A stretch of DNA of 64,000 bases. Source: Candidatus Latescibacterota bacterium (lineage in GTDB: Bacteria; Latescibacterota; UBA2968). The notes beneath the pieces were generated by a model. It ran no database searches. It was not told where the DNA came from and saw nothing but the letters and a program-made list of their open reading frames with translations. This document shows positions 1-64,000 of this stretch, piece after piece (position 1 is the first letter of the stretch; every line of letters starts with the position of its first letter). The DNA lies in contig OZ242311.1 of assembly GCA_965207885.1 (NCBI GenBank), positions 1,568,001 through 1,632,000 on the forward strand, read 5' to 3'. Position numbers and translations under genes: made by a program.

Positions 1-2
1 CA

Positions 3-1010
3 AGCCTGAATCCAGACGCACATTTCCCACATTCTGGCGTAACAACATGCGTAGATACGGGCACTGCAGGATGTGAGGAAATAGCGCATTTTCGCCAAAC
101 CGTCATGGAACATGCAAAAACGCGAGTACTGGCTTACGTAAATATTTCTGCACCCGGTATGGGCGCGCCCGAACAGGATATCCGAACTTTTGACGTAGAT
201 GGCGCTGCGCGAGCCGCCCTCGAACACAGCGAAGTAGTCGTCGGCATCAAAACAGCACATTACTGGACAAGCGCGCCATTTGACGACATGCACCCCCCCT
301 GGGAATCGGTGGAAAAAGCAGTAGAAGCGGGCGATGGATGTGGCATGCCCGTCATGGTCGATTTTTGGCCGCGTCCGCCCGAACGATCCTACCCCGCATT
401 AATCCTCGAAAAACTCCGTCCAGGTGATATTCACACCCATGTCTATGCGCGACAATTCCCCGTAGTAGATGACAGCGGAAACGTCCAGCCGTATATGTTT
501 GAAGCCAGAGAACGCGGAATCTGGTTTGACCTGGGGCACGGTGCCGCGAGTTTCTGGTATCGCAACGGAGCGCGAGCCATTGCCAATGGATTTGCCCCCG
601 ACTCCATCAGCACAGACCTGCACATGGGTAATATCTCCGGTACCGTATTCAGCATGCAAGACACCATGTCAAAATGTCTGGCAATGGGCATGGCCCTCGA
701 AGACGTAATTTACAGATCAACCGCGACACCAGCCCGTGCAATCGGACGCCCGGAATTGGGCACACTATCGGTAGGAGCAGAAGCGGACATCGCAGTATTG
801 GCCCTCGAAACCGGAAACTTCTCATTTCAAGACTGCGGCTATACGCGAATAGACACAGATCAACGCCTGATCTGTCGGCTCACAATTCGCAATGGACAGA
901 TCATCTTTGATCGAGACGCACGCACCGTACCCCATTGGGAAGACGCACCCCCCGAATACTGGCCAGTAACTGAAACACCCGTCAGGGTCCCCAGATTGTG
1001 GCGGGCATAA
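3..1010 (+). CDS. Amidohydrolase/deacetylase (dihydroorotase-like) metallohydrolase, 5'-truncated by the window edge
   Basis: Frame is open from position 3 (…GVTTCVDTGTAG…); motifs GIKTAH, DIHTH, DLGHG, ISTDLH and GAEADIAVL are typical of this family. Confidence 0.85.
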   Translation, partial: SLNPDAHFPHSGVTTCVDTGTAGCEEIAHFRQTVMEHAKTRVLAYVNISAPGMGAPEQDIRTFDVDGAARAALEHSEVVVGIKTAHYWTSAPFDDMHPPWESVEKAVEAGDGCGMPVMVDFWPRPPERSYPALILEKLRPGDIHTHVYARQFPVVDDSGNVQPYMFEARERGIWFDLGHGAASFWYRNGARAIANGFAPDSISTDLHMGNISGTVFSMQDTMSKCLAMGMALEDVIYRSTATPARAIGRPELGTLSVGAEADIAVLALETGNFSFQDCGYTRIDTDQRLICRLTIRNGQIIFDRDARTVPHWEDAPPEYWPVTETPVRVPRLWRA

Positions 1011-1023
1011 GTGATAGATAACG

Positions 1024-2031
1024 TCAATCCAGCGTTTCTGGGCGCACCATCTCGCCTCGTTCGGCCGATGTATCGGCTGCACATGCCGCCGCGAGCGAAT
1101 CGAAGGCATCTTCACCGGTCACCGCGATCGGTGCATTGTTCACGACCGAATCGACAAACGCGCAAACGGCCCCCGTGATCCCCGACGCTGTACTGTTGTC
1201 CAAACCGCTTAAATCTTCCCAGTCCTCTGCCCCTTCGCGATAGACATGCGGTCCCACAATCATGCCTTCAGAAGCAACCACTCGGAACATATCGTCGAGA
1301 AAATTCGAGCGCGGGCATCGCGCCTCATAGGTCACCGTAACCTGACCCACAACGCCACCTGCAAACTGGAACAGGGCGGATGTTGTTTTGTCTCTCGGAA
1401 ACTCCAGATTGCCAAGCCGATTGGCGAAAGCACAGACAGACTCCACAGGTCGTCCTGCGAAATGTCGCGCAAGATCCACTTCGTGAATGCCCGAACCGTT
1501 CAAGGCACTCCGACCCGCCTCTACCGACGCATACCACGGCGAACGCGCAAATTGCCCACGCTTGTCCTGGATCGCATCGATACGGAGGTGGATCAGATCG
1601 CCTACTTCGCCAGCATCGAGAATCGCTTTGATTCGCTTGAAGCGTGGCCGGAACCTGCGCTCGTGCGCAACCATCACTTTCTTCCCTGTCGCCTTCGCCG
1701 CGGCCAAAATTGCACGCGCGTCCTCGAGATTCGTCGCAAGCGGTTTTGTCTGCAACACATGGGCTCCAGCCTCGAAGCAAGCCGTTGAATGTGGCCGATG
1801 GAGATGGTCGGGGGTCACGACACACACCGCGTCAGGACGCTCCTTTTCGAGCATAACCTCAATCATCTCATAGACGGCATCCACCTTGTCGTGCTCCCTT
1901 TGAACCATTTCGGCTCGATCGGCGTCCAGATCTACCAGGACAATCCTATCTACATCCGGATGCCCAACCAGTCCACGAACAAAATGCTGGCCCAACCCAA
2001 GCCCCACTACTGCTGCCTTTATTGATCCCAT
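1024..2031 (-). CDS. Gfo/Idh/MocA family oxidoreductase
   Basis: Start MGSIKAAVVGLGLG after an AAGGAG SD; VVTPDHLH, xKPLA and GIHEVD motifs; the longer 440-aa ORF start overlaps the ZIP gene and is unlikely. Confidence 0.9.
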   Translation of the reverse strand: MGSIKAAVVGLGLGQHFVRGLVGHPDVDRIVLVDLDADRAEMVQREHDKVDAVYEMIEVMLEKERPDAVCVVTPDHLHRPHSTACFEAGAHVLQTKPLATNLEDARAILAAAKATGKKVMVAHERRFRPRFKRIKAILDAGEVGDLIHLRIDAIQDKRGQFARSPWYASVEAGRSALNGSGIHEVDLARHFAGRPVESVCAFANRLGNLEFPRDKTTSALFQFAGGVVGQVTVTYEARCPRSNFLDDMFRVVASEGMIVGPHVYREGAEDWEDLSGLDNSTASGITGAVCAFVDSVVNNAPIAVTGEDAFDSLAAACAADTSAERGEMVRPETLD

Positions 2032-2053
2032 AACGTCTCCTTTATGGATTAGC

Positions 2054-2086
2054 AAAAAGGCGATCCACCGCAATGGACCGCCTTTT
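2054..2086 (-). terminator. Intrinsic terminator after the ZIP gene (possibly bidirectional)
   Basis: Minus strand GGCGGTCCA-6 nt-TGGATCGCC followed by TTTTT; T-run also on the plus strand. Confidence 0.65.
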
Positions 2087-2108
2087 CTTTTTTTAACATT
2101 CCTCAGCG

Positions 2109-2942
2109 TCAATGCATTTCGTGCGTCTCCAACCCGTGCATAGCTCCGGACTCGATAAAATACAGCCCATACGCGAGAGCGATCCCTACGAGAAAGCACA
2201 CAGTGAGCTTGACTCGGTCGTGACTGTGAAAATGGATTTCCGGTAGCAGATCGCTCAGGGAAATACACAGAAACGCGCCGGCTGCAAAGACCAGCACATA
2301 CCCGATCACCTGTTCCTCCCAATGCCCCAAAAGACCAATCCCCCAAAAAGTCAGTAAAGCCACCACCGGACAGAGCAGGGCGAATCCGATATTAACTGCT
2401 ATACGAGCACGGAGGCTATGACCCGCGGCCTGCAACAAACCGATAATAGAGAACGCGTCGAGTGGCTTGTGGAAAAGAATCGCAAGAAACACTCCGAGTC
2501 CTGCTAAACCGGCTTCGCCTTCATGCAGTTCACCAACCCGGATGCTGGTGCCCAAAGCGATGCCCTCGGTCACCGTATGCAGACCCAGCCCCAGAGCAAT
2601 GCCGATCACCCTGCTTTCGGGACTGGTATGCTCGTGGAGAAAATCACCTGCCTCATCGCTGAAATCGTGCTGGTGAAAGTGAAAGATACGCAGCAACAGA
2701 ACCATCAGTACGATGCCAAACACCATCAATCCCATGGCTTTTTCGACAGCACCTGGCCCGGGAATCCATACCAGACCGTGTGGCACGAGATGATACAGGG
2801 CAATCCCCAGAATGAAACCCGCAACAAAACTCATCACCGTCTGGATGCGCGTATGCGTCATGGTAACCTTTGCTGGCAAATATCCGCCGAGCAAAGACGC
2901 GGCAATGATAGCGATAGAGTATCCTATAAAAAGAGGTAGCAA
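2109..2942 (-). CDS. ZIP family metal transporter
   Basis: Multiple TM segments; LHTVTEGIALG and AILFHKPLDAF motifs; His-rich loop HFHQHD; LSDLLPEIHFH. Confidence 0.9.
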   Translation of the reverse strand: MLPLFIGYSIAIIAASLLGGYLPAKVTMTHTRIQTVMSFVAGFILGIALYHLVPHGLVWIPGPGAVEKAMGLMVFGIVLMVLLLRIFHFHQHDFSDEAGDFLHEHTSPESRVIGIALGLGLHTVTEGIALGTSIRVGELHEGEAGLAGLGVFLAILFHKPLDAFSIIGLLQAAGHSLRARIAVNIGFALLCPVVALLTFWGIGLLGHWEEQVIGYVLVFAAGAFLCISLSDLLPEIHFHSHDRVKLTVCFLVGIALAYGLYFIESGAMHGLETHEMH

Positions 2943-3000
2943 ATTCGAATCCGCAGTGATTTAAACCAAAAACTCAAATGATCTGGATTGATTATAGATA

Positions 3001-4251
3001 TCACAGTTTGAACAGAGGGCGGATATTGAACAACATATCCTCATAGCCACTCTTAAAAGCACCTGCGCGGAATCGCCAAACAATCAGGGCGATCATGGCA
3101 AAAGCACTACCCCATTGGATGAGTTGAATGGTCTCTGACTCCGAGGGACCAAGGTACACGGGAATCGTCACGCCGATGGCGAGAAGCAGAATATCAACCG
3201 CAATGCCCAGCACGACAGTAACTGCGATCACCGATGAGACATAGATGGATGTAAAGCGCGTGCCGAACTGGCTGACAATAATCGCAATAGTGCCCGTATT
3301 GGTCGCCGGTCCAGTCATCAGAAAAATCATCGCCGCGCCAGGACTAAACCCCTTGGCGACCAGCGCGGCGGCTATCGGAGTACTCGCGGACGCACAGATA
3401 TAGAGAGGTACACCAACCAGCACCATAACGGGGTAGGACAACCAGCGCGCATACGCATTTGACATCAGATCGCTCGGAATCGCCAGATAGATCACGCCTC
3501 CCAGCGCGATGCCCACGATCAACGCAAACAGAATATCGTCCGCTATTTCGACAAAGCCATAGCGAAAAATATGCCTGACGACTTTTTTAAAAGTCAAATC
3601 GTCCGCAGAAATTTGTTTGTCGTTGGCCCGAACCATATCGCGTTTGTCGTGATTGACCTTCCTCACCCAACCAAAAAATAACGTCTTCAGTTGTGAGGGA
3701 CTAACGTAGCAATCATCGCTTCCAGACACCAGAGGTTCGTGCCCATGGTCGTGGTCACATTCATGATCGCAGTCGTGACCGTGGTCAAGACTGCGATCGC
3801 TCCTCTCAGTCTCGTCGCGATCATCTCGTATGAGACCAATACAAAATATACCGGCGACAACTGCGGTAATAAAACTGATGAAGGGCCTGACAATAGCGAC
3901 AATAAATCCAAAAAATGCGTTCGTGACCAGAATCGAATCCGCACCTGTTTCCGGCGCCGTGATCAGAAAAGACATACAGGACGAACGGGACGCACCCTTA
4001 TTGCGCATCTCGGCAACTACTGGCACAACCGAGCAACTGCAAAGCGGCACCGGCACGCCGACGGCAGCACTTGTGCTTACGGATTTCAAGCTATCCTCAC
4101 GCAACCACCGCAAAATAGCCTCACGCGAGATAAATACGTGAATCAGGCCAGAAAGAAATAGCCCGAGGATTAGCATAGGCGCTAACAACAAAAACGATAA
4201 CCAGAGAAAATCAAGAAAACTGGTCAATACCTGGAGAACTTTTAAAACCAA
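3001..4251 (-). CDS. DUF318/SO_0444-type metal efflux permease
   Basis: PLCSCSVVP, FLITAPETG, PLYICASASTP and GPATN motifs; His/Cys-rich loop HGHDCDHECDHDHGHE. Confidence 0.85.
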   Translation of the reverse strand: MVLKVLQVLTSFLDFLWLSFLLLAPMLILGLFLSGLIHVFISREAILRWLREDSLKSVSTSAAVGVPVPLCSCSVVPVVAEMRNKGASRSSCMSFLITAPETGADSILVTNAFFGFIVAIVRPFISFITAVVAGIFCIGLIRDDRDETERSDRSLDHGHDCDHECDHDHGHEPLVSGSDDCYVSPSQLKTLFFGWVRKVNHDKRDMVRANDKQISADDLTFKKVVRHIFRYGFVEIADDILFALIVGIALGGVIYLAIPSDLMSNAYARWLSYPVMVLVGVPLYICASASTPIAAALVAKGFSPGAAMIFLMTGPATNTGTIAIIVSQFGTRFTSIYVSSVIAVTVVLGIAVDILLLAIGVTIPVYLGPSESETIQLIQWGSAFAMIALIVWRFRAGAFKSGYEDMLFNIRPLFKL

Positions 4252-4357
4252 TTGACCTCACTCTCTCTGCCAGACAGATGACGTGCTGGCCATCAACCCG
4301 GGCGGTTGTTGGCCTTTATCATTTCCATTTGTATTTACAGTTTTTTTAACTTCTAAC

Positions 4358-5620
4358 TCATTCACATGTAAGACCGAGCCAGACATCCACCTGACCCGCT
4401 GTGAGAAGCCACTCGAACCAGGCCTGCCAGACCTGCCCGCGCAGATCAAGGGCACTTTCCTGTACATCCAGGGTCTCTCCCAATTGACTCAAATAATCGA
4501 CCGTACTGAGATCCCCAGCCTGCCAGAGTCGGCGCAGTTGCTCGCTTTGTCGGTCCAGGCTCTTCCGCCCTGTATGTTCCCACTCATCCCAGGCAGAGCG
4601 CGATAACTCGTATCGCGCTGCCGCACTGGTCAGGGAAGCGTGTGCCATCTGCACTGCGTCATCGGCGAGTTGTTGCGCCTGGACGCGCGCTGCCATGGCC
4701 GCGGTAACCTCATGTGCAAAGCGGTTCCGAATCGGAAGCGGAATGGACAGACCCAAACCGATCAACCTTTCACCATCTTCGTATCCACCAGTGAGACTCA
4801 GTGTCGGGTCTGGACGACGTTCGCGTCGTTGCAATCCCACCACAGCATCAGCCATAGTGACCCGCTGCCGCGTAGCTACAACCCCGGGTAGTGCCAGCAC
4901 CAGGGCCTGCGAATCAGCACTTTGCTCAGGTATCTCTGGTAGTTTTTCGGGAAGAGAGGGCCACTGCGCCTCGGGTATTCGCGGGCCAAGGCTGTACACC
5001 GCTTGTCGCGCTTCGGCCAGATCGGCGGCCACCATTGCTTTTTGAATACGCACCTCGGTCAGGGAAAGGATGGCCTGATCGAGTGCCACCTGGTCTAACT
5101 CACCAGCCTCAAACTGACGCTGCGCCAATGTCGCAAACTCCTCCATCAACTGCTGGCGCGTCTGGGCCAGGCGAGCGCGTTCAACGCCAGTCTGGTATTG
5201 CACGAGACCATTGAGCAAATCTACCGCAACCGCCCATCGGGCATCCAAGTACTCCGCCTCGGCAACGAGGCGGTCTAACTCCGCCACTGCGGTACGCGCC
5301 TTGCGTTTGCCGCCCCAGTCCAGTGTCTGACTAATCGATAGTGTGCGTATTCTGGCTTGTGCATTCTCAGCATCCAACGACAATTCGGGATTGTAGAGGG
5401 GGCGCGACGCGGCATCCCTAAGCGCACTACTCGCTTCTAAACCCGCGCGTGCTGCCTGCACACGAGGATTAGAATCGACAACAGCTTGCACAAAACGCGT
5501 TAACGCGATACTCGCCCGGGCATTTTCCAGAACCGTTGTCTCAGCGACCAGTGTCGTCCAGGACACCAATATCAGGCCACACAATACGAAGGCGTGTCGA
5601 TAACATAGTTTGAGCATCAA
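4358..5620 (-). CDS. TolC/CzcC-like outer membrane efflux protein
   Basis: Signal peptide; NPxLS…SQTLDWGGKR and LSIPLPIRNR OEP repeats; adjacent to metal transporters. Confidence 0.85.
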   Translation of the reverse strand: MMLKLCYRHAFVLCGLILVSWTTLVAETTVLENARASIALTRFVQAVVDSNPRVQAARAGLEASSALRDAASRPLYNPELSLDAENAQARIRTLSISQTLDWGGKRKARTAVAELDRLVAEAEYLDARWAVAVDLLNGLVQYQTGVERARLAQTRQQLMEEFATLAQRQFEAGELDQVALDQAILSLTEVRIQKAMVAADLAEARQAVYSLGPRIPEAQWPSLPEKLPEIPEQSADSQALVLALPGVVATRQRVTMADAVVGLQRRERRPDPTLSLTGGYEDGERLIGLGLSIPLPIRNRFAHEVTAAMAARVQAQQLADDAVQMAHASLTSAAARYELSRSAWDEWEHTGRKSLDRQSEQLRRLWQAGDLSTVDYLSQLGETLDVQESALDLRGQVWQAWFEWLLTAGQVDVWLGLTCE

Positions 5621-5725
5621 TCATCCTCCTGATGGTGACAATGAAAATCCCCTGCGAATCAAAAGTAATCTGGAAAATTTTATCGCGAAAATATAGAGCC
5701 AAACCAACCAATTGTCTATAAACGA

Positions 5726-7108
5726 TTAAATTTGGTGCTTTTTCCAATGGCCCTGGGCGAATTTGCGAACGGTAAGCACACCCTGTACAATACTGTAAAC
5801 AATAAGCGCGGCCCAGATACCGTAAATATCAAACCCAAGCGTAAACCCCAGAACATAAGCGACGGGCAGGCGAACGAGCCACTGGGCAATCAGAGTATAA
5901 TACATCGGAGGCATCGTATCGCCAGCACCTCTGAGACTCCCGCTACTCGTATTGGAAGCACACAAAAAAGGTTCGGCAATAACCATCGCGTAAAGATAGA
6001 TGACACCGGTACTGATCACCTCTTGTGCATCCGTAAATATCGACATGAAAACGCCAGCAAACACCACGGCGGGCAGCGACAGAGCGATATTGGTCACAAC
6101 AGAAATAAAGAGAATAGTCCAACCGTGGCGCTCTGCACCTGCGGGATCTCTCGCCCCCAAATGCTGCCCCACCATAGCCGTTGCAACCGTACCAAAAGAC
6201 AGCCCGGTTCGCCGCAAAATGTGTTCCAACTGACTCCCAATCGCATACGCTGCAACCGCAGTTGTAGATAATGTGGACATGGCAATGAATTTGAGATAAA
6301 CCACACCTGAGCCATTGCGCAAAATGCCTTGCAGGCCAGAAGGCACACCAATTTTGAGAATGCGGCGCGCAACATCCCAGTTAAATCTGTAGGACGTATC
6401 GGGCAAAAGTGTGAGCGCAAAACGCCCGCTATAAAGACACCCAAGTCCAATCAAGGTTGCCGTACTGCGCCCTAAAAGACCGGCAACAGCAGCCCCCACA
6501 ACGCCCAATTCCGGCAAACCCCAGTGACCAAAGATTAGGAGATAACACATCACAATTTGAATGCTACTACTCATCAAACTCAAAAAGAAAGGCGTGCGCG
6601 TATCCCCAGCACCCTGAAAGCAACTCGCAATCGCGCGATTCAGCGTCATAAAAGGAACGCCCAGAAAAAAAACCTGTAAATACGGCGTACCCAGCGCCGC
6701 CACCTCGGAATCAGAGGTCATCATCGGAATCAAAAAAGGCGAAAGAGCCAAACTGCCCAGACCAAAAGCGATACTAAAGAAAAAAAGCAGGGAAAACGCC
6801 TGCTTCGCCGATGCACTGGCTTCGCGCATAGAATCTGCGCCAATCGCCTGTGCGACCATCGTGAGCGCGCCTCGCGAAATGGACATCATCGCCGTAAAAA
6901 GAACGCGCGTAAACACCTGAGCAATACCCACCGCAGAAAGGGCGACCGGACCGAGCGTCCCGATAAAAATGAGTTGAACCATCATTACAACACTCTCGAT
7001 CTGACCGCCCGCAGCAACGGGCAAGGTCATCCAGAGAATTTTGCGGGTAAGCGAAAGATCGACTTTGCGCTCGGTGGATTCTATTGTCGTTTCGAGTGGT
7101 TTGGACAT
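5726..7108 (-). CDS. MATE family efflux transporter
   Basis: About 12 TM segments; two GAGDT repeats; ILKIGVP; AAYAIG. Confidence 0.9.
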   Translation of the reverse strand: MSKPLETTIESTERKVDLSLTRKILWMTLPVAAGGQIESVVMMVQLIFIGTLGPVALSAVGIAQVFTRVLFTAMMSISRGALTMVAQAIGADSMREASASAKQAFSLLFFFSIAFGLGSLALSPFLIPMMTSDSEVAALGTPYLQVFFLGVPFMTLNRAIASCFQGAGDTRTPFFLSLMSSSIQIVMCYLLIFGHWGLPELGVVGAAVAGLLGRSTATLIGLGCLYSGRFALTLLPDTSYRFNWDVARRILKIGVPSGLQGILRNGSGVVYLKFIAMSTLSTTAVAAYAIGSQLEHILRRTGLSFGTVATAMVGQHLGARDPAGAERHGWTILFISVVTNIALSLPAVVFAGVFMSIFTDAQEVISTGVIYLYAMVIAEPFLCASNTSSGSLRGAGDTMPPMYYTLIAQWLVRLPVAYVLGFTLGFDIYGIWAALIVYSIVQGVLTVRKFAQGHWKKHQI

Positions 7109-7863
7109 GAAATTAAAAGATGTTCAGGAATACCCTGTCCCATCACCATAGCCGCGACATCGTCCTGCGTGACATCACAGATCGAAAAATCGCCGACCTT
7201 TTCGCCGTGGCTGAGAATAGTTGCCCGGTCAGCAACCTCAAACACATGGGTAATATTATGCGTAATAAAAATAACACCTATACCTTTTTCTTTAGCAGCC
7301 GCAATATAGCCGAGCACCTTGCGCGTTTCGCCAACAGAAAGGGCAGAAGTCGGCTCATCGAGAATGAGCACGCGAGACCCAAAGTGAAGAGCGCGGGCTA
7401 TGGCAATCGATTGTCGCTCGCCACCGGAAAGACGGGCAACGGATTCACTCGCGTTGCGAATGTGAATACCTATCTCACCCAGCGCTGCGGCCGCACCTGC
7501 ATCCATCGCTGCCTGGTCGAAAAGCGCAAACGGACCGACCCGCTTGACGAGTTCTCTCCCCAGATAAAAATTGCGCGCAATGCTCATACTCGGCACGAGC
7601 GCGAGGTCCTGATAAACAGTCTCAATACCCAGATCTCGGGCATCCTGCGGCGAGTCGAATCGAATGACTTCATCCCCAAAATACATATCGCCTTCGCTCG
7701 GCGGATAAACACCCGTAATCACCTTAATCAGCGTAGATTTACCCGCTCCATTATCGCCTAAAAGCGCGAGAACTTCGCCATCCTCAAGCGTGAAATCAAT
7801 GCCTTTCAGCGCGACAATATGCCCAAAGCGCCGACCGATATTTTTGAGTTCGAGCAAAGCCAC
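7081..7863 (-). CDS. Sugar ABC transporter ATP-binding protein
   Basis: Walker A GDNGAGKS, VYQDLAL, LSGGERQ, ILDEPT. Confidence 0.95.
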   Translation of the reverse strand: MALLELKNIGRRFGHIVALKGIDFTLEDGEVLALLGDNGAGKSTLIKVITGVYPPSEGDMYFGDEVIRFDSPQDARDLGIETVYQDLALVPSMSIARNFYLGRELVKRVGPFALFDQAAMDAGAAAALGEIGIHIRNASESVARLSGGERQSIAIARALHFGSRVLILDEPTSALSVGETRKVLGYIAAAKEKGIGVIFITHNITHVFEVADRATILSHGEKVGDFSICDVTQDDVAAMVMGQGIPEHLLISCPNHSKRQ

Positions 7864-7871
7864 ATGTAGCC

Positions 7872-9050
7872 TCAGCGTTCTTTCCGCACAAAATTATTAA
7901 TCACAACAGCCGCAATCATAATAGCACCAATAGCACCCCGAAAGGCATTGGAGGGAACCTGCATAAGAACAAGTCCCGTGCGCAACATGCCCGTCAGCGC
8001 AGTGCCAATAGCCGAACCGATCAGACTGCCATACCCCCCTGTGAGCAGCGTACCACCAATGACAACCGCGGCGATAACCTCGAGTTCCAGCCCCGTACCG
8101 CGCAATGGATCGACGCTTTTGAGGCGTGCGACCTGAATAATACCCGCAAGTGCGGCGAGAAATCCCGAAATGACAAAATTAGTCACGCGCACGCGATCGA
8201 TACGAATACCCTGCAAACGCGCCGCCTGGGCATTGCCCCCCGTGGCAAAAACAGCGTTACCGAAACGAGATTGACTCAAGATAATCGCAAAAGCCGCGGT
8301 CAGTCCTATCCACCACAGAATGCCAGTGCGGTAGTTCCCCGGTTCAATGCGTCCGTTGAGCGCGTAAAAAAAATCAATTTTAACCGGCATCAAAGGATGG
8401 GGTATAAGTGCCTCAATGGCGAGATAAGCGACAAAAAGAAGCGCAACAGCAACCAGAATCCTGGACTTTGCGGATTGATTTCTCGCCCGCCAGATATCCC
8501 GCGCTATCCACAGAACAATAAAAAAAAGTGTGAGCGTCAAAATAAAAACTACCAGACCGGGCACTTCGAGAATTGGAGACTCGCGCGAATAGTCGGCATA
8601 TCGTATAATGCGCCCACCAGAAATAGCCGTAAGAGGAATGGCGCGATACGCGAGCATCGTCCCCAACGTAATAATAAACGATGGAATGCCCGTGGATATG
8701 AGAAGCAACCCATTGATCAGGCCGAGCAAACAGCCGACAATTAATCCAATGGCTGCCGCGAGTAAAACAGGTACACCATTTACAGTTGCATAGAGAAATG
8801 CGAGAGAAGACACCCCCAGAATAGAACCAACTGAAAGGTCAAACTCTCCAGAAATCATCAAAAGCGTAATACCAATAGCGAGGATGCCTGGAACGGCCTG
8901 ACTGTTGAGAATGGATGAAATCGCGCTATGGGAGAGAAATGTATCTGGCGCAGCGAGTGCAAAGACCAAAAATATAACGGAAAAACCCGCTGCAGCGCCA
9001 GCTTCTGGAGAGCGCGCAAGGCGGGTGCGAATGGCGTCATAAGGCTTCAA
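7872..9050 (-). CDS. Sugar ABC transporter permease (RbsC-like)
   Basis: GEFDLSVGS, IPSFIITLG, ATGGNAQAA and ELEVIAAVVIGG motifs. Confidence 0.93.
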   Translation of the reverse strand: MKPYDAIRTRLARSPEAGAAAGFSVIFLVFALAAPDTFLSHSAISSILNSQAVPGILAIGITLLMISGEFDLSVGSILGVSSLAFLYATVNGVPVLLAAAIGLIVGCLLGLINGLLLISTGIPSFIITLGTMLAYRAIPLTAISGGRIIRYADYSRESPILEVPGLVVFILTLTLFFIVLWIARDIWRARNQSAKSRILVAVALLFVAYLAIEALIPHPLMPVKIDFFYALNGRIEPGNYRTGILWWIGLTAAFAIILSQSRFGNAVFATGGNAQAARLQGIRIDRVRVTNFVISGFLAALAGIIQVARLKSVDPLRGTGLELEVIAAVVIGGTLLTGGYGSLIGSAIGTALTGMLRTGLVLMQVPSNAFRGAIGAIMIAAVVINNFVRKER

Positions 9051-9058
9051 CAGAAATC

Positions 9059-10027
9059 CTATCTATAACCTGCGGTCACTAATCTGGCAATGCGGTCAAC
9101 ATTTGATGCATTAATGGCGAACGGGCCTGTGAGCACATCCTGTGCGAGAGTAAGACCATAGGCATTATTCAAATACAAAAAAGAAACAGTCAAATAACCC
9201 TGCAAATAGGGCTGTTGATCGACAGCCTGAACCGTATATCCCCTCCGAATATGCTCAAATATGGACGTACTCGTATCGTGGGTAACATGCAAAATTTCGC
9301 CAGCTTTTTTTCCCTCTTCCTCCACAAAAAGATAAAAAGCATCCGCTGGCAGTGGTCCCAGGGTAGCGATGGCATTGGTCTCGGGATGCCCGAGAAAATA
9401 GTCGCGCAACAAGCCCGCGGACTGCTCGACATCGTTAGATATGGTCAAGCCATCAACCACAATGCCCCTTTCCCCAAAAATGCTCGAAAAACCAGCAAAC
9501 CGCGCTTCGAGACCACTGTGCCCGAGTTCCTGAATAGGACATACCGCGCGCTGAACCGCTATCCCGCGCTTTTCCGCCTCGGCGAGAATAGCTCTTGCAT
9601 TGGATTGACCGCCGAGATACTCGCTGGCACCCACATAAAATTGCGTGGGCAGCGCATTATCTCCACCCGCGTTGGGATCCGCCGTATTGAGCACAATAAT
9701 GGAAATACCCGCCGCGTGTGCGCGCACAACGCTCTCCCGAATAGCTTCGGGATCCGGACACGTAATACCAATACCATTAACCTTATTTGCAATAGCGTCA
9801 TCGAGAAAATTGGGCATATCCGCAATTGAAAATGTGGGATTGCTCAACCATTGCACATCCACATCATAGCGTTTGGCCGCATCTTCCATACCCTTAATCA
9901 CCACATTCCAGAATGGATTTCCCGGCCCGCCATGCGTGACAAAAGCAAATTTGTAACGTTCCTGAGCAATTGCGGGATGCAGACAAGAGAAAGCAAAAAA
10001 AAGCGCGAAAATATAGCGAATAACCAT
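9059..10027 (-). CDS. Sugar ABC transporter substrate-binding protein
   Basis: Signal peptide; FVTHG…PFW and DQQPYLQGY motifs. Confidence 0.92.
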   Translation of the reverse strand: MVIRYIFALFFAFSCLHPAIAQERYKFAFVTHGGPGNPFWNVVIKGMEDAAKRYDVDVQWLSNPTFSIADMPNFLDDAIANKVNGIGITCPDPEAIRESVVRAHAAGISIIVLNTADPNAGGDNALPTQFYVGASEYLGGQSNARAILAEAEKRGIAVQRAVCPIQELGHSGLEARFAGFSSIFGERGIVVDGLTISNDVEQSAGLLRDYFLGHPETNAIATLGPLPADAFYLFVEEEGKKAGEILHVTHDTSTSIFEHIRRGYTVQAVDQQPYLQGYLTVSFLYLNNAYGLTLAQDVLTGPFAINASNVDRIARLVTAGYR

Positions 10028-10079
10028 TGAGAACTCCTATCTCGAAATAATGACTTCGCAAGATACGCGCCCAAAAAGA

Positions 10080-10760
10080 TCAAGTCAAGTTCGACAAACA
10101 GGCATGCGTGTACGGTAAGGGATCTATGCCCGTAGCGAGTATTGTAGCGCGCGCATGGGCGAGAAGAAAATCGAGTTCATCAGGGGTATCGACATCAAAC
10201 CAGGGAGGAACGAGACCGAGCGTATTCCCCGCGCACTGAACGCGGTCAATAGTCTGCGCCAGAACACTGGGCGTACTCCATGCCACATCCTCAAAAATTT
10301 CCGGCGTAGATTTTGAAACACCAACGAGATAGTATCCACCATCTATACTCGGACCTAAAACGACATCCTTTGTGTGCAGCAGATCGAATGCCTGTGTAAT
10401 ATGATGGGCTGGCAGAGAAGGGATATCCGTACCAATGAGAACGGCTGCAGATGCACCAGCGTCGAGTTGTTGAACCAGTGCTTCTCGCATACGCGCACCG
10501 AGATCATCCTGCACCTGGGGAACGTACTCCCATAGAGCCTTCACCCCCCCACCAAAAAGTACGCTGACCTCGGACTCTGCATCGGGCGGATCAAAAGCGA
10601 TCACCCGTCTATCGACATTGATACTTTCGGCCCGAGCCAACACATCGCGCACAAACGCAGTGTACAGAGCTGCAACCTGATCGGGTGCATAGCGCGTCTG
10701 CAAGCGGGTCTTGACCGCTCCGGGAATTGGATTTTTGACAAAAACGATTAGAGAAGTCAT
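10080..10760 (-). CDS. DUF2064/TIGR04282-type glycosyltransferase (nucleotide-diphosphosugar transferase fold)
   Basis: FVKNPIPGAVKTRL, QxDDLGARM, IGTDIP, LGPSIDGGYYL and DVDTPDEL motifs; start may be 10790. Confidence 0.85.
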   Translation of the reverse strand: MTSLIVFVKNPIPGAVKTRLQTRYAPDQVAALYTAFVRDVLARAESINVDRRVIAFDPPDAESEVSVLFGGGVKALWEYVPQVQDDLGARMREALVQQLDAGASAAVLIGTDIPSLPAHHITQAFDLLHTKDVVLGPSIDGGYYLVGVSKSTPEIFEDVAWSTPSVLAQTIDRVQCAGNTLGLVPPWFDVDTPDELDFLLAHARATILATGIDPLPYTHACLSNLT

Positions 10761-10888
10761 ATAAGAAGTGAGAATAGGCTGTTTACCCAAACATAAAATT
10801 TTTGTATGATAAATGACATAGTACCGGAAAATGCTCTAAAAATCAAATTTTTGAGTCGCCCTCTCAATCCCAAAGGAGAACCAGAAAC

Positions 10889-12802
10889 ATGAGTTCCCGC
10901 ACCCGAACATCTGATTTTATCCCCCTCACATATACCACACCCGACCGTCTGGTCACAGATTTTACAAGCCGGGGCATAGTCATCCTTTCCCCCGAAGACC
11001 TGGGCATCCCCGCCGAAGTCCACAAACGCGTTTACAACTTCGAAAAAAAGGCTAAAAAAGAGAAAAAACGCGTCACAACGGGCATCATCCCCGACGTACT
11101 CGAAGTCCTCAACGCACCCGGCCTCGTCTCAGCCTGTGACCAGCTCGCAGGTAAAAATTGGGCCATCGTCCCCTTTACCCACAACGCAGTCTTTACCAGC
11201 GGACCCAGAGATCAACACTGGCACAAAGACGACAACGGCCCATACAACGGCCGAAAACAGCGCCACCATCAGGCCGTCCAACTGGAAATGCTGTATTATC
11301 CTCAAGATGTCAAAGCAGAAATGGGGCCCACGGCAACCATCCCCTACTCACAATATTGGACCTTTAACCACGAAGAAAACCACGACAACTTTGCGGGCGC
11401 AGACCACCTCGATTTTGCCTACTTCTTCGACATGCAAAGCGAACACGTCAGCGGGCCCCAATCCAAATACGATATCGAAGACATTGTCAACCAACGCACC
11501 GCCCATGACATTCGCATGCGCGATGCCGTCACCGACACACAATGGCCTCTCGTACTCCCCTTTGAAGCAGAGCCACTCCGCGCAGGTAGCGTGATCATTT
11601 ACTCGCACAACACCTTCCACAGGGGCAACCACCGGCGCGATGACTGGCGCACCTGGGACGACAACCCACGCTTCATGTGGCGCTTCTGGCTCTATCGCAC
11701 CACCGATCCATCACCCAACGGGTCAACCACCGTTGTACCAATGAACGACCTCGGCATCGACCCCATCACCAACGTCAACCTCTCCGAAGCACCGGACGAT
11801 GCCACCGAAGTGTGGCACTATCATCATCACTGGATCAAAACCGGCCAGGCACCGCCACCCCGTCCCGAATCAAAATCTGCCTCGCCAAAAGAAAAAGAGT
11901 GCAAAGCCGAAGCCCTATTCGAACAACTCCACGCCAAATACGACGAAGCTGAACCCGTCCGAATTGGAGCAGCTTACAAACTCGCCTCAATTGGCGACCC
12001 GGCATTGGCCACCAAATTCCTCGGACGCGCGCTCCACACCGACCGCGAAAATGTGCGACGCGCCGCCACATACGGCCTGATCGCCGTGGGACCAGATGCG
12101 ACAGACACACTCATCGAAGCAACCCGATCACCCATCAAATGGATTCGCAAAGCAGGCATCTATGGCCTGGGCGACGCCAGCCATCTCACAAAGGATGTAC
12201 TCGACGCAGTTACCTCCTGCTTACACAACGACTCCTCTGTCTATGTCCGCTCTGTAGCCGCGGGAACCCTGGGCTGTTTGGGACGCCGTGCTGTAGCTAC
12301 TGGTAAAGGCACTGATCTGATTCCCACTTGCATCGATGCGCTCTTGCAAAGCCTCAGCCGCGAAGAAAACCGCCCCGGCATGGACAGGGCACAAAAACGA
12401 AGCATCAAATTTGTGCGTCCAACCGACGACTGCGACGTCTGCGAAGGCAGTGGCGTCGATTTTGGCCTCGACCGATTTGAGCCTGTTCGCTCTGCCGTCC
12501 GGGAAAATGCCCTGTGGTCCATCGTTATCCTCTGTTCTCACGGCGCTAAAATCCTCGGCAATGCACTTGAGCCGACAATCGAAACCTTAAAAGACATCAT
12601 CCAAACCGACAAAAATGTCATCGACGTCGGATTCGCCATGGACGCGCTGATTCGCCTGGTCAAATTGAGCCCGGATGAAGTTTCTCAAATCAACCGGGAA
12701 AATCTTTTGGATATCTTAAAAGAACTCCCCGTACACAGTTGGGAAACATTCATCCGCGGAGGCCTTAGTCTGGATACCGTATCAAAATTTAACAATTCCT
12801 GA
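10889..12802 (+). CDS. Phytanoyl-CoA dioxygenase-like (Fe/2OG) protein with C-terminal HEAT/PBS-lyase repeats
   Basis: WHKD (HxD), GPT, AGSVIIY…FHRG; repeated VRxxAAxxL units; AAGGAG SD. Confidence 0.75.
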   Translation: MSSRTRTSDFIPLTYTTPDRLVTDFTSRGIVILSPEDLGIPAEVHKRVYNFEKKAKKEKKRVTTGIIPDVLEVLNAPGLVSACDQLAGKNWAIVPFTHNAVFTSGPRDQHWHKDDNGPYNGRKQRHHQAVQLEMLYYPQDVKAEMGPTATIPYSQYWTFNHEENHDNFAGADHLDFAYFFDMQSEHVSGPQSKYDIEDIVNQRTAHDIRMRDAVTDTQWPLVLPFEAEPLRAGSVIIYSHNTFHRGNHRRDDWRTWDDNPRFMWRFWLYRTTDPSPNGSTTVVPMNDLGIDPITNVNLSEAPDDATEVWHYHHHWIKTGQAPPPRPESKSASPKEKECKAEALFEQLHAKYDEAEPVRIGAAYKLASIGDPALATKFLGRALHTDRENVRRAATYGLIAVGPDATDTLIEATRSPIKWIRKAGIYGLGDASHLTKDVLDAVTSCLHNDSSVYVRSVAAGTLGCLGRRAVATGKGTDLIPTCIDALLQSLSREENRPGMDRAQKRSIKFVRPTDDCDVCEGSGVDFGLDRFEPVRSAVRENALWSIVILCSHGAKILGNALEPTIETLKDIIQTDKNVIDVGFAMDALIRLVKLSPDEVSQINRENLLDILKELPVHSWETFIRGGLSLDTVSKFNNS

Positions 12803-12829
12803 CAACACACATCAAAGAATGGAGAACCT

Positions 12830-14188
12830 ATGTCTCAGGACCGACCGAATATTCTCTATATCATGGACGACCAGCACCGATGGGATTATCTGGGATCAAT
12901 GGGCGCTGATTTTGTCAAAACGCCCAATCTGGATCGGCTGGCAGAGCGCGGCATACAGTTTACACAATGCACGACAAATTGCCCGGTTTGCGCGCCATCT
13001 CGCATTGCGGTCGCATCGGGCCTGCAACCCGTTCGCCTGGGAGCGCTGGGTAACAACAATTTTCTGCCGCGCACAGCCACAACCTATTACCAACGGCTAC
13101 GCGATCACAATTACTACGTGGGATGCGTGGGCAAACTGGATCTGGCAAAACCCGATGGGTACAATGGACGCGATGGCGATAGGCCAGCTACGTATATGTG
13201 GGGGTTCACGCATCCCGTCGAAGTTGAAGGCAAAAGCCATGCTGGCAGGGGCAGAATTCCCCAGGGACCCTACAATCATTTTTTAAAAGAAAAAGGATTA
13301 CTCGATGCGTTTGTCGATGATTATTCAGCGCGAAGTGGCCCCGCCTCGTGTCATGATTCGGTACTCCCAACAGAAGCATTTGCAGATACGTACATCGGAC
13401 AGCGATCTGTACAGTGGATCGAAGACATACCAGACGATTTCCCCTGGCACTTATTCGTGAGTTTTGTGGGACCACACAGCCCATTTGATCCACCGACTGA
13501 ATATGCAGATCGATATCGCAACGCCGAAATGCCAGCTCCGATCCCAGCAACGAGCAAAGGTAAACCAAAAAATATTGAAAGCAGCAGAAAAGGTCTGACC
13601 GGGGCTGAGGTCCTAAAGACGCGACAGCAATATTGTGCGTATATCGAACTGATTGACGCTCAAATTGGCGAAATATTAGACGCGGTTGAAAAGCGGGGCA
13701 TGATGGACAATACGTACATTATTTTTGCCAGCGATCACGGTGAAATGCTTGGCGACCACGGACTTTATGGCAAGAGCGTGTCCTATGAGGCATCGTTGCG
13801 CGTGCCGCTTATTGTGGCTGGACCAGGTATTGAAGGCGGCAGGGTATCGGCAGAACCAGTAGAACTGATTGATACCAACGCGACAATCTGCGAATGGGCT
13901 GGGTTGCCACCACAGGAAAATATCGACGCGCAGTCATTGGGACCCGTTTTGAGAGGCGAGACGGATGATCATCGCACAGAATCGGTCAGCCAAATTGGTC
14001 GTTTCAGGTTAATCCGCACGAAAACACACAAACTGGTCGAAAACCAAAACGATATCAATGAGCTTTACGACCTGGAAAATGATCCGAATGAACTGAACAA
14101 TATAGCGCGTGAAAATCCAGATATCGCAAAGAAACTGGGCAGCCGGTTAGACGAGAGATTCACAGAGGGAGCCTGGCTACGCGGTTAG
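12830..14188 (+). CDS. Sulfatase (Cys-type, formylglycine-dependent)
   Basis: RPNILYIMDDQHR, CAPSR (CxPxR), GKLDL, SDHGEMLGDH, ELYDLENDPNE. Confidence 0.95.
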   Translation: MSQDRPNILYIMDDQHRWDYLGSMGADFVKTPNLDRLAERGIQFTQCTTNCPVCAPSRIAVASGLQPVRLGALGNNNFLPRTATTYYQRLRDHNYYVGCVGKLDLAKPDGYNGRDGDRPATYMWGFTHPVEVEGKSHAGRGRIPQGPYNHFLKEKGLLDAFVDDYSARSGPASCHDSVLPTEAFADTYIGQRSVQWIEDIPDDFPWHLFVSFVGPHSPFDPPTEYADRYRNAEMPAPIPATSKGKPKNIESSRKGLTGAEVLKTRQQYCAYIELIDAQIGEILDAVEKRGMMDNTYIIFASDHGEMLGDHGLYGKSVSYEASLRVPLIVAGPGIEGGRVSAEPVELIDTNATICEWAGLPPQENIDAQSLGPVLRGETDDHRTESVSQIGRFRLIRTKTHKLVENQNDINELYDLENDPNELNNIARENPDIAKKLGSRLDERFTEGAWLRG

Positions 14189-14261
14189 GGATTGTCATAC
14201 TTCGTAAAAAGGTATAAAAATTCGGATTTGTACCAACAAACAAGATCCCTAAAGGAGCATC

Positions 14262-15818
14262 ATGTCTGCCATAGACCGTAACCCTTCAACCACGGAACTC
14301 ACGTTAGATACATTTCACGTCCCTGTTGACACCGATTTCCGAATCTATGTTTGCCAGCCGATACTTCTGCACATCTATTTGCTTTTTGTGTGTATTGGTA
14401 TTCTCGCACTGATTCCGAATGTATATGCAGAGGGTATTCCAGCATTTCCGGGTGCCGAAGGTTATGGCGCAATGACGCGCGGAGGTAGGGGCGGAAAAGT
14501 CATCATTGTAACGAATCTGAACGACTCCGGACCAGGCAGCTTGCGCGAGGCATGCGAGGCAGAAGGTCCGCGGATAGTTGTGTTCCAGGTTTCTGGGACA
14601 ATTACCCTTGAAAAGCGTTTGAGAATCTCCAACCCGCACATCACCATCGCCGGACAAACTGCCCCAGGTGATGGGATTTGCATCAGGAGATATCCGCTCT
14701 CAATTAATACCAGCGAAGTTATTATCAGGTATATAAGGGTAAGATTGGGAGATGAAACCGGCGATGATACAGATGCCATATCCGGCAGGTATCACAAGAA
14801 TATTATCCTCGATCATGTGTCAGCGAGTTGGAGTATTGATGAAACGGTGTCTATTTACCATTGCGAAAATGTAACCGTTCAATGGTGTCTGATATCGGAA
14901 AGTTTGTACTATGCTGGTCACGCTAAAGGTGCGCATGGATTTGGAGGAATATGGGGATCAAACCGCAGCACGTACCATCACAACCTGCTGGCACACCACA
15001 CCAGCCGGAATCCGCGTTTTGCTTCTGGTTGCGGATATAACGATTTTAGAAACAACGTGGTGTACAACTGGGGTTATAACAGTGCCTATGGTGGTGAGAA
15101 ACAACAGGCAGGCAATGAGAAGTTTAACTTTACCGTAGTCAACATGGTAGCCAATTACTACAAGCCGGGACCTGCAACCCGTTCGGGTGCGGTGACGTAC
15201 CGCATTGTTAATCCTACATCAAATGATTCAGCAGACGGTTTCGGCAAATGGTATGTTGCCGATAATGTGGTTCATGGCAATTCCGCAGTTACTGCGAATA
15301 ACTGGGATGGTGGCGTGCAGCCTGAGGACGGTAGTTCGTATATTCCAAAATTAAAACTCGACCGACCTTTTGACGCTATACCTATCAACCAGCAAACGGC
15401 TGAAGATGCCTATCACGCTGTTCTTGAGAATGCAGGCGCCTCACTGCCCAAACGCGATGCAGTGGATACACGCATTATTGACGAAACCCGTAATGGCTAT
15501 GCCACTTATGAAGGCGGAACATACGAGAAGAATAACCGCGTGCCTGATGAATCAAAAAAATGCGGTATTATTGATTCACAGACAGATGTTGGTGGGTGGC
15601 CCGAACTCAAAAGTCTGCCTGCCCCGCTTGACAGTGATGCGGACGGTATGCCAGACGAATGGGAAAAGAGATATGGGTTTGATCCGCATGACGCTGCCGA
15701 CACCTCAAAGGACAAGGACAACGACGGATACACCAACATTGAGGAATACCTCAATGGAACAAATCCGACCGAGTTTATCGACTATACCAGGCCCGAGAAT
15801 AACGTGAACACACTATAG
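14262..15818 (+). CDS. Pectate lyase (PL1-like), secreted
   Basis: PAFPGAEGYG…GGRGG, VTNLNDSGPGSLR, TIAGQTAPG, DHVSASWSIDE, SRNPR; Ca-binding DxDxDGMPD tail; exact start uncertain. Confidence 0.88.
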   Translation: MSAIDRNPSTTELTLDTFHVPVDTDFRIYVCQPILLHIYLLFVCIGILALIPNVYAEGIPAFPGAEGYGAMTRGGRGGKVIIVTNLNDSGPGSLREACEAEGPRIVVFQVSGTITLEKRLRISNPHITIAGQTAPGDGICIRRYPLSINTSEVIIRYIRVRLGDETGDDTDAISGRYHKNIILDHVSASWSIDETVSIYHCENVTVQWCLISESLYYAGHAKGAHGFGGIWGSNRSTYHHNLLAHHTSRNPRFASGCGYNDFRNNVVYNWGYNSAYGGEKQQAGNEKFNFTVVNMVANYYKPGPATRSGAVTYRIVNPTSNDSADGFGKWYVADNVVHGNSAVTANNWDGGVQPEDGSSYIPKLKLDRPFDAIPINQQTAEDAYHAVLENAGASLPKRDAVDTRIIDETRNGYATYEGGTYEKNNRVPDESKKCGIIDSQTDVGGWPELKSLPAPLDSDADGMPDEWEKRYGFDPHDAADTSKDKDNDGYTNIEEYLNGTNPTEFIDYTRPENNVNTL

Positions 15819-15830
15819 TAAATTCCATAC

Positions 15831-16076
15831 CATACATCACCAGGTCAGGGGATGTTTGCGATCAGGAAGGGCAAGTGGAAACTGGTGTTGGGACAGGAGT
15901 CAGGGGGTAGTCAGACGGATCACAAGGTTGAAACTGAGGGACAGCTCTATAACATGGAAACAGACAAAGAAGAAACCACGAATGTATATGAAGAACATCC
16001 CAAAGTGGTAGCAGAACTGACGGCTTTGTTGGAAAAGTATGAGCGCGAGGGACGGAGTGCTCCGGTGATGGCTTAA
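15831..16076 (+). pseudogene. C-terminal remnant of an arylsulfatase
   Basis: GMFAIRKGKWKL…GQLYNMETDKEETTNVY…PKVVAEL is a typical sulfatase tail; upstream IHH lies in another frame; in-frame stop at 15819 and no N-terminal domain. Confidence 0.75.
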
Positions 16077-16239
16077 GGGGGGGAGGCAACAATTCTAAAA
16101 GTGCAAAGAGATGACACACACTTTTTCTCAATATTCTACGAGGAACTTGACATGCGAACAGGCAGGCGCAAGAAGAAGGAGGATATTTGGCGGTAGAAAA
16201 AGCGACCTACAAAGTTGTTATCACACCAGATAAGAAGGG

Positions 16240-16269
16240 TTGACAGGGGCGGACGAATCTTAATAAAAT
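16240..16269 (+). promoter_or_regulatory. Putative sigma70 promoter reading into the IR-bounded cassette
   Basis: TTGACA-18 nt-TAAAAT ending 2 nt before the left inverted repeat. Confidence 0.45.
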
Positions 16270-16497
16270 AAGGGACTATGTAGAATAGTGCCGAAATTCG
16301 TTTCAACATAAGGAATTGTTGAGAGAAAGGGTAATAAGATGAAGAAAAAACAAAAGAAAAAAAGCCGTGAGGTGACCAAAATAAAAGCCAAATGGGAATT
16401 ACATACCAAAGTGCCCGTCCATAGATCCTAAAAGCACTTGACTTTTTGAAAAGGGTTTTTGTTATTCTACAACGTAACCTTGATGGGGGATAGATAT

Positions 16498-17049
16498 ATG
16501 GACGCATTAGAAAACATTGTGCAGAAACGTGTCTGGAACCATCGTCTTAACGTTCAGATTGATTACAATATCCTGTACTCTAAATTTAAAGAGAGAGAAG
16601 AGAAGAAAGAGGCGCAGGAAAAATGGCAATGGTGGATTACTCTGGTTATGTTTGTTTTACCAGTGCTCCCTTTATGCTTTTACGTTTTTGAATGGTATCC
16701 GCTACAGACTTCGGTGATTGCCCTAATCGTCGAACTGATTTTATCGGGTAGCCTTCTTATGCTTTCTTATCAAGTGAAGATTCTCAACGCTGATATTGAA
16801 AAAATTGAAACAGGGTCGGACGAGATAGCTAAGATTTTAGATGATTACCACGATTTATATCATGAGTTTGAAACCAGAGAGATAGATGACGTTGTAGAGA
16901 TAGACAAGGATCTCTACGAAAAATACGAACTAATAACTCAAATATCAATGAAGGGTGTTACTGTTGAAGACTGTGAAAATGATCGGGCCTCCGATGATGC
17001 AAACATGCAAATCGACAATTACGATGGAAAGGCGGTAGCAAATGGGTAA
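16498..17049 (+). CDS. Hypothetical two-TM membrane protein (SLATT-like layout)
   Basis: Two hydrophobic helices (WWITLVMFVLPVLPLCFYVF; VIALIVELILSGSLLMLSY) followed by an acidic helical tail. Confidence 0.6.
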   Translation: MDALENIVQKRVWNHRLNVQIDYNILYSKFKEREEKKEAQEKWQWWITLVMFVLPVLPLCFYVFEWYPLQTSVIALIVELILSGSLLMLSYQVKILNADIEKIETGSDEIAKILDDYHDLYHEFETREIDDVVEIDKDLYEKYELITQISMKGVTVEDCENDRASDDANMQIDNYDGKAVANG

Positions 17050-17176
17050 ACGAAGTTCCGGAGGAAGTCAATCGCGTAGAGTGCAGAGCAATAGGCAGAT
17101 GGCGCGAAGACCAAAAACGCCGAATACTCCGCGCAAACAACCGTCAGGCGGGAAAAAATCGGGGGGTAAAAAGTAA
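17042..17176 (+). CDS. Small basic hypothetical protein (44 aa, MGKRSSGG…KKSGGKK)
   Basis: ATG overlaps the end of the upstream CDS; AAGGCGG SD-like sequence; below the ORF-track cutoff. Confidence 0.45.
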   Translation: MGKRSSGGSQSRRVQSNRQMARRPKTPNTPRKQPSGGKKSGGKK

Positions 17177-17202
17177 AGAGTGTGTCAGGATAGGAGACTT
17201 AT

Positions 17203-17364
17203 ATGCCTGCAAAAACAAAAGAAAAACCAAAACGCATCCGCTTTCCCGGATATACCAAAGAAGAATCAGACGCTATACACGATAGGGCCGAGAGATTGGC
17301 ACAAGCACTTGTAACGCCGGTTCCGAAGACAAGAGATAAAAAGGAGAAAAACGTAAATGCCTGA
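17203..17364 (+). CDS. Small hypothetical protein (53 aa, MPAKTKEKPK…ERLAQALVTP…)
   Basis: AGGAG SD upstream; stop overlaps the start of the next ORF (ATGCCTGA). Confidence 0.55.
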   Translation: MPAKTKEKPKRIRFPGYTKEESDAIHDRAERLAQALVTPVPKTRDKKEKNVNA

Positions 17365-17572
17365 CAATCCGTACATTGGTATTACCATTATCGATAAGGA
17401 AACCAAAGAGGATAAATTTTCGGTCATTATCGATGTGAAGACGGCAGAGGATGGGGCTATTGTGTATGACCCAAGAGATACTGAAAGACCAAAGAGATAC
17501 GATATTTCTATTACGGAGTACACGCCCGGTCCTGATGGCTTAGAAACTAAAGACATATTAAATACGTTTTGA
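17357..17572 (+). CDS. Small hypothetical protein (71 aa)
   Basis: AAGGAG SD; coupled to the upstream ORF; beta-strand-like composition. Confidence 0.55.
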   Translation: MPDNPYIGITIIDKETKEDKFSVIIDVKTAEDGAIVYDPRDTERPKRYDISITEYTPGPDGLETKDILNTF

Positions 17573-17915
17573 TCTTTAACAAAAAACGTATTTATATAAA
17601 AACCCCCACCATAATTGGTGGGGCATACGCATCAAGTTAAGGGTTGAACAAGAGGCAGTTCCCGAGGTATCTTACTGTTGACCAAGACAGTAAACATACC
17701 CAAGGAGCTGCCTCAATGTGTAAGTGGACTTGACCCGTTTTAGATGCTGTTGCCGAATTGGTCGAGAGGTAGTCAGCAGTTGTAAAAACGGCTGTTTGTG
17801 GCCTGAATACAAGCTCTGTATGGACAGAATTTGGAATTCGGCAACAGCATCGTTTTAGTGGACAACTTATCTCTTTCGGCACTATTCTACATAGTCCCCA
17901 ATCTTTAATAGCTAT

Positions 17916-18134
17916 TTACGCAAACATCAAACGTCCTTTTGGCTCGGGAATGGGACGACCTAAATTTTTCGCCGTTTCAATCCATTCTTCGATAATGACA
18001 TCAACATTTTGCAATGCCTCATAATAAGTCGAACCATCTGCTGCACAGCCCGCAAGTTCCGGGACCTCAGCGATAAATGCCTCGTCTTCCTCACTCCAAT
18101 AAATGATGATTTCGTATTTGTGAATAGTAGTCAT
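17916..18134 (-). CDS. hicB: HicB family antitoxin (short, no adjacent hicA)
   Basis: YEIIIYWSEEDEAFIAEVPELAGCAADG-T--EAL…WIETAK--GRPIPEPKGRL. Confidence 0.88.
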   Translation of the reverse strand: MTTIHKYEIIIYWSEEDEAFIAEVPELAGCAADGSTYYEALQNVDVIIEEWIETAKNLGRPIPEPKGRLMFA

Positions 18135-18165
18135 TGGTTTGATTCCTGAAAAGAAGTGTTTTTGG

Positions 18166-18954
18166 TCAAACAGATTCGCCAAAAGCACTTTCTTTATAGT
18201 GTTTCTTATGTTCTTCATCTATCAGTTCTGTAGAAGATACATCCTCAAGAAGGGCATAATCCTCAACGAACTCTTTGAATTTTGCTCCTCGTTCGCTCAG
18301 ACAATTGTAAAAGAGAAGCCCCAATTCATAACTTGATAATTGTGCGCGGACGAGATTGGTATAGCGTTTTGTATCTTCTTCGAGAAGATCGCTATGATGA
18401 TCAACAAATTTGACAACATTGTACAGATGTCTAAAGTAATACCCCACAACTGGTTCATAGGGAATTAAAAAACTTTCATAAGTATCATTGAGAATCTTTG
18501 CTTCAGGAGTATTACTATTTGCAGCTTGTTGGATTTCGGGATAATGTTCTTCTTTCAAATCATTAAGCATTCTAATAAAGCACCCCCGTCCGTGTGCTCT
18601 ACCCTGAATCTCTATAGCATTAACAATATCATTATGCAGGCTAAGAAGTTGAAAAAAGGCATTTCCAAAATTCTGCTTTTGAAGTTGTTCTTTTTGGAGT
18701 GCGAGTTCCTGCTGCTGAACGTGTAGCGTCCAAATGAGAATAGCAAAAGCCAGTCCAGTAAACAAAGCGGTGACGAAGCCAAAAGAATCGCCCCATTGTC
18801 CCCTTTTTTCAACGTGAGGGACAAAATCTGGGAAAATCCATACTCCCCAAAGAATGAGCAAACCAGAGAGACCGACAAATATTCCCAAACCTTTCAAACC
18901 TGTTTTAATTTTTTTCCACCAGTCCATTTTCGATTTATCAGAATTTTTGTTCAT
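18166..18954 (-). CDS. Putative phage abortive infection protein (putAbiC-like), two N-terminal TM segments
   Basis: GQWGDSFG…LF-GLAF, Q-F---FFQLL, YFRHLYNVVKFVD and RAQLSSYEL-LLFYNCL motifs. Confidence 0.8.
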   Translation of the reverse strand: MNKNSDKSKMDWWKKIKTGLKGLGIFVGLSGLLILWGVWIFPDFVPHVEKRGQWGDSFGFVTALFTGLAFAILIWTLHVQQQELALQKEQLQKQNFGNAFFQLLSLHNDIVNAIEIQGRAHGRGCFIRMLNDLKEEHYPEIQQAANSNTPEAKILNDTYESFLIPYEPVVGYYFRHLYNVVKFVDHHSDLLEEDTKRYTNLVRAQLSSYELGLLFYNCLSERGAKFKEFVEDYALLEDVSSTELIDEEHKKHYKESAFGESV

Positions 18955-18968
18955 GTAAACAATCGTTT

Positions 18969-21557
18969 CTATATTTGCTCGTGGTCATTTATTTTTAATG
19001 CCTGGTACAGGCTGTCCTTAAACTTATTTTCGTCTTCGTTGTTGTAAAACGGCACGCCTATCAAACGGTATTTCTCGTTCTCAAACGTCAAGGTTTGGCA
19101 GTCAAACTCAGAAGTGATCTCCTGTAAGAAGATTTCCTTCCAACGGTCACTCTCTTTCAGATGCTTGCCCTTGGGTTCGATAAACATCTGATAGGTAAGC
19201 ATATTTCCATCTTGTTCGCGCAGGAACAGAACAAAATCTGGCTCAAATGCCTGTCCATCGTCAAAATTGTAAATTTTGAAATGCCTCTCGTTTCGCAGCA
19301 GATATATCTCGTCGTAATTTTCTGTTAGCTTGCTCATCTGGCGGTCAAGCATTCGCACAAATGCCTTTTCTTCGCTTGTGCCGTAAACCGTATTGAAGGC
19401 AAACCAGTCTTTGGAAGATACGAAATGCGCGAATTGTGCGTCTTCTTCAGCCTGCGGGTTTTGAACGTCAAATTTTAACACTTTATCCTTGAAGATTTTA
19501 TGCACCCTATCGCGCCTGAAATCTCGCGAGCCTTCGTATTCGGTAATTTGTTGGCGAATTTCAGATTCAATTTGGTGCAACAGCCCACACACGGCTTCGC
19601 GTTGTTCAGCACGGTTGTCTTGCAGCGCAGACACCTGGCCTTCAAAGGTGATCTCCAGCCCCCCAAGATAATTTTCAGAACTAATGAATTCTCGAATAGA
19701 TGCTATATTGGGGAAATAGCGTTTGAGGGACGCGAACGTAAAGAACGGATTGCGTGCAATAGCAGATTGAACAATGTTCCGTCCGAAGTCTTTAACCTTC
19801 ATATCCCGACGGTTTTCGTCTTTTACCACTGTCCCCTGATGTTCGCTTGCCAAAACTGTTTGTGTGCCACCGTGACCTGTGGCGATGGTATGAACGTAGT
19901 TTTGCATCGTCACGCCTAAATCTTCAAAAGATTGTACCCTCTGATAATTTTTAGGGAGACGGTCATTGAGCCAGACCACACCATATTTGTAGAAATCGGT
20001 TTTCTTGAACGGGTCTTTGAGGTTCAGTTTGCGGGTCACTTCGCGCTCATCCATCATACCCTGTTCAACCAGCGCGGTACGAAGTTCGGAAATATAGCGG
20101 GAATCATGGATACTGTGATAATGCAACTCCTCCAGCACGCGCAGTTCATTTTCGAGGTCATCGTCAAATTTCCGACAGAAGCGGTCAGTGTTCTCAGATA
20201 AAACAAAAGGGAAATAACGCGCTCCGCGACCGATGAGTTGCGCTTCGGACATGGTTGTTCTCCCAATTCTATTCTTTCCCGAGTCACGCGCTTCGTAACA
20301 GCGAACAATGTCGAACAGATTCAGTACATCCCAACCCTCATTGAGTTTTTGTACAGCAAAAATAGCGCGGATGAGATTGTCCCGATCTTCGAGCGTGTTG
20401 ACCAGTATTTGGTAGTTCTCCTTCTCTTTTTCTGCGTTGACTGAGATACAGTAATCTTCCTGAAATGCTCGCTTCAAGCGTTCTGCCAACTGCGCGTCGA
20501 TGATATTATGATCATCAAAGAATTGAAATGCCCGCTGAACAAGGGGAATATCTGACCTGCGAACGCGAGCAATCTGTCCTGCAGTGAGACCATCAACAAG
20601 CGTATGAAAGTTGGCCTTATTCTCTTGCGATTGTGCAATCGTACGCTGTGCTTTGAACAAAATCACGGGTTTGAGGTTGATCTGATATTTCGCCGCCACT
20701 TCCTGCTTGTACTGGCTCAAAATCAGAGCTTGCAGGATGCGCTCATTCAGGTCGAAGTCGGATTGCACAATGACCACATCTTTTGAAAAACGGTCGTTGC
20801 GGAATTGCAGCAAGTCATAGCGATATAACACCTTGTTGCGGTATTTTTCCACCATCGCAGGCGTCTCGTAATCGTGCGTGGCGGTAAATTCCAGTAGCAG
20901 GTTGTCTTCATTCTGAGAGAAAATGCGCTCGACGGTATTTTCCCAACTCTCGAACATCTCCCGCTGAGACTTGGTCGTAACGTTCATGTGATGGGCTTCA
21001 TCGGCAATCAACACAACCTGGTGTTTGCGGAAGTCTTCAAAAGTAATGGCATTTTCTTTTTCAGTGGTCAGATCGGAGTGTAGTTTTTGAATGGTGGTAA
21101 AACAGATATTGATATCGTTGGGATTAACCGACTCAAAGTTCTCCACTGTCGAGATCCGCACGGAGCGGTTGGCGATGTGAATGTCCGTGTTGAACAGGTA
21201 TTTAATACTGGCAGGGTTGAGGAAATTGTCCCGCGTCTTTTCGATGATATTGGTAGAATTGACAAAAAAGAGAAAGTTTCGATAGCCCTTTTCATACAAG
21301 TAGAGAATCAGCCCCGCCATGATAAGCGTCTTGCCACTGCCTGTCGCCATGTTAAACAAAAAATGCAGTGGTCGTTCCTTGCCGGGAAACTCGTTATCAA
21401 GACAGTGGAAGAAACGGGCAAACGCCTCTTCTTGATAAGGGCGAAGTTCAAATTTGGGATTCAGATTGTCTTTGAGGTAGGGAGGGATTTCATTTGAGAG
21501 AAATCCCATTTGGGAAACAGCATTAAGCGTCTCATATAAGAACTTATCTGCCATCAT
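18969..21557 (-). CDS. res: Type III restriction enzyme Res subunit (SF2 helicase plus PD-(D/E)XK nuclease)
   Basis: FNMATGSGKT, DEAHH, EFTAT, LNEGWDV, QLIGRGAR; C-terminal FEPDF…FIEPKG. Confidence 0.92.
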   Translation of the reverse strand: MMADKFLYETLNAVSQMGFLSNEIPPYLKDNLNPKFELRPYQEEAFARFFHCLDNEFPGKERPLHFLFNMATGSGKTLIMAGLILYLYEKGYRNFLFFVNSTNIIEKTRDNFLNPASIKYLFNTDIHIANRSVRISTVENFESVNPNDINICFTTIQKLHSDLTTEKENAITFEDFRKHQVVLIADEAHHMNVTTKSQREMFESWENTVERIFSQNEDNLLLEFTATHDYETPAMVEKYRNKVLYRYDLLQFRNDRFSKDVVIVQSDFDLNERILQALILSQYKQEVAAKYQINLKPVILFKAQRTIAQSQENKANFHTLVDGLTAGQIARVRRSDIPLVQRAFQFFDDHNIIDAQLAERLKRAFQEDYCISVNAEKEKENYQILVNTLEDRDNLIRAIFAVQKLNEGWDVLNLFDIVRCYEARDSGKNRIGRTTMSEAQLIGRGARYFPFVLSENTDRFCRKFDDDLENELRVLEELHYHSIHDSRYISELRTALVEQGMMDEREVTRKLNLKDPFKKTDFYKYGVVWLNDRLPKNYQRVQSFEDLGVTMQNYVHTIATGHGGTQTVLASEHQGTVVKDENRRDMKVKDFGRNIVQSAIARNPFFTFASLKRYFPNIASIREFISSENYLGGLEITFEGQVSALQDNRAEQREAVCGLLHQIESEIRQQITEYEGSRDFRRDRVHKIFKDKVLKFDVQNPQAEEDAQFAHFVSSKDWFAFNTVYGTSEEKAFVRMLDRQMSKLTENYDEIYLLRNERHFKIYNFDDGQAFEPDFVLFLREQDGNMLTYQMFIEPKGKHLKESDRWKEIFLQEITSEFDCQTLTFENEKYRLIGVPFYNNEDENKFKDSLYQALKINDHEQI

Positions 21558-21559
21558 AT

Positions 21560-21820
21560 CTAATCTCTGTACACTTCTCGCCGATGCCGGACCCGATAGA
21601 CTTCAATCTCCCGCTTTTTTCGGTCAACAGCATAGACGACGCGATAATCGCCCACGCGCAGTCTGAACTGGCCTTGCTTCGGTCCAGTGAGTGCCGTCAG
21701 TTTGGTAGCCTCAAAGTTCTCGGCTAACCACCGCAGTTTTCCAATTACGCGCTGTGCTGTTGCCCTACCCAAACGTCGTACATCAGATTGAGCACGATCC
21801 GAAAATACCACATCATACAT
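21560..21820 (-). CDS. relE: RelE/ParE family toxin
   Basis: MYDVVFSDRAQSD…LTG…FRLRVGDYRVVY…VRHRREVY; ATG overlaps the mod stop (TAATG). Confidence 0.92.
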   Translation of the reverse strand: MYDVVFSDRAQSDVRRLGRATAQRVIGKLRWLAENFEATKLTALTGPKQGQFRLRVGDYRVVYAVDRKKREIEVYRVRHRREVYRD

Positions 21821-23904
21821 TACCAATTAAGCCCCAATTCTTCGGCGACTTTCTCGGCAGGGATAGTCTTTCCACCGGCTTCCACATCGGCGATGGTCTG
21901 CTGGAGTTCTGCGACAAATTCGTCGCGCAATTCCAAACCCTCGTCGGGATCCTGTCCGTAGAACTCCTCGTTTAATTCCTTGTCTTCCGCGCTTATGCCA
22001 AATTCCTCGTCGTCAATTTCTGAAAAATTGACATAGAGTTGGTTCTTATCCAGCAGTTCCGCGAGCAGTTTTTTTTGTTTCTTCAGTCCATTTTCGCCTT
22101 CGCCGATGGCGATGAAAGTATCAACCGCATCTTCCGGGACTTCAGGGTTCACATACCAGTTCAAAAATGAGTTTTCTGCAATATCTCGCCAGAGTTTTAC
22201 AAGCTCTTCAGAGGATTGCGCGGCTTGAATTTTACCCATATAGGCTTCGTTGTATTGCATCAGTTCACAATAGACAAAGTCGCCACCGCCCTGCCAGTCG
22301 ACGGATTCAGAGATGCCACCAGTGTCATATTCAATTTCTTCTGGTAGCTTGTCCTCCTGCCCTAATTTTTTGCCGACAACTTTTTTTACCCGTTCAACGG
22401 GTATGGTTTCCATATAATCCATCTGTTCAACAGTAATCCATTGTCGATGCATCTTGTGAGCAACTGCGGCAGTGGTGCCGGAGCCGGCGAAGAAGTCGAG
22501 AATAAGATCGCCTTCATTTGTAGACATCTCAATGATTTGTTTAATTAATCCTTCCGGTTTTGGAGTGTCAAAGATATTTACACTACCAAACAGACTTTGA
22601 ATTTCACTGGTTCCCTTATTTCCTAAAGGAATATCATCCCATATCGTTCCATAAGGGACTCCCTCTTTTACATCACAAAGAAATCTTTTTAATTTTGGAC
22701 GGCCTTTTCCATCTTTACCAAAATAAATCTCTTTATTTGCCAATAATGTCTCGATTTTCTCTTTATTGAAACGCCAATTGCCTTTTGATGAAGGATAATG
22801 CTGTTTTCCTGTCTCGGGATTCACGATTGGAAAATAGAGAGACTTTACATATCTGCCTCCCTTTACATTCGCCATCAAATTATCCGGAGCCCATACACCT
22901 TTAGGATGGTTGTCCGGGTTTTTATACCTTGAAAGTTGTTGTTCGGTTCTCTGTCTTCGGTTCAAGACTCTTTCCAGCGTTCCATTTTTGCAGAAGGACA
23001 GAACAAATTCATGAGTTGCTCCAATTTTTTTGTCATTTGGTGCACTCCCTCTTTTTTTCCAAATAATTTGTTGATAGTTCTCCTCAGAACAATTGAAAAT
23101 TTCATCACAAAGTATCTTCAAGTAAGGTTGCTCCTTATCTGTTATCTGTATAAACAACAAACCACCATTCATAAGTAAATCAGACGCAATTTGTAAACGA
23201 TTCTTCATGAAGGTAAGCCATGAAGAATGATTAAAATTGTCATTATATTTGAATCCATCTTTTCCTGTGTTATACGGTGGATCAATATAAATCAGCTTTA
23301 CCTTGCCCTGGAATTGCTTTTTAAGCGTATGCAAAGCCAGGAGATTATTGCCCTTTATAATTAGGTTTTCACGGATGGTACCGCGCTCATCACGCCTCAA
23401 CCCCATCACGTCCTCTTCGCCATCCACCGTATAGCGTTTCCAGTTGGTCAATACCTTTGGATCAAATAGCCGGTCAATTTCGTCCTGTGCCAGAATTTCA
23501 TTAAAAAAAATCTCCATACGCTTTTCTTCATGCTTGGTTTGTCCGCCCTCCAATACGCAGTCCTTGTACGGCCATACCAGAGACACTTCACCTCGCTCCC
23601 GCAGAAACTTATCGTCGATATTCAAACCAATCCTGTTGCGGAATCGGGTGTATGAGTCGGCGAGAAAGTTCTTATCGGAAACGTATTCAATGAAGGCGTT
23701 GAGATTGAAAATCCAGTGGCCTTCGATCTCGTCAAAGAATTTTGTCTTGATTTCCGCATCACCAAGCAGCAGTCTCACAAGGTCATGGTCAATCTTCCAG
23801 GCTCGATCTGTCACCGCCGCTTTGACCAACTCGCCTTCGTCGTCAATGAAACGGGCGTCGGTTTTGAGCAATTCGATCAATTTTTCGTTAAAGTTTTTTA
23901 GCAT
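21820..23904 (-). CDS. mod: Type III R-M Mod adenine methyltransferase with a fused C-terminal antitoxin-like tail
   Basis: NLIIKGNNL, IYIDPPYNTG, TPKPE, LDFFAGSGTT; after …LNEEFYG the frame continues with QDPDEGLELR…IPAEKVAEELGLNW. Confidence 0.9.
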   Translation of the reverse strand: MLKNFNEKLIELLKTDARFIDDEGELVKAAVTDRAWKIDHDLVRLLLGDAEIKTKFFDEIEGHWIFNLNAFIEYVSDKNFLADSYTRFRNRIGLNIDDKFLRERGEVSLVWPYKDCVLEGGQTKHEEKRMEIFFNEILAQDEIDRLFDPKVLTNWKRYTVDGEEDVMGLRRDERGTIRENLIIKGNNLLALHTLKKQFQGKVKLIYIDPPYNTGKDGFKYNDNFNHSSWLTFMKNRLQIASDLLMNGGLLFIQITDKEQPYLKILCDEIFNCSEENYQQIIWKKRGSAPNDKKIGATHEFVLSFCKNGTLERVLNRRQRTEQQLSRYKNPDNHPKGVWAPDNLMANVKGGRYVKSLYFPIVNPETGKQHYPSSKGNWRFNKEKIETLLANKEIYFGKDGKGRPKLKRFLCDVKEGVPYGTIWDDIPLGNKGTSEIQSLFGSVNIFDTPKPEGLIKQIIEMSTNEGDLILDFFAGSGTTAAVAHKMHRQWITVEQMDYMETIPVERVKKVVGKKLGQEDKLPEEIEYDTGGISESVDWQGGGDFVYCELMQYNEAYMGKIQAAQSSEELVKLWRDIAENSFLNWYVNPEVPEDAVDTFIAIGEGENGLKKQKKLLAELLDKNQLYVNFSEIDDEEFGISAEDKELNEEFYGQDPDEGLELRDEFVAELQQTIADVEAGGKTIPAEKVAEELGLNW

Positions 23905-24044
23905 GGTACAATCCTTAAAGTGGAAGGATAGGCAACCTGTGGACACGGATGCGGTCACGCCAGCGCGGATACTTGATCTTTAGCATGTCCAATCGCCGGA
24001 CATTGAAGGCGATTTCGTTGGTCTTGGAAATGGTCTGAGAAAGG

Positions 24045-24590
24045 TCAGTCTATTTGAATGACATCATCCGAAAGTTTTCGATCCAACTCAGGTGACGGAA
24101 TAATATCGACCTCAGTCAGCATCTCTTTCTTCAATGTACTTTTTAGAAAATTTCGCAACTTGTCTCTCAGGTGGTCCAGCAGAACAGAAGAATCCGGCGA
24201 ATCCGTAGTCGTTATAAGCCAGTAGTGAAATTGATGCTCTGGCAGAAACGCTTTTACTCGTGCCCACCAACTGGACAGACGACAAAGGACCAACATGGAA
24301 CCGTAAAGTTTAAGGCGGTGCTCTCTGAGAACATCTTCGTAAAGCAAGGCAGTTTGATCTTCGTCATTAAGGTAGCCATGTCTTTGTTTGAAAGCAACGA
24401 TCGTCTGCCCTAAATCGGTTTCCTCAATCAAAACGACGCTTTGTCCATCCTTGCTGACCGTCACATAGTCGCAGCACTCACAGGTCCCAAGCCCGGCAGC
24501 GTGGCGCATGTCGTTTGCTGTGTTGTCCATCCGATATGCTGTGAAGCCGCTGGCAGACTCAATTTCCTCAGCAAATTGTGATAAGCGCAT
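24045..24590 (-). CDS. Hypothetical protein, partner of the AAA ATPase (possible PD-(D/E)XK-like nuclease)
   Basis: Start is 1 nt after the ATPase stop; CDYV…VLIEETD acidic motif. Confidence 0.6.
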   Translation of the reverse strand: MRLSQFAEEIESASGFTAYRMDNTANDMRHAAGLGTCECCDYVTVSKDGQSVVLIEETDLGQTIVAFKQRHGYLNDEDQTALLYEDVLREHRLKLYGSMLVLCRLSSWWARVKAFLPEHQFHYWLITTTDSPDSSVLLDHLRDKLRNFLKSTLKKEMLTEVDIIPSPELDRKLSDDVIQID

Positions 24591-24591
24591 T

Positions 24592-25941
24592 CTACAACCC
24601 CGTGATATAGAGGTCGGAGAAAGGCTGAGTCAACGATTGTTTGGCTTCTGCCATCACCGCGTCCATATCGTCATTCCATTCGGCATCCGGCGGAAACTTA
24701 TTCAACCTGACGAATGCCCGGTCTTTCGATTCTTTCTTTAGATGCACCTCAAGCCACTTGAGGATCGTCATGCTATGGGTGGAGATCACTACATGAACCC
24801 CCTGACGAGCCAACTCAAAAAGGAACTCCGCCATCTCAACCTGCCAGGCTGGATGCAGATTCGCCTCGGGTTCATCAATGAACAGGAAAGAACCGGGTTC
24901 TAATGCCCCTCGTTCAATTAGCAACGCCAACATACCCATGTTGGCAACCCCAGCCGACGTAAGAGAGAGCGGAAATGACCCACCACTTGTTTGAAATTCG
25001 AGATCGCCCGCCTCACTCAGCACAATTTTCCCTCCAATCGCATTGTGCAGACCTTTGTGAATCTCGGCGAAAGGATGATCAATGCGCTGTCTTCTGAGAG
25101 CGACGACCACATCGTAAAAATAAGATGGGACTCCGCTCAAGGACCTCCAGGAAGAGGAACTCGAGTCGAGCTTAATTGATTCCAGAGGATTTTTCAGCTT
25201 CCAATAGAGTTGGGACTCTAAATAGAAGGCTTCGGGAAATGATTGCGAATTTTGAACGATTTGCGGATCGAGTATGAAATTGAATTGGTTTGCTTCTTCC
25301 AAACTCCCTAATCCTTGGACGCTGAAAGACAAGGGGGAATCACCGACTCCTTTGAGCTGTGAAATATCAGATACTTGAAAATTTCCGCTTACATTCTGGC
25401 GAAACTTCCAGGCCCATCCGATATTAATCATCAGTTCCTCATTCCTGAAAACCTTGTCCAACGCATCTATGCTATCTTTGATGTATCCGTGAAGCTGTAA
25501 TACCTCGGAGCGGTCTTCTTCTCTTTCAATGTTGTTTTTTAGGATTTGGAAATGGGTCTTCATCGCCTCAATTTCTGCTATCACTTCGGGTTGCACCGAC
25601 TTGAGCACATCGAGTTCATTTTGGCTCACACTGCTTGAGGCCGCTTCCCGCAAGAGAGAATCAATTTTTTGCAATGCCCTTCTAATGCCAGACCTGGCGC
25701 GTTCTCCTGTCGCACCAAAATCTCTATTCAATTCTAAGATGCGGTAAATCAAACTGACGTCGTGCGCTTCAAAAAACACGAGCGCAGGATTCGCGTTTAT
25801 CGCTCCAAGCATCGAATAGAGCATCTTCGCCACAAAGGTCTTGCCAGTATTGTTTGGCCCAGCGAAGACCGTGAACCGGCCCACCTGTATGGTCGCTTCG
25901 TCAATTGGCCCAAAATTCTGAATTTTTAACTCGAGGTCCAT
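24592..25941 (-). CDS. AAA_15/AAA_21-type ABC ATPase (defence-associated type)
   Basis: KIQNFGPI, Walker A GPNNTGKT, TSAG signature, Walker B FIDEPEANLHP, STHS; AAGGAGG SD. Confidence 0.88.
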   Translation of the reverse strand: MDLELKIQNFGPIDEATIQVGRFTVFAGPNNTGKTFVAKMLYSMLGAINANPALVFFEAHDVSLIYRILELNRDFGATGERARSGIRRALQKIDSLLREAASSSVSQNELDVLKSVQPEVIAEIEAMKTHFQILKNNIEREEDRSEVLQLHGYIKDSIDALDKVFRNEELMINIGWAWKFRQNVSGNFQVSDISQLKGVGDSPLSFSVQGLGSLEEANQFNFILDPQIVQNSQSFPEAFYLESQLYWKLKNPLESIKLDSSSSSWRSLSGVPSYFYDVVVALRRQRIDHPFAEIHKGLHNAIGGKIVLSEAGDLEFQTSGGSFPLSLTSAGVANMGMLALLIERGALEPGSFLFIDEPEANLHPAWQVEMAEFLFELARQGVHVVISTHSMTILKWLEVHLKKESKDRAFVRLNKFPPDAEWNDDMDAVMAEAKQSLTQPFSDLYITGL

Positions 25942-25989
25942 AAGTCCCTCCTTAACAGCCGTACGACAAACCGTGCCCTAACGCGTATT

Positions 25990-27441
25990 TTATCCCAATT
26001 TCTCCCGCAATAGTTGACTCGCCTTTTGGGGATTGGCCTGGCCTTTTGTAGCTCTCATAAGTTGCCCCATAAAGAACCCCATAAGCTTTTGGTCGCCGCC
26101 TTTAAACCGCTCAACCTCGTCGGGATTATCCGCAATAATCTGATCGATCACGCCATCGAGTTCACCCGCATCGCTGATCTGTACAAGCCCCTTCTTCTCA
26201 ACAATAGCCGCAGGACTATCCCCTGTCTCCACCATATCGTCGAAAACCGTTCGCGCGATACTGGTGCTAATATCGCCCTTATCGATCAAACCAATCAATT
26301 CCGCGAGATATTCGGCTGAAACACACAAATCGCCAATCGCGATCTTCCGATCATTCAGAACGCGCATCACATCGCCCTGTATCCAATTGGCCGCGAGCCT
26401 GCTCTGCACACCCACCGCAACCGCAGCTTCAAAATAATCCGCAATATCTCGATCTGCGGTAAGCACATCGATCTGATCGCCGGAAATATCGTAAACCTCT
26501 GCAAAACGCGCGCGTTTGTCCTCTGGCAACTCTGGAATCTGGCTCTGAACGCGCGCGACCCAGGCATCATCTACGACCAATGGGACCAGATCCGGATCGG
26601 GAAAATAGCGATAATCGTCCGACTCCTCTTTTGTACGCATAGCCCGCAAAATATTGCGATCGGGATCATAGAGCATCGTCGCCTGCTCGATCTCACCCCC
26701 GGTCTCAACCAAATCAATCTGCCGTTGAATCTCGGACTCGATAGCGCGCTGGCAATTGCGAAAAGAATTGACGTTCTTGATCTCGACCTTCGTACCGAGT
26801 CGTGTTTCCCCAACGGGCCGAATCGACACATTGGCATCGATCCGCATATGTCCCTTTTCCATATCGCCTTCGGACACCCCCGTGTACACCAGCAATTGAT
26901 GCAAACTCGTCAGATAGTGAAAAACTTCCTCCGACGTCGAAAGATCCGGCTCACTCACAATCTCGATAAGCGGCACGCCACAGCGATTGACATCCACGAG
27001 AGACTCCCCTGCAGCCACAAAGGCCTCCTGGTGGATGCTCTTGCCAGCATCTTCTTCCATATGGATACGCGTAAGGCGAATGGTCTTCCTACCACCGTCA
27101 GCCGTGGGCACATCAACACCCCCACCAGTAGCCAGAGGCATTTCTTCATTGGATTGAAACTGCGAGATTTGATACCCCTTGGGCAGATCGGGATAAAAAT
27201 AATTCTTCCGCAAAAAACGGCTGCGAGGTTGAATCGCGCAACCCGCAGATAGTGCAACGCGCATCGCCAGTTCAACCACATTCTGATTCAACACGGGAAG
27301 CGCGCCAGGCAAGCCCAAACACACCGGACAGACATGGGTATTGGGATCGGCGCCAAATTCAGCGCTACATCCGCAAAAAATTTTCGTAGTGGTCGCAAGT
27401 TGGGCGTGCACTTCCAGACCGATGACAGACTCGTAATTCAT
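25990..27441 (-). CDS. gatB: Asp/Glu-tRNA amidotransferase subunit B
   Basis: [43 protein letters not shown]. Confidence 0.98.
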
Positions 27442-28895
27442 GACGCCAACTCTCTTTCAACAACCGCAGACGCGCTCAAAATGGTCTCTTCGGCAAAAGT
27501 ATTGCCGAGCAACTGCAAGCCTATGGGCAAGCCTTCGGTCGATGTACCACATGGCACCGAAATACCGGGAATACCAGCGAGATTCACGGAAACAGTATAA
27601 ATATCGGAAAGATACATCTGAAGCGGATCGTCGAGTTTTTCACCCAGCTTAAATGCCGGAGTAGGCGATACGGGCGAAGCGAGGAGATCGCAGGATTCAA
27701 ACGCGCGCTCAAAATCCCGACGAATAAGCGTGCGCACCTGTTGCGCCTTGCGATAATACGCATCGTAATACCCCGCACTCAGCGCATAAGTCCCCAGCAT
27801 AATGCGACGCTTGACCTCTGCGCCAAAACCCTTGCTCCGCGTTTGAACATACATATCAATCAGGTTTTCTGCCTCATCGCGGAACCCGTATTTCACCCCA
27901 TCATAACGCGACAAATTTGACGATGCCTCAGCCGTAGCGATAATATAATATGCGGCAATTGCAAAAGCGGGATGTCCGGCAGTTGGCAGCGAAACTTCGC
28001 GAATAGACGCGCCATTTTTTTTCAGAATTTCAACCCCCTGCATGACAGCATTGCGAACATCGGATTGCAGACCTTCGCCGAAAAACTCCATCGGCAAGCC
28101 AATGGTGAGACCATCAACGCCTCTTTGGCAAGCCAAAAGGTAATCGGGTACCGGTACATGGGCAGAGGTAGAATCTCGGGAATCGTGCCCGGCGATGACA
28201 CCGAGCAGGGTGGCCGCATCTTCGACAGTACGCGCAAATGGACCAATCTGGTCGAGAGAAGAGGCATAAGCGATCAAGCCATAACGAGAAACGCGACCAT
28301 AAGTGGGTTTGAGGCCCACCACACCGCAGAAAGATGCGGGCAAACGAACAGACCCCCCAGTGTCAGACCCCAGAGTCATAAGAGCCTGACCGGCAGCAAC
28401 AGCAGCTGCAGAACCACCGCTGGACCCGCCTGTTACTCGGGTCTGATCGCGTGGATTTTTGACCGCACCAAAATGGGAATTTTCGCTGGAAGAGCCCATG
28501 GCAAACTCATCCATATTGAGTTTGCCCAGGATGATTGCATCGGCTTGACGCAGACGGGTAACAACGGTTGCATCATAAGGTGGGGTAAAATTGTCGAGAA
28601 TTTTTGAAGCACAGGTCGTGCGCAGCCCTTTGGTACACAACACATCTTTCAGGGCAATCGGGATGCCGGCAAGAGGGCCAGGGGCCTGACCCTCTGCGGC
28701 CTTTTGATCGACAGCATCTGCAGCTTTGAGCGCGCCTTCTTCATCAATGGTGATGAAGGCATTGATATCGGGATTTGTATTTTGGATGTGCGCGAGGATT
28801 TCTTCCGTTATTTCGCGGGCAGTGTGCGTACCCCTGCGAATGCCCTGTACAAGCTCCCGCGCTGTTTGGACGGAAAAAACAGAGTCGTCAGACAC
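27438..28895 (-). CDS. gatA: Asp/Glu-tRNA amidotransferase subunit A
   Basis: [38 protein letters not shown]. Confidence 0.97.
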
Positions 28896-28907
28896 CCTGC
28901 CTCCAGA

Positions 28908-29162
28908 TTACGATTTTGTTTCTGTACCCGATGTGGTCTGTGTGGTCTGTGTGGTCTGCGTGGTCTGCGCGGGTTGCTGTTCGGGGGGCAGATCAGTATT
29001 GACGTTATTTTCTATTTCGGTCTGAACGTCTTTCACACCACGCTTAAATTCGGTAATGCCCTTGCCCAGTGACTGGGCAATTTCGGGAATGCGTTTTGCA
29101 CCAAATACCAGCAAAACAACGACCAAAATCATCACGATTTCCCATGGTCCCATGCCGAACAT
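28908..29162 (-). CDS. tatA: Twin-arginine translocase TatA/E
   Basis: MFGMGPWE…LLVFGAKRIPEIAQSLGKGITEFK; GGAGG SD. Confidence 0.93.
   Translation of the reverse strand: MFGMGPWEIVMILVVVLLVFGAKRIPEIAQSLGKGITEFKRGVKDVQTEIENNVNTDLPPEQQPAQTTQTTQTTQTTSGTETKS
28932..28967. repeat. 9-bp tandem repeat x4 encoding (QTT)4 in the TatA tail
   Basis: TGTGGTCTG x3 plus CGTGGTCTG. Confidence 0.85.
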
Positions 29163-29183
29163 ATCGCACCTCCAAAAATTAAC

Positions 29184-29462
29184 TCAATAGGAATACTTGA
29201 CGTAATACCAGGCTATTCCTATACCGAGAAAGCTCAACACATTGAAGTTGAGCGAAAAACCAAGTGTAAGGGTCATAACGATCAAGTTGATCTCAATGGG
29301 ATTGAGCTTATAGACATAAGATTCAATAAGCACTTTTTCTACCACATTATTTTCCAAACCGAGACCGTCAAAAATAACAGCGAGGATCTGACCAACCACG
29401 TTACCGGCAAGAATGCCGATAACAATCGCAACAATGAGAATTCCCAGACTTTTTCGCCCCAT
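29184..29462 (-). CDS. DUF4321-like small membrane protein
   Basis: N-terminal TM segment; P--INL-V-TLTLGF-LNFN--SFLG pattern. Confidence 0.7.
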   Translation of the reverse strand: MGRKSLGILIVAIVIGILAGNVVGQILAVIFDGLGLENNVVEKVLIESYVYKLNPIEINLIVMTLTLGFSLNFNVLSFLGIGIAWYYVKYSY

Positions 29463-29490
29463 AACCGCGCTTTTTTAAAAAGGTGAATTT

Positions 29491-30222
29491 TTAGTCCCGT
29501 ACATCTGCCACTTCGCGGTTTGTGATAGTGTAATACAACCATCTGAACAGGCCAGATAAGGAAATGGCGAGTGCCATGGGAAAGAATACTTCATAAGTAT
29601 AAAAAAACATAAGCACAATAACACATAGTAGAAAAATCAAGCGAACGCGATCGCGTCTGGTTTCAATAGATAACCTCGAAAATACACTGTATTCGATTGT
29701 ACTGATCATGAGAAATGAGAGCACAACGCACAGGGCAATGGCAATATGAGGCGCGTGGGTACTACTCTGCCACACCCGTTCTGTAAAAAGAATATATGCG
29801 GCCAGAGTACCCGCTGCCGTTGGAATCGGGAGGCCGAAGAAACTCTCTTTGTCAAATCCCTTTAATTGTGCGTTGAAACGCGCCAGCCTCAGCGCACCGC
29901 ACAGAAGAAACAAAAAACAAACGACAAAAGGCAACCAGCGAATGACCAGCAAGGTATCGAGATAGTACAACATGAGCAGAGCCGGGGCCACGCCAAAAGA
30001 GCAGACATCGACAATGGAGTCAAATTGGACGCCAAAGTTGCTGGACGTATGGAAGTATCGCGCAATTTTTCCGTCGCACGCATCGAGAAGTCCCGCAATA
30101 ACGATGAGAAGTGCTGCTCCGATAAAACGCCCATTCACAGCGTAGTACATAGATAAAAAGCCACAAAACAAACTGCTAATGGTAAACAGGCTGGGCAGTG
30201 CTGCTTTGGCATTCATTGACAT
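29491..30222 (-). CDS. pssA: CDP-diacylglycerol--serine O-phosphatidyltransferase
   Basis: DACDGKIAR…FGVQFDS--D--SFGVAP, LRLARFN, FFGLPIP. Confidence 0.92.
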   Translation of the reverse strand: MSMNAKAALPSLFTISSLFCGFLSMYYAVNGRFIGAALLIVIAGLLDACDGKIARYFHTSSNFGVQFDSIVDVCSFGVAPALLMLYYLDTLLVIRWLPFVVCFLFLLCGALRLARFNAQLKGFDKESFFGLPIPTAAGTLAAYILFTERVWQSSTHAPHIAIALCVVLSFLMISTIEYSVFSRLSIETRRDRVRLIFLLCVIVLMFFYTYEVFFPMALAISLSGLFRWLYYTITNREVADVRD

Positions 30223-30237
30223 GACTCCAATCGGGAA

Positions 30238-31356
30238 TTACTCGTTGCGCGGGTCGGCCTCTAAGACGAGTTGGGTATCAAATACGCGACCTCCTCGACC
30301 ACGCAAAATTTTGAGACCAAATGTATCGCCAACAGCCGCGTACCGAAAAGCATCTACGACATCATCTGCACTACTGGTGTGTTTATCGTTGACCATCACA
30401 ATCACATCGCCGGGCAGCAACCCGGCACTTTCGCCCGGGCTGAGGGGATCAACGACGGTGATCAAAGCACCTTTAATTGTCTGAACCCCAAGGGTGCGAG
30501 CAATGTGCGAGTTGATGTTGTGAATGTCCAGCCCGGTCCAGAACTCGCGGCTACCCTGGTCAATGAGCTGGCAGGCCACCTGGATTGCGCGATCAATGGG
30601 CACTGCAAAACCGATACCCAATGATCCGCCCTGTGAAAAAATAAATGAATTAACGCCAATAACTCGGCCGAGACTGTTCACCAGAGGGCCGCCGCTGTTG
30701 CCCGGATTAATTGAAGCATCCGTTTGAATCATGCCTTTGTACGCGCGTTCGTTTTGCTCTGGGCGAACAATGCGATCTACTGCACTAATAACACCAACCG
30801 TAACGGTGGGGTTGAGATCTTCAAAGTGCAGGCCGAAAGGATTTCCAAGCGCGATTGCCCATTCGCCTATAATGACGCTTTCAGATGTCCCAATCTCGGG
30901 AACATAGAGGCTATCGGAATCGATTTGCAAAACTGCAAGGTCCCACTGGCGATCTATAAAAACGTCGAGAACATCAAAACCACGCCCGTCGGGAAAAATT
31001 ACAAAAATTTCCTTAGCACCATCGACAACATGGCTGCTGGTCAGGATATAACCATCGGTTTGGATCACGAACCCCGAGCCGATTCCGGGAATGCGCTGCC
31101 TGTTGGACAAAGGTTCAAAGGGTTCAAAAAAGCGATCGGGATATCGGGGATAATCCCGATCGTAAACCGTGTTGATACTAACGACGGCTGGTGCCACATT
31201 TTCAATCGCTCGAACAATGGCATTTCGGCGCGAAGTATCAATACTTGTACTTACCGCGCTCGTGTTGGACGAAGACCGATTGAGCAGGGGAAATAGTGCC
31301 AGGCCAATGCACAGGCCCAATAGCAAAATCAGCAGGGGGTGCTTCACGGCACTCAT
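30238..31356 (-). CDS. HtrA/DegP-type serine protease with one PDZ domain
   Basis: GSGFV…TSSHVV, DLAV, IQTDASINPGNSGGPL; C-terminal PDZ. Confidence 0.93.
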   Translation of the reverse strand: MSAVKHPLLILLLGLCIGLALFPLLNRSSSNTSAVSTSIDTSRRNAIVRAIENVAPAVVSINTVYDRDYPRYPDRFFEPFEPLSNRQRIPGIGSGFVIQTDGYILTSSHVVDGAKEIFVIFPDGRGFDVLDVFIDRQWDLAVLQIDSDSLYVPEIGTSESVIIGEWAIALGNPFGLHFEDLNPTVTVGVISAVDRIVRPEQNERAYKGMIQTDASINPGNSGGPLVNSLGRVIGVNSFIFSQGGSLGIGFAVPIDRAIQVACQLIDQGSREFWTGLDIHNINSHIARTLGVQTIKGALITVVDPLSPGESAGLLPGDVIVMVNDKHTSSADDVVDAFRYAAVGDTFGLKILRGRGGRVFDTQLVLEADPRNE

Positions 31357-31358
31357 CC

Positions 31359-32099
31359 TCACGGAAGTTCATCGTCGTAAATCACCCTTTCGAGAAACAA
31401 ACCCTGGGCAGGAGCGGATTCTCCGGCACTTTGGCGGTTGCGAGCACCGAGAATATCGTGCATAGATTCGGCTGGTCGCGCCCCTCGGCCCATTTCTACG
31501 AGGGTGCCAACGATGCTGCGCACCATTGCGCGTAAAAAGCGATCACCGGAAATATGAAATGTAAGCCCGTCACTCTGCCGTTGCCAATCGCAGGTATAGA
31601 CCTGGCAGACTCGATTTTCTTTTTCATTGGCCGCCACGCAAAAGGACGTGAAGTCGTGCCGACCAATGAGAACTTTGCTCGCCCGTTTTATCACATTCAG
31701 GTCGAGTTTGCGACGTATATACCACGCATAGTGCCGGCCGATGGGCTGTTTGTTATACCGGATGCAATAAAAATAATAACGGCGCTGGGCATCGAAACGC
31801 GCGTGAAAGTCAAGATCGACATAATCGGCACTTTTGACGGCAACATCGGGTGGTAACATGCCATTGAGCGCGTGCTGCAAGCGATCGAGCGGAATATCGC
31901 GCGAAGGCGTAAAATTGACGACCTGCCCGAGTGCGTGAACGCCCGCATCTGTGCGACCAGACGCCGTAACCGATATCGATGCACCATAGAGTTGCTCAAG
32001 GCGTGCCTGAAGTTCGCCCTGGACTGTGCGCTGGTCGGGCTGAATTTGCCAGCCCTTAAAGTCGGTTCCATCGTATTCGAGCGTCAGGCGAATCTGCAT
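31359..32099 (-). CDS. truA: tRNA pseudouridine(38-40) synthase
   Basis: YDGTDFKGWQ, SGRTDAGVHA, FHARFDA, FLRAMVR. Confidence 0.96.
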   Translation of the reverse strand: MQIRLTLEYDGTDFKGWQIQPDQRTVQGELQARLEQLYGASISVTASGRTDAGVHALGQVVNFTPSRDIPLDRLQHALNGMLPPDVAVKSADYVDLDFHARFDAQRRYYFYCIRYNKQPIGRHYAWYIRRKLDLNVIKRASKVLIGRHDFTSFCVAANEKENRVCQVYTCDWQRQSDGLTFHISGDRFLRAMVRSIVGTLVEMGRGARPAESMHDILGARNRQSAGESAPAQGLFLERVIYDDELP

Positions 32100-32230
32100 A
32101 ATAACGGCCCGCACCAAACGCGAAGAGAGAACGATCCCAACTTCCACAAAAAGCATACAGTTGAAACTCAGTATCGAACAGTTTTGCAAATATACCATCT
32201 CACATGGTGAAAGTCAATGACGAAAAGGGA

Positions 32231-32264
32231 GAACATTTTTTTCAGACAAGTGAACATTTTTTTC
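32231..32264. repeat. 13-bp direct repeat x2 (period 21) in the truA/comEC divergent region
   Basis: GAACATTTTTTTC at 32231-32243 and 32252-32264. Confidence 0.7.
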
Positions 32265-32340
32265 TCTAAATAGCTGAATGAGCACGCCATGAGAGATGGC
32301 ACGAAAATTGCCACAATACGGGTTCGAGAAAGGAAAAAAC

Positions 32341-34713
32341 ATGAGAAGACCCGCATTGTGGACTGCGCTGTACTTTGCTTTGGGAATCAGCTTACACAGG
32401 TATATTGGGGTGTTTCCAGTCCCCACCATACTCTGCGCCTTTGCGGTTATTTGCATTTGCGGCGCAGGACTGTGGTGGCAATGGAATAAAGGGAAAATGA
32501 GCATCCTTTTTGCGGGACTTCTCATTTTGCTGGGTGCATTGAGAAGCGCGCAGAGTCTGGAACGCGCAGCAGATCACTTTGCCCAGTTCTTACCTGCAGA
32601 CCGCACACTTGTCGAAGTCGAGGGATTGGTTTCATCGGACCCCGAAAACATCGACGGCGATTATCGCGTCGTCTTTGACGTAATTCAACTCGTCGTCAAA
32701 GACACGGTGCGCGCTGTAAGTGGCAGGGCGCTAATCAGGTTTAAGGCGGGTACCGCATTGCCCGCCTACAGGGATCGAATACAATTGCAGATACAGCTTT
32801 ATCAACCGGATCCCCCGCGAAATCCAGGCGCATTTGATTACCGGAACTACCTGAAGCGAAGGGGCATTGATGCTCTGGGCACGGTGCAAAAGCCTTCTCA
32901 GATTATTGCACAACGACGCGAAAAAGACGACTGGTGGGCGCAGATCGTATTACCCGTCAGAAGTCTCATTCGCCGGGCAATTGAGCAGAATCTCTCCGGG
33001 GGACCGGCTGGCCTCTTGAAAGGGGTACTTTTAGGCGCAAAGCATGCTGTGCCCAAAGAAGTCAAAACCGCATTTACGCAAACCGGCGTCAACCACGTCT
33101 TAGCGGTGTCTGGACTCCACGTGGGATTGATTGCTGGAGCTATATTTTTCTCGCTAAAGATACTGGGGATCGGGCGGGGTATCACTGCCGCATTGACGAT
33201 CTGCGCGCTGATATTTTACGCGCTGATAACCGGGTTGCCCCCTTCAGTCGTGCGCGCTTCGACGATGGGCTGTGTGGCACTTTTGGGCATGGTGGGACAA
33301 CGCGATATAGACGGTGGAAATATCCTGGGCATAGCGGGTTTGGGGCTGTTAATCGCTCGACCGCAGGATTTATTCGATGTGGGTTTTCAACTGTCATTTG
33401 TAGCCACGGGCGGCATTTTGATCTTTTATCGGCCACTGCGCGATCTGTTACCCCAAAAAAAGGGATGGTACGATACCTGTGTCGCAGGGCCATTGGCTGT
33501 TTCTCTCGCCGCTCAGGCAACGACCCTTCCCTTTGTTGTGGCATATTTTGGGCTGGTATCGGTCATTGGCCTGATTGCAAATTTAATTGTCGTACCACTC
33601 ATAGGCGTTGGCGTTGGACTGGGACTCCTGACTGTATTGGCTTTCGCCTGTTGGGAACCTCTGGCGACGGTATTAAATGCCGCGAATTGGCTCATTTTGA
33701 GCGGGGCAATCAAATGTACAGAATTTATGGCCGAGCCAGAGTGGTCTGCCTTTGAAATAGCGCGTCCCTCCTGGGCTATCTTTGCGATTTATCTGGTCCT
33801 GATTCCTCTGATTCACCCGACTGCCAGACGGCTCTGGAGTACTTATTGTCTCATAATCGCCCTTGTTCTGGCAAATATCGGGATTTGGAAAAATATCTGG
33901 CAAACAGAATCAGCCCTTGAAGTCTATTTTCTCGATGTCGGTCAGGGCGATGCCATTTTTTGCAAATACCCAAATGGGCTAACACTTCTGGTCGATGGTG
34001 GTATTCGCACGCAATACACCGACATGGGAAAGCGCGTGATTCTCCCATTTCTCAAAAGTCAGAGTATCGACCATATCGATGTCGTGGTTGGATCTCATCC
34101 ACATGCCGATCATATTGGTGGTCTGATTTCCGTTTTGGAACACCTATCGGTAGGTCATTATCTCGACGCGGGACAGCACGTCGATTCTTTTACGGGCAAA
34201 CGGCTTGAAGAGGTCGTAAAGACAAAAGGTATCAGATATCATACTGTGGCTGCGGGAGATAGTCTGGTGGGTATTGGCGGTCTGGTCCTCCATCCGACAT
34301 CGGCTTATGTTTCCAACTCGGGACCGGCACCTGATGGCGTGAATAATGGTTCGGTCGTCATTCGAATCGTCTATCAGGGAACATCGATATTGTTGACCGG
34401 AGACATAGAGCACGAGACAGATGGCGACCTGATGCGCTGGGACCATCGCCTGCGCTCAAACATCCTCAAAGCAGCGCACCACGGCTCGCGCACTTCCTCA
34501 ACGCCCGAATTTCTCGCGGGTGTCAATCCCAGCATTGTGGCCATATCGTGCGGAAAAAACAATAGGTTCCGGCATCCTTCGCCAGAAGTTGTGCAGCGCT
34601 TTCGCGAGATGGGGATACAAATTTGGCGAACCGATCATTCGGGTGCAATCGCAGTGAGAATAGACCGCGGACACATCGATATCGTGCCGTGGATAAAGAA
34701 TAATGAACCTTAG
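32341..34713 (+). CDS. comEC: DNA uptake protein ComEC/Rec2
   Basis: NPGAFDY, HVLAVSGLHVG, GFQLSF; MBL domain LDVGQGD, SHPHADHIGG, HHGS. Confidence 0.95.
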   Translation: MRRPALWTALYFALGISLHRYIGVFPVPTILCAFAVICICGAGLWWQWNKGKMSILFAGLLILLGALRSAQSLERAADHFAQFLPADRTLVEVEGLVSSDPENIDGDYRVVFDVIQLVVKDTVRAVSGRALIRFKAGTALPAYRDRIQLQIQLYQPDPPRNPGAFDYRNYLKRRGIDALGTVQKPSQIIAQRREKDDWWAQIVLPVRSLIRRAIEQNLSGGPAGLLKGVLLGAKHAVPKEVKTAFTQTGVNHVLAVSGLHVGLIAGAIFFSLKILGIGRGITAALTICALIFYALITGLPPSVVRASTMGCVALLGMVGQRDIDGGNILGIAGLGLLIARPQDLFDVGFQLSFVATGGILIFYRPLRDLLPQKKGWYDTCVAGPLAVSLAAQATTLPFVVAYFGLVSVIGLIANLIVVPLIGVGVGLGLLTVLAFACWEPLATVLNAANWLILSGAIKCTEFMAEPEWSAFEIARPSWAIFAIYLVLIPLIHPTARRLWSTYCLIIALVLANIGIWKNIWQTESALEVYFLDVGQGDAIFCKYPNGLTLLVDGGIRTQYTDMGKRVILPFLKSQSIDHIDVVVGSHPHADHIGGLISVLEHLSVGHYLDAGQHVDSFTGKRLEEVVKTKGIRYHTVAAGDSLVGIGGLVLHPTSAYVSNSGPAPDGVNNGSVVIRIVYQGTSILLTGDIEHETDGDLMRWDHRLRSNILKAAHHGSRTSSTPEFLAGVNPSIVAISCGKNNRFRHPSPEVVQRFREMGIQIWRTDHSGAIAVRIDRGHIDIVPWIKNNEP

Positions 34714-34735
34714 ACATTGTTGGACAAAAACAAAG

Positions 34736-34766
34736 AAAAAAGCGATCCAGATAGGATCGCTTTTTT
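34736..34766. terminator. Bidirectional intrinsic terminator between comEC and the ncRNA
   Basis: AAAAAAGCGATCC-agata-GGATCGCTTTTTT perfect inverted repeat. Confidence 0.85.
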
Positions 34767-34770
34767 GTAA

Positions 34771-34967
34771 AGGTGGATGAAGGGGTCTTTCCCATCAGCC
34801 TTAGCTGATTGGGGTGCACCAAAATAGGGATGTGGTTTCTTCAGTATGTCGGCCAGTACCATAGTATTATCTCCCCCGGTAATACCATAGTTTGACCGTT
34901 AAAGGCCAACCCAAATTCCTCCTGGACCAATTCAGGGCTGGAAGGTTAGAGCAACCTCCACCCACCT
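34771..34967 (-). ncRNA. ssrS: 6S RNA
   Basis: About 197 nt; 13-bp closing stem AGGUGGGUGGAGG/CCUUCAUCCACCU; nested pairings, a central bubble and an apical stem ACUAUGGUAUUA/UAAUACUAUGGU; own promoter and terminator. Confidence 0.75.
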
Positions 34968-35038
34968 AACATAAAAATACCTGTAACTATATTAAAAATA
35001 TAGAAATATACTAAAAATTTCTTTCAAAGCACACATAG

Positions 35039-35067
35039 AATATATATAGTGAAAGTCCGCGCGTCAA
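35039..35067 (-). promoter_or_regulatory. sigma70-type promoter upstream of the 6S RNA
   Basis: TTGACG-17 nt-TATATT on the minus strand. Confidence 0.55.
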
Positions 35068-35271
35068 CTACTAAATTGACCTTTAATGTCGATTTTTTTG
35101 GGGTGATTGAAATAAGGTCTTGAAACTTAAGAACATTGCTAAATAAAAAAATTTTTAGGGACTCTCAGAGCGGATATGCAGGCTGGATGTACGACATTGT
35201 AACGGAAGAATAACTCTTGAAAAACGCATACGTTTTCGGACGCGGATATTCGGCCTAAGTGTACGATCCCA

Positions 35272-36240
35272 TTATTTATGAGACTCTTCCCAAATACCCA
35301 TTCGATTGAATTTTTCAACCCGCAATTTTGGAAGATTTTCAACGGGTATTTTGACAATCTCTGCAAAAGCGTCTGAAACGGCTTTTTTGAGATTTTGCGC
35401 GGCCAGCTCAAAGTTGCGATGTGCCCCCCCATAAGGCTCCGGCACAATGCTGTCGATGACACCGAGGTCCAGGAGATCTTCAGCCGAGATTTTCATGGCT
35501 TCTGCGGCTTCTGTGCGTTTGTCGCGGTTGCGCCAGAGAATAAGCGAACAGGATTCGGGATTGATCACAGAGTACCAGGCATTTTCGAGCATGAGGATTT
35601 GGTCACCTACCCCAATACCCAGTGCCCCTCCACTCGCGCCCTCACCGATAATAGCAACGACAATGGGAACAGGTAGTCGGGCCATCTCAAAAAGGTTGCG
35701 AGCAATGGCTTCTGATATGCTTCGCTGTTCCGAGGCCAGACCTGGAAACGCGCCCGGTGTATCGACCATACAAAGCACGGGCCGACCAAATTTGGCAGCC
35801 AAATGCATCAACCTCAGGGCTTTGCGATATCCTTCCGGATGTGGCAGGCCAAAATTGCGCTTGAGATTCTCTCTTGTATTGCGCCCTTTTTGCTGCCCGA
35901 TAACGACGATGGGTTGGTCTGCAAAATACGCCAACCCCCCGACAATCGCCTGATCATTTCCACTACAGCGATCGCCGTGCAGTTCGATAAAATCAGAAGT
36001 TATACGGTCGATATAGTCCAGCGAATAAGGGCGCTGGGGGTGGCGCGATAGCTGATACTTTTGCCACCGCGTGAGATTGCGAAAAATCTCGCGTTCGAGT
36101 TTCGCGTGGCGTTTTTCGAGAACTTCAATTGCGTCAGTCACATCCAGACCTTCCGCTTTAGCCCGTTTCCGAAGCGCGGCGATTTTCTCCTCCAACTCGG
36201 CCAGTGGCTGTTCAAAATCGAGATAAGATCGGTCGCTCAT
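35272..36240 (-). CDS. accA: Acetyl-CoA carboxylase carboxyltransferase alpha subunit
   Basis: YLDFEQP, RHPQRPY, PEGYRKALR, DTPGAFPG, GEGASGGAL. Confidence 0.97.
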   Translation of the reverse strand: MSDRSYLDFEQPLAELEEKIAALRKRAKAEGLDVTDAIEVLEKRHAKLEREIFRNLTRWQKYQLSRHPQRPYSLDYIDRITSDFIELHGDRCSGNDQAIVGGLAYFADQPIVVIGQQKGRNTRENLKRNFGLPHPEGYRKALRLMHLAAKFGRPVLCMVDTPGAFPGLASEQRSISEAIARNLFEMARLPVPIVVAIIGEGASGGALGIGVGDQILMLENAWYSVINPESCSLILWRNRDKRTEAAEAMKISAEDLLDLGVIDSIVPEPYGGAHRNFELAAQNLKKAVSDAFAEIVKIPVENLPKLRVEKFNRMGIWEESHK

Positions 36241-36252
36241 GAATGTCTTCCT

Positions 36253-37458
36253 TTATAAAAGTGCGGTCAAAGCCGCTTCAATGCGATCCATGCCCCGGGC
36301 GATATGCTCAGGTGACGCAGCATAGGAAAACCGCAGATATCCCGGCGCTCCAAAACCCGTACCGGGAACGCAGGCGACACGCGCTTTTTCGAGCAGAAAA
36401 TTGCAAAGTGCAACATCGCTGTCAATGCGCCCGCAAGATGACGACCTCCCAATGTATTCAGAGATATCGGGAAAAACATAAAACGCGCCCAGGGGCATAT
36501 TGCAAGACACGCCCGGCATCCGATTGAGACGAGAAACAATTTGATTGCGTCGTTTAACATAAGCTCGCCGCATCGATTCGACACAATCTTGAGGGCCTGT
36601 AAGTGCTTCGAGCGCGGCGTATTGGGAAATCGAGCACGTATTTGTGGTCTCCTGGGTCTGGACTTTAATCATAAGATCAATCAAATTTTGGGGACCTGCG
36701 CCATACCCCACGCGCCATCCGGTCATCGCATAGGATTTTGATACCCCATTGACAGTCAGTGTTCTATCTGCCAGCCCGGGTAACAAAGCGGCAATAGACA
36801 CATGCTCGGCATCTTCGTAGAGGAGCTTTTCGTAGATTTCATCGGCAATCACATAAATATTAGCACCCGCAATCACATCGGCCAGTGCATTCAGATTTTC
36901 ACGGGCATAAACCGTTCCCGTTGGATTGCAGGGACTATTTAAGAGCACAAATTTTGTTCTTGGGGTAATGGCATCCTGAAGTTGCCGCGCCGTCATGCAA
37001 AAATCCGAGTCCTGCGTGGTCGGCACAATGATCGGATTGCCACCCATTAAGCGCACCTGATCGGCATAGCTCGTCCAATAAGGAGCGGGAATAATGGCTT
37101 CGTCCCCCTCCTCTATTAAAACAATAATAGCGTCAAAAATGGTTTGTTTTGCCCCACACGTCACAATAATTTGTGAAGGGTCATAATGCAAATTATTGTC
37201 GCGCTCAAACTTGTCGCATATCGCGTCTTTGAGTTCGGGAATGCCCGACGCGGGATTCGTATATCGCGTATGGCCCGCTTTAATAGCGCGAATCGCAGCA
37301 TCTCTTATATGTTCAGGAGTCTCAAAATCGGGTTCCCCTGCAACGAGAGAAATGAGATCAACGCCCTGTCGTCTCAGTTCTCCTGCCCTGGCAAAAGCCG
37401 ATACCGTCGCAGAAGCCTGAATATTGAGAACCCGCTGTGTAAAAGGAGATTTGGGCAT
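36253..37458 (-). CDS. Class I/II PLP aminotransferase (aspartate aminotransferase-like)
   Basis: GEPDFETP, NSPCNPTG, DEIYE, SKSYAMTGWRVG. Confidence 0.9.
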   Translation of the reverse strand: MPKSPFTQRVLNIQASATVSAFARAGELRRQGVDLISLVAGEPDFETPEHIRDAAIRAIKAGHTRYTNPASGIPELKDAICDKFERDNNLHYDPSQIIVTCGAKQTIFDAIIVLIEEGDEAIIPAPYWTSYADQVRLMGGNPIIVPTTQDSDFCMTARQLQDAITPRTKFVLLNSPCNPTGTVYARENLNALADVIAGANIYVIADEIYEKLLYEDAEHVSIAALLPGLADRTLTVNGVSKSYAMTGWRVGYGAGPQNLIDLMIKVQTQETTNTCSISQYAALEALTGPQDCVESMRRAYVKRRNQIVSRLNRMPGVSCNMPLGAFYVFPDISEYIGRSSSCGRIDSDVALCNFLLEKARVACVPGTGFGAPGYLRFSYAASPEHIARGMDRIEAALTALL

Positions 37459-37466
37459 ATGAAGTG

Positions 37467-38663
37467 TTATGTCGTGTATTCGGCATTTATGCGGACGTAA
37501 TCATAAGTCAGATCACACGTATAAATAGTGGCCGATGCCTCGCCGATGTTCAAATTGATGTCAATATCGATATCGGAAGCACCCAGAGCTTCGATAGCGT
37601 GGTCCTGGTCAAAAGGAAGACCACCACCATTATCATAAATGGGGATGCCAGCCATTGAAACGGCTGTGCGGTCGGGATCAATGTCAACGCCAGCATAACC
37701 CGCTGCACACAAAATTCGCCCCCAATTGGGATCGCGTCCAAAAACAGCGGTCTTGACGAGATTTGAATTGGCGACAGACAGTCCCATAGTGCGTGCATCA
37801 GCCTCGGTACCTGCGCCATCAACGCGAACAGTGATAAGTTTGGTCGCACCTTCGCCATCGCGAGCAATTTGTTTGGCCAGACTAATACAGACTGCATTGA
37901 TCGCAGCCTGGAATACCCGAAGGTCTTCGCCTGCGAGTTCGCTCTTCCTCGCCGCGCCATTTGCCAGAGCCAGAACCGTATCGTTGGTACTCATATCGCC
38001 GTCAACAGTAATGCAATTAAAAGATTGTGTAACAGCTTCACAAAGCGCGTCCTGGAGTACCCCTGGGGAAAGCGCTGCATCCGTGAGCACAAAAGCGAGC
38101 ATAGTCGCCATATTTGGCGCAATCATACCCGCGCCCTTGGCTATCCCGGCAATGGTGATCTCGCACCCATCTATTTCACATCGCACAGATGCTTTCTTCG
38201 GCACGGTATCAGTCGTCATAATTGCCTCTGAAGCATCGTCCCATCCCCCAACATCGAGTTGCGGAATAATATTTCGGATACCCGTTTCAAGACACCCCAT
38301 CGGCAAAGGCACACCGATGACCCCCGTCGAATTGACCAGCGCGTCTTCTGGTGCAACATCCAATCCACTGCCCACCCATTGCGCCATCTGCCGCGCATCG
38401 GCCATGCCCTGATCTCCGGTACACGCATTGGCATTTTTGCTATTGACCACAACGGCTCGCGCCCGTCCATTTTGCAGGTTTTCCCTATTGAGATGCACGG
38501 GTGCTGCACACACGCGATTAGTCGTAAACATCCCCGCTGCCGAAGCCGCTCGATCAGAAACAATAAGCGCGAGATCTTTCTCATCCCCATCTTTGAGACC
38601 ACAATGAAGTCCCGCGGCCTTATAGCCTTTTGGAGGACAGATAGTTTTTTCATTAATCGCCAC
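37467..38663 (-). CDS. argJ: Bifunctional ornithine acetyltransferase/N-acetylglutamate synthase
   Basis: FTTN, STGVIG, IMTTDT, KGAGMIAPNMATML, DGEGATK, INAEYTT. Confidence 0.96.
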   Translation of the reverse strand: MAINEKTICPPKGYKAAGLHCGLKDGDEKDLALIVSDRAASAAGMFTTNRVCAAPVHLNRENLQNGRARAVVVNSKNANACTGDQGMADARQMAQWVGSGLDVAPEDALVNSTGVIGVPLPMGCLETGIRNIIPQLDVGGWDDASEAIMTTDTVPKKASVRCEIDGCEITIAGIAKGAGMIAPNMATMLAFVLTDAALSPGVLQDALCEAVTQSFNCITVDGDMSTNDTVLALANGAARKSELAGEDLRVFQAAINAVCISLAKQIARDGEGATKLITVRVDGAGTEADARTMGLSVANSNLVKTAVFGRDPNWGRILCAAGYAGVDIDPDRTAVSMAGIPIYDNGGGLPFDQDHAIEALGASDIDIDINLNIGEASATIYTCDLTYDYVRINAEYTT

Positions 38664-38680
38664 AATAAACCTTCTTTCGA

Positions 38681-39853
38681 TTAAAAAAGCGCGCGTTTGA
38701 CATTGCGAACAGCCTGGCGGATTCGGTGTTCATTTTCGACCAGAGAAATGCGTACATATCCCTCGCCCATATCGCCAAAACCAATACCGGGAGAAACCGC
38801 GAGTTCGGCCTCCTCCATGAGCTTGAGGGAAAAATTCATAGAACCGAGATACCGATACTTTTCTGGAATGGGCGCCCAAACAAACATCGACGCCTTGGGC
38901 TTGTTGACGGGCCAACCAATGCGATTGAGACCTTCTACCAGCGTATCCCTGCGGCTCTGATACATAGCGGCCGATTGCTGTACGCAGTCTTGCGGGCCAT
39001 CAAGCGCGGAAATTGCAGCGACCTGTATGGGGGTAAAAACGCCGTAATCGTAGTAATTTTTAATCACGGAAAGCGCTTTAATCACCTCCGGATTTCCAAG
39101 GCAAAACCCGACGCGCCAACCGGCCATATTATAGGACTTGGACATCGTGTAAAATTCAACCCCCACTTCTTTTGCACCCTTAACCTGCAAAAGACTGGGT
39201 ACACAGGTATCGTCAAACGCAATATCCGAATAGGCCATATCGTGAATAACAATAATATTTTGACGGCGGGCAAAAGCCACGATCTCCTCAAAAAAAGAAA
39301 TATCAACAGTAGCCGTGGTGGGATTGTGGGGAAAATTAAAAATCATCACTTTGGGTTTGGGCCACAATTCTCGCGGGATCATTTGCAGGTCTGGCACAAA
39401 TTCTTTTTCCGGGCGCAAAGGCATGCTGAAGACATTGCCATTGGCAATCGCAACACCATAAAGATGCAGGGGATATGCCGGATTTGGCACAATGGCGAGA
39501 TCGCCCGGATCGAGAAGCGCGAGACAAATATGCGCCAACCCCTCTTTCGAGCCAATCGTGACAATAGCTTCTGTTTCCGGATCGAGATCAACGCCAAAAC
39601 GGCGTTTGTAATGGCGACAAATCGCCCGCCTCAAAGCCGGAAGGCCCGCCGATGGCGAATATCCATGCGTCTTGGGGTCGCGAACAACCTCAGTGAGTTT
39701 ATCGATAATATGTGGCGGCGTCGGCTGATCGGGATTGCCCATACCCAGATCAATAATATCAACGCCCTTGCGCCGCAGGTACATCTTGCGGGCATTGACC
39801 TCGTGAAAAACATAGGGCGGCAAGCGTTCAATGCGGCGAGAATTGATTTGCAT
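38681..39853 (-). CDS. Class I/II aminotransferase (AlaC/LL-DAP aminotransferase-like)
   Basis: LPPYVF, DLGMGNPD, IGSKEG, NFPHNPT, SKSYNMAGWRVG, ENEHRIRQA. Confidence 0.88.
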   Translation of the reverse strand: MQINSRRIERLPPYVFHEVNARKMYLRRKGVDIIDLGMGNPDQPTPPHIIDKLTEVVRDPKTHGYSPSAGLPALRRAICRHYKRRFGVDLDPETEAIVTIGSKEGLAHICLALLDPGDLAIVPNPAYPLHLYGVAIANGNVFSMPLRPEKEFVPDLQMIPRELWPKPKVMIFNFPHNPTTATVDISFFEEIVAFARRQNIIVIHDMAYSDIAFDDTCVPSLLQVKGAKEVGVEFYTMSKSYNMAGWRVGFCLGNPEVIKALSVIKNYYDYGVFTPIQVAAISALDGPQDCVQQSAAMYQSRRDTLVEGLNRIGWPVNKPKASMFVWAPIPEKYRYLGSMNFSLKLMEEAELAVSPGIGFGDMGEGYVRISLVENEHRIRQAVRNVKRALF

Positions 39854-39873
39854 ACGATACTCTTTGAAAAGGG

Positions 39874-41454
39874 TCAGTCAACCACGATAATACCGTCAAG
39901 TAGCAATTTATAAGTCAAACTATCGACCAGTGCTGTCCAACTGGCTTCGATGACATTTTCAGATACACCCACAGTACTCCACACGCGCCGCCGATCAGAA
40001 GACTCGATCAGCACCCGCACTTTAGCTGCCGTACCATCGGCACTGGATAACACGCGCACCTTGTAGTCTTCAAGACGCACATCTTTAAGCGTGGGATACT
40101 TGGGTTCAAGAGCCAGGCGCAATGCCGAGTCGAGGGCATTGACAGGACCATCGCCTTCGCCAACCGTGTGGTAGATCTGTCCTTCAATTTCTATTTTCAC
40201 AATGGCTTCTACTTCAGAGCCTGCAGCACTTTTGCGATTGATCGTCCTGTAATTGATGAGCTTAAACGGTTTGCGAATACTGCCCAATATCTGGCGGGCG
40301 ATAATTTCAAACGACGCTTCAGCGGCTTCAAAAACATAGCCCTCGTGTTCGAGTTGCTTAATTTTTTGCAGCAATTTCTGGACAGTTGGATGACGTTTGT
40401 CCAGGCCCGGAATCAGATGGTGCAATTTTGCAGCAACAGCCCCGCCGCCCGATTGTTCTGAAAGCAAAAAACGGCGCTGATTGCCTACAGATTCCGCATC
40501 GCAGTGTTCATACGCGACGGGTTGTTTGAGCATGGCATCGACGTGAACACCTGCTTTGTGTGCAAAAGCACTCTCGCCCACATAAGGTTGGCGGTGATCG
40601 TGATAGACATTGGCTATTTCGCTGACAAAGCGCGATAATTCCATGAGCTTTGTGAGATTTGTCGCGCCAATAGCCGTCTTCCCCAGCTTAAATTCAATAT
40701 TTGGAATCACCGAACACAGGTTGGCATTGCCACAGCGCTCCCCATATCCATTGATCGTACCCTGCACATGCGTGGCACCCATTTCGAGTGCGACAATGCT
40801 ATTGGCCACAGCCATTCCCGCATCATTGTGCGTGTGAATACCCAGAGGGACATCGAGCCTGGGTTGAATACCGCTGATAATCTGTTGTATCTGATATGGC
40901 ATCGTACCGCCATTGGTGTCGCACAAAACGAGCACCTCTGCCCCGCCTTCTTGCGCAGCCAACAAAGTTTCCAGCGCGTATTCGGGATCGGCTTTGTAAC
41001 CGTCAAAAAAGTGTTCGGCATCGTAAATAACTTCTCGCCCGTTTTCCTTGAGCCAGGCACAAGAATCCCTGATAATTTGCAGATTCTCGTCCAGTGTTGC
41101 CCGCAACACATCGGTCACGTGAAGCGTCCAGCTCTTCCCGAAGAGCGTGATGACCTCTGTTCCTGCCCTGAGCAAAGTGGTGAGGGTGGGATCGTCTTCG
41201 GGCGGATTATCAACCCTGCATGTACTGCCAAAGGCGACAATTTTGGTGTTGTGAAATTCGAGATCGCGCACGCGATCAAAAAATTCGAGATCCTTGGGAT
41301 TCGTCGGATTGGGCCAACCGCCTTCAACATAGTGAATGCCCATCGCATCGAGATGCTGTGCAATCATGGTTTTGTCTTCAGCGGAAAATGAAATACCCTC
41401 TGCCTGCGCGCCGTCTCGAAGGGTCGAATCGTAGATTTGTACAAGTTCAGACAT
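39874..41454 (-). CDS. cimA: Citramalate synthase
   Basis: YDSTLRDGAQAEG, EGGWP--NPKD, FGKSW, YDAEHFFDG, GERCGNANL. Confidence 0.92.
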   Translation of the reverse strand: MSELVQIYDSTLRDGAQAEGISFSAEDKTMIAQHLDAMGIHYVEGGWPNPTNPKDLEFFDRVRDLEFHNTKIVAFGSTCRVDNPPEDDPTLTTLLRAGTEVITLFGKSWTLHVTDVLRATLDENLQIIRDSCAWLKENGREVIYDAEHFFDGYKADPEYALETLLAAQEGGAEVLVLCDTNGGTMPYQIQQIISGIQPRLDVPLGIHTHNDAGMAVANSIVALEMGATHVQGTINGYGERCGNANLCSVIPNIEFKLGKTAIGATNLTKLMELSRFVSEIANVYHDHRQPYVGESAFAHKAGVHVDAMLKQPVAYEHCDAESVGNQRRFLLSEQSGGGAVAAKLHHLIPGLDKRHPTVQKLLQKIKQLEHEGYVFEAAEASFEIIARQILGSIRKPFKLINYRTINRKSAAGSEVEAIVKIEIEGQIYHTVGEGDGPVNALDSALRLALEPKYPTLKDVRLEDYKVRVLSSADGTAAKVRVLIESSDRRRVWSTVGVSENVIEASWTALVDSLTYKLLLDGIIVVD

Positions 41455-41594
41455 GTGATTTCCTCTGGTTTGGGTAAAGTTATCCAATATGGGTCATGCA
41501 AAACGATCCAATTCCCAAACCAATGGCTTCCGGGCAACGAGTGCCCGGATAATATCTCCTGCCTGTTCGCATGTGAGAATACATAATAACTCGC

Positions 41595-41625
41595 AAAAAC
41601 GCCCGCGAGATGCGGGCGTAAAAAA
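41595..41625 (-). terminator. Intrinsic terminator after leuD
   Basis: ACGCCCGC-5 nt-GCGGGCGT followed by TTTT on the minus strand. Confidence 0.75.
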
Positions 41626-41627
41626 GA

Positions 41628-42221
41628 TTAAAAGCCCGTAACATAGGGAAGTTTATTGGCAACCTCCCGCACCGCATCGCGGCCTTCGAGGAGCATGCCC
41701 GTAGCATCCCACGCGCCTTCAATGAGTTGGAGCCGATTGCCTTCTGCAATCTGCAGATCGACTTCTATATCGCCAAATGTCAATTTTTTCTCTTTTAAAT
41801 CAACAGTCATTTCCCGTTGTGGATCTGCTTCGGCAGCGTCCTGAATTTTGACAATATCCCCGGTCGAAGCCGTCAGACAAGGCACGCCCATAGCCGTGCA
41901 ATTGCCCAAAAAAATTTCTGCAAAAGATTCGCCCACAATGGCACAAATCCCCCAGCGCATCAGCGCCTGGGGCGCGTGTTCTCTGGATGATCCACATCCA
42001 AAGTTGTCATTGGCGATGAGTACGGATGCGCCCTGATAGCGCGGATCATCAAATGGGTGATCGGGATTTGATTTGCGGTCGTCTTCAAATGCGTGCTCAC
42101 CCAGGCCGTCAAACGTGATGGCGCGAAGATATCGCGCGGGAATAATGCGATCGGTATCGATGTCATTTCCCCTAACGGGAATCGCGCGCCCTTCTACTTG
42201 CTGAATCACTGATGAATTCAT
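41628..42221 (-). CDS. leuD: 3-isopropylmalate dehydratase small subunit
   Basis: DIDTDRIIPARYL, NFGCGSSREHAP. Confidence 0.96.
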   Translation of the reverse strand: MNSSVIQQVEGRAIPVRGNDIDTDRIIPARYLRAITFDGLGEHAFEDDRKSNPDHPFDDPRYQGASVLIANDNFGCGSSREHAPQALMRWGICAIVGESFAEIFLGNCTAMGVPCLTASTGDIVKIQDAAEADPQREMTVDLKEKKLTFGDIEVDLQIAEGNRLQLIEGAWDATGMLLEGRDAVREVANKLPYVTGF

Positions 42222-42235
42222 AAATAACCCTTCCT

Positions 42236-43633
42236 TCACATAGCGCGTACGTCAATAACTTCACCAGCGATGGCCGCGGCTGCGACCATTGCGGGACTCA
42301 TCAAGAGCGTGCGTCCCGTGGGACTGCCCTGACGCCCTTTGAAATTGCGATTGCTCGACGACGCGCACACTTCGCGTCCCTGCAATTTGTCGGGATTCAT
42401 AGCCAAACACATCGAACACCCCGCACCGCGCCATTCAAAGCCCGCATCTTCAAAAATGTGGTGCAAGCCTTCGGCTTCGGCAGTCTTGAGAACGGATTTG
42501 GACCCCGGCACGACCAGTGCTTTGACGCCATTGGCCACCTTGTGTCCCTCGGCGACTCTGGCAGCTTCTCTGAGGTCAGAGATACGGCTGTTGGTACACG
42601 ACCCCACAAAAGCCACGTCAATCGGCATACCAGATATGGCCGTACCAGGTTTTAAGTCCATATAATCATACGCTTCGGCTGCAACATCTCGCTCATCGTC
42701 GGGCAGATCCGTCAGCGCCGGTACTTTTTCTGATACAAAAAGTGCCTGCCCCGGCGTGATACCCCATGTCACAGTAGGCTCAAGAGCGGAGCCATCGAGA
42801 TGATAAACATCGTCGTAATCGGCGTCGATATCCGAAGCCATAGAACGCCACCAGGAAACCGCGCGATCAAAAGCATCTCCCGAAGGAGCATACGTGCGCC
42901 CCCGCAAATAGTCAAACGTCGTCTGATCGGGATTCACATACCCCGCGCGGGCACCGCCTTCAATGGACATATTGCACACCGACATGCGCGCTTCCATATC
43001 CATAGCTTCAATAGCGGATCCGGCATATTCGTAAGCATAGCCCGTGCCGCCCTTTACGCCGAGATTGCGAATAATATTGAGAATGACATCTTTGGCATAA
43101 ACCCCCTTGCCCAGCGTGCCTGATACTTCAATGCGGCGCACTTTGAGAGGATCCATCGCCAGGCATTGTGTGGCAAGCACATCGCGCACCTGCGATGTGC
43201 CAATGCCAAATGCAATGGCGCCATAAGCTCCGTGCGTTGAAGTGTGGCTATCGCCGCAGGCAATGGTCATGCCCGGCTGTGTCAGGCCCAGCTCAGGACC
43301 AATAACGTGGACAATACCCTGACGCTCGTCGTCGAGCCCAAAAAAAGAAAGGCCAAACTGTTGGGCATTTTCTTCGATGGCGATCATCATGTCCTCGGCC
43401 ATCTCATCGGCAAATGGGCGTGCCACATCGCTTGTGGGCACAATGTGATCAACCGTGGCAAATGTGCGATCTGGATACGCAATGGTGAGACCCAGCTCTC
43501 TGAGCATATCAAAAGCCTGCGGGCTGGTAACCTCGTGAACGAGATGCAGGCCGATAAACAACTGTGTCTGCCCCGATGGCAGCGTTCGCACCGCATGCGC
43601 GTCCCAAACTTTGTGAAATAAACTTTGACCCAT
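42236..43633 (-). CDS. leuC: 3-isopropylmalate dehydratase large subunit
   Basis: [44 protein letters not shown]. Confidence 0.97.
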
Positions 43634-43648
43634 CTATAACCTCTTATT

Positions 43649-45205
43649 CTAAACGGTTGGTTCTCGCTCCTTGTGATTGTCTTGCTGAATGGCCAGGCGA
43701 TTGAGAGCATCGAGAAAAGCTTTGGCACTGGCTTCGATAATATCGGTTGAAACGCCGCGTCCCCTGGTCAGGCGTCCATTGCACGACACATTGACCGTGA
43801 CTTCTCCCATCGCTTCGGCACCCCCGGTAACGCCGCGGATAGTATATTCTTCCACTTTTGTATTTGTATTATCTGTGGCTTTCTTGATCGCCCGATACGT
43901 TGCATCTACCGGTCCATCGCCCCAGGCAGATTCCTGGACGTGGTTTTTACCGTCAATACCAATGCGAACCGTCGCAGAGGGAACCGTGCCAGTACCACTC
44001 ACAGTATGCAAATAGTCCAGCGCGAAACGCAGGGGAAAGTCTCGAATTTCATCTTCCACAATAGCCATGAGATCTTCGTCATAAACTTCCTTCTTTTTAT
44101 CTGCAACTTTGACAAAACGCTCATAGGCGATATTTAATTCATCCTGATTGAGATGATAGCCGAGTTCTTCCAGGCGATGGCGCAATGCGTGGCGACCAGA
44201 ACGCGCCGTAAGCACAATACTCGATTCTTCCCAGCCCACAGATTTGGGATCGATAATTTCGAAATTTTCGCGGTCTTTGAGCACCCCGTCCTGATGGATA
44301 CCCGAACTATGTGCAAATGCATTGGCTCCTACAATGGGCTTGTTGGGCGGAACGACAATACCCATGAGGCGGCTGACCAGACGGCTCGTGTTTACGATCT
44401 CGCGCGTCTTGATATCCGTATAGAGATCGAAATAATCCCCTCGCGTCTTGACGGCCATAACCACTTCTTCAAGCGAGGTATTGCCCGCGCGTTCACCCAA
44501 TCCATTCACGGTGCATTCGACCTGACGCGCGCCATTTCTGAGTGCTTCGAGAGCGTTGATAGTCGCCATGCCCAAATCGTCGTGGCAGTGGACACTGATG
44601 ATGGCACGATCGACATTGGGCACTTTCTCGCAAATATTGCGGATAATGCGGCCAAACTGGCCTGGAACTGCGTAGCCCACGGTATCGGGAATATTGATGG
44701 TTGTCGCACCCGCTTCAATGGTGGCTTCGATCACGTCGAGAAGATATTGCGGATCTGTGCGCGCAGCATCCATCGGCGAAAACTCCACATCGTCGCAATG
44801 CGACTTGGCCCGCGCAACCGCATCAACAGCCATTTGCAGAACTTGAGCGGGCGTTTTGCCCACCATGGAAATATGGAGCGGCGATGTCCCAATAAACGTG
44901 TGAATGCGCGGATTTGGCGCATCTTTCAGGGCTTCACCTGCGCGGTCAATATCTTTGAAAATTGCGCGAGACAGACCGCAAATAACAGGACCTTCGACCT
45001 CATGTGCGATGCGCTGCACCGCATTGTAGTCCTGATCGGACGATATGGGAAATCCGGCCTCGATAACATCGACATTGAGCCGCGCGAGTTGATGGGCAAT
45101 TTCAACTTTTTCGCGCAACGCGAGCGAAGCCCCCGGCGTCTGTTCCGCGTCTCTCAAAGTGGTATCAAAAATAATGACGCGGTCTTTATTTTTCGCGTTT
45201 GACAT
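43649..45205 (-). CDS. leuA: 2-isopropylmalate synthase
   Basis: IFDTTLRD-EQTPG, PDTVG, HCHDDLG, GERAGN, HSSGIHQDG; C-terminal regulatory domain. Confidence 0.96.
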   Translation of the reverse strand: MSNAKNKDRVIIFDTTLRDAEQTPGASLALREKVEIAHQLARLNVDVIEAGFPISSDQDYNAVQRIAHEVEGPVICGLSRAIFKDIDRAGEALKDAPNPRIHTFIGTSPLHISMVGKTPAQVLQMAVDAVARAKSHCDDVEFSPMDAARTDPQYLLDVIEATIEAGATTINIPDTVGYAVPGQFGRIIRNICEKVPNVDRAIISVHCHDDLGMATINALEALRNGARQVECTVNGLGERAGNTSLEEVVMAVKTRGDYFDLYTDIKTREIVNTSRLVSRLMGIVVPPNKPIVGANAFAHSSGIHQDGVLKDRENFEIIDPKSVGWEESSIVLTARSGRHALRHRLEELGYHLNQDELNIAYERFVKVADKKKEVYDEDLMAIVEDEIRDFPLRFALDYLHTVSGTGTVPSATVRIGIDGKNHVQESAWGDGPVDATYRAIKKATDNTNTKVEEYTIRGVTGGAEAMGEVTVNVSCNGRLTRGRGVSTDIIEASAKAFLDALNRLAIQQDNHKEREPTV

Positions 45206-45214
45206 TTTTATTCC

Positions 45215-45328
45215 TTAAAACATGCCAGAATCGAAGTGGAAATGGGCAGATGGAACGCTCTGGCGGTCTATCCCCATCTGCCAAACGAGAGCGAGTTCTT
45301 CGGTAAGATCACCGAGATCGGGATCCAT
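45215..45328 (-). CDS. Putative small ORF (37 aa) between ilvN and leuA
   Basis: TAAGGAGGTG SD overlapping the ilvN stop; MDPDLGDLTEELALVWQ…GMF; its stop overlaps the leuA SD. Confidence 0.4.
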   Translation of the reverse strand: MDPDLGDLTEELALVWQMGIDRQSVPSAHFHFDSGMF

Positions 45329-45341
45329 CTGCATCACCTCC

Positions 45342-45833
45342 TTATTGTGTCGCGGAATCTCGCAACAGGGCAACTGTGCCTGTACGCGCGATTTCCTCGA
45401 TGCCAAAAGAACTGAGCATGCCAATGATAGCCTGAATTTTATCATTTTTGCCCGTAACCTCTATGGTCATCGATCTGGGACATACATCGACAATATTTGA
45501 GCGAAACACTTCGGCAATTTGGATAATTTCTGCACGCGTTGTTGTATCAGCTTTGACCTTGACCAACATGAGTTCGCGTTCAACAAATTGGCCCTGTGTA
45601 ATATCGATCACCCGAATGACGTCAATGAGGCGATCCAATTGCTTGACCACTTGCTCGAGCACGCTATCGTCGCCACCGACGACAATGGTCATGCGAGAAA
45701 TACTCGGATCTTCTGTTTCGCCAACGGACAGACTATCGATATTGAATCCGCGACTGGAAAAAAGGCCTGCAACGCGGCACAGAACGCCAAAATGATTTTC
45801 GACCAAGGCACTTATCGTGTGTTTGTGAGTCAT
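45342..45833 (-). CDS. ilvN: Acetolactate synthase small (regulatory) subunit
   Basis: ACT domain LVEN-FGVL-RVAGLFSSRGFNIDSL; ERELMLVKV; EIARTG. Confidence 0.95.
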   Translation of the reverse strand: MTHKHTISALVENHFGVLCRVAGLFSSRGFNIDSLSVGETEDPSISRMTIVVGGDDSVLEQVVKQLDRLIDVIRVIDITQGQFVERELMLVKVKADTTTRAEIIQIAEVFRSNIVDVCPRSMTIEVTGKNDKIQAIIGMLSSFGIEEIARTGTVALLRDSATQ

Positions 45834-45936
45834 TAAACATTTCCCGAATACATGAAGTGACAACGACCTATGAGTAAATCACAGGCTCTGTCCTTATTAT
45901 GGGTGTTGTCGCAAGAGTTGGGGAAAGAGCCTGAAA

Positions 45937-46056
45937 CTAATGAATGATAATAGATAGAAAAAGGCTCACGAGCAGGAGAAGGTGCAGAATGAGCAGAACT
46001 CGCCCTGCAATAGAAAGGCGCAAAGAACGGATACGCAGTTGTACACCGTCTCGCAT
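45937..46056 (-). promoter_or_regulatory. Putative branched-chain amino acid leader peptide (attenuator) upstream of ilvN-leuA-leuCD
   Basis: uORF ending VLLILHLLLLVSLFLSIIIH (15 of 20 residues are L/I/V); downstream alternative stems; TTGACA at 46160-46165. Confidence 0.6.
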
Positions 46057-46213
46057 GGTGGAAATCGCCAATGTGGAAATTGAGCGCATAATAGAAAACT
46101 TGGGAAAAGAAGTAATAATGTATTTTAGATTGAATAACTTACGCAATCTCAGTGGAATATGTCAAGAAAAAATATCATTTCGCAGCCAGCACATCCCCAT
46201 CCCTGCCCTGGGC

Positions 46214-46963
46214 TTATATCACAAAGTCCCGCCGCACCCCCCGCATATCCATCTCAAATTCAATATCGACCACTGGCGGCCGGGTAAAGTGCCAGCGGAA
46301 ACCGTGCCGTCGGGCTGGCCCTATGCGAGTGCACAAAATATCCTCTACCAGCCCGTCCAGAGAATGTACCGTGTACACATCCACCGCATTGATCATCTCC
46401 CATGCCCCACCCAGACCAAACAAACGCTCGACCATTACATCCACCACATAACTAACCTTCTCCCGCATCGCTTCTGCACTGATATCCCCACTGCGGACAA
46501 TCCCCTGCTCCACAAGCATCCCTTCGCGCAATTCCCCTGCCCCGGCGATCACCAGAGTCCGGGGTATATCAGTCGCTGCTGGCACCGTATAGGAAAATGC
46601 GTGCAGCACCGGTTCCCCCGGCGGATCGAACAGCGGTGCCACATTGGTGCGCGCTACTGGATTCAACTCTCCCACGTACAGGTCCCATGCCTTGAGCACC
46701 TGACAATAATCCCGATTGAAGGCAATGAACCCCGCCATCGTAAAAGGCGCAGGCGAACGCAATTCCATACCGCACAATGCCTGTCGATCTCGCCCGACCT
46801 CCCTTAAATGCGCCTCAACCCGTTCAAAACCCTGCCGCCAGGGCAGATCCTGTTCCAGGGTGACATGGACGATCTCCCACCCGGAATCGGCAATAACGCC
46901 GCAGGAATAGGGATCAATACCCTTGAGAAAATGGTAATGTCCTTCATTCTTGGCAATCAACAT
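46214..46963 (-). CDS. CnbZ-like/RidA-fold hypothetical deaminase
   Basis: PYSCGV-A, LCGMELRSPAPF, NPVARTNVAP and RPPVVDIEFEMD motifs. Confidence 0.6.
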   Translation of the reverse strand: MLIAKNEGHYHFLKGIDPYSCGVIADSGWEIVHVTLEQDLPWRQGFERVEAHLREVGRDRQALCGMELRSPAPFTMAGFIAFNRDYCQVLKAWDLYVGELNPVARTNVAPLFDPPGEPVLHAFSYTVPAATDIPRTLVIAGAGELREGMLVEQGIVRSGDISAEAMREKVSYVVDVMVERLFGLGGAWEMINAVDVYTVHSLDGLVEDILCTRIGPARRHGFRWHFTRPPVVDIEFEMDMRGVRRDFVI

Positions 46964-46980
46964 GATAACTCTCTGTACAA

Positions 46981-47841
46981 TTACAACCGCCCATTCGCCC
47001 TGAGCGTCAGCAATGTTCCCAACGTCACCCAGCCGCGCCATTCGAGTTCGCAACCCGGACTCACGGCTTGCCAGGTAATATTCCACCCCCCATCTGCTTG
47101 TTGTCCCGCAACAATTGCGTCGAGATTTGCCGCAATATCCTCTTCTCGAAAGTAATCGCGAAGCGGATGATCGGGCGTATTCGCCCAGTCGAGTGGTTTG
47201 CGGACATAGCCCGTGGCATTTGCATCGGCGACGAGACCCGCAGAAAACATTCCACCGACCAGACGCTCAATTTCGCGCTCTGCGCGCGCCCGGTCCGGCA
47301 CATAATAGAGAAAAGTCAGCACCACACCCATTTCATGCATTTCCGCAGGTTGCAAATCAGCTATCTTTGACCAGCAGTACGCGGTCGCGCGATCTACCCA
47401 CGCATGTTGAACGCGATTCTTGTGTAACAAACCAGCAATTGCAGCTGTTGGATTCAGAGATGCCGGTGGATTTTCAACTGTATTCCACCATGATGCTCGC
47501 GGATAGCGATGTGCAGAAGGCAACAACCACGGAACGCCGCCTTCGGGCGTAGTAATCTCCATCAAATAATCGCAGGCGCGCTGCACTATATCGGCATCAA
47601 AACCCACGGCATTGAGAAACTCAAGCGCGTGCTGCACTGGCACGGGTTGGCTTTCTGGACAGCGAATATCCGGTTCAAGGGCATGCCCAAATCCGCCATC
47701 TTCATTCTGATAGGCGCGAAGCGCTGTCAGCACCTGCTCCCGTGAACCCCCTTTGAAATGATAGGCAAACAACTGCCGCTCGAGCAGCCGCGCATTATTA
47801 TAGATAAATTCTTCAGCGCGCTCAAAAATGTTGTGACTCAT
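46981..47841 (-). CDS. Prenyltransferase/squalene-cyclase-like repeat protein
   Basis: YQNEDGGFGHALEPD and QQADGGW QW-like motifs. Confidence 0.7.
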   Translation of the reverse strand: MSHNIFERAEEFIYNNARLLERQLFAYHFKGGSREQVLTALRAYQNEDGGFGHALEPDIRCPESQPVPVQHALEFLNAVGFDADIVQRACDYLMEITTPEGGVPWLLPSAHRYPRASWWNTVENPPASLNPTAAIAGLLHKNRVQHAWVDRATAYCWSKIADLQPAEMHEMGVVLTFLYYVPDRARAEREIERLVGGMFSAGLVADANATGYVRKPLDWANTPDHPLRDYFREEDIAANLDAIVAGQQADGGWNITWQAVSPGCELEWRGWVTLGTLLTLRANGRL

Positions 47842-47856
47842 AGACTATCTTCCATT

Positions 47857-48402
47857 TCATCCCAACCCAATAAATTTGAGAAATGTCTTTTTCCCACCCG
47901 TCTCTTTGCGCGCATTCCACGCTTCAACTCTGGCATAATAGGGTTCTTCTTCCCACGTCTCCCATTTTGCAATAGCCTTAATCTCACCCAATGGCGTGTA
48001 CCCGTCGAGTTCATACGGACAATCGGTAGATTGACTAATACTGAGCAACTCGATATCGCCCTCTTCATCAAACTCGAGATCAAATGGATATCTTCGACAA
48101 GTCACCGGGCGATAATCGTAGATACGACACAAATCGTCTTCACCCAGATATTGGCATCCGCTCTCGGTTCTACGCAATCCCATAACGCGCTGACCAGACC
48201 TCAGACGTATCCAGCCGGGCTGATCTTCGCCCCATTCAATCTCACTCGGCTTATAAAAATCGACAACATCACAAGCCGCCTGATCTGTGCCCTCAATAAT
48301 GCGGCGCACATCTTCGTCGGTAACCAGAACAATGGGATCTCGGCAGCAATTTCCACAGCGAGTGCAGCGAAACTTGAGCAAGTGTTTCCACTCTTGCGCC
48401 AT
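47857..48402 (-). CDS. YkgJ family cysteine-cluster (CxxCxxCC) protein
   Basis: FRCTRCGNCC…CQYL…CRIYDYRPVTCRRYPF. Confidence 0.9.
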   Translation of the reverse strand: MAQEWKHLLKFRCTRCGNCCRDPIVLVTDEDVRRIIEGTDQAACDVVDFYKPSEIEWGEDQPGWIRLRSGQRVMGLRRTESGCQYLGEDDLCRIYDYRPVTCRRYPFDLEFDEEGDIELLSISQSTDCPYELDGYTPLGEIKAIAKWETWEEEPYYARVEAWNARKETGGKKTFLKFIGLG

Positions 48403-48416
48403 ATCGTCTCCAATAG

Positions 48417-49595
48417 TTATACAACCTTTTGCTCCAACCAGTCCTTCGTGATTTCAAGACCAAAACCGGGGGCATTGCTCGGAATGAGATAACCGTCTTT
48501 GATCACAGGGGTTCCCGGCAGCGCGACGCGTTCTTCAAGCGGGACGCCTGGAGGCGATACCCCTTCGGAACGCTCGCCCCACTGTATCGCCGGCATAGCA
48601 TAAGAAAGGTGCTGACCATAGGGATAATTCATGCCCGCGTGGCTGATAACCGTTAGCCCATGCGCCTCGGCAATATGGCATATTCTCATCAAAGCCGTGA
48701 CACCACCTGCCCACTGAATATCGGGCTGCAAAATATCGACAAGCCCCTGGCTCGCGGCTGTGGCAAAGGGATGAATGGTGTACCAGTGCTCACCCGTTGC
48801 GAGAATTTGCCCGAGAACGCGCTGGCGCACTTTCATATAGCTTTCCATATCTTCGGGCAGCACGTAATCTTCAAGCCACTTGAGGCGATACGGTTTGAGA
48901 GCTTCGACGAGGCGAACCGTGTACTCGACATTGAGCGACATCCACGCATCGAGCATGAGTTCCACATCATCGCCAATCTGCTCGCGCGTTTTTGCAACCA
49001 GCTCTTCAGTCTTATTTATCCCCTCAATACCGGACTCCGGTCCATATCGCGCAAAAAGCTTGACCGCCTTGAAACCCAATTCGAGAAACCATTCAATGCT
49101 ATTTTCCGTACCATAAGATATATCTGTATTGCTGGCATAACAGAAAATTTTTTCTTTTTGAGGACCGCCCAAAAGCTCGTAAACAGGACGCTGCAAAATT
49201 TTTCCTTTCAAGTCCCACAGGGCATTATCCACAGCACTGATGGCATAGCTGGACAAACCCGCCGTATGATAAGGCGAAGAAGCGCGGCGCATCATATCCC
49301 ATAACTTTTCAGTCGCCATGCAATTTTGCCCTTCGAGCAAAGGGGCAAAATGATCGTTGATAATACTGAGCACCGGACCGCTATTGATGGTGAAACCAAT
49401 CCCCCAGGTGCCGTCATGCGCGGTCACGACACAGGCTGCGCGGGTCCAATTTGAACTCCACTTCGATTTTTTAAATTCGGGATATCGCGCCATAGGGCTA
49501 ATAAACCCATCTGTGGGCAGCTTTGGGACGCGAGGTTCTGTTTTTTGATCGGGAGAAATATCGACGGCAACTGCGCGGATATCTTTGATTTTCAT
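48417..49595 (-). CDS. Mandelate racemase/L-rhamnonate dehydratase-like enolase
   Basis: AISAVDNALWDLKGK, LMLDAW, WLED, TGEH, LQPD. Confidence 0.88.
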   Translation of the reverse strand: MKIKDIRAVAVDISPDQKTEPRVPKLPTDGFISPMARYPEFKKSKWSSNWTRAACVVTAHDGTWGIGFTINSGPVLSIINDHFAPLLEGQNCMATEKLWDMMRRASSPYHTAGLSSYAISAVDNALWDLKGKILQRPVYELLGGPQKEKIFCYASNTDISYGTENSIEWFLELGFKAVKLFARYGPESGIEGINKTEELVAKTREQIGDDVELMLDAWMSLNVEYTVRLVEALKPYRLKWLEDYVLPEDMESYMKVRQRVLGQILATGEHWYTIHPFATAASQGLVDILQPDIQWAGGVTALMRICHIAEAHGLTVISHAGMNYPYGQHLSYAMPAIQWGERSEGVSPPGVPLEERVALPGTPVIKDGYLIPSNAPGFGLEITKDWLEQKVV

Positions 49596-49606
49596 AATTG
49601 TTCCTC

Positions 49607-51244
49607 TTAAAAAGCAACGGCGTATCCATCTCGCCTGGGATCTGAACCGCCCATCAGGGTCCCGGTCTGGGGATTGATCTGAATGGCCTGTGCATTTCCC
49701 GGCCCACCCCAATTTGAGAGGTAGCGAAGGTCGTGGCCTTTCCGAGCCAGAGCTTCGCACTCGATTGTAGGAAAACGGCTTTCGAGTTGAAGCACATCTT
49801 CGCAGGTATGGGGAACCGTGGATTCCATGGGATTTTGCAAAGAACGCCAGCGGGGGGCTTCAACAGCCTCTTGAGGCGTCATGCCAAATACCAGAATATG
49901 TGTCACCAATTGCAAATTCGTCTGCACCTGTGTATCTGCGCCCGGGGTGCCGCATATCAGAACGGGTTTACCGTCTTTCGCGACAATAACGGGATTCATA
50001 GTGTGGCGAACTCGCTTGCCGGGCATCAGACAATTGGGATGATCTTTTTCCAGATGCCAGTAAGTCATGCGATTGTTGAGAAGAATACCCGTATCCCCCG
50101 CAATAAGACTTGCCCCCCAGCCAGATTGAATACTCTGCAATTGACAAACCGCGTTGCCCTCGCCGTCAGCTACGCAGAAACATGTAGTATCCTCAACCGA
50201 TTCCGGGATACCGGGCGGGACGTGGATAGCAGCGCGTTCGAGATCTATGCACGAAGCGCGTTCTTTTGCATAATCTTTCGAGAGAAGTCCTTCAATCGGC
50301 ACATCGATCCAATCTGGATCGGCCATGTATTTTTCTCTGTCTGCAAAAGCGAGTTTTTTGGCTTCGACCATAAGGTGGATACTCTCGGCAGTATTGCAAC
50401 CCAGCGCCTGAAGATCAAAATTTTCGACAATATTGAGTTCTTGAAGTAAAATATGCCCACTCGAATTGGGCGGCGCTTCATATACGGTATAACCTTTGTA
50501 GGTCACGGCAATGGGATCGCCAATGCGGGCGCAATGGTTTTTCAAATCGGCTTCGGTAAACAAACCACCTCGCGATTGACTAAATGCAACAAGTGCCCGG
50601 GCTATTTCACCCGTGCGATAGGCGTCGCGGCCCTCTGCGGCGATTTTTCGCAAGGTCTTACCCAGGTCCTTCTGATAAACTATATCTCCGGGACTGAGAG
50701 GCTGACCATCATTTGTGAAAACCGCCCGCGTATATGGATCGGATGCAAAGCGTTTTGTTTCTCCCCGCAAGCTATCCGCCAATTTGTGACTGAGCGGAAA
50801 ACCGTCTTCGCAAAAGGCGATTGCCGGCGCAAAAATATCTTCGAGCGGGCGCGTGCCAAAGTGCTCGTGAGCAACGAGCCAGCCATCGACCAGGCCGGGG
50901 ATGGAAACGCTCAGAATACCTTTCATTGGAATACCACCGCGTTGGAGATAAAATTCTCGGGTCGCGCCCGTTGGGGCTGCGCCAGTGGCATTGATGGCAG
51001 ATACGGTACCCGTCTTAGCCGAGTAAATTAAAATAAAACCATCCCCCCCTGCGCCTGAAGATTGCGGTTCAACCACACCGAGCGCAGCGGCTGTAGCAAT
51101 GGCGGCATCAATGGCATTGCCTCCGGCCTTCATAATCTGAATACCTGCTTGAGAAGCGAGATGGTGTCCCGACGTAACCACGCCATTCCTACCCATAATG
51201 GACGGCCTGAAGGCGGGATAGGCAATTGCATGAGGAGAAGACAT
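49607..51244 (-). CDS. ggt: Gamma-glutamyltransferase
   Basis: GGNAIDAA, SGAGGDGF, PPNSSG, DTT nucleophile, LNNR, GTPGAD-Q, GSDPRRDG. Confidence 0.93.
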   Translation of the reverse strand: MSSPHAIAYPAFRPSIMGRNGVVTSGHHLASQAGIQIMKAGGNAIDAAIATAAALGVVEPQSSGAGGDGFILIYSAKTGTVSAINATGAAPTGATREFYLQRGGIPMKGILSVSIPGLVDGWLVAHEHFGTRPLEDIFAPAIAFCEDGFPLSHKLADSLRGETKRFASDPYTRAVFTNDGQPLSPGDIVYQKDLGKTLRKIAAEGRDAYRTGEIARALVAFSQSRGGLFTEADLKNHCARIGDPIAVTYKGYTVYEAPPNSSGHILLQELNIVENFDLQALGCNTAESIHLMVEAKKLAFADREKYMADPDWIDVPIEGLLSKDYAKERASCIDLERAAIHVPPGIPESVEDTTCFCVADGEGNAVCQLQSIQSGWGASLIAGDTGILLNNRMTYWHLEKDHPNCLMPGKRVRHTMNPVIVAKDGKPVLICGTPGADTQVQTNLQLVTHILVFGMTPQEAVEAPRWRSLQNPMESTVPHTCEDVLQLESRFPTIECEALARKGHDLRYLSNWGGPGNAQAIQINPQTGTLMGGSDPRRDGYAVAF

Positions 51245-51373
51245 AATGTACTCCTGAGGCGATTTTTTGATAAAAAGTGATAAAAGTGTTTTGTCAACGC
51301 CCGCGCCCGTATTCTCAGATACACCTTGACAAAATGCCATGAGGCCACTAATTTTCGGCTTTCTGTTTTCAGT

Positions 51374-51415
51374 ACTGATATTACACACGGGCGCATTAAA
51401 ATGCGTAATATCAGT
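51374..51415. promoter_or_regulatory. 11-bp inverted repeat with a 20-nt spacer in the ggt/regulator divergent region
   Basis: ACTGATATTAC…GTAATATCAGT; inner CGCATT-AA-AATGCG palindrome. Confidence 0.5.
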
Positions 51416-51443
51416 TCCTCCCTTATTCCCTATTTCGTCTCCA

Positions 51444-52115
51444 ATGGCAACTATTCTTCTTCTCGCAGACGAAGCCTACGGCGCGCGTCTCAAATCAGAC
51501 CTCGAATACATCGGGCATCAAGTTGAACACGTGATTTTGAGGGGGCGGAGCAATTTGCCACCCATACCCACCAACGGCATTGACTTGACCATCATTGACC
51601 CCGAGTCCTCCCTCGATCGCCTCGCACAGGCCATTGCGCACCTTCAACAACAGCGCCCTGCCAACGACAGTTCCCTACTCGTCATCACCGATGAAATGAC
51701 CGCACTCAACCTCGACTTTTCACTCGGCATTTCAGATTTTATCATCAAGCCCTATAGCCTGCGCGAGTTCGAAGCCCGCCTGCGCCTGGCTCTTTGGAAC
51801 GACGACCATCCCCCCGACGACCACACCTTAAAAATAGACGACCTCGTCATCAATATGGCGCGCTATGAAGTGCGCGTCAAGGGCAGTGTTGTCGAACTCA
51901 CACTAAAAGAATACGAACTACTCAAACATCTGGTCACCCACGAGACCCGCGTATTTACCCGATCAGACCTGCTCGACAGCATCTGGGGCTATGACTATTA
52001 CGGCGGCATGCGCACCGTTGATGTACACATTCGCCGCTTGCGCTCCAAACTCGGCGAATCGGGCAGAGCCATTACCACAGTACGCGGTGTCGGCTACAAA
52101 TTTGATCCTCCATAA
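51444..52115 (+). CDS. OmpR/PhoB-family response regulator (GlnR-like), no adjacent kinase
   Basis: DFIIKPY…EARLR; wHTH [9 protein letters not shown]…[23 protein letters not shown]…TVRGVGY. Confidence 0.88.
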   Translation: [223 protein letters not shown]

Positions 52116-52141
52116 TATTAAAATAGCTCCCGACACACCAC

Positions 52142-52177
52142 AAACCCCAGAAGCACGCTCCTGGGGTTTATTTTTTT
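52142..52177. terminator. Terminator between convergent genes
   Basis: AAACCCCAG…CTGGGGTTT followed by a T-run. Confidence 0.7.
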
Positions 52178-53094
52178 AGAATATCCTGTGCTCGCGCCTG
52201 TGCCCAGGCCCGCAATGGAACATCATCCCAATTTTTTGTCAGCCAGTATTGTGACGAAGGGTGAAAATCTGGTTCTGGTCCCAGCGGGTCTTTTCCCGAT
52301 GCCAGCGCGCCCAACAACTGACGACGAATTGGAGAACTCCGCTCAATAAGCTCCGCATCCTGCTCGATATAATCAGTCGGACGAAGCCACCGATAATTAT
52401 AGCCCACATGCATAATCTTCCGCGTTTTTCTCGACAAATTGGGACCCACGCAGTGCCACACCGCGGTTCGCCACAACACTGCGGAACCAGCCCGCAACTT
52501 AAGCTCAACCGCCTCTTCTGGATTGACCTCGCGCCCCATTTTCCGCAACTCTTCTGGCTTGCGCTTGTGACTGCCCGGCACCAACCACAGATTGCCACAA
52601 TTGGATTCGGTCATATCGTAAAGCACGTAAAAAATCTTGATCTCCATAAATGGGAGACGCCCATCGAGCGAAGGTCCCAGAAATAGCGTATCGCTCGCCA
52701 AATCGGGATGCCATGCAACATTGCGGTACCCAACCTCCTGATCTTCGCCCTTGCCAACGCCAACATCACCTGCTTTCAAACCCTCGGGATAAGGTGGTCG
52801 ATAGTCCAGATGCGTAGTTCGAATCTGAATATTCCAGCCAATCGCATCCACCACCAGAGGCAACATGCGCGGATGATCAATCAAATCGAGAAAAGCCTCG
52901 TGTTGCGACAGGGCATTGCGCACGGCAAAAGGATCATCAGGTCCCAGGCCCTCGGCCTCTTGAACCCGCTCTGCCACCTCATCAATAGCCAGCAAAAGCC
53001 CATCGACCTCGTCCCGAGTAAAGAAATCCTCAAGAATAACAAATCCCTTCTCATCAAAATCTCTCTCTTGCTGCTCTGTCATCGCAAGAGCCAT
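52168..53094 (-). CDS. Phytanoyl-CoA dioxygenase family protein
   Basis: F-EKGFVI, WHPD, GNLWLVPGSHK, AGSAVLW…WHC---N-S--TRK. Confidence 0.9.
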   Translation of the reverse strand: MALAMTEQQERDFDEKGFVILEDFFTRDEVDGLLLAIDEVAERVQEAEGLGPDDPFAVRNALSQHEAFLDLIDHPRMLPLVVDAIGWNIQIRTTHLDYRPPYPEGLKAGDVGVGKGEDQEVGYRNVAWHPDLASDTLFLGPSLDGRLPFMEIKIFYVLYDMTESNCGNLWLVPGSHKRKPEELRKMGREVNPEEAVELKLRAGSAVLWRTAVWHCVGPNLSRKTRKIMHVGYNYRWLRPTDYIEQDAELIERSSPIRRQLLGALASGKDPLGPEPDFHPSSQYWLTKNWDDVPLRAWAQARAQDILKK

Positions 53095-53141
53095 AAATCC
53101 CTCCTTTAACCCGTAGGTATTATCTATATCAGTTATTGAAG

Positions 53142-54185
53142 TTATTGATTTGGGTTCGCATTTCGTTCTATCAAATACTCACTTGAGGGTGATTTTATCA
53201 AAACTGCGCTATCTCGCCATTGCAAGTATAAATCAGGTGGGATATTTTGATGAAGACTCTCAATGGATTCTATAGGTGGTCTGATATATTTTTCTACAAA
53301 TATGGACAAAATTTCCCCCGATTTTTCATTTATATGCCTCCAAGCTCCATTCCCAATATATGAAGAGCCAGCCGCCTGTTCAAAAGCTGTTCTCAGTTCA
53401 TCAAGCCTTGAATATGGCGTGGGATCAAGCACTATGAGAATAGGTTTGAAACCCGCAACCTGACATTCAAAAGGAAACGAGAGTTCTTCGCCAAATCGGC
53501 CTTGTCCACTCGCAGCAATTGTTACTCTCATTTTGAATTCATAGGCGAGGTTTTCTCCAGCCACAAAGCAATCAACTTGCCTACCTCTTGATGTCTGGTT
53601 TCCATTACTATCAACTCGTTTTACAGGTGAATTTTGCGCACCAACAGGCGTACCTCCCAGACAACTTGCCAACACAGGTTCAAATAGATATCCAGTTTCT
53701 TGGGCAGAGCGATTATCTATATCATAGATCCATTTTCTCCAGGACATCCATCCCGACAAAAGTTCATCATCGCATCCACCATATTCCAATAAAGAACGTG
53801 GTCCTATTTGATCCATTTGTGGCAATGGTTGCGCTGAGAGAATGCGTTGATATTTTACACGTCTGCGATGTAATGCGCAGAGATTCTTTATATATAACCC
53901 AAAATCTTCATTGATTGCGCAGGCTCTCTCAAGAATATCTAAAAAGATTTTTGGAGTAACATGCGAAAGCAGAAGTTCATTGAACCATTTTATTGGAATC
54001 TTAAAATAGTCATCTTCAGGCTTTTCAATATCCTCAACTCCAATGGCATTGAAATCCCATCCTAAATCACGTAAGCCAATGCAAAATAATGCATATATTT
54101 CAGAATCTTCCAGAGTAACTTGAGCTTTGCCACTCCCGTGAACCTTACATTCTGAGAGTAAATTTTGAATTGTAATACTCGCCAT
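53142..54185 (-). CDS. Type II restriction endonuclease (PD-(D/E)XK)
   Basis: Directly downstream of a C5 methyltransferase; GYLFE…QVDC…AYEFK motif; AT-rich. Confidence 0.7.
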   Translation of the reverse strand: MASITIQNLLSECKVHGSGKAQVTLEDSEIYALFCIGLRDLGWDFNAIGVEDIEKPEDDYFKIPIKWFNELLLSHVTPKIFLDILERACAINEDFGLYIKNLCALHRRRVKYQRILSAQPLPQMDQIGPRSLLEYGGCDDELLSGWMSWRKWIYDIDNRSAQETGYLFEPVLASCLGGTPVGAQNSPVKRVDSNGNQTSRGRQVDCFVAGENLAYEFKMRVTIAASGQGRFGEELSFPFECQVAGFKPILIVLDPTPYSRLDELRTAFEQAAGSSYIGNGAWRHINEKSGEILSIFVEKYIRPPIESIESLHQNIPPDLYLQWRDSAVLIKSPSSEYLIERNANPNQ

Positions 54186-54190
54186 AATAA

Positions 54191-55474
54191 TTATCCAAAA
54201 AGACTGAGTTGAGGATTCTTTCTTTTATACAATCCCTGAAGCATATTATCTGTTTTTGTGAGAGCAGGACTCATAGCAGTTGCTTTTGTTAAAGTATGTG
54301 CAAATAATCTACCCGGTGAAGTGTGCCTCGTTTCTCCAAAACCATAATTAACCAGTAAATGCACTGCAAAAATCTCTGCTAATAAAGGGGGAATCGCATT
54401 CCCTATCTGCTTGATCCTCTCTGAAGTGTTTCCTTGAAATCTGAACCAATCCGGAAATGTTTGTATTCGAGCACATTCACGCAAAGTTAATGGACGATTG
54501 TCTTCGGGATGTATAAACTCTCTTATAGCGGCACCTGTGATAGTTAAACTCGGTTCATCAAAAACCAGTCGCTTAATCCCTGAAGGAGCACCTCCTCTTC
54601 TCTCCGTGGGCATTCCATCCATAACACGCCGATAGGCTCTTCGTTTAAATGATTTATGATGAAGTGATTCTGGCAGATCCTTCATCGATTGTCCCGGTTT
54701 TAAGTTTTTAATTCTCTCAAATTGGACACCCTCTATTTTGGGTGTATAGTGATCATGTAATTTTTTATTTCCATCACGCAGTTGTTCTTCCCACTCATGT
54801 TTGGACTTACCGCTGTAGCAGACAGGACTGCTCTTATCCTGTGTCGGATTGGGAAGTTCTCCAATCGTATGTCTAAGTGTAACATCGGCATTCTTAAAAA
54901 TGCGACCATGCACATGCAAAATTGGTTCTGGCAAATTAAATTCTATTCCCAGTCTATTTCCAATAACGAAAGTTCTCTTTCGTCTTTGTGGTATCCCGTA
55001 TTCCTGTGCATAAATTTTATCGATTCTTATCGAATATCCCAAATTGACAAAGGCTCTTGCTGCTTCATAGACGTATATACCATCTTTAGCTGTAAGCAGA
55101 CCCTCAACATTCTCCATAATAAACCATTTGGGACGTAAGATGGCTAAAGCGTTGACGTAATGCTTCAATAATCCATTTCTTGGATCGTCCCAAAACCGCA
55201 TACCCGCTGTGCTAAAGCCCTGACATGGAGGCCCACCAATAAGAATATCCAACTCACCCGTTTTTAACTTCAAATTTTTAAGAAGTTTTTCAAAATCATA
55301 AGACATAATATCCGCCATTTCACATTGGGTATCAGGGAAATTATGTCTGTAAGTTCCCACAGCATTTTCGTTTATATCTATTGCGTAGAGAATATTATAA
55401 CCAGCGCGTTTGAATCCCAAAGAGCAACCGCCTGCGCCTGCAAAGAGACTAATAGCTAAAGGCTTGGTATCCAT
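54191..55474 (-). CDS. DNA (cytosine-5) methyltransferase
   Basis: LFAGAGG, GGPPCQGFS, MENV, PQRRKR, LTLRECARIQTFP, QIGNAIPP. Confidence 0.95.
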   Translation of the reverse strand: MDTKPLAISLFAGAGGCSLGFKRAGYNILYAIDINENAVGTYRHNFPDTQCEMADIMSYDFEKLLKNLKLKTGELDILIGGPPCQGFSTAGMRFWDDPRNGLLKHYVNALAILRPKWFIMENVEGLLTAKDGIYVYEAARAFVNLGYSIRIDKIYAQEYGIPQRRKRTFVIGNRLGIEFNLPEPILHVHGRIFKNADVTLRHTIGELPNPTQDKSSPVCYSGKSKHEWEEQLRDGNKKLHDHYTPKIEGVQFERIKNLKPGQSMKDLPESLHHKSFKRRAYRRVMDGMPTERRGGAPSGIKRLVFDEPSLTITGAAIREFIHPEDNRPLTLRECARIQTFPDWFRFQGNTSERIKQIGNAIPPLLAEIFAVHLLVNYGFGETRHTSPGRLFAHTLTKATAMSPALTKTDNMLQGLYKRKNPQLSLFG

Positions 55475-55745
55475 TTTCTAATTCTCTGACTTAAAATTGA
55501 GAATAATACCGCAGAATATTTCAAGTCGAATATACTCATCACCTGTGAATAATTCAAGACACAACTGATTTAAAAAAACACCCAAGCTCTAAACCTCACA
55601 TAAATCCCAATGCCCATAAACCTGTTTATTTTTTAACATCGAGAATTATATTGTCACACTGGCGCGTACCTCGTATTTCTCCTCACCCCTTCGCGCCGGA
55701 TACACAGGACACGGGATTTGATCTCGTCCTCCAAGGGAGAATGCT

Positions 55746-56705
55746 ATGCCAGATACAATTGTGGGTCGCGTTTCCGATATCATTGGTGGAACGCCGATGA
55801 TTCGGTTAGAGAATTTGTCGCCAGCGGGGGGCGCTACCATTCTGGCCAAAATGGAATATCTCAATCCGGGTGGCAGCGTAAAAGACCGTATCGCGCTGAG
55901 TATGATCCGAGATGCAGAAAAAGCCGGAACACTCAACCCCGGCATGACCATTGTAGAGGCGACCAGTGGAAATACCGGAATCGGCCTGGCGATGTTATGT
56001 GCCAAACTCAAATATCGGCTGGTATTGACAATGCCTGAGACAATGAGTTTTGAACGGCGAGCACTGGTAACCAGATACGGAGCCGAAGTGGTCATAACAC
56101 CCGGTTCGGGCGACATGGACGGGGCAAAACAGCGGGCGCAGGAGATCGTAAAAAAGAATCCAAATTGTATCGAGTTAAAGCAGTTTGACAATCCAGCCAA
56201 TCCAGAAGCGCATCGACAGACCACGGGACCAGAAATTGTGAAAGCAACAGGAGGAAAGATAACGGCTTTTGTGTCAGGAGTAGGGACAGGTGGAACAATT
56301 ACGGGAGTGGGCGAGGTACTCAAGGCAGAAGTGCCAGATGCAAAAGTAGTGGCTGTTGAGCCTGCGGGTTCTGCTGTATTAAGTGGTAAAAGCCGGGGCC
56401 CTCACGCAATCGAGGGAATTGGAGCGGGATTTATTCCATCAATCTTAAATTGTAATATACTGGATGAAGTAATCACAATAGAGGACCGCGAAGCATTTGA
56501 CATGACGGAAACTCTGGCGCGAGAAGAGGCACTATTGGTCGGGATTTCCTCGGGGGCAAATGTACTGGCAGCCCGGCGTGTGGCCCAGAGACTTTCCAGC
56601 GATGATGTAGTCGTCACAGTGCTATGTGATACGGGAACGCGATATTTCAGTATTGAAGAATATTTTCGGCGCGACGAAGTGCAAAATGTGAATGCGCTTC
56701 TATAG
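55746..56705 (+). CDS. cysK: Cysteine synthase A
   Basis: IGGTP, NPGGSVKDR, EATSGNTG, QFDNPAN, GVGTGGT, GISSG. Confidence 0.95.
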   Translation: MPDTIVGRVSDIIGGTPMIRLENLSPAGGATILAKMEYLNPGGSVKDRIALSMIRDAEKAGTLNPGMTIVEATSGNTGIGLAMLCAKLKYRLVLTMPETMSFERRALVTRYGAEVVITPGSGDMDGAKQRAQEIVKKNPNCIELKQFDNPANPEAHRQTTGPEIVKATGGKITAFVSGVGTGGTITGVGEVLKAEVPDAKVVAVEPAGSAVLSGKSRGPHAIEGIGAGFIPSILNCNILDEVITIEDREAFDMTETLAREEALLVGISSGANVLAARRVAQRLSSDDVVVTVLCDTGTRYFSIEEYFRRDEVQNVNALL

Positions 56706-56717
56706 GGAATTGACAGT

Positions 56718-57857
56718 ATGAATCTGAGCGGGAAAGAGCGATCATTTGAAGCGCGATTTCGCAAAAAACTCTCTATCTGGCCCAAAGAAAGTCCCTGGCC
56801 CGGCATTGGGGTATGTGTGGTACTGTCGTGGGCAGCAATATATTTAAACATATTGCCTTTTCCGCCGTTTACACTGTCCTCGGGCCAACATCCCCTGAGC
56901 GCAGTATTACTGGCATTGTTATTAGGCATGCTGTTGTGCAATGTGATGCCGTCAACGGCAAAATTGAAGCCCGGCATAGATACAGTGGTGCAAAAGTGGC
57001 TACCCGTTGGAATTGTACTTCTAGGTGCGCGGTTGGATTTTTACGATTTGATTCGCGTCGCAGTACAGGTCCTGATTGGTGCGGCCGTATTAATTGCAAT
57101 AATCGTTATATTCACCCATCTGATATCGCGCTGGTTTAACATCGAAAAAAAAATGGGGCTATTGATTGGTGTGGGCACAGGGATTTGCGGAAGTTCTGCC
57201 ATTGTAGCCCTTGCGCCCCTGATCAAAGCCAACAACGAAGACATAACGTATTCGGTCGGAGTGATCAATCTGCTAGGCGTAGTGGCGATGCTGCTATTTC
57301 CCGTGGTTGGATCTTTGGCAATGCTGGATGCAGAAGTATATGGCATCTGGTGTGGATTGGGCATTCACGCAACACCACAGGTAATTGCCGCGGGATTCGC
57401 GCATGCAGGAGATGGGCAGACAGCAGGTGAAATGGCGACAATTGTCAAACTGGTGCGCATTTCACTTTTGGGACCTGTAGTATTTGTGCTGGGGGCGTGG
57501 TTTGCTTATACGCAGCGACAGACGATTTATATCGATGAACCTGTGCGTTATTCCAGGCTGGTCCCGGGTTTTGTCATATTGTTTCTGGCAATGGCGCTGC
57601 TGCGAACCCTGGGCTTTTTGCCGGAAGTAACACTACATTTATCCGAGCAATTTGTGTTTGGTGCAGGCGATCAGCATATAGATCTGGCTGACTTATTGAG
57701 CCAGAGCGGCAAGTGGATTATTATCTGCGCGATGGCCGGGGTGGGATTATCTACGGCGTTTGCTACAATGAAAGCAGGCGGTATAAAACCGGTGATATTG
57801 GGCGTCTTATCAGCTATCACTTTGGCATTGCTGGGGCTGGGTGTTGCACAGTTATAA
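56718..57857 (+). CDS. YeiH/UPF0324 putative sulfate exporter
   Basis: GIVLLG, LIGVGTGICGSSAI, G-H---QV-AA, VKLVRI. Confidence 0.88.
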   Translation: MNLSGKERSFEARFRKKLSIWPKESPWPGIGVCVVLSWAAIYLNILPFPPFTLSSGQHPLSAVLLALLLGMLLCNVMPSTAKLKPGIDTVVQKWLPVGIVLLGARLDFYDLIRVAVQVLIGAAVLIAIIVIFTHLISRWFNIEKKMGLLIGVGTGICGSSAIVALAPLIKANNEDITYSVGVINLLGVVAMLLFPVVGSLAMLDAEVYGIWCGLGIHATPQVIAAGFAHAGDGQTAGEMATIVKLVRISLLGPVVFVLGAWFAYTQRQTIYIDEPVRYSRLVPGFVILFLAMALLRTLGFLPEVTLHLSEQFVFGAGDQHIDLADLLSQSGKWIIICAMAGVGLSTAFATMKAGGIKPVILGVLSAITLALLGLGVAQL

Positions 57858-57861
57858 AAAT

Positions 57862-57891
57862 AAGCCCCGAATTTATCAAATCCGGGGCTTT
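57862..57891. terminator. Terminator between convergent yeiH-like and HMA genes
   Basis: AAGCCCCG…CGGGGCTT hairpin. Confidence 0.65.
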
Positions 57892-57909
57892 GATCCAACA
57901 ATCGGCAGA

Positions 57910-58266
57910 TTAATTCTCAGGAACTTGGCAGCAACTGGGCAACTTTGCATACGCATCGGCATCGGCCTTTTTGTCATTCGCCGCATAACCCACCTTGACA
58001 ACAGCCTGCTCCAGGGCGGGAACACTGGTCATCTTGTCATCAAAAGTCACCTTCGCTGTTTTCGCATCCAGATTGACTTCCACGCTCTGAACGCCATCGA
58101 CCTTTTTCAGGGCTTCCTCTATGGTATGCGAACACATAGCGCACTGCATCGTGGACAACTTCACCTCGACAGTTGTCGCCTCCGACTTTGACGAACAGCC
58201 GACCCATCCCGCCATGCCTATCGCTGTCGCGCCAATGACCAATAATACAAAAATACGAGACTTCAT
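57910..58266 (-). CDS. Heavy-metal-associated (HMA) domain lipoprotein (MerP/CopZ-like)
   Basis: Lipobox-like WVGC; MQCAMC motif; C-terminal LPSCC; AGGAGG SD. Confidence 0.9.
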   Translation of the reverse strand: MKSRIFVLLVIGATAIGMAGWVGCSSKSEATTVEVKLSTMQCAMCSHTIEEALKKVDGVQSVEVNLDAKTAKVTFDDKMTSVPALEQAVVKVGYAANDKKADADAYAKLPSCCQVPEN

Positions 58267-58307
58267 AACACACCTCCTGATAAATGAATAACTTTGGGGT
58301 TTACATC

Positions 58308-58332
58308 GGGTGGGTTAAAAACCCACCCCTAC
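58308..58332 (-). repeat. GTAG-type REP-like palindrome
   Basis: Minus strand GTAG-GGGTGGGTT-ttt-AACCCACCC. Confidence 0.6.
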
Positions 58333-58383
58333 GTCTTGCCTTTCATCTGCGTCTATCTGCGTTCATGCTCGAATTACTCGCCT

Positions 58384-61300
58384 TCATTCTGCGGATACAT
58401 CCCGCTCCTTCCACAACGCATAAATCGCTGGAATCACCAGCAGCGTCAAAATCGTCGATGACACCATCCCCCCCACCATAGGTGCTGCAATGCGCTTCAT
58501 CGCCTCGGACCCCGTGCCCGTTGACCACATAATCGGCAACAGACCAACCATCGTTGAAAACACCGTCATCAACTTGGGCCGCACCCGCTCCACAGCACCG
58601 GACATCACCGCCTGATTTAAGTCCGCCAGCGTCAAAACATCGCCTTTTTCGCGTCTAATACTCTCATAAGCCTGATCCAGATAAATCAGCATCACCACCC
58701 CCGTCTCGGCAGCCAATCCCGCCAGCGCGATAAATCCAACCCCCACGGCAATACTCATATCGTAATCCAAAATATACATCAACCATATCCCACCGACCAG
58801 AGCAAAGGGCAGAGAAAGCATCACAATCGCGGTCTCAGTCACATTTCTAAAATTCAGATACAACAGCACAAAAATGATCGCCAGCGTCACGGGCACCACA
58901 ACCTTCAGCTTTTTCTCTGCCCGCAACATATATTCATACTGACCGCTCCAGATCGCGGTGTATCCGGGTGGCATCTGCACCTGCTCCAACACCGCCTGTT
59001 GCGCCCTCGCGACATAAGTTCCCACATCCACACCTTCAATATCGACATAGACCCACGCATTTAACCGCGCATTCTCGCTCTTAATACCCGGTGGACCCTT
59101 CCGAATGTGAAGATCTGCCAATTGTCCAATGGGAATCTGCGCCCCCATCGGCGTGGGCACCAGCACGCGCCGAAGCGCGGGCAAATTGTCGCGCAATTCC
59201 CGTCCATAACGCAAATTCACCGGATAGCGCTCCAAACCCTCCACAGTATGCGTAATATTCATCCCGCCCAATGCCGACATAATAACATCCTGCACATCCC
59301 CAACCGTCAGCCCATAACGCGCTGCAGCCTGTCTATCGATCTCAAAATCCAGATAATTGCCACCCGCAGCGCGCTCGGCAAACACACTCAGCGTACCTGG
59401 CAAATCGCGCACCACCTTTTCTATCTTCTCCCCCAACACCTGCAATGTCTCCAGATCATCCCCCACCACCTTGATACCCACAGGCGTCTTAATACCCGTT
59501 GAAAGCATATCGATGCGCGTCTTAATCGGCATAGTCCACGCATTGGTCAACCCCGGAAATTTCACCGCCTGATTCAATTCCCGAATTAATTTTTGAGGCG
59601 TCATCCCTTCTCGCCACTCGGACTCGGGCTTGAGCATAATCGTCGTCTCAATCATCGACAGCGGAGCCGGGTCTGTCGCAGTCTCCGCCCGACCAATTTT
59701 GCCAAATACGTGTTCAACTTCGGGAAAAGTGCGGATAATTTTATCCGTCTGTTGCAACAGTGCCCGCGCCCTCGTAATCGATATCCCTGGCAATGTCGTG
59801 GGCATATACAACAGATCGCCCTCGTACAGAGGCGGCATAAATTCCGATCCAATTTTTTCCATAGGAAATAGCGCGTCCAACTTCACCAGTGCCCGATAAG
59901 TCAAACTCTGCGGTCGGTCTGAAAAACGCGACACCACGATATCCCGAAATGGAAACACCGTCACAAACAACACCAGCCCGCCCAACACCACAGTCAGCAC
60001 TCGATGTCGCAACACCCAATCAATCACGGGCCGGTACAGATAAATCAACACGCGACTTATAGGATTCTCCGCCTCAGACCGAATTTTGCCGCGCACAAAA
60101 AAAGTCATCAGCACCGGCACAACCGTAATCGCCAAAAATGCCGCCGCCGCCATAGCATAAGTTTTGGTATATGCGAGCGGCTTAAACAATCGTCCCTCCT
60201 GCGCCTCCAGCGCAAAAACCGGCAAAAACGACAGCGTAATAATCAGCAGCGAAAAAAACAGCGCAGGCCCCACCTCTTTCGAAGCGGCAATAATCATCTC
60301 ACTATGCGACTTTGTCCCGCCATCGCGTTCGATATGCTTGTGTGCATTTTCAATCATCACAATAGCGGCATCCACCATCGCCCCAATGGCAATCGCAATA
60401 CCGCCAAGAGACATAATATTCGAATTGACACCCTGGTGATACATCGCGGCAAACGCAATTAAAATCCCCATCGGCAATGTGAAAACAGCCACAAAAGCAC
60501 TGCGAAAATGGAGCAAAAAAACGATACACACCACCGCCACGATCGCGATCTCTTCAATCAGCTTTTTTTGCAAATGATCAACCGCGCGCAGAATAAGCGC
60601 CGAGCGATCGTAATTGGCGATCACCACCACACCCTCGGGAAGACCGGGTTTGAGCGATTCCATCTTCTCTTTCACCCGATCAATAACTTTGAGCGCATTT
60701 TCCCCATACCGCATCACCACAATACCCCCTACCACCTCCCCCTCGCCATTCCACTCGGCCAATCCCCTTCTAAGCTCTGGCCCCACCTGCACAGTCGCAA
60801 CATCTTTTACGCGAATCGGCGTACCGTGTTCATCCACGCCCAGGGCAATCTGCTCGATATCCGCCACAGATTGGATATATCCCAACCCGCGAACCATAAA
60901 TTCCGTCTCTGCCAGTTCGACCAATCGCCCCCCCACATCGCTATTACTTCGCTGAATCGCCATCCGAACCTTCTGCAAAGGAATATTGTATGCCAGCAAG
61001 CGATTGGGATCCACAACCACCTGATACTGCTTCACAAATCCACCCACAGATGCCACTTCCGACACACCCTGCACACTGCTCAACTCATAACGCAAATACC
61101 AATCCTGAATCGAGCGCAATTCTGAAAGATCGTATCTCCCCGTTGTATCCAGCACCGTATATTGATAAACCCAGCCCACACCCGTCGCATCTGGCCCCAG
61201 TTTTGGCGTCACCCCTTGCGGCAATCTATCAGACGCGGAATTGAGATACTCCAACACCCGACTGCGCGCCCAGTACATATCCGTACCATCCTCAAAAATC

Positions 61301-61584
61301 ACATACACATAAGACATGCCAAAAAACGAATATCCCCGCACCGTCTTTGCATAAGGAACGGACAACATCGCCGTCGTCAGCGGATACGTCACCTGATCTT
61401 CCACCACCTGCGGTGCCTGCCCCGAATATTCGCTAAACACGATCACCTGCACATCCGACAAATCGGGAATCGCATCCAGTGGCGTATTCAGCATCGCATA
61501 CAACCCCCATCCAATCACCATCAAAGTAGCGATCACCACCAGGAACCGATTCTTCACACTCGCTTCAATAATTCGATTTAGCAT
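58384..61584 (-). CDS. cusA: CusA/SilA heavy-metal RND efflux transporter
   Basis: LDAIPDLSDVQVI, GPDATGVGWVYQY, GSEFMPPL-EGDLLYMP, MPIKTRIDMLSTG, RVRPKLMT. Confidence 0.95.
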   Translation of the reverse strand: MLNRIIEASVKNRFLVVIATLMVIGWGLYAMLNTPLDAIPDLSDVQVIVFSEYSGQAPQVVEDQVTYPLTTAMLSVPYAKTVRGYSFFGMSYVYVIFEDGTDMYWARSRVLEYLNSASDRLPQGVTPKLGPDATGVGWVYQYTVLDTTGRYDLSELRSIQDWYLRYELSSVQGVSEVASVGGFVKQYQVVVDPNRLLAYNIPLQKVRMAIQRSNSDVGGRLVELAETEFMVRGLGYIQSVADIEQIALGVDEHGTPIRVKDVATVQVGPELRRGLAEWNGEGEVVGGIVVMRYGENALKVIDRVKEKMESLKPGLPEGVVVIANYDRSALILRAVDHLQKKLIEEIAIVAVVCIVFLLHFRSAFVAVFTLPMGILIAFAAMYHQGVNSNIMSLGGIAIAIGAMVDAAIVMIENAHKHIERDGGTKSHSEMIIAASKEVGPALFFSLLIITLSFLPVFALEAQEGRLFKPLAYTKTYAMAAAAFLAITVVPVLMTFFVRGKIRSEAENPISRVLIYLYRPVIDWVLRHRVLTVVLGGLVLFVTVFPFRDIVVSRFSDRPQSLTYRALVKLDALFPMEKIGSEFMPPLYEGDLLYMPTTLPGISITRARALLQQTDKIIRTFPEVEHVFGKIGRAETATDPAPLSMIETTIMLKPESEWREGMTPQKLIRELNQAVKFPGLTNAWTMPIKTRIDMLSTGIKTPVGIKVVGDDLETLQVLGEKIEKVVRDLPGTLSVFAERAAGGNYLDFEIDRQAAARYGLTVGDVQDVIMSALGGMNITHTVEGLERYPVNLRYGRELRDNLPALRRVLVPTPMGAQIPIGQLADLHIRKGPPGIKSENARLNAWVYVDIEGVDVGTYVARAQQAVLEQVQMPPGYTAIWSGQYEYMLRAEKKLKVVVPVTLAIIFVLLYLNFRNVTETAIVMLSLPFALVGGIWLMYILDYDMSIAVGVGFIALAGLAAETGVVMLIYLDQAYESIRREKGDVLTLADLNQAVMSGAVERVRPKLMTVFSTMVGLLPIMWSTGTGSEAMKRIAAPMVGGMVSSTILTLLVIPAIYALWKERDVSAE

Positions 61585-61613
61585 CGCGTTCCAACCCCCT
61601 CAAAATACGCACC

Positions 61614-63020
61614 TCAATGTCCGCCATGTCCGCCATGTCCGCCATGTCCGCCATGTCCGCCATGACCACCAACATCCCCTCGCATCCCCGCCAGTGCAGC
61701 CTTCAAATTGCTCTCTGAATCGATCAAAAATTGCGCCGAAGTCACAATCCGCTCCCCTGAATTTAGCCCCTTCAGCACCTCATATCCATCCTCAGTCTCG
61801 ACCCCGATGTGAACCTCGCGCGGCTCAAACCTGCCGTCTCCGTGAGCCATCACAACAACCCTTCGCGTCCCCGAATGAATCACTGCCTGAGCGGGTATCA
61901 CAATACCCTCACGCGCCACCTCGGGGCGAATCACCACATCGGCATACATATCCGGTTTAAGCGCACCATCTGCATTGTCAAAAACCATCCGCACCTGCAC
62001 CGTGCGCGTCTTTTCATTCATAAACGGAAAAATATAATCCACTTTCCCCTCAAATTGCTCACCCGGCAAATAAGACAGCGACACCTCTGCGCGCTGCCCT
62101 TTGGAAACCCAGGGCATCTCGTACTCGTACACATCTGCATAAATCCACACCACCGACAGATCCGCAATGCGATACAGATGTTGGCCCGACCCGATATACG
62201 CACCCTCCAGCACATCTTTGTGCGTCACAATCCCCGAACGAGGAGCCAGAATGGGCATTGTCCGCCCAACCCGTCGCGTCTTTTCCAACTCTGCAATCTG
62301 CCCCGCCGAAATATCCCAGTACAGCAACCTTTGCCGCGCAGCAACGAGCAGATCGTCGGCACTTTGCGCCACATCTCGATCCACACCACCGCGCATTCTC
62401 TCTGCATAATCCAGAGCCGTCAAATACTCCTCTTGCGCTGCAACCAGTTCAGGGCTATAAAGCGCCAGCAAAGGCTGCCCCTTTTCCACCCACTGACCGG
62501 TATAATCCACATACAACTCTTCAACCCACCCGGCGATCTTACTATTCACATCCATAATCCGCGTCTCGTCATAATCCACCCTGCCCACCGCGCGCACCGT
62601 GCGCTTCAAAGGCTGCTTTTCCACCACCATCGTCTTCACACCAATATTCTGAATCGTCACAGGATCAATCTGCACGCTTCCATCCTGAACTGACGACGCA
62701 TCAGCCTCCTTCACCACCAGATCCATACCGCAAATAGGACAACTACCCGGCTTATCCGATACCACCGTCGGATGCATCGGACAAATATATGTTTCGTGAT
62801 CCGCATGCATCTTATGACCGTGCCCACCATCCACCTCCTTCACCACCAGATCCATACCGCAAATAGGACAAGATCCGGGCTTATCCGACACCACCGTCGG
62901 ATGCATCGGACAAATATATGTTTCCAACGCCTGCACCTGCTCTGTATGCGTATCTCCCGAAATCCAGACCCCGCCAACAAATCCCACAATCAATGATAGA
63001 ATTGGAAGGAGATATTTCAT
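61614..63020 (-). CDS. cusB: CusB-like membrane fusion protein with two YxCPMHP metal-binding domains and a (GGH)6 tail
   Basis: YICPMHP…PGSCPICGMDLV x2; YSPEL-AAQEEY; QFLIDSES. Confidence 0.92.
   Translation of the reverse strand: MKYLLPILSLIVGFVGGVWISGDTHTEQVQALETYICPMHPTVVSDKPGSCPICGMDLVVKEVDGGHGHKMHADHETYICPMHPTVVSDKPGSCPICGMDLVVKEADASSVQDGSVQIDPVTIQNIGVKTMVVEKQPLKRTVRAVGRVDYDETRIMDVNSKIAGWVEELYVDYTGQWVEKGQPLLALYSPELVAAQEEYLTALDYAERMRGGVDRDVAQSADDLLVAARQRLLYWDISAGQIAELEKTRRVGRTMPILAPRSGIVTHKDVLEGAYIGSGQHLYRIADLSVVWIYADVYEYEMPWVSKGQRAEVSLSYLPGEQFEGKVDYIFPFMNEKTRTVQVRMVFDNADGALKPDMYADVVIRPEVAREGIVIPAQAVIHSGTRRVVVMAHGDGRFEPREVHIGVETEDGYEVLKGLNSGERIVTSAQFLIDSESNLKAALAGMRGDVGGHGGHGGHGGHGGHGGH
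61617..61670. repeat. 9-bp tandem repeat (ATGTCCGCC)x5 plus 1 degenerate copy, encoding (GGH)6
   Basis: Directly visible in the sequence. Confidence 0.9.
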
Positions 63021-63040
63021 GTCTCAACTCCTTTTTAAAC

Positions 63041-63064
63041 GGGCAGACACAGGCCTGCCCCTAC
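63041..63064 (-). repeat. GTAG-type REP-like palindrome
   Basis: Minus strand GTAG-GGGCAG-gcctgtgt-CTGCCC. Confidence 0.6.
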
Positions 63065-63071
63065 CTCGCAC

Positions 63072-64000
63072 CTAACGCCCCACCGCCGCCGCCAGATCCG
63101 CCACCCGTTTTTCATGCTCAATCACATGTCGATAATGTGCGATCTCAAAATTCAATAGCGTCACCTGATTATTCAACAACGTCAAAAAATCCACCTTATC
63201 CACCCGATACCCCGACAATGCCGACGCCAGCGACTGCTCTGCCTGGGGCAACATCGCAGAGCGAAACAACTCGGCACTTTCCCGGTGTTGTCTGACCTCA
63301 ATAATTAGACGCTGAATCTCGTAGTGAATCTCCTGGCGTTCAGCAGCCTTTTGAGACTCAACCTCTCGCAGATTGGCTCTCGCTTCTGCAATCTGCTGGC
63401 GTTGCTTGCGTCCGCCAAACACGGGAAGTGGAATACCTATACCAACAGATATAAAATCGCTTCCTTTCACCGGATCATTGGCCGCAAACACGCGCTGGCG
63501 ATAACCCAAACTCACCGTCATATCCGGCCAAACATTTCTTCTCGCAACCTCAACCTCTGCTCGCCACATCAAAATCGATTGATCCATAGCTTTCAGAGAT
63601 GGGTGCCTCTCATCGGCTTGAGCCAGCAAGACATCAATCGTCAGCGGCACGCCTGAAAGACCAATAGTATCTGGCGGCGCGCCCAAAGAACCTTGTGGAG
63701 ACCGATTCAACACCAGATTCAAACGCGTCTCTGCCAATTGCTTTTTAGCCCGAAGAGCAATCAACTCCGTATCCAGTGCAGAAAGCGAAACCTGAGCTTT
63801 TAACACATCCTGTTGCAACCCTTTTCCAACGGCGTATTTCGTGCGAGCAATGCGAATCAGATCTTGCAACAAAACCCGATTCTTTTCCATAATCGCAATG
63901 GCACGGATCACATAAGCCAGATCAAAAAAAGGCTGCTTAATCGCATTGGCAATTACCAGTTCTCGGTCACGCAACAGCCATGCAACAGAGTCTGAGGCAA
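63072..64000 (-). CDS. TolC/CusC-like outer membrane efflux protein, 5'-truncated by the window edge
   Basis: Frame is open to the window end; Y-VGKG-QQDVLKAQ, IPLPVF, Y-VDKVDFLTLL; first gene of the cus operon in this window. Confidence 0.88.
   Translation of the reverse strand, partial: ASDSVAWLLRDRELVIANAIKQPFFDLAYVIRAIAIMEKNRVLLQDLIRIARTKYAVGKGLQQDVLKAQVSLSALDTELIALRAKKQLAETRLNLVLNRSPQGSLGAPPDTIGLSGVPLTIDVLLAQADERHPSLKAMDQSILMWRAEVEVARRNVWPDMTVSLGYRQRVFAANDPVKGSDFISVGIGIPLPVFGGRKQRQQIAEARANLREVESQKAAERQEIHYEIQRLIIEVRQHRESAELFRSAMLPQAEQSLASALSGYRVDKVDFLTLLNNQVTLLNFEIAHYRHVIEHEKRVADLAAAVGR

Follow-up and report, generated by a model that had tools for sequence, protein, structure and literature searches.

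How is a RelE-type toxin tolerated when its gene lies between the two genes of a Type III restriction-modification (R-M) system and no antitoxin gene accompanies it? The question is raised by three adjoining minus-strand genes, mod, relE and res, found in a 64,000-nucleotide stretch of DNA of a Candidatus Latescibacterota bacterium, the whole of which we refer to as the window. An earlier note on this DNA had suggested that the methyltransferase Mod, which carries an additional C-terminal tail, is itself the antitoxin, and we have followed this suggestion through gene layout, homology, predicted structure and the evolution of related loci.

A Type III R-M operon with relE between mod and res

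The open frame of mod extends from 23958 to 21820 on the minus strand. Its likely start is the ATG at 23904, with a GTG at 23958 in frame upstream; the choice between these two start codons was considered as a source of artefact and dropped, the tail being unaffected by it. Counted from the ATG, residues 1-650 (21955..23904) make up the methyltransferase body, which matches PF01555 (E 2e-50), PF12564 (E 4e-20) and the PADLOC model MTase_III PDLC03635 (E 9e-171), and in which the motifs DPPY (YIDPPYN) and FxGxG (DFFAGSGTT) can be read. The product of res (18969..21557, minus strand, 862 aa) matches PF04851 (E 1e-33) and PADLOC REase_III (E 1.6e-144). A Type III restriction subunit is defined by the helicase motifs GSGKT and DEAH together with a PD...ExK motif, and Res contains both helicase motifs and a C-terminal PD...ExK-like EPDFV...IEPKGK. 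By profiles, motifs and co-directional adjacency, mod and res are classed as Type III R-M genes.

Between them lies relE (21560..21820, minus strand), predicted to encode an 86-aa toxin of the RelE/ParE superfamily, a RelE-like mRNA interferase. Re-reading of the minus strand bore out the tight coupling of the three genes that had been described: the mod stop codon TAA (21820..21822) has one base in common with the relE ATG (21820-21818), the junction reading TAATG, and between the relE TAG (21562-21560) and the ATG of res there are only the two nucleotides AT. No further ORF was found between mod, relE and res. Free-standing antitoxin genes overlap their relE by the same 1 nt (gap 0 in most pairs), and the locus has the gene order of a type II toxin-antitoxin pair, with antitoxin coding sequence directly 5' of relE and the TAATG overlap. 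A scan for promoters and terminators gave fewer sites than shuffled sequences and was uninformative. Contigs from RNA libraries lie over parts of res and the 3' end of mod; being contigs, they cannot show transcription or its level.

Mod does not stop where its relatives stop. The PADLOC MTase_III profile ends at residue 670 of the 712-aa frame, corresponding to ...FYG, and the body of Mod ends in ...LNEEFYG, the stop point of tail-less homologues. Among the 120 best Mod clusters, 90 have their C-terminus 0 to about 20 residues past '...LN..FYG' and the other 30 carry the tail. The earlier placing of the usual end of the family at FYG is upheld by this comparison, the window's Mod having 44 residues in excess, and the objection that such a tail might be common to Mod proteins in general is answered by its absence from three quarters of these clusters.

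The tail is the C-terminal half of an unnamed antitoxin family

The tail, QDPDEGLELR...LGLNW (21954-21823 on the minus strand, that is 21823..21954), has the sequence QDPDEGLELRDEFVAELQQTIADVEAGGKTIPAEKVAEELGLNW and would constitute a RelE-binding module derived from an antitoxin. It comprises 44 residues with no Met and matches the C-terminal 43 residues of unnamed proteins of 69-85 aa with 60-81% identity (E 1e-4 to 2e-14), so that its resemblance to these small putative antitoxins is far above chance. The DPDEGLELR motif is invariant in the 36 rows of the antitoxin/tail alignment, and the N-terminal half of the small proteins (ADLTIDEF...SEM) is missing from Mod. Thus the likeness pointed out in the earlier note proved to be homology, and the missing N-terminal half and the lack of Met were both confirmed.

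The genomic context of the small proteins points to a partnership with RelE. In 80 genome loci, drawn from 237 confirmed matches, the module is directly followed by a whole relE in 51, by a partial relE in 14 and by none in 15. When RelE served as the query against metagenomes, the module was found just upstream in 25 of 26 loci, the 26th ending at a contig edge. In both search directions, the family is the upstream partner of RelE homologues. The scan with RelE, made on JGI metagenomes, returned free-standing pairs only and no fused class.

No Pfam, NCBIfam or PADLOC family matched the tail or the small antitoxins above its cut-off; the named antitoxin families RelB-like NF048017, RelB/ParD NF050811 and TIGR02574 reached 13.6-18 bits against cut-offs of 31.9-60, and the antitoxin profile found no sequence relative in the PDB. 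As judged from sequence, the module is an unnamed family defined by DPDEGLELR...LGLxW. Its C-terminal half alone is kept in two separate architectures ahead of relE, namely Mod::tail and a group of proteins from MAGs labelled Poribacteria, which are about 228-252 aa long and mostly 231 aa. The N-terminal domain of the 231-aa protein gave no usable match in an Atlas search and no match in Pfam. Forms that precede a PIN toxin consist of the N-terminal half and most of the C-terminal half, lack the LGLxW end and carry a different C-terminal extension. A search for longer proteins, in which 134 candidates were scored, brought up as fusion hosts only Type III Mods and forms of 132-160 aa, which speaks weakly against other fusions. 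In one respect the locus departs from the type II definition: in place of a small, DNA-binding and autoregulating antitoxin there is a 694-aa enzyme whose C-terminus supplies the antitoxin part, and the N-terminal half is absent.

RelE is intact and is predicted to bind the tail

RelE matches PF05016 with 48.7 bits against a cut-off of 23 and falls below the RelE/StbE subfamily model TIGR02385 (23.9 bits against 27.9). Its family profile matches the PDB entries 2khe, 3g5o_B, 9g12 and 1wmi and E. coli RelE (4v7k/4fxe). All 31 sequences of the family alignment share R60, H79, R80 and Y84, and alignment to E. coli RelE pairs R60 with R61, R78 with R81, R80 with R83 and Y84 with Y87, the E. coli residues having roles on the catalytic face of the toxin. 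With a family score above the cut-off and the key residues invariant, RelE is intact, in line with the earlier note, and it looks active.

That RelE has no separate antitoxin gene likewise held in the genomes checked. In addition to the lack of an intervening ORF, three genomes with intact relE (G083, G088 and G117) contain one module match each, which is the Mod tail, and the second match in the window's genome is the antitoxin of a PIN toxin, leaving no second module of the RelE type. One MAG labelled Opitutales (locus L013 with L020) additionally encodes antitoxin and RelE of this family as a separate pair, and this free-standing antitoxin could cross-neutralise the RelE of the fused locus. 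An Rfam scan of positions 17500-26500 found no antisense or antitoxin RNA, the only hit being miRNA-like, attributable to chance and short of the gathering score.

Co-folding of RelE with the tail, using their family alignments (A2 and A1, respectively), gave an ipSAE of 0.74 (runs 0.75, 0.74, 0.74), well above the best control at 0.01, with a partner pLDDT of 82 or more and 94% or more of the contacts common to the runs. Of 80 solved pairs 58 reached the pass mark, as did 2 of 110 mismatched ones, counts that are only rough here because custom alignments were used. The predicted interface on RelE comprises residues 53, 55, 60, 80 and 82-85 and the strand at 4-7. This result supports binding of the tail to RelE as a model prediction, and the score could in part echo a general RelB-RelE likeness held in the model. 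An AF2 model of the whole Mod::tail was mediocre (mean pLDDT 60) and was used only for its pattern of linker and tail confidence, which places tail helices at 653-675 and 683-689 behind a low-confidence linker at 620-657.

The tail is retained while Mod bodies are exchanged

Besides the window, nine loci in MAGs that bear the labels of three phyla have the fused in-frame junction, and it is present in 30 protein clusters. The arrangement mod(+tail)-relE-res with a whole relE recurs in seven loci, the window and six others. When Latescibacterota- or Poribacteria-labelled loci were compared with two Opitutales-labelled loci, dN/dS was 0.17-0.27 for the tail (at dS 0.58-1.06) and 0.12-0.20 for relE, and both are under purifying selection.

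The seven RelEs of fused loci form one clade (SH-aLRT 98), in keeping with one origin. The tree of Mod bodies requires at least 5 changes of tail state and rejects a single clade of tailed Mods (AU p 4e-39), the tail being present on at least 4-5 unrelated Mod lineages. Moreover, in comparisons in which the adjoining C-terminus of Mod differs by dS 0.48-0.61, the tail and relE differ by dS 0.04-0.07. Given a single RelE clade, scattered Mod bodies and this difference in dS, we conclude that mod alleles have been swapped and that the tail has been kept every time. The ancestral arrangement of a tail-less mod beside res is still extant, the two genes overlapping stop to start or lying 1 nt apart.

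Some fused loci have decayed. In three of the ten (L007, L115 and L005) relE is deleted and Mod::tail kept, with res also kept in two, which shows that the R-M system can do without RelE. Every decayed fused allele among the loci examined belongs to these three that lack relE, and no intact relE was found behind a broken Mod::tail among them. In L115 the otherwise invariant motif reads DPDEGLALR, a variant also present in P0062, P0063 and P0065. Fifteen Mod::tail clusters have collapsed to 457/458 aa, and of the loci examined only L005 shows such a form. Frameshifted tails are present in three protein fragments of other assemblies (P0007, P0012 and P0049), which may be sequencing errors or counter-examples.

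Mod as the putative antitoxin of RelE

Based on our data we propose that Mod::tail is probably the antitoxin of RelE and in this capacity ties the cell to mod, with binding, toxicity and neutralisation as predictions of the proposal. Homology, gene order, conservation, recombination pattern and the predicted interface were computed, and from them we infer neutralisation, toxicity and addiction. The central claim of the earlier note, that Mod itself is the antitoxin, has withstood those of its own refuting conditions that could be computed and stands as the best reading; its parts on binding and neutralisation stand as model predictions, and its functional half, that inhibition or loss of Mod would free RelE and bring about abortive infection or addiction, is a hypothesis.

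In the proposed mechanism, the half of a small type II antitoxin that would bind RelE, fused in frame at the natural C-terminus of Mod, would form part of a three-gene operon, mod::tail-relE-res, in which a single message would supply Mod::tail and RelE, and translation of relE would be coupled to termination of mod. The tail, predicted to consist of one helix, one short strand and one terminal helix, would wrap RelE and cover its basic active-site face, and, provided that the tail is accessible in the Mod2Res complex, RelE would be kept inactive on Mod, with up to two RelE per Mod dimer. As the N-terminal half of the antitoxin is gone, its autoregulation, if there was any, would be lost and expression would follow the mod promoter. 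Since RelE has no other antitoxin, a cell losing Mod::tail would be left with free RelE; loss, truncation or tail-less replacement of Mod would thus stop translation, and the operon, mod above all, would be locked in place. Three considerations soften this lock. Mod, if stable, would be ill suited to the part of a labile antitoxin, and killing after gene loss may therefore be weak; because of translational coupling, a nonsense mutation in mod could also reduce translation of relE; and as three of ten fused loci have deleted relE, the lock is breakable. As to its origin, an antitoxin-relE cassette may have landed where mod and res were coupled, within a hot spot for defence genes that lies downstream of gatB, after which one deletion would have joined ...FYG of Mod to ...DPDEGLELR of the antitoxin.

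Put at its broadest, Mod would be the sole antitoxin of the embedded RelE and the R-M complex itself the toxin-antitoxin complex, in which loss, truncation or allele replacement of Mod or its phage-driven inactivation would free an mRNA-cleaving toxin, giving both addiction and a backup layer of defence, and the tail-relE-res module would have spread between sponge symbionts labelled as three phyla, constraining the exchange of mod specificity alleles. Taken as a whole, we regard this extended version as possible and put it forward tentatively.

Alternative explanations

Compatible with Mod::tail as antitoxin, and adding a trigger to it, is a PrrC-like guard, in which RelE would lie latent on Mod until a phage anti-restriction factor binds, displaces or destroys Mod; in a variant, phage shut-off would halt Mod synthesis and a protease would clip the tail, so that free RelE would bring about abortive infection behind restriction. 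In favour of a guard, relE does lie inside the R-M operon, and the co-fold predicts that its product is held on a subunit of that system. The surroundings are those of a defence island, with an AbiP/AbiC-like gene 14 nt after res and an AAA_15/AAA_21 ATPase pair upstream, yet of the other loci examined L008 alone has the AbiP-like neighbour. The available portions of the literature offer a precedent in PrrC, EcoprrI and Stp (PMC12707154) and describe embedded defence genes as backups (10.1101/2024.01.29.577857). However, nothing sensor-like is seen in the sequence, where the tail is an ordinary antitoxin half, nothing pointing to a phage trigger in the style of PrrC and Stp was found, and two relatives have lost relE yet retain an otherwise intact R-M system. 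A guard function is, in our judgement, unlikely.

We likewise consider it improbable that the fusion is a selfish hitch-hiker or a relic, left by a cassette that landed between mod and res and by a survivable deletion that fused the genes, in which the tail would neutralise RelE with no benefit to the R-M system or the host and the whole would be heading to decay. Toxin-antitoxin cassettes of this family are indeed common at the hot spot after gatB and, in other module forms, are also found between mod and res, and both the loss of relE from three of ten fused loci and the altered motif of L115, which is one of these, fit with such decay. Against it, purifying selection has acted on tail and relE across a dS of about 0.6-1.1, the junction has outlasted at least 4-5 replacements of the Mod body, and the module has reached MAGs that carry three different phylum labels. 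A neutral relic would not persist in this manner but a selfish addiction module would, and the latter differs from our preferred explanation mainly in who benefits.

A third explanation takes a free peptide as the real antitoxin, either initiated within the 3' part of mod or freed when a protease cuts off the tail, the Mod body being irrelevant to toxin control. On other assemblies, gene callers do start short ORFs of 110-111 aa at an in-frame GTG of ...VNPE... (P0004 and P0007), and the low-confidence linker of the AF2 model precedes the tail; these short ORFs, however, may just reflect broken assemblies. Met is lacking from the tail, tail-less Mods conserve the candidate internal starts equally well, so that these are not specific to the fusion, and the promoter scan gave fewer sites than its shuffles. 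We regard this explanation as very unlikely. Finally, the idea that the fusion is a mis-assembly or a single deletion confined to the window's genome is refuted by the same junction in nine further loci and 30 protein clusters and by contigs of two other studies that span position 21954 (X5, 18900-22919, and X6, 21550-23580).

Significance and comparison with known systems

R-M and toxin-antitoxin modules are usually viewed as separate even where they are neighbours, and here one polypeptide would be common to both. If our proposal is true, this would be the first R-M subunit serving as an antitoxin within the literature searched, and it would explain how mod alleles differing in specificity could be shuffled only upstream of the tail. 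To our knowledge, post-segregational killing is known only for Type II R-M systems, and we know of no addiction behaviour of Type III systems on their own, for which the fusion would provide a testable route to becoming addictive. The DPDEGLELR...LGLxW module is widespread, occurs in at least three architectures and helps to annotate toxin-antitoxin pairs in uncultured phyla.

The closest known arrangements share features with this locus. E. coli RelBE (4fxe) and M. tuberculosis Rv2865/Rv2866 (3g5o), as pairs of the RelBE type, have the same toxin fold and key residues, the antitoxin gene first with a 1-nt overlap, and an antitoxin C-terminal part that wraps the toxin, as is predicted here; their antitoxin is a free small DNA-binding protein, whereas only its toxin-binding half is present at the end of Mod. 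In the Type IC system EcoprrI of E. coli, as in the window, a toxin gene lies inside an R-M operon, and its product PrrC is described in the accessible text of the source as a translation-blocking RNase thought to be silenced by physical association with the R-M proteins (PMC12707154). PrrC is a large anticodon nuclease of the ABC-ATPase type with no antitoxin domain, masked by the whole Type I complex and triggered by T4 Stp, in contrast to a small RelE in a Type III system whose masking is predicted to occur through an antitoxin fragment fused to Mod. The nesting of an additional defence or toxin gene in Hma, BREX, DISARM and RM operons, termed guilt-by-embedding, is similar, the nested genes being proposed to act as backups (10.1101/2024.01.29.577857); within the accessible part of that report the cassettes are self-contained and none is described as sharing a polypeptide with the methyltransferase of its host system, unlike here. 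As far as the available text goes, CapRel fused toxin-antitoxins and Panacea-type promiscuous antitoxin domains (PMC10440598) also carry a portable antitoxin module on another polypeptide, fused in those cases to the antitoxin's own toxin or to accessory domains and in ours to a subunit of a different, enzymatically complete defence system. In regulatory methyltransferases of the Ecl18kI type an extra domain similarly ties another function to the presence of the methyltransferase, and from what the accessible text gives it is an N-terminal HTH transcription-factor domain controlling R-M expression (PMC12707154), whereas the domain added to Mod is C-terminal and is predicted to neutralise a toxin.

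The tail of Mod matches half of a predicted antitoxin that accompanies relE

Reading of the minus strand gave mod (open frame 23958-21820, probable ATG at 23904, 694 aa), relE (21820-21560, 86 aa) and res (21557-18969, 862 aa) with no intergenic ORFs among them, and the tight coupling claimed in an earlier note was confirmed, as the stop codon of mod overlaps the start codon of relE by one base (TAATG) and two bases separate the relE TAG from the res ATG. Mod matches PF01555, PF12564 and PADLOC MTase_III and has the motifs DPPY (YIDPPYN) and FxGxG (DFFAGSGTT), and Res matches PF04851 and PADLOC REase_III (E 1.6e-144). RelE exceeds the PF05016 cut-off and falls narrowly below that of TIGR02385; the PDB structures found with its family profile are RelE structures, E. 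coli RelE among them.

Mod does run past the usual end of its family, as the earlier note had it. Of 3830 candidate matches to Mod residues 500-712 (numbered on the 712-aa frame), 2229 reached E <= 1e-5, and in the best 120 of the 2229, whose C-termini were read, 90 end 0 to about 20 residues past the conserved LN..FYG and 30 bear the tail (DPDEGLE in 26, DPDEGLALR in 4). The last position of the PADLOC MTase_III profile also falls at FYG. Because most of these proteins and the profile end at or near FYG, the 44 residues encoded at 21954-21823 are an addition, present in a minority of this Mod family.

A short-protein search with the tail returned 54 matches among 67 candidates; leaving aside Mod fragments, the matches are 69-85 aa long and belong to MAGs labelled Gemmatimonadetes, Chloroflexi/Anaerolineae and Hadarchaeum. 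The tail is 60-81% identical to their last 43 residues, which bears out the likeness to the C-terminal half of small antitoxins that the earlier note pointed out; their N-terminal half (ADLTIDEF...SEM) is indeed without counterpart in Mod. In the alignment of this family (36 rows) DPDEGLE-R is invariant and the Mod junction lies exactly before it. No curated family covers the small proteins, which give weak sub-threshold matches to RelB/ParD-like antitoxins and TIGR02574, and no relative of theirs was found in the PDB.

Tail homologues were expected upstream of relE, and that is where most were found. A genome scan with the family alignment confirmed 237 places, the best 80 of which were classed according to the size of the ORF that bears the C-terminal module and the state of relE downstream. 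A whole, partial or no relE followed at 27, 9 and 7 of the 43 loci with ORFs up to 110 aa, at 0, 1 and 4 of the 5 with 111-140 aa, at 18, 3 and 4 of the 25 above 140 aa (including L005, a truncated Mod) and at 6, 1 and 0 of the 7 Mod-fused loci, that is, at 51, 14 and 15 of these 80. In reverse, with RelE as query on metagenome contigs, the module was directly upstream in 25 of 26 loci, the 26th ending at a contig edge. Free-standing pairs usually have a 1-nt stop/start overlap, as in the window.

The module also terminates longer proteins (about 228-252 aa, most of them 231) in MAGs labelled Poribacteria, whose C-terminus is DPDEGLELR...LGLKW and which are followed by relE; their N-terminal ~185 aa have no Pfam family and no Atlas match. 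One such protein, at L047:5449-6141 (plus strand), lies right after recG and before relE (L047:6144-6398), and others are in loci L054, L058, L060, L061, L063 and elsewhere. Their RelEs are 40-44% identical to that of the window and form one clade. These proteins are a second, independent architecture with the C-terminal half alone.

The earlier note saw no separate antitoxin gene for RelE. Among the ORFs of mod-relE-res there is no second antitoxin, and genomes G083, G088 and G117, in which relE is intact, have one module match each, the Mod tail. The window's own genome has a second match in locus L140, a chimeric antitoxin of 125 aa (DPDKGLELR) followed by a PIN toxin, and two other ParE_toxin genes only 32-33% identical to the operon RelE. 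In one Opitutales-labelled MAG a fused locus (L013) coexists with a free-standing pair (L020), and cross-talk between the two is possible.

RelE integrity, selection and predicted binding

RelE was claimed to look intact, and R60, H79, R80 and Y84 are kept in all 31 aligned RelE sequences. Their counterparts in the alignment to E. coli RelE are R61, R83 and Y87, residues with catalytic roles. In the deepest comparison, of the window, L006, L008, L009 and L010 with two Opitutales-labelled loci, dN/dS was 0.17-0.27 for the tail at dS 0.58-1.06 and 0.12-0.20 for relE.

Co-folding, with a purpose-built alignment for each partner, predicts that the tail binds RelE: RelE with a 46-residue tail scored 0.74 (runs 0.75, 0.74 and 0.74) versus 0.01 for the best control, partner pLDDT did not fall below 82, and the runs had no fewer than 94% of contacts in common. 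Of 80 solved complexes 58 reach the pass mark, as do 2 of 110 mismatched pairs, a calibration that is only rough with purpose-built alignments, and a pass may reflect resemblance to solved complexes. The model pairs tail residues 33-35 with RelE strand 4-7 and places the tail helix against RelE residues 62, 74-76 and 82-85; among the interface residues are RelE 53, 55, 60 and 80, which make up the basic face. For whole Mod, the AF2 model is of moderate quality (mean pLDDT 60): residues 620-657 have low confidence, and the tail helices after them have pLDDT 72-75.

Recurrence, origin and exchange of the fusion

The survey for the same gene order found six further loci in which all parts are whole (L006, L008, L009, L010, L013 and L016), in MAGs labelled Latescibacterota, Poribacteria and Opitutales, and 7 of 168 genomes of the window's phylum, its own included, have a Mod with the tail. 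The junction is bridged by contigs of two other studies, X5 (18900-22919) and X6 (21550-23580), both spanning 21954; a third contig, X1, matches perfectly and may be the window's own source. In a tree of 39 rows the RelEs of the seven fused loci group as one clade (SH-aLRT 98). By these comparisons the fusion is real and recurs, and it has a single origin.

The tree of Mod bodies, with tail columns removed, held the window's Mod, 11 of 30 tail-bearing and 30 of 90 tail-less clusters, with 15 collapsed forms and clusters P0062, P0063, P0065 and P0085 left out. A single clade of tail-bearing bodies was rejected (AU p 4e-39).

L006, L008 and L009 are separated from the window by dS of 0.04-0.07 over tail and relE and of 0.48-0.61 over the adjacent 120 Mod codons. 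Since the Mod bodies do not form one clade, tail state requiring at least 5 changes on the tree, the tail-relE-res block has recombined onto several Mod bodies with the in-frame junction always kept, and the low dS is in line with this.

A tail-less mod adjoins res with a TGATG overlap in L120 and a 1-nt gap in L121. The simplest history is a single event, in which a toxin-antitoxin cassette entered the mod|res junction and one deletion then joined the ...FYG of Mod to the ...DPDEGLELR of the antitoxin. In L028/L118 and L119 this junction holds another cassette, with a chimeric antitoxin that has both family halves and a new C-terminal extension; in L028 it is 132 aa and a PIN toxin is next. 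The chimeric antitoxins of L028 and of L140 in the window's genome (125-132 aa) both have this composition, lack the LGLxW end and are paired with a PIN/VapC-like toxin; the pair lies between a tail-less mod and res at L028:3852-9446 and elsewhere in the window's genome at L140:1411-2234. Toxin-antitoxin cassettes have therefore entered the mod|res junction repeatedly. The mod of L028 has an in-frame stop at 4452-4454 that leaves ORFs of 200 and 464 aa, with res apparently whole; a pseudogene, an off-state or an assembly error could each account for this.

Decay of fused loci

In the ten fused loci, a small sample, the part lost on decay is always relE, and in none does a broken tail precede an intact relE. 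L007 keeps Mod with its tail and res and has relE codons 2-69 deleted in frame. Contig X15 has the same 204-nt joint (window 21613-21818; L112:1824-1874), joined to the tail and the res start; as X15 comes from a sponge metatranscriptome library, the relE-less allele also occurs in the RNA library of a further study, possibly through carry-over of DNA. L115 has about 200 nt of unrelated sequence in place of relE, and its tail reads DPDEGLALR for the otherwise invariant motif (L115:1687-1818, which is P0084), as do P0062, P0063 and P0065, which may reflect relaxed constraint after toxin loss.

Fifteen clusters of 457/458-aa Mods (P0066-P0078, P0080 and P0081) have lost about residues 287-510 of the 712-aa frame in frame, including the TRD and the FxGxG motif, and retain both termini and an intact tail, at 92-99.8% mutual identity. 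The only one seen in genomic context, L005 (L005:5044-6141), has relE and res destroyed too: an IS interrupts mod, the middle of Mod is lost, relE stops after 25 codons and only the last 100 codons of res remain.

A variable defence hot spot

Downstream of gatB (window 25990-27441, minus strand), genomes of the window's genus (L011, L012, L014, L017, L018, L123-L125, L129 and L135) share a variable defence hot spot with three alternative contents, a free-standing antitoxin-relE pair, an AAA ATPase pair then an antitoxin, or the ATPase pair then mod::tail-relE-res. The ATPase pair of the window (24045-25941, minus strand), downstream of gatB and directly upstream of mod, consists of a 449-aa AAA_15/AAA_21 ABC-type ATPase (PADLOC HEC-02A, PD-T4-4_A, AriA-like, E down to 1e-33) and a 181-aa partner without family, and is probably a separate defence pair; it recurs upstream of the locus in L005, L006, L017 and L018.

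On the other side, a 262-aa AbiP/AbiC-like protein (18166-18954, minus strand; PF16872, E 1e-24; PADLOC AbiP, E 3e-16) begins 14 nt beyond the end of res, on the same strand, and may share its transcript; among the compared loci only L008 has it too. A HicB-like antitoxin gene (17916-18218, minus strand; PF15919, PF21748) has no obvious HicA partner among nearby ORFs, and copies of this gene border the locus in L005 and L006.

A restriction-modification system proposed to be locked by its toxin

The best-supported reading of our data makes Mod, with its tail, the antitoxin of RelE and the operon a Type III restriction-modification system locked by a toxin; we infer that RelE would be toxic, that Mod would neutralise it and that the arrangement would be addictive. 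We found no description of a restriction-modification methyltransferase with an antitoxin domain in full-text literature searches, although supplements may have cases. The operon is also compatible with a guard function, in which RelE would be latent on Mod and freed when a phage hits Mod, but no evidence of a trigger was found. That function would have its precedent in PrrC (PMC12707154), and the idea of embedded genes as backups has been described (10.1101/2024.01.29.577857).
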